Of a stretch of 24,735 nucleotides of DNA, positions 1 through 24,735 are shown one piece after another. Origin of the DNA: a virus (Duplodnaviria; Caudoviricetes); IMG/VR virus record IMGVR_UViG_3300032218_001005, positions 1 through 24,735 of that record; one strand, 5' to 3'. The notes beneath the pieces are model-generated. The model was not told where the DNA came from. It saw nothing but the letters and a program-made list of their open reading frames with translations, and made no database searches. The first letter of the stretch is position 1; each line of letters opens with the position of its first letter. The translations under genes were made by a program, and so were the position numbers.

Positions 1-530
1 GTGGTTATCAGGCACTTTTCAGCGTCCGAACCATCAGGGGCTATGGAATTGGGGTCCCAATAAACTGTAAATGGGTTGTCTACAGGGTCAATGAAGATTT
101 CTTGGTCAAAGCTATCCTCACGCATATATTTGGTGGTAACACGCCAATAACCCCATCCCATGCGGACAGCGTAGTCAAACCCGTTATCGTAAGAATGGTC
201 AGCGTTGGAATTGACCTCAATGTGCCTAACAATGCCTGAAATGACTTGTGCGGTCTTAGCGTCTGCTTGGGTGTTGGTAGCGTGGACTTTGATGCGTGGG
301 CGCTGCTGGCGTTGCTGGTTGGTGACTTGTCTGCAATAGGTATCCAGCTTGTTTATCGTCAAAACAGGGCGGGATTCTAGGTTGCGGGAATTCTGCAGCT
401 CAACAGGCCATTGGTCGCCGTTGACAAACTTCAAGTCCTCTAGCGCCTCTTGGCGGTTGTTGGAGTCTGCATCGTTGCAGAATTTCAAGAAGTCTACTGC
501 CTCTTGGATTATTGGTTCGTAATCGTCCAT
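1..530 (-). CDS. P22-like portal protein, 5' part (runs off the left edge)
   Basis: Not in the ORF track. Manual translation from ATG at 530: MDDYEPIIQEAVDFLKFCNDADSNNRQEALEDLKFVNGDQWPVELQNSRNLESRPVLTINKLDTYCRQVTNQQRQQRPRIKV...AVRMGWGYWRV. The GDQW and RP-LTINKL motifs are typical of P22 gp1-like portals, and the gene directly follows terL. Confidence 0.93.
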   Translation of the reverse strand, partial: MDDYEPIIQEAVDFLKFCNDADSNNRQEALEDLKFVNGDQWPVELQNSRNLESRPVLTINKLDTYCRQVTNQQRQQRPRIKVHATNTQADAKTAQVISGIVRHIEVNSNADHSYDNGFDYAVRMGWGYWRVTTKYMREDSFDQEIFIDPVDNPFTVYWDPNSIAPDGSDAEKCLIT

Positions 531-1808
531 TTAGCCCATCCAACTGTTAGCGCCGCCATACATCGGCATTGGTTTCGGTTTTCTACGCTCTTTGGGTTCA
601 CTTATCATCAAACCGATGTAGCGAAACGCATCTGCGCCATGTGAATACTGGTCGTGCAACGGGTTTCGGCTAAATTGTTTGGTGTCAGGATCAACCTCAT
701 AGCGATAGTGACGCAAGCATTGTAAGCCATCGTAGCAGTTTTCTCTATCAAAATAACACGACCTGAATATTGTCCGCGCCGCGTTAATACTGTCAGCTAC
801 TGGCGTTTTGGGAATTATCCGTGTCTTATACCCTGCCGCCCTGACAATTTCCTCAATCGTGCGCCCAGCTGCAGCCAGCGTCTTGTTCTCCGCATCGTGC
901 GGCAACCACAGAGTATCGTACACATAGCCAAACTTTTGCATTTCAGCTAAATAATGGCTCATCGTCTGCTGGCTATCTTCAATGTACCTAATTAAGCGGG
1001 TTTCCATGCCTATAAACTGTACAAACCAAATAGCGGTGGCATCTGCCCATCCAAGGTCAAATATGGCGTGTACAGGCTTTGTAGCGTCATACGGAACCCG
1101 TGTAATCCTGCCCTCGAGCTCGGCAAACTGGATTTCCTTGGCAAAGATAGCGCCGTCCACTGTTTGCCTGCAAAAACCCTCCCAAACTGTTCTATATGCC
1201 TCGGGGTCACGCGCCTTAAGGCTTTCCATTTCCAATTTCAACGTCTCAGGAAACCAAGGGTTATCTGACCAATTGACCTTTTCAACCACAGCGTTCTTTG
1301 GCTTATGAATTACAAACCGCTGGTAAGTTTCATCTGTTTCCAACTCAGGGTTGAAAGTAACCCATATTTCGCTGTTAGGCTTGCGTATGGTAGGAACCAA
1401 TACATTCCAACTTAGCCTGGTCACCGTTTTAGCTTCTTCCACCCAACAAATATCAACGCCCTCATAAGATTGAACATTGGCAACATTATTTTTAAGGCCA
1501 ACAAAGCTGAATTCACTGCCGTTCTTGCCCCTAATGCTGGCTTGGGTTATCTCGTAAAAGGTTTGTAGGCCAAGGTCAACAATCTGGTCGGACAGCAGTT
1601 TGTGGACAGAATCCCGCATCGAGGTCATATATTCTCGGGCGCACAAGATTCGCAAAGGCTCCTTGGCTGCCTTGATTAACAACGCTCTTGCTACTCCCCA
1701 GCTCTTAGCACCGCCTCGCCCACCATATAAAACGCGGTATCGAGATTTAGGCGGGTCAAATAAACACGCCAGCTTTACAGGAAATTGGGCGTTGCTGACT
1801 TCACTCAC
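531..1808 (-). CDS. terL: Terminase large subunit (PBSX/XtmB-like)
   Basis: Walker A GGRGGAKS, Walker B ICWVEEA, motif VTFNP, RNase H-like nuclease motifs FDLG and HGADAFRY. Likely start is GTG at 1808, overlapping the end of terS (the track starts at 1820). Confidence 0.96.
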   Translation of the reverse strand: MSEVSNAQFPVKLACLFDPPKSRYRVLYGGRGGAKSWGVARALLIKAAKEPLRILCAREYMTSMRDSVHKLLSDQIVDLGLQTFYEITQASIRGKNGSEFSFVGLKNNVANVQSYEGVDICWVEEAKTVTRLSWNVLVPTIRKPNSEIWVTFNPELETDETYQRFVIHKPKNAVVEKVNWSDNPWFPETLKLEMESLKARDPEAYRTVWEGFCRQTVDGAIFAKEIQFAELEGRITRVPYDATKPVHAIFDLGWADATAIWFVQFIGMETRLIRYIEDSQQTMSHYLAEMQKFGYVYDTLWLPHDAENKTLAAAGRTIEEIVRAAGYKTRIIPKTPVADSINAARTIFRSCYFDRENCYDGLQCLRHYRYEVDPDTKQFSRNPLHDQYSHGADAFRYIGLMISEPKERRKPKPMPMYGGANSWMG

Positions 1809-2205
1809 TCGGTTTAACAAATGTCACTTGAATACCCTGCAACAATGGAGCGCCCTCTGCGCCTGTGATTTCCTGCTTTGTGCTTTCACGATACTTCTTC
1901 GGAAACCTAGCAGCCATTGACCGCGACCAGATTGAGGCGTTCAACTTAGCGCTTTCTTTCTCTTCAATCATGTGGGTTTGACCTACTGTCTCCCACCAAT
2001 CAAGCTCTAATTCCTTTGCATATTCCAAGGCGTGCAGAAAATCCTCATGCTTATCTCTCCAATCGAATAAGACCCTAGTGGAAACCCCTAGATTAGCGGC
2101 TATTTGCTCAATTGATTTACCAATGCGGCCAAGCTCTACAACTTGCTCACAGAAAGCAGGGTCGTATTTGGTTGGTCTACCAACTGGGCGCTTTTCTTCG
2201 GTCAT
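1801..2205 (-). CDS. terS: Terminase small subunit
   Basis: N-terminal GRPTKY, an HTH-like segment (SIEQIAANLGVSTRVLFDW) and a C-terminal EITGAEGAPL beta tail; lies directly upstream of terL. Confidence 0.88.
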   Translation of the reverse strand: MTEEKRPVGRPTKYDPAFCEQVVELGRIGKSIEQIAANLGVSTRVLFDWRDKHEDFLHALEYAKELELDWWETVGQTHMIEEKESAKLNASIWSRSMAARFPKKYRESTKQEITGAEGAPLLQGIQVTFVKPSE

Positions 2206-2339
2206 TTCTTTTTCTTTTCAGCTTCACGCTTTTCGCTGTAAGCAATTGCCACGGCCTGCTTAACAGGCTTGCCTGCCTTAATTTCAGTCTTGATGTTTTC
2301 TTTAAACGCTTTGGGGCTGGTCGATTTCTTTAGGGGCAT
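2202..2339 (-). CDS. Small basic protein, 45 aa, with KQAVAIAY motif
   Basis: Below the track cutoff: MPLKKSTSPKAFKENIKTEIKAGKPVKQAVAIAYSEKREAEKKRK. The stop overlaps the terS start (ATGA). Confidence 0.8.
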   Translation of the reverse strand: MPLKKSTSPKAFKENIKTEIKAGKPVKQAVAIAYSEKREAEKKKK

Positions 2340-2469
2340 CTTCTTTCTCCAGTTCAGCTAAAAACCATTGACATTGTTGCAACGCACCATTGATCTGATG
2401 CAACTGTTGTTCCAACTCACGGCCTTTGGCCATCAAGTCTTGTACGCGGGTTTGAATTAACTCTTTCAC
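2302..2469 (-). CDS. Small coiled-coil hypothetical protein, 55 aa
   Basis: GTG start at 2469 overlaps the groES stop (GTGA) with GGAGG upstream; heptad pattern LMAKGRELEQQLHQINGALQQ. Confidence 0.7.
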   Translation of the reverse strand: MKELIQTRVQDLMAKGRELEQQLHQINGALQQCQWFLAELEKEDAPKEIDQPQSV

Positions 2470-2726
2470 ATTTCCTCCACAATAGCACAAATGTCAGCTT
2501 CTTGAATGATTTGGTAGTCCTGCCCATCAATTCTATGGGTCGGCCAAGTCAAATAATCCCCATTGCCATACTTGATAAAGTCCCCTGGCAGCGTATCAGT
2601 CACTTCAGGACCCACCGCAACCACAGTTCCCTCATTGAATGGCTCTTTGTTGTCAATGTAAATGATGTCGCTAATGTGCCGCACTTGGGGCTTAACGACT
2701 ACTCGGTCACGCAGAGGCTTCAGCAT
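2466..2726 (-). CDS. groES: Phage-encoded co-chaperonin GroES (Cpn10)
   Basis: Canonical Cpn10 motifs LKPLRDRVVVK, GTVVAVGP, PGD and IIQEADICAIVE. Confidence 0.92.
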   Translation of the reverse strand: MLKPLRDRVVVKPQVRHISDIIYIDNKEPFNEGTVVAVGPEVTDTLPGDFIKYGNGDYLTWPTHRIDGQDYQIIQEADICAIVEEM

Positions 2727-2910
2727 TGGCTTTCCTCTCGTATTTACGCTTAACTTTTGGCTGTTCTACAGAGATTTCCACAGCTTTTTCGCTGAATTCT
2801 CCACATCCCTCGTTGCGATGCCTGTTCACAAACGCAGGAAAACGCCGACATTGACCCATTTGTTGTAGGTCAAGAAAGTGTCGGCAAGCACTACAATTCT
2901 CATTAACCAT
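2707..2910 (-). CDS. Small four-Cys putative metal-binding protein, 67 aa
   Basis: ATG at 2910 with SD AAGGAG; C-x2-C...CRRFP...CGEF followed by a basic tail. The track's longer N-terminus crosses an intergenic hairpin and is unlikely. Confidence 0.7.
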   Translation of the reverse strand: MVNENCSACRHFLDLQQMGQCRRFPAFVNRHRNEGCGEFSEKAVEISVEQPKVKRKYERKANAEASA

Positions 2911-2971
2911 CAAAACTCCTTTTTTGTTGGCCAGAAGCGCCCTTGGGTCTGTCCCCCTTGGGCGTTTCGCT

Positions 2972-3307
2972 TTACATCGAATCTTGAACGTGGGGTACGC
3001 GCTTGTGGTCGTAGCAGGAAGATTCGCTAGAACCACCTTTCATTTCGCCCAAACGACCATCGTGCATACCCATGTGCTTGGCTTCACGCAAACCGATGCC
3101 GTCCATTTTGCCCATGCCTACACCGCCCTCAATGGGACGCTTACGCTCGCCACTGGTGTCGCTGCTGGTTGCGCCTTTAGGAGGTGTTGCGCCTGTCATT
3201 GACTTAGCGCCGCCGTACTCACGATCCATTTTAGGAACGCTGACTTTCTTTTCGCCAGTCATATCGGAACTGATTGCACTGGGGATTTTCTTAGCTTGAT
3301 AACCCAT
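2972..3307 (-). CDS. Gly/Met/Lys/Ser-rich, probably disordered hypothetical protein; first gene of the presumed late operon
   Basis: 111-aa ORF with SD AAGGA and low-complexity hydrophilic composition. Confidence 0.75.
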   Translation of the reverse strand: MGYQAKKIPSAISSDMTGEKKVSVPKMDREYGGAKSMTGATPPKGATSSDTSGERKRPIEGGVGMGKMDGIGLREAKHMGMHDGRLGEMKGGSSESSCYDHKRVPHVQDSM

Positions 3308-3339
3308 TTTGTTTTCCTTGCAAGGTGAATGGAAGTTCC

Positions 3340-3366
3340 ATTTTATATGAAATTTTGGCTTGTCAA
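3340..3366 (-). promoter_or_regulatory. Candidate late promoter TTGACA-N15-TAAAAT
   Basis: Perfect -35 (3366-3361) and 5/6 -10 (3345-3340) in the only sizeable gap between early-left and packaging genes. The spacer is short (15 bp). Confidence 0.5.
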
Positions 3367-3371
3367 CAACT

Positions 3372-3479
3372 TTATTCGTTTTGCATGATGTATAAAACCC
3401 AAATCAAAATAGCGCCAAACGCAATAACTATAAAACCGCCAAACATCATTAACATAAAAGTTACTAAAACGTCCCACAT
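3372..3479 (-). CDS. 35-aa single-pass membrane peptide
   Basis: Manual translation MWDVLVTFMLMMFGGFIVIAFGAILIWVLYIMQNE; overlaps the end of the upstream gene and fills the operon gap. Confidence 0.6.
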   Translation of the reverse strand: MWDVLVTFMLMMFGGFIVIAFGAILIWVLYIMQNE

Positions 3480-3739
3480 AGTTTTACCCTATATCTGTAC
3501 AAACCATTGTCAATGTACTCACGTTCCACAGTGTGACCACCGAATCTTGGCTTGCGTAAGTGTCTCAATTGAGCGCTTACGCTTGCCTCAGGGTCGCCAG
3601 TTTGTTGAGCAATGTCCTTTAAAGTGCGCCATTTCCCATCAGACATACATTCCCAAACCCTGAGAATCTGCCCAGTTAACCGAGCATCATCACGGGTTCG
3701 GTTGTAATCTGCGCCGTCAAAACGTAGATCAAACTGCAT
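3464..3739 (-). CDS. Winged-helix-like DNA-binding protein
   Basis: WRTLKDIAQQTGDPEASVSAQLRHLRK (HTH) followed by a beta wing (TVEREY...YRYRV). Confidence 0.7.
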   Translation of the reverse strand: MQFDLRFDGADYNRTRDDARLTGQILRVWECMSDGKWRTLKDIAQQTGDPEASVSAQLRHLRKPRFGGHTVEREYIDNGLYRYRVKLCGTF

Positions 3740-3741
3740 GG

Positions 3742-3951
3742 TCAGAATGGCAAATCGTCTTTGGGTTCTAAGTCATAACAATTTGCCCAACCATTCCATC
3801 CACCCTCCATTAAGGGAACAGTGTCTAGCTTAATTTTTAGGCTGTCACCATCTTCAAAAAGGCTACCAATTGTTTGATAACGCTTCTTTTCTTCGCCGTC
3901 TTTGTTTTTGTAAGTGCCTGTAATCACTACGATATTTTTGATTTTTCTCAT
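3742..3951 (-). CDS. Minimal ssDNA-binding-like protein with SSB-type acidic tail
   Basis: Beta-rich 69 aa ending in DDLPF; follows erf and the exonuclease gene. Confidence 0.65.
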   Translation of the reverse strand: MRKIKNIVVITGTYKNKDGEEKKRYQTIGSLFEDGDSLKIKLDTVPLMEGGWNGWANCYDLEPKDDLPF

Positions 3952-3952
3952 T

Positions 3953-4564
3953 TCACGCCTTTAGTTTGTTAAGTTGTTGAATCTTGTCCTCTACATCCAT
4001 CAAAAAGTTAATGACTTCCTTTTCTAGGTGGGCAACATAGATAGGGTCATATTCCACTCGTTTGATGAATAACTGCAGTCCCTCGGCCATGCGTGGGTCA
4101 AAGCTCACAAAATCGCACCAGTGGCGGCCAGTACACGCCATCTGCCATTGCATTTGCGTGTTGTACTTTTCAGGCACTTTTTGGTCTAACAAGGTCTGAA
4201 TATGGGTGGCAGTGTTGGGGCATTTGATCTCGACCAAACCAAATACACCCACCAAGCCATCAGGAGACGCACCAGCGCCCTCAATTGTTGGGTGGACTAC
4301 AAACCCTACCTCTTCCACTAAAACGTCTTTATTCGCCTCGTATGCGGCTCGGGCAAAGGGTTCTTGGTCAGTCCCCCATTGCATTGCAGCATTTGAATAC
4401 GATTCGGCGGGTTTTTGGGTCATGCGCTCACACACCAGCTGAGCAAGGTAGTTTTCCCTGCTGGCGCTGTAGCCTGTCTTGGTCTTGGCGATTATGTCGG
4501 CCACGCGGGAGGCGGTGACCTTACCGCATCTAGCGGCAAACCATTCAGGGCTTTGTTGTTGCAT
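3953..4564 (-). CDS. YqaJ/lambda-exonuclease family recombination nuclease
   Basis: QQSPEWFAARCGKVTAS, AMQWGTDQEP, GASPDG, EIKCP and QMQWQM motifs. Confidence 0.95.
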   Translation of the reverse strand: MQQQSPEWFAARCGKVTASRVADIIAKTKTGYSASRENYLAQLVCERMTQKPAESYSNAAMQWGTDQEPFARAAYEANKDVLVEEVGFVVHPTIEGAGASPDGLVGVFGLVEIKCPNTATHIQTLLDQKVPEKYNTQMQWQMACTGRHWCDFVSFDPRMAEGLQLFIKRVEYDPIYVAHLEKEVINFLMDVEDKIQQLNKLKA

Positions 4565-4766
4565 CTGTAACCTCCAGTTTTTGTCGTAATGGAATGAATA
4601 TGGCCATATCCAGCTGGCTGGATGCTTTGTAAGCCTTAAGTCGCATTTCTTTGGATTTGTCGTACTCTTCAGAATTTTTCTTTACCAATTCAAAGTGTGC
4701 ATCTAGCAATTGATCGATGGCTTGTTTAGCCATTACCAAAGTGTTAAGGGATATTTCGTGCGTCAT
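4545..4766 (-). CDS. Hypothetical helical protein, 73 aa
   Basis: Start coupled to the erf stop (ATGA) with GGAGG upstream. Confidence 0.7.
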   Translation of the reverse strand: MTHEISLNTLVMAKQAIDQLLDAHFELVKKNSEEYDKSKEMRLKAYKASSQLDMAIFIPLRQKLEVTDATTKP

Positions 4767-5347
4767 TTGGCCTCCAATTTGGTTTTTTGAGCGTCTTTAC
4801 GGGCAATTACTTGCTTTTGCCAGGCGGGTTCGCCATTGGCAGATGCGTATGCGGCTTTGTAGGTTTTTTGCAACTCGTCTAACGTGGTGCAGTCGTCCAT
4901 AGCAGCCATCAGGTCGGCAATTTTGTGTTCGTCAACTGTGGACTTAATTTCAGTCTTGCGGCTGGCGCTGTTGCCATCGTCATCTTCAGGCGCAATACCG
5001 CAGGCTGCCATCAGGCTGTAGCGTCTAGCGTAAGTCAAGGCAGAGCCGTAGCCTTGGGGGTCTTGTTTGCTAGCAGGCACTTGCAAAATGCCGCATTCCA
5101 TTACCTCGCCTGATTCGTGGACAAAGACTGTCTCCACCATTACGCCGCTGGCGCCACAGTCATAACAACGTTGAATCAAGCCAATGCCGTTAGCGTTTAA
5201 AGCGTCTACAACCGCCTCAATACAGGCAGCCAAGTCAGCATAGCGGGACTTGAAATGCGGGTTGGTGCTGGACTTTAGGGCTGGTCCAAAAGCCTTTTGT
5301 GCTTTGACAAAGGCGGCGGCAATTTTGGGTCCAATGGGTGTTTCCAT
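4763..5347 (-). CDS. erf: ERF-family ssDNA annealing protein
   Basis: NPHFKSRYADL, HESGE and the ERF signature GSALTYARRYSLMAACGIAPEDDDG. Confidence 0.95.
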   Translation of the reverse strand: METPIGPKIAAAFVKAQKAFGPALKSSTNPHFKSRYADLAACIEAVVDALNANGIGLIQRCYDCGASGVMVETVFVHESGEVMECGILQVPASKQDPQGYGSALTYARRYSLMAACGIAPEDDDGNSASRKTEIKSTVDEHKIADLMAAMDDCTTLDELQKTYKAAYASANGEPAWQKQVIARKDAQKTKLEAK

Positions 5348-5356
5348 GTTGTTTCC

Positions 5357-5602
5357 TTAAATTCTGTGAAGATTCAGTCCATAGGACTTGATTGCGATGG
5401 GGCGGTCTGATTCACCCTCAACCTCTATGACGCATTGCAAAAGGTAGTTGTATTCAGCTTTTGTCAGGTCATAGGTAATTTCTTGGCCATCCAAAGTAAC
5501 CATCAAATCCCAGTCACCAGTGGATTCCCAGTCGTCAGGTTCAATGTATTCATAGGCCACATTAACCTCACCAAAACGGCTTAACCATTCTTGGAACATC
5601 AT
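5357..5602 (-). CDS. Acidic hypothetical protein, 81 aa
   Basis: ATG at 5602 overlaps the stop of the upstream peptide gene (ATGA); Asp/Glu-rich. Confidence 0.7.
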   Translation of the reverse strand: MMFQEWLSRFGEVNVAYEYIEPDDWESTGDWDLMVTLDGQEITYDLTKAEYNYLLQCVIEVEGESDRPIAIKSYGLNLHRI

Positions 5603-5715
5603 GCTCTCCAAACAAAAAGGTCAAGGGCAACCACCACAAGGGCAATGATGGAAACAATCCACAATGCTATTTGTGACCAGTCGGTGGGTTTGGTGTATTT
5701 TTCAATTTCAAACAT
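5599..5715 (-). CDS. 38-aa single-pass membrane peptide
   Basis: Manual translation MFEIEKYTKPTDWSQIALWIVSIIALVVVALDLFVWRA; SD AAAGGA. Confidence 0.75.
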   Translation of the reverse strand: MFEIEKYTKPTDWSQIALWIVSIIALVVVALDLFVWRA

Positions 5716-5730
5716 GATTTTTCCTTTGTA

Positions 5731-5744
5731 GGGGCTTGCGCCCC
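5731..5744 (-). promoter_or_regulatory. GC-rich GNRA-loop hairpin GGGGC-GCAA-GCCCC
   Basis: Perfect 5-bp stem with a GCAA tetraloop on the transcribed strand; intergenic; no U-tract. Confidence 0.6.
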
Positions 5745-5750
5745 GTTAAG

Positions 5751-5951
5751 TTAAACAGAAATTGTTTTGATATATTCGTTGCGTTCATCAGCAGACCAAA
5801 ACCAAATATGTTCGTTGCTGATATAAGTTATGCCAGTAGTTGGCAGTAATTCAATTCCATAACCTTGGCCTTTGTCTAAGCCATATAAATTAGCGCATTC
5901 ACGCAAAGCTATGTTGTAAATTTTTCCGTCTGTATGTTGCATTGTGTTCAT
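5751..5951 (-). CDS. Hypothetical protein, first gene of the early-left operon
   Basis: 66-aa ORF with SD AGGA; more AT-rich than its neighbours. Confidence 0.7.
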   Translation of the reverse strand: MNTMQHTDGKIYNIALRECANLYGLDKGQGYGIELLPTTGITYISNEHIWFWSADERNEYIKTISV

Positions 5952-5998
5952 TTTGTTTTCCTAAAAGACCCTATGCGTTGTGCTGGGGCATGGGATGA

Positions 5999-6027
5999 AT
6001 TATTAACCTAACTTAATTTCATGTCAA
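5999..6027 (-). promoter_or_regulatory. Leftward sigma70 promoter (pL-like) TTGACA-N17-AATAAT
   Basis: Perfect -35 at 6027-6022, 17-bp spacer, 5/6 -10 at 6004-5999. Confidence 0.8.
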
Positions 6028-6091
6028 CAGTTAATTTAGGTTATTTTCTAGGGATTAACCCTAGTGTTGCTTAATTGTTAACTTAGCTTAA
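6003..6091. promoter_or_regulatory. Operator-like TTAA-N6-TTAA sites plus a central 17-bp palindrome
   Basis: TTAACCTAACTTAA (6003-6016), TTAATTTAGGTTAT (6031-6044) and TTAACTTAGCTTAA (6078-6091); the outer two lie within the divergent promoters. CTAGGG-ATTAA-CCCTAG at 6048-6064. Confidence 0.65.
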
Positions 6092-6094
6092 AAT
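6067..6094 (+). promoter_or_regulatory. Rightward promoter (pR-like) TTGCTT-N16-TAAAAT, probably giving a leaderless cro mRNA
   Basis: -10 at 6089-6094 ends 6 nt before the ATG at 6101; no SD. Confidence 0.65.
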
Positions 6095-6100
6095 TAAGCT

Positions 6101-6259
6101 ATGACAAAAACAGATTTGATCCGACTCGCAGGCTCACAGCGTGAGCTAGCCAAGATACTAAGCGTTTCTTTTCCTGCGGTTTGCCAATGGAAAGAAAAAA
6201 TTCCCGAGCTGCGTTTGCGCCAGCTTAAAGACTTGAAACCTGAGTGGTTTACAACCTAA
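6101..6259 (+). CDS. cro: Cro-like HTH repressor, 52 aa
   Basis: Absent from the track. Manual translation MTKTDLIRLAGSQRELAKILSVSFPAVCQWKEKIPELRLRQLKDLKPEWFTT has the P22 Cro/YdaS-type pattern GSQ-ELA--L-VS--AV-QW...IP--R; first rightward gene. Confidence 0.9.
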   Translation: MTKTDLIRLAGSQRELAKILSVSFPAVCQWKEKIPELRLRQLKDLKPEWFTT

Positions 6260-6275
6260 CCAAATCATGTATACT
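6248..6275 (+). promoter_or_regulatory. Promoter TTTACA-N16-TATACT at the 3' end of cro
   Basis: 5/6 match at both hexamers; the predicted start (~6281-6282) coincides with the first base of the first hairpin. Confidence 0.6.
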
Positions 6276-6281
6276 TCAACC

Positions 6282-6660
6282 CGTCTAGAGTGGCATCTAG
6301 GCGATGAATCGACAGTGAACCCCGCAGAGTACTGTGTGGTCTTGCAAGGTAGCAAGCGTGACTTTTGTCGATTCAATCGTTTAGCTGCTGCTCTCGCCAA
6401 GAGCCAAGACCACAGAGCATTTTGCGGGGTTTTTGCTTTTGGACAACACAATGCGGTACGTCGATGGTTGTGTTTGAGATACCCCGATACACGAGCAAGC
6501 CAAATCGGGGAGCGTGGGCTAATTGCTAGAGCGCGGTGGTTGAAACAGTCTGGCATAGTGCGATGCGATGACATGGCTCCGAAGAGCAACATCGAAGCAC
6601 AGGCGAACTTTGGTTTTGACCACGGTAAGGCTGTGCTTTGCTCCAACATTCACCAAAGAG
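6282..6660 (+). ncRNA. Candidate large structured RNA, two pseudoknotted domains (6282-6440 and ~6445-6660); family not recognised
   Basis: Hand-checked helices: 6282-89/6296-6303, 6318-44/6405-31 (25 of 27 paired), 6305-15/6365-75, 6348-58/6378-89, 6390-94/6400-04, 6482-88/6504-10, 6525-30/6549-54, 6594-6602/6631-39, 6536-45/6614-23, 6608-14/6652-58. G-U pairs favour the + strand. Confidence 0.7.
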
Positions 6661-6675
6661 CAATAAGGAATACAG

Positions 6676-6993
6676 ATGAGACAGTGCAAATGTGGTGGGT
6701 TGATAAGGGAACATCAGCTTACAGGGTACAGAATTGCATGGACTTGCAATAGTTGTGGTCGATATGAACAAATTAACTTGATGGAGAAAAAAATGCCAAT
6801 TGGGTTCAAACAAGAAAACGCATTGCAGATTTATGGTAATGGTGAAGGTTTTGTTGTTATTGAAGAATGGGAAACCAGTGACTGTGTTGATTTGTTAGGT
6901 AAAGTTGAAATCAGTTATGACAAATTTAAACAGATGATTGAGTTCCACGCTGAAGATTTATTAAAAGAAGCAATTGGAACTAATGATGTTTGA
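6676..6993 (+). CDS. Zinc-ribbon domain (CxC...CxxC) fused in frame to an acidic domain
   Basis: SD TAAGGA before ATG 6676; second GGAG plus in-frame ATG at 6793. Confidence 0.7.
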   Translation: MRQCKCGGLIREHQLTGYRIAWTCNSCGRYEQINLMEKKMPIGFKQENALQIYGNGEGFVVIEEWETSDCVDLLGKVEISYDKFKQMIEFHAEDLLKEAIGTNDV

Positions 6994-7342
6994 ATCAGGC
7001 TTTGATAGATTTTGGGCGGCATGGCCAACAAGTACCCGAAAGGGTGGCAAATCAGATTGCCGTAAACGCTGGGAACGCTTTTACTGTGAAACTTGCGTTG
7101 ACCAAATCCTAAAACACATTGAATGGATGAAAACAACCGACCAATGGCGTAAAGATGGAGGCGCTTACATTCCAGCACCTGCGGTTTACCTTAATCAACG
7201 CCGATGGGATGGCGCTGAAATACCTGAAGTTAAGAAGACCATCAATATTTTGGAAAAAATTGCCGAGGAACGCGCAAGAGCTGTCCCAATTCCCCCCGAA
7301 ATTAAAGCTAAGTTTGATGCGCTGCGGGGGCGAAATGGATAA
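6983..7342 (+). CDS. Short protein resembling the C-terminal helical domain of phage replication initiators/organisers
   Basis: FDRFWAAWP...KGGK...W...KDGGAYIPAPAVYLNQRRWD pattern; occupies the O-gene position; likely start ATG 6983. Confidence 0.65.
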   Translation: MMFESGFDRFWAAWPTSTRKGGKSDCRKRWERFYCETCVDQILKHIEWMKTTDQWRKDGGAYIPAPAVYLNQRRWDGAEIPEVKKTINILEKIAEERARAVPIPPEIKAKFDALRGRNG

Positions 7343-7574
7343 AGATGAAGCAAACCGACTTCTTGACCGACACAAAGAAACCAAAGAACTTAGCTATGCT
7401 GACACCACAGCAGCGCTTAGAGCTACAGGAGACCTTGAGGACGATGGAAGCGCGGGAGTGGGTGAAAAGATACCGCAAGAAAGTGAAAGACCTTGGGAAA
7501 ACGAAAGCATCCGCTTGGTGGTCACAAATTTACTTAGGGATCGAAAAACAGCGTGGATCAGCCGCCGCCGCTGA
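7335..7574 (+). CDS. Hypothetical protein (MDKDEANRLLDR...ALRATGDL)
   Basis: ATG 7335 overlaps the end of the upstream gene; amphipathic N-terminal ~35 aa. Confidence 0.55.
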   Translation: MDKDEANRLLDRHKETKELSYADTTAALRATGDLEDDGSAGVGEKIPQESERPWENESIRLVVTNLLRDRKTAWISRRR

Positions 7575-7611
7575 CCTTAGAAAGCGAATGAATGATGCAA
7601 ATAATCTTTAA
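7345..7611 (+). CDS. Basic helical hypothetical protein (EAREWVKRY...RGSAAAADLRKRMN); start may be 7396
   Basis: Protein-like amphipathic helices; the 3' end overlaps the rusA start. Confidence 0.65.
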   Translation: MKQTDFLTDTKKPKNLAMLTPQQRLELQETLRTMEAREWVKRYRKKVKDLGKTKASAWWSQIYLGIEKQRGSAAAADLRKRMNDANNL

Positions 7612-8014
7612 TGTCGTTGGCGACCCAAAAGGCAAAGGCCGTCCCCGCTTTTCCCGCTTTAGCAAGTTCACCAAGGTTTACACCGACCAACAAACGCTAG
7701 ATTACGAAACCGCCATCGGAATTAGCGCTTCCCAAGCAATGGGTTCATCCCAGCCGCTAGAAAGCCCTGTAGAGGTCTTTTTATACGTCAGGCTACCCAT
7801 TCCTCAGTCGTACTCAAAAAAACGCTCTGAGGCCTGTTTAAATGGCTCTGAACGCCCAAAAAAGAAACCTGACATCGACAACGTTGCAAAAGTCTTTTTG
7901 GATGCGATGAACGGGATTGTTTACAAAGATGACACGCAAGTAGTCTCATTACACGTTAACAAGGTCTATGCACAAGAATCGGGCGTAGACGTTTTGATAA
8001 GAGAAGCAGAATGA
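7592..8014 (+). CDS. rusA: RusA-family Holliday junction resolvase
   Basis: PKGKGRPRF, catalytic KPDIDNVAK--LDAMNG and DDTQV. Confidence 0.94.
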   Translation: MMQIIFNVVGDPKGKGRPRFSRFSKFTKVYTDQQTLDYETAIGISASQAMGSSQPLESPVEVFLYVRLPIPQSYSKKRSEACLNGSERPKKKPDIDNVAKVFLDAMNGIVYKDDTQVVSLHVNKVYAQESGVDVLIREAE

Positions 8015-8340
8015 AACCTGAAGAAGCAGCACAGCAAATCAGAGACAAAGCGCCAGCTTATGGTGAAGCCAAAGCCCAAAGGGTTTATCTTGAAGAATTC
8101 CGCAAAAGCCAAAAAGCTTTACTTATGAAAGATGCGCTAGAAATGGGGTTTGAAGCCGCCAATGCACAGGAACGTGAAGCGTATGCTGACCCTGTTTATC
8201 AGAAATTACTTAAGGGATTGGCTGCGGCAATTGAACAAGAAGAAACGCTTAGATGGGAATTAGAAAGCCTGCGCTTGGATATTGAGATATTCAGAACGCG
8301 GGAAGCCACCAACAGAATGCAAGATAAGGCACACCAATGA
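8011..8340 (+). CDS. Coiled-coil phage protein (EREAYAD motif), possibly UvsY-like
   Basis: ATGA-coupled at both ends; all-helical. The UvsY resemblance is an impression only. Confidence 0.6.
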   Translation: MKPEEAAQQIRDKAPAYGEAKAQRVYLEEFRKSQKALLMKDALEMGFEAANAQEREAYADPVYQKLLKGLAAAIEQEETLRWELESLRLDIEIFRTREATNRMQDKAHQ

Positions 8341-8543
8341 AATGCCCCGTATGCGGGACTTGGACCATTGTCAAAGAAACCCGAACTAGCACTGGAAACA
8401 CCCGCAGGCGCAGACTAGAGTGCGCTAATGAACATCGATTTACCACTTTGGAGACTGTGATTGTTCCCAAAACATCAGTACGTCAGAAGCAAAAAGGTTT
8501 TGGAATTAGTACGGACTTTGCGTTGCCAAAACTGCAAGGTTAG
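8337..8543 (+). CDS. Stand-alone NrdR-N/Ogr-like zinc-ribbon protein
   Basis: MKCPVCG...VKETR...RRRRLECANEHRFTTLE parallels the NrdR N-terminus (CP-C...DSR...RRRREC--C--RFTT-E); no ATP-cone. Confidence 0.8.
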   Translation: MKCPVCGTWTIVKETRTSTGNTRRRRLECANEHRFTTLETVIVPKTSVRQKQKGFGISTDFALPKLQG

Positions 8544-8811
8544 CGATGGAACCATAGTTGCCGCACACACCAATTGGGGCGGGGGTAAAGGTCGGTCAAT
8601 CAAAGCAGACGATAACCTTGTGGCGGCGCTTTGCCATAAATGTCATACCCTGATCGACCAAGGCAAATTATCCAAAGCAGAACGCATGGACATTTGGGAA
8701 CGCGCCCATTTACTTACCCTGCACCAACTAGTTCTGCAGGGTTTGTGGCCAAAAAACGTACCCTTGTCGGATCAATACTTACGCATTGAGGGCAAAGGTG
8801 CTGACTTCTGA
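8461..8811 (+). CDS. DUF1364/YbcO-like zinc-binding HNH-type protein
   Basis: CQNC...TIVAAH...GKGRSIKADD...LCHKCH--IDQ; nin-region position. Confidence 0.75.
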   Translation: MFPKHQYVRSKKVLELVRTLRCQNCKVSDGTIVAAHTNWGGGKGRSIKADDNLVAALCHKCHTLIDQGKLSKAERMDIWERAHLLTLHQLVLQGLWPKNVPLSDQYLRIEGKGADF

Positions 8812-8990
8812 CTAGCCTCATGCGAGCGTGGGGGGTGGGCGTGCGCCATGTCGGTCTTTTCGTGTTTCTTTAACTCTTTTTCCAAAGCAGCTACTTTGCG
8901 AGCTTCTTTTTTATATTCACGTTCAATAACGTACTCTTTGGCTTCATGCGCTTTGGATTCGCCGCGGGTAATGGTGAAGTTGGTGGCCAT
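8772..8990 (-). CDS. Charged hypothetical protein, last gene of the late operon
   Basis: SD AGGAG; overlaps the convergent gene by 40 nt. Confidence 0.7.
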   Translation of the reverse strand: MATNFTITRGESKAHEAKEYVIEREYKKEARKVAALEKELKKHEKTDMAHAHPPRSHEASQKSAPLPSMRKY

Positions 8991-8999
8991 GATTGCTCC

Positions 9000-9428
9000 T
9001 TATGCGTAGGCTCGGGTTCCTGATTTGTCAATGATAAGCGCCATTGACCGCGGTTGTGCATCTTCTGTGTTGGGAATAGAAACGTGTGTCCAGCGGTCAA
9101 ATTCCCGAATTACTTGGTCATAAGGCAAATTTGCTTCAATAATGGCGCTGACAACCTCATCAGGCGTCATGCCTGGCACACGAATATCTGCAGCGCAGCC
9201 ATGTCTATGTTGACTGGAATCTTTTGAACCCACTGCTTGATTTACCTCATGACAGCGAAATGCACTATTTATAATTATAGGTTTGCCACCTAGTACTATT
9301 TTGACTTGCTCTAAAAAAGCCGCTAAACGCACCAAATTAGCCATTTCCGCATCATTAGGCGTATTGTCAAACTCTCGATGATCGGTGTGGGTTAACTCTT
9401 CATAAGTGAAGTTTTCTGACAAGTTCAT
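9000..9428 (-). CDS. Endolysin, peptidase M15A family
   Basis: LSENFT-EEL, INSAFRC--VN-AVG, SQH--G-AAD and WTHVS zinc-peptidase motifs. Confidence 0.92.
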   Translation of the reverse strand: MNLSENFTYEELTHTDHREFDNTPNDAEMANLVRLAAFLEQVKIVLGGKPIIINSAFRCHEVNQAVGSKDSSQHRHGCAADIRVPGMTPDEVVSAIIEANLPYDQVIREFDRWTHVSIPNTEDAQPRSMALIIDKSGTRAYA

Positions 9429-9907
9429 GGTTTTCCTTTCAGGGTTTGGTAGACGGCGTTATAGGCATCGATGCAGGCGTTGAGCTGTCGGGTGTTTGCG
9501 TCTCCTTGGTCGGTGATGGCGACAAGAGATTGAGCAATCGTTGGGTCAAGTTCGGCGTTTGTTTGAACGCTATCTCTGGGGGCAGAGGGGGCATCTGTGG
9601 GGGTTGATAAGGGACACTCGGGGGCTTTAATAGGAAGCCGCAACTTGAGAGCGCCAGAGGCAATAGCAGCGTCACGCTTTGCAATTTCAATTTTTGCATT
9701 TTGATTTACCTTTACTAATTGACCAGCTTGTGCATTTACCGCAGCCACCAAAGCCTGCTCTTTTTCCCTTGCGACTTGATTGGCCATTGCAATCTCAATT
9801 TGCTGGCGGGAATTTTCATCATGCTTGCCTTTGAAATAGCCACCGCCAAACGTGCTTAACAACGTCAGCATCAGACCAAGCAAAATCCAAGGGTTAAATA
9901 AGCTCAT
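9425..9907 (-). CDS. Rz: Rz-like inner-membrane spanin
   Basis: N-terminal TM, coiled coil, ASGALKLRLP--C, AELD and QLNAC; adjacent to the endolysin. Confidence 0.88.
   Translation of the reverse strand: MSLFNPWILLGLMLTLLSTFGGGYFKGKHDENSRQQIEIAMANQVAREKEQALVAAVNAQAGQLVKVNQNAKIEIAKRDAAIASGALKLRLPIKAPECPLSTPTDAPSAPRDSVQTNAELDPTIAQSLVAITDQGDANTRQLNACIDAYNAVYQTLKGKP
9439..9699 (-). CDS. Rz1: Rz1-like outer-membrane spanin lipoprotein embedded in Rz
   Basis: Alternate frame wholly inside Rz; signal peptide MQKLKLQSVTLLLPLALSS-C with lipobox; Pro-rich mature part. Confidence 0.75.
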   Translation of the reverse strand: MQKLKLQSVTLLLPLALSSCGFLLKPPSVPYQPPQMPPLPPEIAFKQTPNLTQRLLNLLSPSPTKETQTPDSSTPASMPITPSTKP

Positions 9908-10209
9908 GGGGTTTCGGGTTTAACAAGTTCAGGCTTTGGAGTTTTAGGAGGCGCAGGAAGCGCTGTAGCCTGCGATCCATGCCCAACCGCTACCAACGTA
10001 CCAATGATGGAAATCATGCTGATTAAGACTGTTTTAAGCAATTCCATCAGGAAAGCATCGTTAGGAGCCTGCTTGACCATTGGTTGGGTAACGAACATAA
10101 CGCAATAAAGCACACCAAAAACAACGCCGATAACGCACAGCACAAATCCGAGTGTGGTCATGAATTGGCTTAAAGCGTGCCACTCTTCAGGGGTTCTTCT
10201 TGTAGGCAT
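9904..10209 (-). CDS. Two-TM membrane protein, holin candidate
   Basis: Two hydrophobic helices with charged or Pro-rich termini; coupled to Rz. Confidence 0.6.
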   Translation of the reverse strand: MPTRRTPEEWHALSQFMTTLGFVLCVIGVVFGVLYCVMFVTQPMVKQAPNDAFLMELLKTVLISMISIIGTLVAVGHGSQATALPAPPKTPKPELVKPETP

Positions 10210-10387
10210 CGTAAATCTCCTTTGGAATTAAGTCTTTGGTGCAAGTACCTGATGCTTCACATTGAGGTGGTTCACATTCAGCTTTACCCCAATTTGTTGG
10301 ATTTTGGCAAGGATAGCGGTAAGTGTCTTGGCATCCAGTTAACAAAACCAAAAGGACAGATAAAAACCAAATTTCATATACGTTCAT
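10187..10387 (-). CDS. Small Cys-rich lipoprotein
   Basis: From ATG 10387: MNVYEIWFLSVLLVLLTG-C lipobox, then YRYPCQNP-NW---EC-PP-C---GTC. Confidence 0.8.
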   Translation of the reverse strand: MNVYEIWFLSVLLVLLTGCQDTYRYPCQNPTNWGKAECEPPQCEASGTCTKDLIPKEIYDAYKKNP

Positions 10388-10667
10388 CTTTTTCCCTTTG
10401 CTTTTTTTCCACTTCACGCCTTAACTTTTCAACCTTTTCCAACTGCGCTTTGGCTTCTTGTTTGGCTTCCAAAACGTCAAAGTACAACATCCCCAAAATA
10501 GGAAGCATAAACACCACCAAGACGCAAGCCGCAATCCAGCCCATGACTATTTCCCAATCCTGCTCAAAACGCCGATCAGCAACCACAAATATAGGAGGAA
10601 TAGGAAAGTCACTAGCAGATACGTTTGCCTTTCTCTTAGTAGGCGCTCCTCCTCTTTGCGTTGCCAT
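10374..10667 (-). CDS. Single-TM protein with C-terminal coiled coil
   Basis: TM IVMGWIAACVLVVFMLPILGMLYF followed by a charged helix; start uncertain. Confidence 0.65.
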   Translation of the reverse strand: MATQRGGAPTKRKANVSASDFPIPPIFVVADRRFEQDWEIVMGWIAACVLVVFMLPILGMLYFDVLEAKQEAKAQLEKVEKLRREVEKKQREKDERI

Positions 10668-11221
10668 GTCTCTGCATCTCTTTTCTTTCTAGCCTTTTCT
10701 TGTTCGCCAGCAATCACATCTTTCATGGCGAAAACCTCAGAATACAAAGCACCCATCTCAGGCGGGGATTGGTAGACCATGCACTCTCTAATCTGAACTA
10801 CCAACCTTTCCATCTCTTGTTGCGCTAAAACCCTGTTTAACGCCTCTTCCATCAAGTTCACATCATCCGCAAAAACCACAGTCCTTGATCGTTCTTCAGC
10901 CTCTCTAATGTGCGCTTCTAATTGTTCTTGCAGTTTAAAAAACTCAGTCAGATTCTTTACGATTTCTGCTTTAACTTGAGTTTCTTCAACAGGAACATAC
11001 TCAGACTTTTTAGCTTTGACAATAGGCTTGCTGTCTTTGTTACCAAAGAAACCCAGCAACGAACCCCAAAATCCTTTAACCTCTTTACCAATAGAAACAA
11101 CTTCATCCGCAGTTCGCTTGATTGAGACAAACTGCTCTTTAGCTTGTTTATATAGGTCGCACCCTTGCTGGATATTTTTGACCAACCCAGCTGCAAGGAG
11201 GCAAATGGAGATTGGATCAAT
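10547..11221 (-). CDS. Coiled-coil protein with C-terminal TM; probable ATT start, 224 aa
   Basis: The frame is open from ATT at 11221 (IDPISICLLAAGLVKNI...) with SD AAGGA 6 nt upstream; the track starts at TTG 11185. Confidence 0.7.
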   Translation of the reverse strand: MDPISICLLAAGLVKNIQQGCDLYKQAKEQFVSIKRTADEVVSIGKEVKGFWGSLLGFFGNKDSKPIVKAKKSEYVPVEETQVKAEIVKNLTEFFKLQEQLEAHIREAEERSRTVVFADDVNLMEEALNRVLAQQEMERLVVQIRECMVYQSPPEMGALYSEVFAMKDVIAGEQEKARKKRDAETWQRKEEERLLRERQTYLLVTFLFLLYLWLLIGVLSRIGK

Positions 11222-11224
11222 TTT

Positions 11225-11434
11225 CTATCCTTTGTGAAACCAGTTTGTGACATACCCAATCACGCTAGACAACGCAGAAACAACAGCCATGCCCATCCAA
11301 AACCCACCCTTAGACTGGTTGGCCAGCTCTAACAACTTGTCCATGCTGGCCTCTAATTTGTCAATCTTGGCTTCTAAAGATTCAACCTTTTGCCAAAGAA
11401 CGCCATATTTAACCAAATCTATTTTTTCATCCAT
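11225..11434 (-). CDS. Small coiled-coil plus TM protein (holin-like or XhlA-like)
   Basis: Heptads VESLEAKIDKLEASMDKLLEL, then KGGFW and a TM helix; first gene after the structural block. Confidence 0.65.
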   Translation of the reverse strand: MDEKIDLVKYGVLWQKVESLEAKIDKLEASMDKLLELANQSKGGFWMGMAVVSALSSVIGYVTNWFHKG

Positions 11435-11436
11435 GA

Positions 11437-11979
11437 TTAAGTTTTTTGAATGTAGGCCAAAGCATAGTACAAAGGCAAATTCGTACCGCTTGAGCTGGTT
11501 GCAGCCGAAGTAAAGCCACCAGTATTACCCACAGAATAAGTGTTACCAGCGCCAACAATAAATCTGTCTCGCAAATCAGGTGTTCCATTAGAACCATTAC
11601 AAATGACATATCCACTAGGAATAGACCCAATTGATCCCGACCACGCAATAATCGCCCCTGATGGCACAGCAGTCGCAGAAGCCACGCTAGACGGGATTCC
11701 ATAAAGATTGTCATACGTTTGGATGGTCACGCTTGCAGAATCCTGCAATACAAACTTGTATGAATAACCCGAGTTCAGCCAAATCTCATTAGGTGGGCGA
11801 CCATCTGTACCAAGCTGAATAGGATTGGTGTTAGACACACCACCTGTGGAGTCTGTATACGTCCCTAAAGGCGTAGAAGAACCCGCTTGATAGGTATAGA
11901 TGAACCCGCCGTTTAATGGCAGTCCTGTGGTGGTAAAGAACTGAAATCCGTTACCGATGGGGGATAGTAGGTAAGCCAT
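11437..11979 (-). CDS. Short tail appendage protein: head-binding-like N-domain plus tail-collar domain
   Basis: G-PLNGG-IYTY-AG-STP--TYTD...NTNPI-L---GR, then the collar motif PSGAIIAWSG...PSGYVICNGSNGTPDLRDRFIVGAG. Confidence 0.8.
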   Translation of the reverse strand: MAYLLSPIGNGFQFFTTTGLPLNGGFIYTYQAGSSTPLGTYTDSTGGVSNTNPIQLGTDGRPPNEIWLNSGYSYKFVLQDSASVTIQTYDNLYGIPSSVASATAVPSGAIIAWSGSIGSIPSGYVICNGSNGTPDLRDRFIVGAGNTYSVGNTGGFTSAATSSSGTNLPLYYALAYIQKT

Positions 11980-11982
11980 TTT

Positions 11983-14079
11983 TTAATCCTTAAAAACGCC
12001 AGCGTGTGGCTTCAATGCATCATTCAATTGTTTTTGATGCGCTTCTTTTGCAGCTTGCTCAATTTGCGCTTTATTGAAATAGTTTAATGCTCCACGAATT
12101 GCCGTGCCACCAATACCACCAGTTTTGAGATTAACAGCACCTTCAGCTATTTTTCCCGCGGCAGATTGAGCAGCCTGTAATGCTTGTTCTCTTGCATTAG
12201 CAACTTGTGTTTGACTTGCATTTGAGTAAGTAGCGCCACCTTTGAGGTGTTCACTTCGAGTAGCTACAAATGCCAAGTCTTGTAAATCTTGCGCTAATTC
12301 TGAACCATGCAAAATGCGTGATTTATCGCCAGCAAATGTTTTATTGATTCCATCATATATTTTAGATTGACTGACTACACCCTGTGAATTAACAGAATTT
12401 TCTTTAAGTTTTAAAAGCGAGCCAGCTTTTAATGCTTCGTGGGCAGGCGTATTTTCTCCTACTTCACCAACTAATCTACTTAAAGAAAGGTCAGGAATGT
12501 TTTTGTTGTTTACATATTTGTCAAAAAATGCTGTTGATCCAGGGTGTGGCAAACCTTTTGCAATATCTTCAGGTGTTCTTGTGTCAGACATTGCGGTATC
12601 ATAAAAAGGCATATTTTCTTGTTTTGTTTTCCATTCAGAAACAGCATTTCTTGCTTCATCAAACATAGGTTTCACATATGCAAAATCACCTTTTATTGGT
12701 GCATTTTCAAATTGTTCACGAACAATAGATGCAGCGCGTCTAACTTTTCCATCAGGATCAGTTCTAGCAATTTCACCAGAATCTGTTCTAAAGTTTTCAA
12801 ATTCTTGTGGAGTTAAATATCCTTTGGCTAATTTTTCTTTTAGTTGTTTAGCTAATTGTTCAGGTAAATATTCAGTTCTATGCTCAAAATTTAATGCATT
12901 ATTTATATTTTCATTTAAACCAGCAACATCTATTGGATTATTCCCTTCACCAGCAGCTTTATAGGCTTTTTTATACAAGTCACTAATATTTTTTTCGTAT
13001 CCTTTTGCTTTGTTATTTAATGTTTCAAGAACATCGTTTGCCAATGCAACAGGAGTACCACCAGTTGCGTTTTCTGCATATTTATCACGCAAATTATCAA
13101 ACGCATTAGCAAGCTGTGTGTTTCTTTCATTAAAACGGTCAAGCAATGGTTTGTTTTCGGGTTTTGCGCGATTATTGTATTCATCAGATATTAGTTGCGT
13201 ATCGTTTAATGCCTCACCTTTAGTAGCATTCATTCCAAATTTTTCAAATTTAGATTGTGTTTGCAATGCGTCTAAATTTATATCTGCGGCAGATTTTCCT
13301 GGGCTTGTTGTACCATCAGGATTAGTTTTGGGCTGCATTTCTTGCAAAATGTTCTGTTTAGCCAATGATGTATCAGGCATTGCATCAATTTGTGCTTTGA
13401 CTGCTGATTGATGTGATGTACTAGCTGCACCAACACTTTGCGGTGTTTGCGTAACATTCATTTGCGGTTCAATTCGTTGACCAAATTGATTTGCTAATTG
13501 AGCTTCAGCGCCACTTTTTTGTATGCTTATTTTTGGCAAATTAGCTTTAGTAGCCATTATTATTTCTTTTGGCGTTGCTCCGCCTTTGCTCATTTGCAAA
13601 CCTTCAGGCATAACAGGCGGCAATTTAGATGCTTCAAATGCTCGTTGTACAGCTTCCAAATTTGCTTGAGCTTGAGGATCGGTTACTTTGTAACCTGGAT
13701 GTTGCCGAATAAATTGTTCAGCATACTTTTGTGCAATTGGTTGAGGTGCTTGTCCAGTTTGAATAGCTTCAGGAATGCTTTTAGCTAATCCATATAAACC
13801 ACCAACAACAGGAGTAGCCATACCTGATGCAACACCCAAACCAGTTTCAACACCAGTTTTTAACCAAGATGGCAATATTCCACTAGGTTTAACTGGTTCT
13901 GTATCAGGGCTGAACGCTTGTTGAATTGCATTAGAAACGTCTTTAATACTTAGTTCACGCGGCGCTATTTCTGTGCCTGGCGTGTAAGTTGACAAAGGAT
14001 TGCGTTTGTCTGCAATATCGTCAACGCCATAAGTATCTTTTAATGCATTTTTAATTTCTTCTAAAGTTAAGTCTGCCAT
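11983..14079 (-). CDS. Putative DNA ejection protein (P22 gp16 position)
   Basis: 698 aa, helical, Ala/Lys-rich, no Cys; third large gene after the gp10-like gene. Assigned by synteny. Confidence 0.65.
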   Translation of the reverse strand: MADLTLEEIKNALKDTYGVDDIADKRNPLSTYTPGTEIAPRELSIKDVSNAIQQAFSPDTEPVKPSGILPSWLKTGVETGLGVASGMATPVVGGLYGLAKSIPEAIQTGQAPQPIAQKYAEQFIRQHPGYKVTDPQAQANLEAVQRAFEASKLPPVMPEGLQMSKGGATPKEIIMATKANLPKISIQKSGAEAQLANQFGQRIEPQMNVTQTPQSVGAASTSHQSAVKAQIDAMPDTSLAKQNILQEMQPKTNPDGTTSPGKSAADINLDALQTQSKFEKFGMNATKGEALNDTQLISDEYNNRAKPENKPLLDRFNERNTQLANAFDNLRDKYAENATGGTPVALANDVLETLNNKAKGYEKNISDLYKKAYKAAGEGNNPIDVAGLNENINNALNFEHRTEYLPEQLAKQLKEKLAKGYLTPQEFENFRTDSGEIARTDPDGKVRRAASIVREQFENAPIKGDFAYVKPMFDEARNAVSEWKTKQENMPFYDTAMSDTRTPEDIAKGLPHPGSTAFFDKYVNNKNIPDLSLSRLVGEVGENTPAHEALKAGSLLKLKENSVNSQGVVSQSKIYDGINKTFAGDKSRILHGSELAQDLQDLAFVATRSEHLKGGATYSNASQTQVANAREQALQAAQSAAGKIAEGAVNLKTGGIGGTAIRGALNYFNKAQIEQAAKEAHQKQLNDALKPHAGVFKD

Positions 14080-15602
14080 TATTGCCCCTTAACTAATTTG
14101 TCCATTGCTTCCCATTTTTTCAACAAAAATTGCACGTTTGGAGATTGCATGGGGTTTTTAAGTTTTGCTGCTTGCGGATCAACAGATTGGATAACTTCTT
14201 TTATGCCTGCGGGGTCTTTATTTACGATTGCGTCATGTAATCGAATAGCGTTAATGTCGGCAGTTTTCGACCATTGTGATTGAAAATCATTAGGCGCTAA
14301 ACGATCTTTTGTTGTAGCTAGTTTATTTTCAATGCCATTGTTAAACATAGATGTTGCTGTAGACAACGCTCTATTAACGCGGGCGGTTGATTTAATAGCA
14401 TCTTCTGTCCAATTAGTTGTTCCAGAAAGTTGTCCAGCAAGTTGATTGGCTTGATCTGTTCCGCTAAGTCCTGCACTTTTAGCCAAAGATGCTTGTTGCA
14501 AAGTCATGTAATGACCAAGACTGTCAAAATAGGTTGCCGCATTACCAGTCCAAGGTACAACAGCTAATCTACCAGCAATATTTGCTAATGTTTCTGATCC
14601 AACACCAGTTTGGGCTTTATTTGCTAAATCAATAATTTGGTTAGCAGTGAACTGTTGCATTGGTGTTTGTTGTGCTGCATTTCTAGCATTGATTCGCAAT
14701 TGATCAGCTTGTTCATAACTTACAGGTGATTCGCCTTGTCTAATTCGTAAAGGAGCATTAGCAGGAGGCGCGGCGGGACGATTAGGTGTAGTTGTTGGTT
14801 TTCCTGTAGTTGGCTGTGCAAATACCCCAGCAGGAATCGTAACTTCACCCAAAATTTTGCCGCTTTTATCTTTAACATAAGCGGTTGGATTGCCGTTGAC
14901 ATCGGTTTTGCCAGTGGCTTCGTAGGTTTGGCCTGGCGACAAAGTTGTTTCAATGGATGGACCAGCTGGCATTCCTGCTGGTTGTCCAGTTAATATTGGG
15001 CTACCCATTTGTCTAGGGGTCATAGTAGCCCCCTCAGTAGTCATTTGGGAAGCAGGGTACAGTTTTTCCAATTGCGACAAAACTGACATTGACGCTGCTA
15101 ATTTTTTAGCGGCAAAGGCTTGGTAATCCCTTGCAGTTCCCTTTTCAGGTAAACCAAAAAGTGCTTGTTTTTCAGCTTCAGGTGGGCCATTTGTTTCTTT
15201 GATTTTTTTCGTAATGAAATTTGTAATTTTTTCTTTATTTAAATCAGGGTCATTGACCATTGTTTGTAATTGCTGAACCGCATCATTGGCGTGTAACAAA
15301 GCAAATTGAAAAGCATCTTGACTAGATTTTGTTGTAGCGCTTGATGCTTGTGCTTTTGCTGCTTGAACGCTTGGTTCAAGTGTTTGTTCTGCCAATGAAG
15401 TTGCTGCACCTTGCTGGCGTAATTGCAAAGGATTCATTTGTCTTGCTTGCTCAACTTGTTGTTGAAGAGCTTGCAATTGCAAAGGATTTAACTGTTGAGC
15501 CTGCTGGTAAGCCTGTGCGCCTCGGGCAAGATTCATCATGTCCGACAGACTGGTCTGTGGGATATTGGGTGTTAATTGGGTGTTGAAGCCGTAATCTGCC
15601 AT
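14079..15602 (-). CDS. Putative DNA ejection protein (P22 gp20 position)
   Basis: 507 aa, Gln/Ala-rich N-terminus, no Cys. Assigned by synteny. Confidence 0.65.
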   Translation of the reverse strand: MADYGFNTQLTPNIPQTSLSDMMNLARGAQAYQQAQQLNPLQLQALQQQVEQARQMNPLQLRQQGAATSLAEQTLEPSVQAAKAQASSATTKSSQDAFQFALLHANDAVQQLQTMVNDPDLNKEKITNFITKKIKETNGPPEAEKQALFGLPEKGTARDYQAFAAKKLAASMSVLSQLEKLYPASQMTTEGATMTPRQMGSPILTGQPAGMPAGPSIETTLSPGQTYEATGKTDVNGNPTAYVKDKSGKILGEVTIPAGVFAQPTTGKPTTTPNRPAAPPANAPLRIRQGESPVSYEQADQLRINARNAAQQTPMQQFTANQIIDLANKAQTGVGSETLANIAGRLAVVPWTGNAATYFDSLGHYMTLQQASLAKSAGLSGTDQANQLAGQLSGTTNWTEDAIKSTARVNRALSTATSMFNNGIENKLATTKDRLAPNDFQSQWSKTADINAIRLHDAIVNKDPAGIKEVIQSVDPQAAKLKNPMQSPNVQFLLKKWEAMDKLVKGQ

Positions 15603-15605
15603 GAT

Positions 15606-17591
15606 TTATCCTATTGCGTTATAAGCATTCATGAAGTTGCCACCGCTTACATTTGACCCTGCTGCGCCTTGGTTTTGGTTAAGCAATTGAGACAACAAAT
15701 AAGCGTTTCCTGCGCCTGTCAACGCACCGCCATAACCAGCCGCTTGCCCCATTCGACCAGCCGCTTGTGCAGCTGCCGCCCCTACACCAAGTTGACCTTG
15801 TGCAGTAGCGTTGTTTTGTGCCAATGTATTAGCCTGTCCTTGTGCGGTTTGACCAATTCCAGCAATACCCGCCAACGTGTTGTAAATGTTGCCACGTTGC
15901 GTTTGGAAACGATTAAAGGCATTGTTGTATTCTTGGCTGGCCATGCCTTGGGTGTAGTCTTGCATACCCTTTATAGCGTTTCCACCAATCAGTCCACCAG
16001 CAAGGTTAGAGGCACGTTGGTTAGCCATTTGACCTTGTTGGAGTCGGAATGCGTAGCCTGGGTCCATGCCCTGTGCAAATTGCTGTGGACCAAACTGTTG
16101 AGTTAAATAACCCGATCCTGTGGCTGTTCCAATTGGCTTACCATTTTCATCATATTGAGTATATTGGCCAGGCAGCATTGACCTAATTTGATTAAGTGCG
16201 CCGTACCCTGCTCCTCGATATGGTACGCCTTGAGCGTTCACTGTGTTGAACATCTCTTGCTGCATTTGTGCAGCTTTTAATGCCGCATCTGCTTGGATTT
16301 GAGCTGCATCTTTAGCGGCATTTGCGCTAAGTACTCCACTTGCTACATTACCAGCGCCTAACAATATAGCCGCTAAAGATTTTGGATCAGACAACAAAGA
16401 ACTGAGAAAACTGCCTCCAGCAGCACTATTTAAAAAGTCTGTTGAAATACCAGCCTTAGATAACAAATTACTCAAAGTACTAGTTGAAGCTGGAGTTAAT
16501 CCACCACTAGCTAATGCATCAGCATTTGCTTTTGCTAAAGCATCATGAGCCGCTATATCTTCTGCGCTTGCCCCGCTAGTTACAGTATCACCACCGCCAC
16601 CGCCACCGCCACCGCCAGTAGCCGCTGCCTCAGCCGCCGCAATTTCTTCTGCAGTTGCACCAGCGCCATAACCCTCTGCACCATATATGGCGTTTTTAAC
16701 TGCATTTCCCGTGTAATCAGCAGCACTTGCGCCGCCACCAGCATTAGCAAGGTCAGTTAATGAAGTACCAGCAAGATCAGTAAGTGATCCACCAGTTAAT
16801 GCAGTTGACCCACCACCAAGAACACCACCATAAGATGACAAATCACCAGCAGCACTTGCACCGCCTGCCGCACCCCCCGCCGCACCAGCTGCGTCACCCA
16901 ATAAATTAGCGCCTGTAAATAAGTTTGCCCCTAATGCCGCCAAGATCATGGGGCCAAAATCAGTAGCTACATCTTTTAAAAAACTGCCAAAACTTCCACT
17001 ATCCTGTTTGGTTAAATCAAAAACTCCATAATCAACAAGTTGCCCTTTTTCATTGATTTTTGGCACTGAAACTATGTTTGGTTTGCTTGGGTCAGGAGTT
17101 AAGTATTCGCCAGGCTTTAGCGTCAATTGCTTAAAATTACCTGATGCATCATATTGGGCAACAAGTGGTTTGCCTTGAAATGTTTGTTTAGTGGGTATTG
17201 TGTAACCCTGAACTTGCCTGCCACCACCCATCCCTAAGGGTGCTGACCTATCTGCATAGTCTAAATATTCATCACTGATTTTAGTGTAAGCTGGTTTAAT
17301 ATTTAAACCAAAACCCGTAGATGGAGTGGTAACTTCATTTAATTTAGTGGAAAGATTTGTTAATGAATTAGGGTCTAACGCTTGTCCTAATGATGGCAAT
17401 GGCTCAAGTTTAGGCTGATATTGGGCAAACTGATTTACACTAAAAAACTCAGGCAATCCAGTTCTAGGATTAATTGTCCCAGCACCACCCATAGACTTCA
17501 ACATTGCCGCTTCTTGAGGATTGATATGGGCAAGCATAGTGTCGCCATATCTGCCAAGTGATGCTAAGTTTCTTAATTGATTATTTGGCAT
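15606..17591 (-). CDS. Putative DNA ejection/pilot protein (P22 gp7-like) with long N-terminal extension
   Basis: C-terminal AAKDAAQIQADAA...DPGYAFRLQQG...YTQGMASQEYNNAFNR; Gly/Ala-rich with hydrophobic segments. Confidence 0.75.
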   Translation of the reverse strand: MPNNQLRNLASLGRYGDTMLAHINPQEAAMLKSMGGAGTINPRTGLPEFFSVNQFAQYQPKLEPLPSLGQALDPNSLTNLSTKLNEVTTPSTGFGLNIKPAYTKISDEYLDYADRSAPLGMGGGRQVQGYTIPTKQTFQGKPLVAQYDASGNFKQLTLKPGEYLTPDPSKPNIVSVPKINEKGQLVDYGVFDLTKQDSGSFGSFLKDVATDFGPMILAALGANLFTGANLLGDAAGAAGGAAGGASAAGDLSSYGGVLGGGSTALTGGSLTDLAGTSLTDLANAGGGASAADYTGNAVKNAIYGAEGYGAGATAEEIAAAEAAATGGGGGGGGGDTVTSGASAEDIAAHDALAKANADALASGGLTPASTSTLSNLLSKAGISTDFLNSAAGGSFLSSLLSDPKSLAAILLGAGNVASGVLSANAAKDAAQIQADAALKAAQMQQEMFNTVNAQGVPYRGAGYGALNQIRSMLPGQYTQYDENGKPIGTATGSGYLTQQFGPQQFAQGMDPGYAFRLQQGQMANQRASNLAGGLIGGNAIKGMQDYTQGMASQEYNNAFNRFQTQRGNIYNTLAGIAGIGQTAQGQANTLAQNNATAQGQLGVGAAAAQAAGRMGQAAGYGGALTGAGNAYLLSQLLNQNQGAAGSNVSGGNFMNAYNAIG

Positions 17592-17599
17592 TTTTGACC

Positions 17600-17821
17600 T
17601 CAGTTGTAATACGGCACTTTGTAAGGCTTGCCATCAACAGTTACGTTAATAAACCCCACAGGATTCGCAGGAAGTGTTGCGCTGCCAGCCGTTGCCGATG
17701 TTGCACTTGAAAAATTAAGCAGATTTAAAAACCATTGTTGCCATGCGCGTGTAGGCCGATTAGTGGTTTTGTCTAAAAACTCAGCTTGTGGATAAGGTTG
17801 CGTTTGGGGGTTGTATAACAT
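17600..17821 (-). CDS. Small virion protein downstream of the gp10-like gene (P22 gp26 position)
   Basis: 73 aa, coupled to the gp10-like stop; PTRAWQQWFLNL and GFINVTVDGKPYKVPYY. Confidence 0.65.
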   Translation of the reverse strand: MLYNPQTQPYPQAEFLDKTTNRPTRAWQQWFLNLLNFSSATSATAGSATLPANPVGFINVTVDGKPYKVPYYN

Positions 17822-20322
17822 CAGTTATCCCCTGAACTAGCTTTAAGGTTGGCAGAGACAATTACCGCCTTAACAGGGTCGGTAATGACAACTTCAAAAA
17901 CTCTATCTCTAGCCATGCCCAAGCGCCTCCAAATCGCACGATTCTTAAATCTGCCCATTGATCCAATGGTGACCCAGTATTCGCGTGACCATGTTGAACC
18001 GCCGTCATTTGACCATCTCAACATCGCCTGTGGATAAGTTGTCACATCCGTAAGGTTGATTGTATTCTGATTTCCCAAAATTACGTTATCTAATGCACCA
18101 ATCACTAGGCTTGCATCAGGATAAATAATATAGGGCGATTGAATGTAAATTGCTGAAGTCGGTATGTAAAAACCCGTAGTCCCCACGCCAGGCTGAAACT
18201 GTATCTGAAACTCATCAAAGTACTGCCGTTGCAAATCTGCAACTAAATGCGGCGCACGTCTTAACCTACGGATTTCATTGCCGTCATCGGTGTAAGTATT
18301 GAGGTCAAGCTCATAAATTTTGCCATTGGCATAGTCACCCACCAAAACCATATTTTGGAATACTGCAGAGCAGTTAGACCGATGGCGGTGGTAGACGTTG
18401 GCATTGTCCACAGACAGCCATTTGTGCCACATTTGGGTGGTTGCGTCATAAACCCACGTCAGATCAATAGTGGGGAAAGTCACCACATAGCACTCATGTC
18501 CCTCTAACTGATAGGTGTAGGCAATAGCATCGTCAATGTACTTATTAACCAGCGTGTTTTCTACGGCATGGGTGGAAATCCTTTGAGGAATGTAGCCGTT
18601 CATTTGAACGATCATGCCTTGACCTCGGTTATTCCTGCTGACATAAGCAAAGGAATTTCCTAATCGCGCCATAGAGAAAACCGCCGCAATTCCGTGTTGG
18701 GTAGAAGTGCCAGGGATTCTTTGAAACGGGAACGGAACCGCCCCCACATCAATCCAAACCTCTGATGACGCTTCCCCAAGCAAATACACCTCTCGGTGGT
18801 CAACAATAATTGACACTAGGTTATCAGGCGACCCATCCTTAGACGCAAATGAAAGTGCCTGAGAAATAGGACTTAACGCATCAGATGCGCCAAATTGCTG
18901 AGTATTTGGGCGGTTATAAACAAAATAATTGTCTACAGTGTCAACAGTGTTCCCACCGCTAAAAGCGCCATCAGTTGATGGAATTTGCGTAAAATTCAGG
19001 GCGTACATTGCCTCTGATGCAATTACATTGGTTGTACTCAGTAAATAAGTGCCTATACCGCCCGATCCTGTACCATAGTCTGTAATGATTGTTCCAGCCG
19101 TAATACCAGCAGCTTGGATAGTTTGCCCAAGATATAAAGTTCCTGTTGAAACAGCAGAAACATTTAAGTAATTTGTTCCATACACCAGTGTTAAACCCGT
19201 TGATGGGCCGCCAGTGGTTGTTATTGGATTACCGCCACTTGTTTCAGACAATGTGAAAAATGTTGATCCATCTGTTGTTACAACATAGTATGTTTTGGGA
19301 TTTGTGTAGCCAGTGATAGATGGCGCTAATACTGTATAAGTTAAGCCTGTTGGTGTTCCAGTAGTAGTGACAATTGCAGAACCATCTAAATTTGTTAATG
19401 TAAATGTTGTAGTGCCGTTTGTTACAGAAATTAAATAAGTTGTTGGGTTTTTGTAACCAGTAATAGAACCTGTACCGCCAAATGTTCCGCTGATTGTTAT
19501 TTGCTCACCAACATTTAAAGTTGTACTAGTGCATGAAAATTGACCACTGGTTCCAGCAATAACCACTGAGCTTAGTGAAAATGAAGAAGAAGATAGTGTT
19601 CCACTGATTTTTACACTAGCGCCAACAACCATTGTTGTGCTTGGTGCGGTGCAATAAAAGCCACCATTTGAGGCAAGTTTTACACCACTTAATGTTTCAC
19701 CAATTGAAGCAGTAATAATTGCGCCAGCAGCTGCGCTAGACATAGATTCACTTGCTACAGTTTGTGAAGTGCTAATTGTGTAAGTACCAACATTTCCAGT
19801 GCCTGTACCTAGTGCGGTAATTACAGTCTCATTGCTAACACCAACACCAAAAATCTGTTGACCAACGGCTAAAGTTCCACTTGTTACACTGGTTACAGTT
19901 AAGGTTGTTGTGGATATTGATCCTGTAAATAAAGCAGTGGTAGGCGTGGAAATGCGCCATGTGTATCGATAAGCGCCATCAACAATATAAACATTTTGTC
20001 CATTGTCAGTAATGCCAACCCGACCAGTTGATGTATTTAAAAACCCAACAATAGACGGCGTAAGATTTGAGGTTAAAACGTAAACATAAGGGCCGCAGAC
20101 AACCACCATTTGCTGGCCGCCTGAGACTGTCCGCATACCGCGGACTTCGCCTGTGTTAAGAACAGCAACAGTGTTAAGGCCTGGCGTTGGGTACAGCGCC
20201 ACCACGCCTCGCTGACCAGGCTCCTTTAGCGGATCAACCTCGGGAAAGAAGTTAATGCACTCTTGCGAATCCTGATAAATGCTTGGCGCTTCGTAACTTG
20301 GGCCAACAAATCCAAAGTCCAT
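17821..20322 (-). CDS. P22 gp10-like tail hub / packaged-DNA stabilisation protein with a ~310-aa beta-rich insertion
   Basis: [25 protein letters not shown]...[16 protein letters not shown] and WRRLG--RDRVFEV motifs. Confidence 0.9.
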
Positions 20323-20331
20323 TTTTACCCT

Positions 20332-21303
20332 TTAGCGGAAGAAACCACCACTCAAAATCCAACCAGCATCTTTAGCTCTGCCTACCAATAGCGAATCAGG
20401 ATAACGCGCAGTCTGCACTGGCCTCATGTTTGTTCGCTTGATTGTGGCTTTAGCCTGCCCTGCAAACCCTTGAATCATTGCTAGCTGGACTTGTGAGTTC
20501 TTGCCATACATAGGCATTAAACGCTCTGCCAAACACCATCTAAGCGCCATTGAATAGGCTTGCGGCAGGACAATTGTGTCGTTGATTGAGGCATATCTGC
20601 GAAATATGGTGTCGGCAAACAAGTGCATCTCACCCTGACTAGGGTTTGGCCATACAAAGATATTTCCCAACAGCTCAGTGGGTTGGTAGTACAGCGCTTT
20701 TGGCCAAGGACCCGATAAGGTCTTTAAGCCAATCATCTCGTAATCTTCTAACGCAAGAATCGCAACAGGATAATCTAGGCCGCCGTTTACGATTGGAACG
20801 CCATTTGAATTAGTGTTAATCCGCACGAAAGCAGAATTAATAACCAAAGGACGCTCATAGTAAGCGCTGATTGTTGTCGATGCAACAGTTTGATTAATGT
20901 TAACTGTGTACGTTCCGAGTTCATTGACATTGCCGCCAGCTCCTGTACCAAATCCCGTGATGGTCGTTCCCGCCGTAATTCCTGTGCCACTGAGATATTG
21001 ACCCAAAGCAATAGCGCCTGAGTTAATTGCGGTGACAGTCAGAATGTTGCCTGTGATGCTGCCGTTGAAATTAGCGCCAATTTGACCAGTTGGTCCGATG
21101 GTGTACTGAGACTGGCCTGGCGTTATCGGAAACACTATCTCAGTCTTATAAAAGACCATCATGTCCTCGTTTGACCATTGGTCAAGCAAGTCGTTAAGCA
21201 TATCGAAAGCATCCGCAGCCGCTTCGGGCGTAGGGATTTCACCAGCTTCTAGTGCGCCAATGTCTTTCAATGCTCTGCTAATGATGTCTATTGGCATTAC
21301 CAT
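20332..21303 (-). CDS. P22 gp4-like head-to-tail adaptor with an inserted beta domain
   Basis: [11 protein letters not shown]...GE-PT...[13 protein letters not shown] and C-terminal LP--Y--ALRW-LAERL-P-YG; directly upstream of the gp10-like gene. Confidence 0.82.
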
Positions 21304-21312
21304 GATAAATCC

Positions 21313-21609
21313 TTACAAATCAAGCGTAAACACTTGGGGTAACCAAGGCGCAACAACAGATTTCTGTTTTTTCAGCGTTTCTAGCTGTTCTTCTAGGCGT
21401 GATTTTACGCCAACCATCTTATTTTGTATCCAAAAAACAACCATTTCTTCTGTTACTTCTGAAAATGGGGTTTTCAAGGTTGGTTCGTTAAAGTAGCAAT
21501 GACCCTCTGTTTCCACAAACAAGTCATCGTCAACCAAAGTGGCATGGTATCGAGCAGAGGTTATTAACTCCCCATCTGCTTGAATACTTAATATTTTCCA
21601 ATTTATCAT
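21313..21609 (-). CDS. Small tail-associated protein, possible fibre assembly chaperone, 98 aa
   Basis: Start ATG 21609 (MINWKI...PFSEVTEEMVVFWI...APW). The track's Trp-rich N-terminus is the off-frame shadow of upstream Gly codons. Confidence 0.7.
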   Translation of the reverse strand: MINWKILSIQADGELITSARYHATLVDDDLFVETEGHCYFNEPTLKTPFSEVTEEMVVFWIQNKMVGVKSRLEEQLETLKKQKSVVAPWLPQVFTLDL

Positions 21610-21611
21610 AA

Positions 21612-22391
21612 TTACCAAGACCAAATAAATACTGCGCCGTCCCCACCACGACCACCAGTACCACCTGTAACAGACCCAATAGCGCCACCGCCACCACCGC
21701 AACCAATTCCACCTTTACCACCAGTTCCTCCAGTGGTAGCAGAACCGCCGCCACCAGCGCCACCAGCACCTAACATAATTGGCTGTGTAATAAAAAATCC
21801 ATCAGCGCCATTACCGCCAGTTGTACCTGCGCCACCAGATATAGTTGGATAACCATAGTTACAGGCAACATTTCCACCAGCAGTAGTTGTAGTGCCACCA
21901 CCACCAGCACCACCAGACAAAAATGTTGTTGTTGATGCTGAAATTGATCCACTAGCTGCAGCTCCCGCTTGTCCAGCAGTAGATTTAAAAATGCCAGAAG
22001 CTCCAAAAAAGTTATTTGCTGACGCAGTTCCTGCCACGTTTGATGCCGCACCATTTGCCGTTAGTAACGTATAACCAGCAGTATCTTTTGATTGATATAT
22101 AACTGATGTGTTACCGCCAGCAGCATCAGTTGCGCCGCCAGCTCCAATAGAAATACGCAACTCGTCAGGAATAAAAATAGCAGGGCCTATCCATAATGTA
22201 AATGCACCTGAACCACCGCCAGCACCGCCAGCTCCTGTAGTACCAGCACGTCCACCAGCCCCTGCACCTATTAAAAGCATACGCACCATAGATGCGCCAC
22301 GAGGTTTTAACCAGTCACGGGTAGTACCACCACCATAAAACTCTTGGTAGTTTGAACCTCGCGGTGTAGGGAATCCAAATGTATCTAGCAT
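21612..22391 (-). CDS. Glycine-rich domain virion protein, paralog 3
   Basis: WLKPRGASMVRMLLIGAGAGG...GGGSG...LLTANG...TTFLSGG...QPI...GGDGAVFIWSW. Confidence 0.8.
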   Translation of the reverse strand: MLDTFGFPTPRGSNYQEFYGGGTTRDWLKPRGASMVRMLLIGAGAGGRAGTTGAGGAGGGSGAFTLWIGPAIFIPDELRISIGAGGATDAAGGNTSVIYQSKDTAGYTLLTANGAASNVAGTASANNFFGASGIFKSTAGQAGAAASGSISASTTTFLSGGAGGGGTTTTAGGNVACNYGYPTISGGAGTTGGNGADGFFITQPIMLGAGGAGGGGSATTGGTGGKGGIGCGGGGGAIGSVTGGTGGRGGDGAVFIWSW

Positions 22392-22395
22392 CTTG

Positions 22396-23049
22396 TCACC
22401 ATGTAATGATTACTGCAAGGCCATCGCCACCAAGAGAATTGGGGGAATATCCACTGCCACAGCCTATACCACTTTTGGGTGATGCAGCGCTAACACCACA
22501 AGTGCCAACGCCAACAATAATTGGTTGCATTTGGAAAAACCCTAATCCACCTGATGGAATGGAATAACCATAATTTGCTGTAATTGGATTTGTAAATGTA
22601 CCACCACTTAAAAATGTAGTTGCAGATGCTGTTTGTCCGCTAGCATTTCCAGTTTGTCCTGCAACAGATTGAAAAAATCCCATGCAAGAAAAATTATTAG
22701 ATATGTTAGCAGTACCACCAGCAATTGATGCGCCGCCATTTGCAGTAAGCAATGTGTAGCCAGTTCCATCTTTAGATTGATAAATAACGTCAGTATTTGT
22801 TCCACTAGAACTATCCACAGCAACACCAACTGATATTCTTAATTCATCAGGTATTAAAAAAGCTGGAACCATACAATTTGTAACAGTAGCAGAACCGCCA
22901 CCATTACCAGCTCCAGTTGCACTGCCGCCTGCACCAATTAAAGTAAACCAAACAAAAGATGCGCCTTGAGGTTTTACCCAATCAGCGGTTTTGTAAAACA
23001 TTTGTATGTTTGCGCTTTGTGGCGTTGGGTATTTTATAGGATATGACAT
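22396..23049 (-). CDS. Glycine-rich domain virion protein, paralog 2
   Basis: WVKPQGASFVWFTLIGAGG...LLTANGG...TTFLSGG...QPII...GGDGLAVIITW. Confidence 0.8.
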   Translation of the reverse strand: MSYPIKYPTPQSANIQMFYKTADWVKPQGASFVWFTLIGAGGSATGAGNGGGSATVTNCMVPAFLIPDELRISVGVAVDSSSGTNTDVIYQSKDGTGYTLLTANGGASIAGGTANISNNFSCMGFFQSVAGQTGNASGQTASATTFLSGGTFTNPITANYGYSIPSGGLGFFQMQPIIVGVGTCGVSAASPKSGIGCGSGYSPNSLGGDGLAVIITW

Positions 23050-23050
23050 A

Positions 23051-23734
23051 TTACCAACTCGCTATTAAAACAAGGCCACGACCACCACCTACACCACCTG
23101 AGTTATAACCAGCGCCACAACCATATCCACCAGTTCCCGTAGCGCTACCCGATCCACCAACACCAACAATTATTGGTTGCAATTGAAAATAACCAGCCGC
23201 ATCTGGTTTAGTATTTACATATCCATAATTGCCTGTTGTTGTATTAAGAGAACCACCACTTAAAAACGTGGTTGAAGATGCGCCAGGGTCACCAGTGCTG
23301 CCATTTTGTCCAGCAACCGATTGGAAAAAACCAGTATTAGAGAATTGGTTAGCTGTCATTGCCGTTCCCCCCGTACCACCACTGGCGGCAGCAGCATTAG
23401 CTGTTAATAATGCTGTTGGAGTTGCTCCAGAATTGGAAAATCTAGCGCTTACAGTTGTGTTAACAGGCGTTCCAAATCCAAGTCCAGCAGTGATAATTAA
23501 ATTGTCAGATATGTTTTGCGCCATTCCATACCAAACAGTTACCGCACCAGAACCTCCTCCTTGTGTTGCATCACCGCCAGCACCAGCACCAATTAACATT
23601 AGGTACACATGATTTATGCCAACAGGTTTATTCCAAACTTGTTGGTTTGGGTTGGCGGCAGTGCCTGTTCCATAGAAAATTTGAACATTCGCCCCCGCTG
23701 TTCTAAACTGCTGCTGTGGCTGTTGTGGAAACAT
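23051..23734 (-). CDS. Glycine-rich domain virion protein, paralog 1
   Basis: WNKPVGINHVYLMLIGAGAGG...LLTANA...TTFLSGG...QPII...GGRGLVLIASW. Confidence 0.8.
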   Translation of the reverse strand: MFPQQPQQQFRTAGANVQIFYGTGTAANPNQQVWNKPVGINHVYLMLIGAGAGGDATQGGGSGAVTVWYGMAQNISDNLIITAGLGFGTPVNTTVSARFSNSGATPTALLTANAAAASGGTGGTAMTANQFSNTGFFQSVAGQNGSTGDPGASSTTFLSGGSLNTTTGNYGYVNTKPDAAGYFQLQPIIVGVGGSGSATGTGGYGCGAGYNSGGVGGGRGLVLIASW

Positions 23735-23737
23735 GGA

Positions 23738-23923
23738 TTAAGCCCAAGATGGTGCGGTGGCGTTATCGTTTACACAAGTGTATTCAACATTTTCACCAAC
23801 ACCTATAGGTGTTCCATCTGCACGATACACAGCAATGTAATTGCCGTTAGCATCAAGATGAGCAAAACCTTGGGTATTGTCAGAAAATTTAAGTTCAAAC
23901 CATGAATCAGTATCACGCCACAT
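23738..23923 (-). CDS. Small hypothetical tail-region protein, 61 aa
   Basis: Tightly packed between co-oriented genes; ends in PSWA. Confidence 0.7.
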   Translation of the reverse strand: MWRDTDSWFELKFSDNTQGFAHLDANGNYIAVYRADGTPIGVGENVEYTCVNDNATAPSWA

Positions 23924-23924
23924 T

Positions 23925-24374
23925 TTAGTAATCTCCTGCGATAACTACGATTGAATAACCTGATGGTGTTGTACCTGTTGATGTACCAAAAGTTACAAAC
24001 AAATATTGACCAGTTGGCAAAGCAAAATTCATTGGCAATTCAAAAACACTAGATGCAGCAGTATTTGACATTGTTACTGCTGGCAATGTTATTTCGTCAT
24101 AAAGCCAAGTTGCTGTTGTACTTGTTGTAGCGCTATTAGAAATAAACACACGACAAACAGTAGCGGCAACAGAACCAGCAGATGCAGCAACAGGGCGAAA
24201 ACGAATTTTTTGAATGTAAGAGCCGTTAGTACCTGCTGTAAAAATTTTAATTAAAGTACCAGAGCCATCAGTTGAAGTATTGGCTGTTGGGCCAGCCATC
24301 GTACCAGCATTATTGGATACAGCTGATTCAATGTGACCTGCGATGGAATAAATGGGGGATGTATTTGCTGCCAT
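23925..24374 (-). CDS. Beta-sandwich-like tail-region protein, 149 aa
   Basis: SD AAAGGT; Thr/Ser-rich alternating beta pattern; ends in AGDY. Confidence 0.75.
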   Translation of the reverse strand: MAANTSPIYSIAGHIESAVSNNAGTMAGPTANTSTDGSGTLIKIFTAGTNGSYIQKIRFRPVAASAGSVAATVCRVFISNSATTSTTATWLYDEITLPAVTMSNTAASSVFELPMNFALPTGQYLFVTFGTSTGTTPSGYSIVVIAGDY

Positions 24375-24384
24375 GATTTACCTT

Positions 24385-24693
24385 TCAAGGAAGAATGCAG
24401 TTGATTGCGATGGCCCGAACTAGGCCGATTGATGTTGTACTACCACCACCAGTTGAAGCAATGGTAATTGTTCCAGAACCATTGGTAATGGTTATGTTGC
24501 TACCAGCAGTTAAGGTATTTGCTGAATAACCAGTACCATTTCCAATTAGCAACGTACCATTGGCTTCTGAACCAGTTTGCGTCAAAAGCGTACCATTGAC
24601 AGCAGGCACATTCACGTTAAAGGTAGATGCCGTGTTAGGCCCAACCAAATTAGTTTGTCCACCTAAAGCCGCTTGAAAGACTAGTTGTCCCAT
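24385..24693 (-). CDS. Short tail-fibre-like protein, 102 aa
   Basis: SD AAGGA; fibre repeat NGTLLIGNGTGY...TLTAGSNITITNGSGTITIA. Confidence 0.75.
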   Translation of the reverse strand: MGQLVFQAALGGQTNLVGPNTASTFNVNVPAVNGTLLTQTGSEANGTLLIGNGTGYSANTLTAGSNITITNGSGTITIASTGGGSTTSIGLVRAIAINCILP

Positions 24694-24702
24694 GTTTATT
24701 CC

Positions 24703-24735
24703 TTAAGGCGCAATGATTAGCTGAGAGGCAGTCAA
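24703..24735 (-). CDS. 3' end of an upstream, probably tail-related gene (...LTASQLIIAP*)
   Basis: Open frame from the window edge to TAA at 24705-24703, which overlaps the SD of the next gene; only 10 sense codons visible. Confidence 0.45.
   Translation of the reverse strand: MTASQLIIAP

Follow-up and report, generated by a model that had tools for sequence, protein, structure and literature searches.

RNA-based immunity of the C4/CI type is known from a few enterobacterial phages, in which two or three specificities occur. The P4 terminator is Rho dependent, and cis pairing of P4 CI has a role in read-through. HK022 put and lambda nutR/tR1 lie just after cro, and we know of no hypervariable, self-complementary address in either; in the ColE1 primer, a G-rich loop pairs with the template DNA. 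In the sections of PMC5320573 that bear on C4, the variable loop sets specificity and RNase P processes the RNA at GGW; further sources for this comparison are PMC2864571 and, for c4-2, PMC5737381. The corresponding sections on P4 describe how CI stops replication gene transcription by pairing with upstream sequence (PMC4825925) and terminates it through seqA and seqC (PMC4825925, PMC3632133), and they present P4 CI and IsrK-STnc1160 of Gifsy-1 with an upstream target, an internal antisense RNA, and premature termination before replication genes (PMC4825925, PMC3632133). In ColE1 and ColIb-P9, the passages on copy control state that loop kissing seeds a longer duplex, sets incompatibility, and controls replication (PMC5043065, PMC4555960, PMC6380287).

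The locus that we compared with these systems lies in a 24,735-nt stretch of DNA (the window; positions 1 to 24,735 of IMG/VR record IMGVR_UViG_3300032218_001005) from an uncultured Caudoviricetes phage whose record is 72% complete. PHROG hits outline a lambda-like early region, in which Erf and an exonuclease are encoded leftward. Rightward come cro, a gene for a short replication protein, RusA, and HNH, with lysis, tail, and terminase genes farther on. On the plus strand, an RNA that we call domain 1 sits between a 52-aa cro-like gene (6101-6259; Pfam P22_Cro, E = 8e-10) and the replication gene (6986-7342). It shares the position just after cro with HK022 put and lambda nutR/tR1. Upstream of cro, positions 5952-6100 form a divergent control region; it contains several palindromes, one of them at 6048-6064, and a match to a leftward promoter, and no cI-type gene lies to its left; a possible -10 box noted by eye at 6089-6094 suggests that the cro message may be leaderless. 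A GroES-like co-chaperonin gene (2466-2726) is located between the recombination genes and the terminase.

Homologs were collected in several rounds. A gapped pattern search gave 12 close loci, to which a search with cro added 37 and one with the replication protein 80; in 68 of the resulting 129, an iterated profile detected the element. Two further patterns added 9 and 120 loci, and the stored IMG/VR stretches that carry the element were estimated at ~350. The profile matched 198 of the resulting 259 loci, and after the removal of 4 truncated copies the set comprised 125 distinct elements, the window included. One element, L245, was excluded from fold counts over all homologs (n = 124), and pair-by-pair covariation was counted in an alignment of 38 homologs (alignment A1). 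In a subset of the homologs, cro lies immediately 5' of the element. Among 185,579 prokaryote genomes there was one exact pattern match, and since it fell on a 2-kb contig of a metagenome-assembled genome, no host or prophage was identified. The RNA went undetected in the Rfam comparison that the earlier note had proposed: there was no match over the element or the whole window and none within 6240-6800 at E values up to 10. Among related loci, a set of 20 gave a passing hit to int-alpA in L013 alone, and a set of 13 gave nothing useful at E values up to 5. A blastn search of the element against GenBank phages returned one 32-nt chance match only, a search against plasmids returned nothing, and no tRNA or tmRNA was found. 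Our literature search yielded no description of the domain 1 RNA, and two of its short motifs were absent from seven supplementary files of PMC10690425; two large archives of that paper, which the search did not cover, may include the RNA among unnamed candidates. Five complete relative genomes carry one copy each and no second copy, the weaker matches being the opposite strand.

The earlier note had read the region behind cro as a promoter, a hairpin, a 27-position stem enclosing two arms, a U-rich run, and two long-range pairings, all of which we found where it had placed them. The predicted sigma-70-type promoter (6248-6275) consists of TTTACA (6248-6253), a 16-nt spacer, and TATACT (6270-6275), matches the consensus at 10 of 12 positions, and has a predicted start at about 6281-6283. 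Since such consensus matches are no more frequent here than in shuffled sequences, the promoter call rests on conservation: the -10 box lies 4 to 6 nt 5' of the leader hairpin P1 in 123 of 125 homologs, and at least 9 of 12 positions match in 62. P1 (6282-6303; 6282-6289/6296-6303, loop 6290-6295) displays a constant target box, TGGC (6291-6294), and is 99.7% paired in the 38 homologs, with 5 of its 8 pairs changed on both sides. The long stem (6318-6344/6405-6431), which is also the terminator stem, has 2 mismatches and 2 G-U pairs over its 27 positions, closes a two-arm junction, and shows changes on both sides in 13 of 26 pairs. Arm 1 (6348-6358/6378-6389) carries a variable antisense loop (6365-6375); arm 2 (6390-6404; 6390-6394/6400-6404), which also covaries, carries a constant antisense loop, GCCA (6396-6399). 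Flush with the stem is an interrupted U tract (6430-6440; five U and then GC in 80 homologs), which is predicted to be a probably leaky intrinsic terminator.

This segment had a folding z-score of -6.0, and none of 200 shuffles was equally stable. When compensatory changes were sought as the earlier note had suggested, they were abundant: with both pseudoknots included, 97.6% of cells in the 38-homolog alignment were paired, and both partners differed among homologs in 32 of the 60 pairs, a result matched by none of 500 shuffles, and slid controls reached 36 to 47%. The 11-bp complement 6305-6315/6365-6375 covaries across homologs. The loop-loop contact TGGC/GCCA is nearly invariant, with one compensatory change in 38 homologs (L001), and the invariance of the constant loop in later loci was partly imposed by the pattern used to find them. 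The frequency of G-U pairs would favor a plus-strand RNA over DNA or the opposite strand.

Although its pairing is kept in nearly all elements, the variable part of domain 1 takes many forms. The variable target box (6305-6315), or address, and the loop at 6365-6375 formed a helix of at least 8 bp in 123 of 125 distinct elements, and one of the two misses, L245, was a parsing artifact. Approximately 60 loop words occur among the 125 homologs, 51 of them parsed and the other 9 kept as entire loops. Because some words cross-pair, the true specificity groups are fewer than 60. On average, leaders paired with their own loops over 11.4 bp (-16.8 kcal/mol) versus 6.7 bp (-7.3 kcal/mol) with the loops of other types. 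Moreover, among 54 pairs of elements whose scaffolds differ at no more than 2 of ~133 positions, 30 carry different addresses. Different words on near-identical scaffolds are the pattern that selection for distinct specificities, or the shuffling of old alleles, would leave.

The 11-bp pairing is also part of a longer helix, and in this respect the earlier note's picture is incomplete. In the predicted fold of a truncated transcript, positions 6287-6315 pair with 6365-6394 over 28 bp; this read-through helix (6287-6394) excludes P1 and both arms and, from the modeled folds, would exclude the terminator stem as well. In the read-through fold, the 5' strand of the terminator stem is kept in a local hairpin, H (6319-6340). 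H is 97.7% paired in the 38 homologs, with only 1 of 8 pairs changed on both sides, and its mean z-score over the 124 is -1.9. A helix of the 28-bp type was the predicted fold of transcripts truncated just past the constant loop in 123 of 124 homologs (mean, 28.5 bp), and the terminator base was predicted in 123 of 124 full-length transcripts. The alternative structure is 93.8% paired in alignment A1, with 12 of 33 pairs changed on both sides; most of this covariation comes from the address helix common to both pictures, the extension having few two-sided changes. One position of the extension lacks a partner in 23 of 36 homologs, and at its variable position A stands opposite C in 0 of 115, where ~15 would be expected from the margins.

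Folding order, derived here from equilibrium folds of truncated sequences rather than from kinetics, is predicted to run from the read-through fold to the terminator. In the window, the read-through fold is ahead by ~10 kcal/mol at 6405-6411, and the two folds are level at 6424, 7 nt before the end of the stem. Blocking the leader is predicted to tip this balance: with the leader blocked, 122 of 124 homologs form the upper part of the terminator stem early, and with the leader free 36 of 124 do. The two "pseudoknots" are therefore best seen as the likely contacts from which a 28-bp leader helix grows in competition with the terminator. Three other leader types, which differ in sequence and occupy the same slot in related phages (B, L100, L101, and L104; C, L093 to L095, L111, and L125; D, L020, L025, and L031), follow the same order in all 11 loci, with the leader pairing first and the terminator forming last.

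Domain 1 resembles the C4 RNA of P1 and P7 (RF01695) in that its antisense segments are on the same strand as, and 3' of, their target. The P1 record holds a 77-nt C4 RNA with a GGU start, after two target boxes and before a second pair ahead of icd. In both systems, a constant and then a variable box stand in the leader, and the RNA presents a variable loop and then a constant segment ending in CAA; the two segments, one variable and one constant, pair with the upstream boxes as in RF01695, c4-a1b1, and c4-2. Within domain 1, a C4-sized core of 75 nt (6338-6412) begins with GGU and contains a 7-bp stem stacked on the 5-bp arm. The core measures 75 to 79 nt in 115 of 124 homologs, the GGU start is present in 117 of 125, and the same 7-bp stem is present in 117 of 125. 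This size and start fit an RNA of ~77 nt cut by RNase P at GGW, and the core is a candidate mature antisense RNA that may be released by processing; the RNA library contigs described below show no ends.

Domain 1 also differs from C4. It does not match the family covariance model, it has the three-stem junction but neither arm has a tetraloop, and no downstream second target (a2/b2) is found, either as a covarying copy within 700 nt in the 38 homologs or at a shared position in six genomes. In addition, its constant segment is in a hairpin loop, its terminator is flush with the stem, its leader is complementary over 28 bp, and it precedes a replication module rather than icd-ant. Type D leaders, which likewise have no Rfam match, share with P1 C4 the stem flanking the variable loop and the constant-loop pattern, and they do have a tetraloop arm. 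With P4 CI, domain 1 has in common a seqA-like upstream pairing with an internal RNA, a location ahead of replication genes (of 98 elements whose flank is long enough, 81 are followed by a replication gene within 1 kb and 17 have none detectable there), and an open frame that starts 5' of the internal promoter and crosses the RNA. It differs from P4 CI in having an apparent intrinsic terminator and no downstream seqC, in the absence of an integrase from five complete relatives, and in showing no sequence match by Rfam or blastn. Plasmid copy control by ColE1 RNA I/RNA II and by the ColIb-P9 Inc RNA and pseudoknot offers a parallel to the kissing loops proposed here, but the antisense RNA comes from the opposite strand there and from the same transcript here; no minus-strand promoter or terminator match was found over the element, by consensus scans that can miss them. 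Domain 1 would thus work like P1 C4 and P4 CI but lacks the second target, tetraloop arm, and Rfam match expected of a member.

We consider it probable that domain 1 is a conserved two-state leader attenuator ahead of the replication module that is set to "stop" by its own RNA in trans. As soon as 6365-6394 is made, the leader (6287-6315) would zip onto it, and with the 5' strand of the terminator held in hairpin H, polymerase would read on into domain 2 and the replication gene. An RNA that had been terminated, or processed to the 75-nt core, would display its variable and constant loops and kiss the two boxes of a new leader; by zipping along that leader, the finished RNA would free the transcript to form the terminator. 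Stopping would make more antisense RNA, a positive feedback. Only phages of the same address would be silenced, which could serve superinfection exclusion or copy control and would select for new addresses. On the longer cro transcript, ribosomes restarting after cro at the ATG at 6267 may override the stop.

If so, the switch would offer an explicit two-fold mechanism that needs no downstream target, with ~60 addresses on one scaffold in a single uncultured phage family, and the natural address series would be a source of candidate orthogonal RNA attenuators. The analysis brings out a 28-bp alternative fold, an address repertoire of this size, a signal in open reading frame (ORF) openness, and a connection of domain 2 with a truncated initiator.

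In the five complete relatives, searches for a tyrosine integrase, a serine recombinase, an S24 repressor, and ParA found nothing (PF00589, PF00239, PF00717, and PF13614, 0 of 5 each), and PF01381 gave only weak hits at the cro position. There is thus no evident resident state to supply the RNA, and genomes without recognizable lysogeny genes carry the switch, which bears on how such phages sense coinfection or persist. Small shares (0.04 to 0.13) of the stretch are contained in 14 sequencing runs. Four RNA runs yielded seven short contigs of relatives, six of them over the two RNA domains and none over cro or the replication gene, in runs that were chosen by this stretch and with flanks that diverge faster. 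Contigs cross the U tract in all four RNA runs, and one of 345 nt spans both domains; they carry no ends or strand and may be DNA. Stopping at the U tract is therefore at most partial in the relatives, or the contigs derive from DNA.

A 161-codon ORF (6267-6752, plus strand) overlaps domain 1. The cro stop codon lies 8 nt before its ATG, and since this ATG at 6267 starts on the -10 box, the ORF could be translated only from the cro transcript. We rejected it as a conserved protein: it has no Pfam or PHROG hit, its two halves are frameshifted relative to each other in 36 of 125 elements, 45 contain a stop codon, and its length and frame vary. The earlier note had named protein-type conservation of this ORF as the observation that would speak against an RNA; it was not seen, yet the ORF tends to stay open where cro is adjacent (46 of 51 elements, versus 26 of 58 others). 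Counted by address type, it is open in 20 of 24 versus 14 of 33 (P = 0.0025, which overstates the difference because the elements are related); on distinct length combinations, 11 of 19 are in frame (P = 0.024). Across its middle, the ORF may run in any of the three frames, after which it mostly comes back to the same one. These counts lend modest support to possible selection on openness, not on the protein.

An attenuator acting only in cis would use the same two folds, with the choice made by polymerase speed or by cro-derived ribosomes passing through the ORF and with no RNA in trans. At the point where polymerase would arrive at the U tract, little energy separates the two folds, and the openness of the ORF next to cro, together with the open frame that crosses the promoter and immunity RNA of P4, would fit such a device. 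It is nonetheless unlikely, since it leaves the ~60 addresses on near-identical scaffolds unexplained; the ORF, moreover, is open through the terminator in 63 of 125 elements and absent or closed in 62, and the statistics weaken once relatedness is considered. A static, compact RNA with both pseudoknots formed, acting as a put-like antiterminator, a structural RNA, or a ribozyme, would be consistent with the covariation of all of the helices and with the compensatory change in the loop-loop contact, and, judging from helix lengths, the 22 bp formed by arm 1 and the address helix could pack side by side with the 27-bp stem. Since this fold leaves unexplained both the conserved 28-bp extension, which destroys P1 and both arms, and the hypervariability of a single helix, and since neither the self-cleaving ribozyme models nor any other family in Rfam matched the element, we regard it as quite improbable. 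Of the earlier note's interpretation we thus retain a promoter-driven noncoding RNA, most likely an attenuator that works without an N-type protein, and we set aside the single doubly pseudoknotted fold and the ribozyme.

The remaining readings look beyond domain 1. In the first of these, domain 1 gates the folding of domain 2, a second conserved structured RNA (6446-6670, plus strand, type X in the window), as a ColE1-like replication primer, and the address defines replicon incompatibility. Domain 2 is exchangeable among relatives, with at least four types behind domain 1 (type X in 76, type Y in 29, and others in 20 of 125). An internal word (~6590-6598) is repeated near its 3' end (~6655-6663), and the two copies covary (7.7 versus 4.5 nt; 0 of 2,000 permutations); no covarying complement was found in the RNA (5.3 versus 5.3), as might be expected if the word paired with the template DNA strand. 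The replication initiation protein of the window (118 aa; PHROG E = 1e-13) consists of the C-terminal domain only, being 35% identical to residues 144 to 255 of a 263-aa DUF1376 protein in L038 (L038:2547-3335). The initiator behind domain 2 is without its N-terminal domain in 79 of 81 loci, and 27 of the 37 loci found with cro have a short leader, an ORF of 219 to 263 aa behind it, and no type X domain. Domain 2 seems to occupy the place expected for the origin and the N-terminal half of the initiator, and the 345-nt contig that spans both domains is in keeping with a primer. Nevertheless, a U tract that directly adjoins the long stem suggests termination; leader types C and D stand directly before other modules, and type D stands directly before a full-length initiator without domain 2. 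For ColE1 itself, PMC5043065 calls the trigger speculative. Taken together, these points make a primer gated by domain 1 distinctly unlikely. A broader joint reading, which we offer tentatively as possible if doubtful, is an all-RNA replicon, in which domain 2 would be a primer RNA that has taken over from the half of the initiator that binds the origin and that attaches to the template strand via its internally copied word. Domain 1 would then be a same-strand antisense switch giving incompatibility groups, with dozens of mutually blind addresses, in phages without a repressor, integrase, or partition gene. Finally, the RNA could be a trans-acting small RNA with targets elsewhere (late phage genes, the host, or other phages), the leader match being autoregulation. 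P1 C4 does have a second target, and one of six genomes, G005, contains a 13-nt exact match to its own variable loop ~9.5 kb from the element (G005:C1, ~17152-17164). This match is absent from the other five genomes, no match occurs at a shared position in the six, and no covarying copy was found within 700 nt downstream in the 38 homologs, so that remote targets are very improbable as the main role.

Several minor observations concern the neighborhood of the element. The likeness of the domain 2 words to RNase P motifs was dropped as chance, since the order was reversed and Rfam gave no match. Some of the 17 elements without a nearby replication gene precede cargo genes, and in L193, L203, L170, L176, L212, and L119 the two-domain RNA is found before nonreplication genes or after the replication gene. 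Nonreplication genes behind the two-domain RNA encode DUF5856, a TET-associated glycosyltransferase, a PAPS reductase-like protein, and HNH. Domain 2 also occurs behind other leader types (L125, L127, and L093 to L101). Phages with short leaders (int-alpA or type D) have initiators of 219 to 263 aa, several with DUF1376, and the int-alpA RNA (RF02996) stands directly before full-length initiator genes in many cro relatives (L013:2170-2236 and similar). Type Y domain 2 has a shorter, invariant echo (CACCC), and the L218/L105 type has a repeated G run.

Follow-up and report, generated by a model that had tools for sequence, protein, structure and literature searches.

The stretch from 6445 to 6664 on the plus strand of the 24,735-nt phage sequence analysed here (the window) forms the 3' part of a non-coding leader RNA with two domains, and it has kept its pairing through compensatory changes in 88 distinct phage sequences. 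The unit is ordered as a sigma-70 promoter (6248-75), domain 1, domain 2 and the Shine-Dalgarno (SD) sequence and ATG (6676) of the following gene, and all of its features described below lie on the plus strand. As a probable phage regulatory leader RNA it would belong to a kind that is already known. Its novel trait is a pair of identical words, X1 and X2, which co-vary with one another without a complement, and for which we know of no counterpart.

Domain 2 is situated between a 52-aa ORF (6101-6259), which matches the Pfam family P22_Cro with an E value of 8e-10, and an ORF at 6676-6993, whose start codon (6676-78) is preceded by the SD sequence AAGGA (6665-69). A further ORF, 6974-7342 (122 aa), matches positions 178-251 of the 288 in phrog_9474 (phage replication initiation), that is, the C-terminal part only, and the remainder of the plus-strand operon encodes RusA, an NrdR/Ogr-like zinc ribbon and an HNH nuclease. 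The minus strand carries genes for Erf, a YqaJ exonuclease, terminase, portal, lysis and tail proteins. Among the ORFs scanned in the window, none was recognisable as a reverse transcriptase, an integrase or an N- or Q-like gene, and according to ARAGORN the window is also devoid of tRNA and tmRNA. A simple terminator scan found no plus-strand terminator in 6676-8811 and a single one at 8838-52, where the operon ends. The G+C content of the region is 0.52, compared with 0.37-0.40 on both sides.

Full-length homologs of 6445-6664 are present in more than 100 IMG/VR phage contigs. Exact-motif scans of IMG/VR returned 4 loci with a 32-mer, at least 120 stretches (~170 estimated) with a motif from the P1 loop, and at least 120 stretches (~300 estimated) with a P6 motif. 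With 6420-6675 as the nhmmer query, 129 matches were obtained in the motif-scan loci, nearly all of them end-to-end. The 126 sequences with full flanks were reduced to 86 distinct ones, which together with two from MAG contigs make up the 88 aligned sequences (alignment A2); because the collection started from exact motifs and brings together related sequences, these counts do not represent independent events. A degenerate pattern without the seed motifs picked out 41 stretches in 185,579 species genomes, two of them true members by nhmmer and the other 39 chance matches. The true members outside IMG/VR reside on MAG contigs labelled Alphaproteobacteria (2 kb) and Dechloromonas (22 kb), too thin a basis for naming the host of the phage. 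No cultured phage was matched when 6000-7000 was searched by blastn in distant mode, in a collection from which close records may have been withheld. No Rfam 15 model reached its gathering score in the window, none matched 6260-6675 at E values of up to 10, and 12 diverse members of the family gave nothing at the gathering score apart from an unrelated tRNA. A literature search, aimed at analogues rather than at the family itself, turned up no published description of the leader RNA family.

The fold of domain 2 comprises helices P1 to P6 and two pseudoknots, all of which are backed by covariation. P1 (6445-51/6468-74) is a hairpin with an almost invariant 16-nt loop, and six of its seven pairs have changed on both sides. 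P2 (6482-88/6504-10, CCCCGAT/ATCGGGG) is paired in 98% of alignment cells, with both partners altered at four of its seven pairs. Part of the P2 loop pairs in turn with a segment beyond the hairpin (6499-6501/6535-37; 100% paired), the 6501-6535 pair being C-G in 63 sequences and U-A in 23. P3 (6512-14/6532-34), which covaries at 6512-6534 and 6513-6533, encloses the 5' strand of P4 (6524-30/6549-55), while the 3' strand of P4 lies outside it; P4 also covaries, including at 6524-6555. Two pseudoknots follow from this arrangement, since P3 and P4 cross in the manner of an H-type pseudoknot and the P2 loop finds its partner outside P2. P5 (6594-6602/6631-39, GAAGCACAG/CUGUGCUUU) shows covariation and compensatory variants, contains a conserved internal loop, GCGAA/CGGUAAGG (within 6594-6639), and encloses P6 (6611-14/6619-22), in which compensatory changes are likewise found. 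Many members carry an optional extra hairpin between 6542 and 6543. Across the domain many unpaired bases are invariant.

Over the 88 rows of the alignment, P1-P6 and the P2-loop pairing are paired in 86.9% of cells against 76.5% in shuffles, and the number of cells changed on both sides is 381 against 136. The covariation score is 0.345 compared with 0.162 in shuffles, none of the 500 shuffles reaching the observed value, and it drops to 0.07-0.12 when partners are slid by 1-3 columns. An independent mutual-information screen put the same pairs first, among them 6448-6471 in P1. Scores are lower for P4-P6 (70-82% paired), partly owing to MAFFT register shifts between clades, and as the pair counts rest on a sequence-based alignment with no covariance model these figures are probably underestimates. 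RNAalifold, applied to the MAFFT alignment, recovered P1-P3 and missed P4-P6, being confined to nested structures and subject to the same register shifts. It additionally proposed a helix between the invariant UGGU at 6537-40 and ACCA at 6652-55, available in 88 of 88 sequences, whose invariance places it beyond the reach of a covariation test.

The folding energy of 6445-6660 (-70.3 kcal/mol) is on its own within chance, with a z score of -1.46 and 19 of 200 shuffles as good; the minus strand of the same segment gives -1.27, and the whole of 6260-6675 gives -3.99, mostly from domain 1. The real evidence for the domain is its relatives. The initial annotation had proposed checking its structure both against shuffled controls and by covariation in homologs; the second check supports it and the energy comparison does not.

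All the strings quoted in that annotation were found where it had placed them, and its central proposal, a compact, pseudoknotted non-coding domain just 5' of the SD sequence of the 6676 gene, is backed by covariation, as are the stems corresponding to P2 and P5. A composite stem, GCTA+GCTAGA/TCTGGC+TAGT, stands as far as its core is concerned (6524-30/6549-55, our P4), while the outer GCUA/UAGU extension is weak (66% paired), its innermost pair being formed in 23 of 88 sequences. The suggested GCTC-CGAA-GAGC hairpin is paired in 76.5% of cells with no covariation; GGCUCC is invariant, so that GCUC/GAGC cannot covary, and its partner varies. A GAUG/CAUC pairing is formed in 15% of the alignment, with gaps intervening.

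Less well sustained were the mutually exclusive long-range pairings on which a possible switch had been built (6536-45/6614-23, 6608-13/6653-58 and 6461-70/6587-95). All three are present in the window and can form in ~79% of cells, simply through conservation of both sides: they are paired in 79.2% of cells against 79.3% in shuffles, and their covariation score is 0.095 against 0.096, a value matched or exceeded in 359 of 500 shuffles. Compensatory changes are seen in P6, a competitor of one of these pairings. Where a local (6445-51/6468-74) and a long-range partner had been offered for the same segment, covariation favours the local helix, P1, as the stable form, a point missed in the annotation, and gives no support to the long-range pairing. 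A switch of some kind is possible, the one proposed being without comparative support. The P3/P4 pseudoknot and the pairing of the P2 loop with 6535-37 had both been overlooked.

The region is also traversed by two long ORFs, 6267-6752 on the plus strand (161 aa) and 6158-6649 on the minus strand (163 aa). Both are open in the window, and it could be argued that one of them is the true gene and that the pairings are incidental. This has almost no chance of being correct, as it is already contradicted by the alignment. Indels of 1, 2, 4 and 11 nt occur in a five-way alignment and whole hairpins are inserted between 6542 and 6543 in the larger homolog set, so that no reading frame survives. Neither ORF matched a Pfam or PHROG family, and the plus-strand ORF starts within the promoter and runs 77 nt into the next gene. 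Domain 2 is a real, non-coding, structured RNA on the plus strand. The strand assignment follows from the 6487-6505 pair, which is U-G in 43 sequences and would read C-A on the opposite strand. The two opposed open frames, of 161 and 163 codons, are likely to be misannotated as proteins by gene callers.

Upstream, a sigma-70-type promoter, TTTACA-16 nt-TATACT, was located at 6248-6275 by a promoter scan with 10 of 12 matches, its -35 hexamer falling within the last codons of the Cro-like ORF. Inspection by eye of the domain-1 alignment of representatives places TTGACA/TATAAT-type hexamers at the same site, preceding a conserved CCGUCU(A)GAGUGGCA, and the domain 1 transcript is predicted to start near the conserved CCGUCUAGAGUGGCA. 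Domain 1 (about 6282-6440) is itself a knotted RNA domain with compensatory changes: its helices 6308-11/6369-72 and 6323-25/6424-26 cross each other, and their pairs have changed on both sides in 26-35 and 9-27 of 71 sequences, respectively. A closing helix, in which CCCCGCAGAG (6320-29) pairs with 6420-29, is followed by a U-run, UUUUUGCUUUU (6430-40). The closing helix covaries (CCCCGC/GCGGGG, CCCUAC/GUAGGG, CCCCAU/AUGGGG), and a hairpin with a U-run is kept even in members with unrelated upstream sequence. The end of domain 1 would on these grounds be terminator-like. It was passed over by the terminator scan because the helix closes an interior of ~90 nt and the loop limit of the scan is 8 nt.

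Of 77 distinct upstream flanks, 71 contain a homolog of domain 1, and in the remaining six its place is taken by a shorter, analogous domain that is non-homologous by nhmmer. Each domain is found once in the window, with no second copies, and no case of domain 1 without domain 2 was encountered among the loci examined. The co-occurrence of the domains and the conserved promoter ahead of them support the view in the initial annotation that they belong to one unit. The accompanying suggestion of a single ncRNA of ~380 nt is less well supported, since the G+C helix and U-run separate the two domains and a ~380-nt RNA is not the only product to be expected.

Parallels for such a divided transcript are available. 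In the lambda PR'-6S RNA-tR' arrangement, a strong promoter gives a terminated transcript of ~160-190 nt and the genes beyond are reached only by read-through, as would be the case here. Read-through in lambda depends on the protein Q acting at DNA, whereas the scanned parts of the window contain nothing recognisable as a Q-like gene, and the short lambda 6S RNA is not known to have a fold of its own. Gifsy-1 IsrK is described as having one promoter from which either a short terminated RNA or a read-through leader before ORFs is made (PMC4825925), and the sequence architecture suggests a similar choice for the present leader. The short IsrK RNA pairs with the downstream part of the long form; by contrast, a screen for pairs between domains 1 and 2 produced scattered two-state columns, with no helix run and no covarying helix among the best 20 of 37 candidates.

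The most unusual feature of domain 2 lies in its 3' module. An invariant GGCUCC (6575-80) is followed by X1 (6581-90, GAAGAGCAAC), and an invariant UCACC (6650-54) is followed by X2 (6655-64, AAAGAGCAAU), whose core is that of X1. The two are direct repeats, 64-81 bp apart, flanking a hairpin of ~75 nt. An identical core of 6-12 nt is shared by X1 and X2 in every combination listed, and the cores themselves differ widely: they include AAGAGCAA, AAAGGCAA, UGGGUCA, UAGGGCAU, AGAUUGGAA, AAGGGGAA and CGACAG, among others. The covariation in the columns concerned (6584-6658, 6585-6659 and 6586-6660) is one of identity and not of complementarity. X2 is itself the SD sequence in some clades (AAAGAGGAACUUAUG, ACCAGAGGUCUACAUG), and in one clade X1 reproduces the ribosome site as far as the start codon (…GUUAUC against …GUUAUG).

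X2 lies in the ribosome-binding region or beside it. Of 48 distinct downstream flanks, 46 have a start codon that opens at least 35 codons no more than 90 nt from UCACC; the distance is at most 45 nt in 43 of them and at most 16 nt in 15, and the last spacing implies that X2 itself is the purine-rich SD sequence in those 15. The first gene varies, being mostly a 114-129-aa protein (6974-7342 in the window) or a small CxxC...CxxC ORF, and the same element precedes unrelated first genes.

Direct repeats 64-81 bp apart, next to a 122-aa partial match to phrog_9474, might also be expected of a DNA-level element, X1 and X2 then being iteron-like sites of a replication origin or regulator. We regard this as very unlikely: the strand-specific U-G pairs and compensatory changes indicate selection on a folded single strand, the repeats number only two, and X does not follow the neighbouring DNA-binding protein. 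Three further ideas were also dropped: translated bypass of the T4 gene 60 type, an inserted mini-element with its target-site duplication, and splicing or circularisation at the repeats. Indels disrupt the upstream frame, all members have homologous flanks, and no match to a ribozyme model was obtained.

The layout of P4 CI with seqA and seqC, and that of P1 c4, is the closest analogue of the leader. P1/P7 c4 has an a1b1/a2b2 layout. In both systems RNase P processes the small RNA out of the leader, and this RNA acts in trans. In P4, CI RNA is reported to pair with seqA and seqC, up- and downstream of it, and so to prevent expression of the replication genes; the present leader resembles the P4 system, as described there, in that an untranslated leader with its own promoter stands before replication genes and like sequences flank a structured RNA (PMC4825925). 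C4 is described as an antisense RNA acting on icd/ant expression (PMC8198154). With the c4 of the P1/P7 immI operon, the leader shares the position of the RNA ahead of the controlled genes and a downstream target at the ribosome site. It differs in being about three times larger, in having two pseudoknotted domains, and in having neither an Rfam match nor an antisense segment.

By analogy, X1 and X2 could be twin target sites for a small antisense RNA, pairing with which would lead to premature termination or would block the ribosome site of the replication genes; immunity specificity would then be set by X, which changes fast and in concert. On balance such RNA immunity is rather unlikely, though several observations speak for it. 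Two co-varying direct repeats surround a ~75-nt hairpin, with the downstream one at the ribosome site (identity over 6-12 nt; start codon within 45 nt in 43 of 48 flanks), and a constitutive-looking promoter and an untranslated leader stand ahead of replication-type genes. Moreover, X does not track the Cro-like protein: identical proteins are found with different X, as would be expected of a specificity determinant. The difficulty is that the central RNA of P4 complements both flanking sites, whereas the present leader has no complement of X in or near the element. The region between the repeats gave permutation p values of 0.79-0.89 against X, and for 19 X types no co-evolving duplex was detected between X and this region, the remainder of domain 2, domain 1 or the next 200 nt downstream (p 0.29-0.93 overall). 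No reverse complement of X occurs in the 24.7-kb window, and at other loci it occupies no consistent place within 3 kb. X and the U-run do not co-evolve over 47 combinations (diagonal mean -9.13/-9.25 kcal/mol against an overall -9.31/-9.10), and comparison of X with the columns of domain 1 yielded clade-level signals only, with no specific mutual information. The Rfam C4 model was unmatched. A partner of X encoded elsewhere and acting in trans would rescue the immunity explanation.

The explanation that we tentatively prefer, and consider quite possible though short of probable, is that the leader acts in cis, gating the early/replication genes that start 9-45 nt 3' of 6445-6664. Transcripts from the 6248-75 promoter would either stop at the U-run (~6440), giving an RNA of ~160 nt, or read through into domain 2. 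In the read-through RNA, X1 would mimic X2 and the ribosome-site sequence, both words being able to pair with the invariant pyrimidine tract GGCUCC and, in the window, also with CUUUGCUCC (6635-44). With X1 held by the tract X2 would be free; with X2 held by the tract ribosome entry would be blocked. The upstream pseudoknot core may bias the choice through its own folding or through a bound factor.

Partition-function folds of the 3' module predict pairing of X1 with GGCUCC in 12 of 19 X types and of X2 with GGCUCC in three more, predictions that fit a competition by which the ribosome site is either opened or closed. For 14 of the 19 types X2 is predicted to be largely unpaired (0.5 or more), and in the window it can pair with CUUUGCUCC as well. 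The fit of X to GGCUCC is no better than that of random 11-mers (median percentile 0.42-0.44), and its fit to GCUUUGCUCC is only modestly above theirs (0.20-0.24). GGCUCC never varies, and its pairing with X is thus not open to a covariation test. A further point against the cis gate is that a pairing of 3-5 nt leaves an identity of 6-12 nt unexplained. Furthermore, the occurrence of the element before unrelated first genes is as compatible with a general device at the level of transcription as with translation control.

In HK022, putR lies in the early operon downstream of a cro-like gene, a position shared by domain 2. Domain 2 might by analogy be put-like, the nascent RNA binding polymerase and rendering it resistant to pausing and termination throughout the operon. 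The element is tied to the head of the operon and not to any one gene family, and its many invariant unpaired bases suggest a macromolecular partner. Put RNA is described as a nascent cis element acting alone in a lambdoid phage, and the two are alike in being structured nascent RNAs of a lambdoid-type early operon (PMC9378689). However, put is ~70 nt long, consists of two stem-loops and precedes the terminators that it suppresses, whereas domain 2 has six helices and two pseudoknots, a fold different in kind, stands behind the sole nearby terminator-like signal and abuts a start codon. The simple scan, with Rho-dependent sites outside its scope, detected no plus-strand terminator between 6676 and 8811, ahead of the one at 8838-52. 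Processive antitermination would also leave the tight start-codon spacing and the identity of X1 and X2 unexplained, and we hold it to be distinctly improbable.

A riboswitch-type sensor is a further alternative. Here the P1-P4 core would serve as the aptamer, binding a small molecule or ion, X1, P5 and X2 would form the expression platform, and domain 1 with its helix and U-run would sense a signal at the transcriptional level as a second unit. In keeping with this are the pseudoknots, the invariant joining regions and the variable hairpin at the periphery, all beside the ribosome site, as well as the tandem arrangement with a terminator-like element. The downstream genes, on the other hand, are unrelated to metabolism, no Rfam model was matched (6260-6675 at E values of up to 10; 12 diverse members at the gathering score), and a natural variant (L007) dispenses with P2-P4 altogether. 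There is accordingly only a small likelihood that the leader is a riboswitch.

The identity of the words prompts a more speculative possibility, which we judge unlikely: X1 and X2 may constitute a programmable address, in which identical, fast-evolving words are displayed on a knotted scaffold, on either side of a conserved hairpin, and read by a partner that has no gene beside them. The reader could be, for example, an RNA acting in trans, the locus's own template DNA strand or a host molecule. If this were so, the leader would represent a new phage specificity device, choosing whose early/replication genes fire, and could provide immunity or incompatibility without a cis antisense RNA.

Phage early operons have supplied classic models of RNA control, such as nut, put, c4 and CI. 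To these is added a widespread family which combines two pseudoknotted domains, a promoter of its own, an internal terminator-like signal and co-varying identical words without a complementary partner. X changes where the downstream gene cassette changes. Should the words set specificity or balance a translational switch, the family would provide a compact natural part for gene control, and it would be a new case of mosaic phages keeping a regulatory RNA matched to swapped downstream genes.

The upstream domain of the leader RNA (domain 1, window 6282-6440) is itself knotted, its closing helix (6323-25/6424-26) being crossed by a second helix (6308-11/6369-72), and compensatory changes are found in both of these crossing helices. 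In six loci (L002, L003, L082, L026, L047 and L148) domain 1 is replaced by a shorter, non-homologous domain, which is again terminated by a hairpin and U-run.

Domain 2 also varies. A natural deletion variant of the element (L007:2850-3120, - strand) lacks helices P2-P4 whilst retaining P1 and the module in which the segments X1 and X2 flank P5 and P6 (X1-P5-P6-X2); the deletion junction lies between the similar short words GAGAU and GACAU. Many members, L077, L002, L240, L026 and L112 among them, carry an extra hairpin of variable length (~14 to 37 nt) at the position of window 6542/6543, in the loop joining P3 to the P4 3' strand, a feature typical of tolerated peripheral expansions in folded RNAs.

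Two open frames span the structured RNA, one of 161 codons (6267-6752, + strand) and one of 163 codons on the opposite strand (6158-6649, - strand). Indels in the homologs show both to be non-coding; gene callers would probably annotate one or other of them.

In the rightward operon, a 122-aa protein (6974-7342, + strand) partially matches phage replication-initiation or primosomal profiles, the match being confined to their C-terminal third (phrog_9474 positions 178-251 of 288). The scanned ORFs of the window, whose record is 72% complete, include no recognisable helicase, primase or full-length initiator. Close to the end of this operon, a small zinc-ribbon protein (8337-8543, + strand) matches NrdR N-terminal and Ogr/Delta-like models and is a possible late-gene activator.

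A near-consensus leftward promoter (TTGACA, 17 nt, AATAAT; 11/12) is predicted at 5999-6027 (- strand), pointing away from the Cro-like gene. On the leftward strand, Erf and exonuclease genes are followed directly by terminase and portal genes. At locus L282, a contig of a MAG labelled Dechloromonas, a tRNA gene (L282:7446-7519, + strand) lies ~3.3 kb downstream of the element and could mark a prophage boundary.
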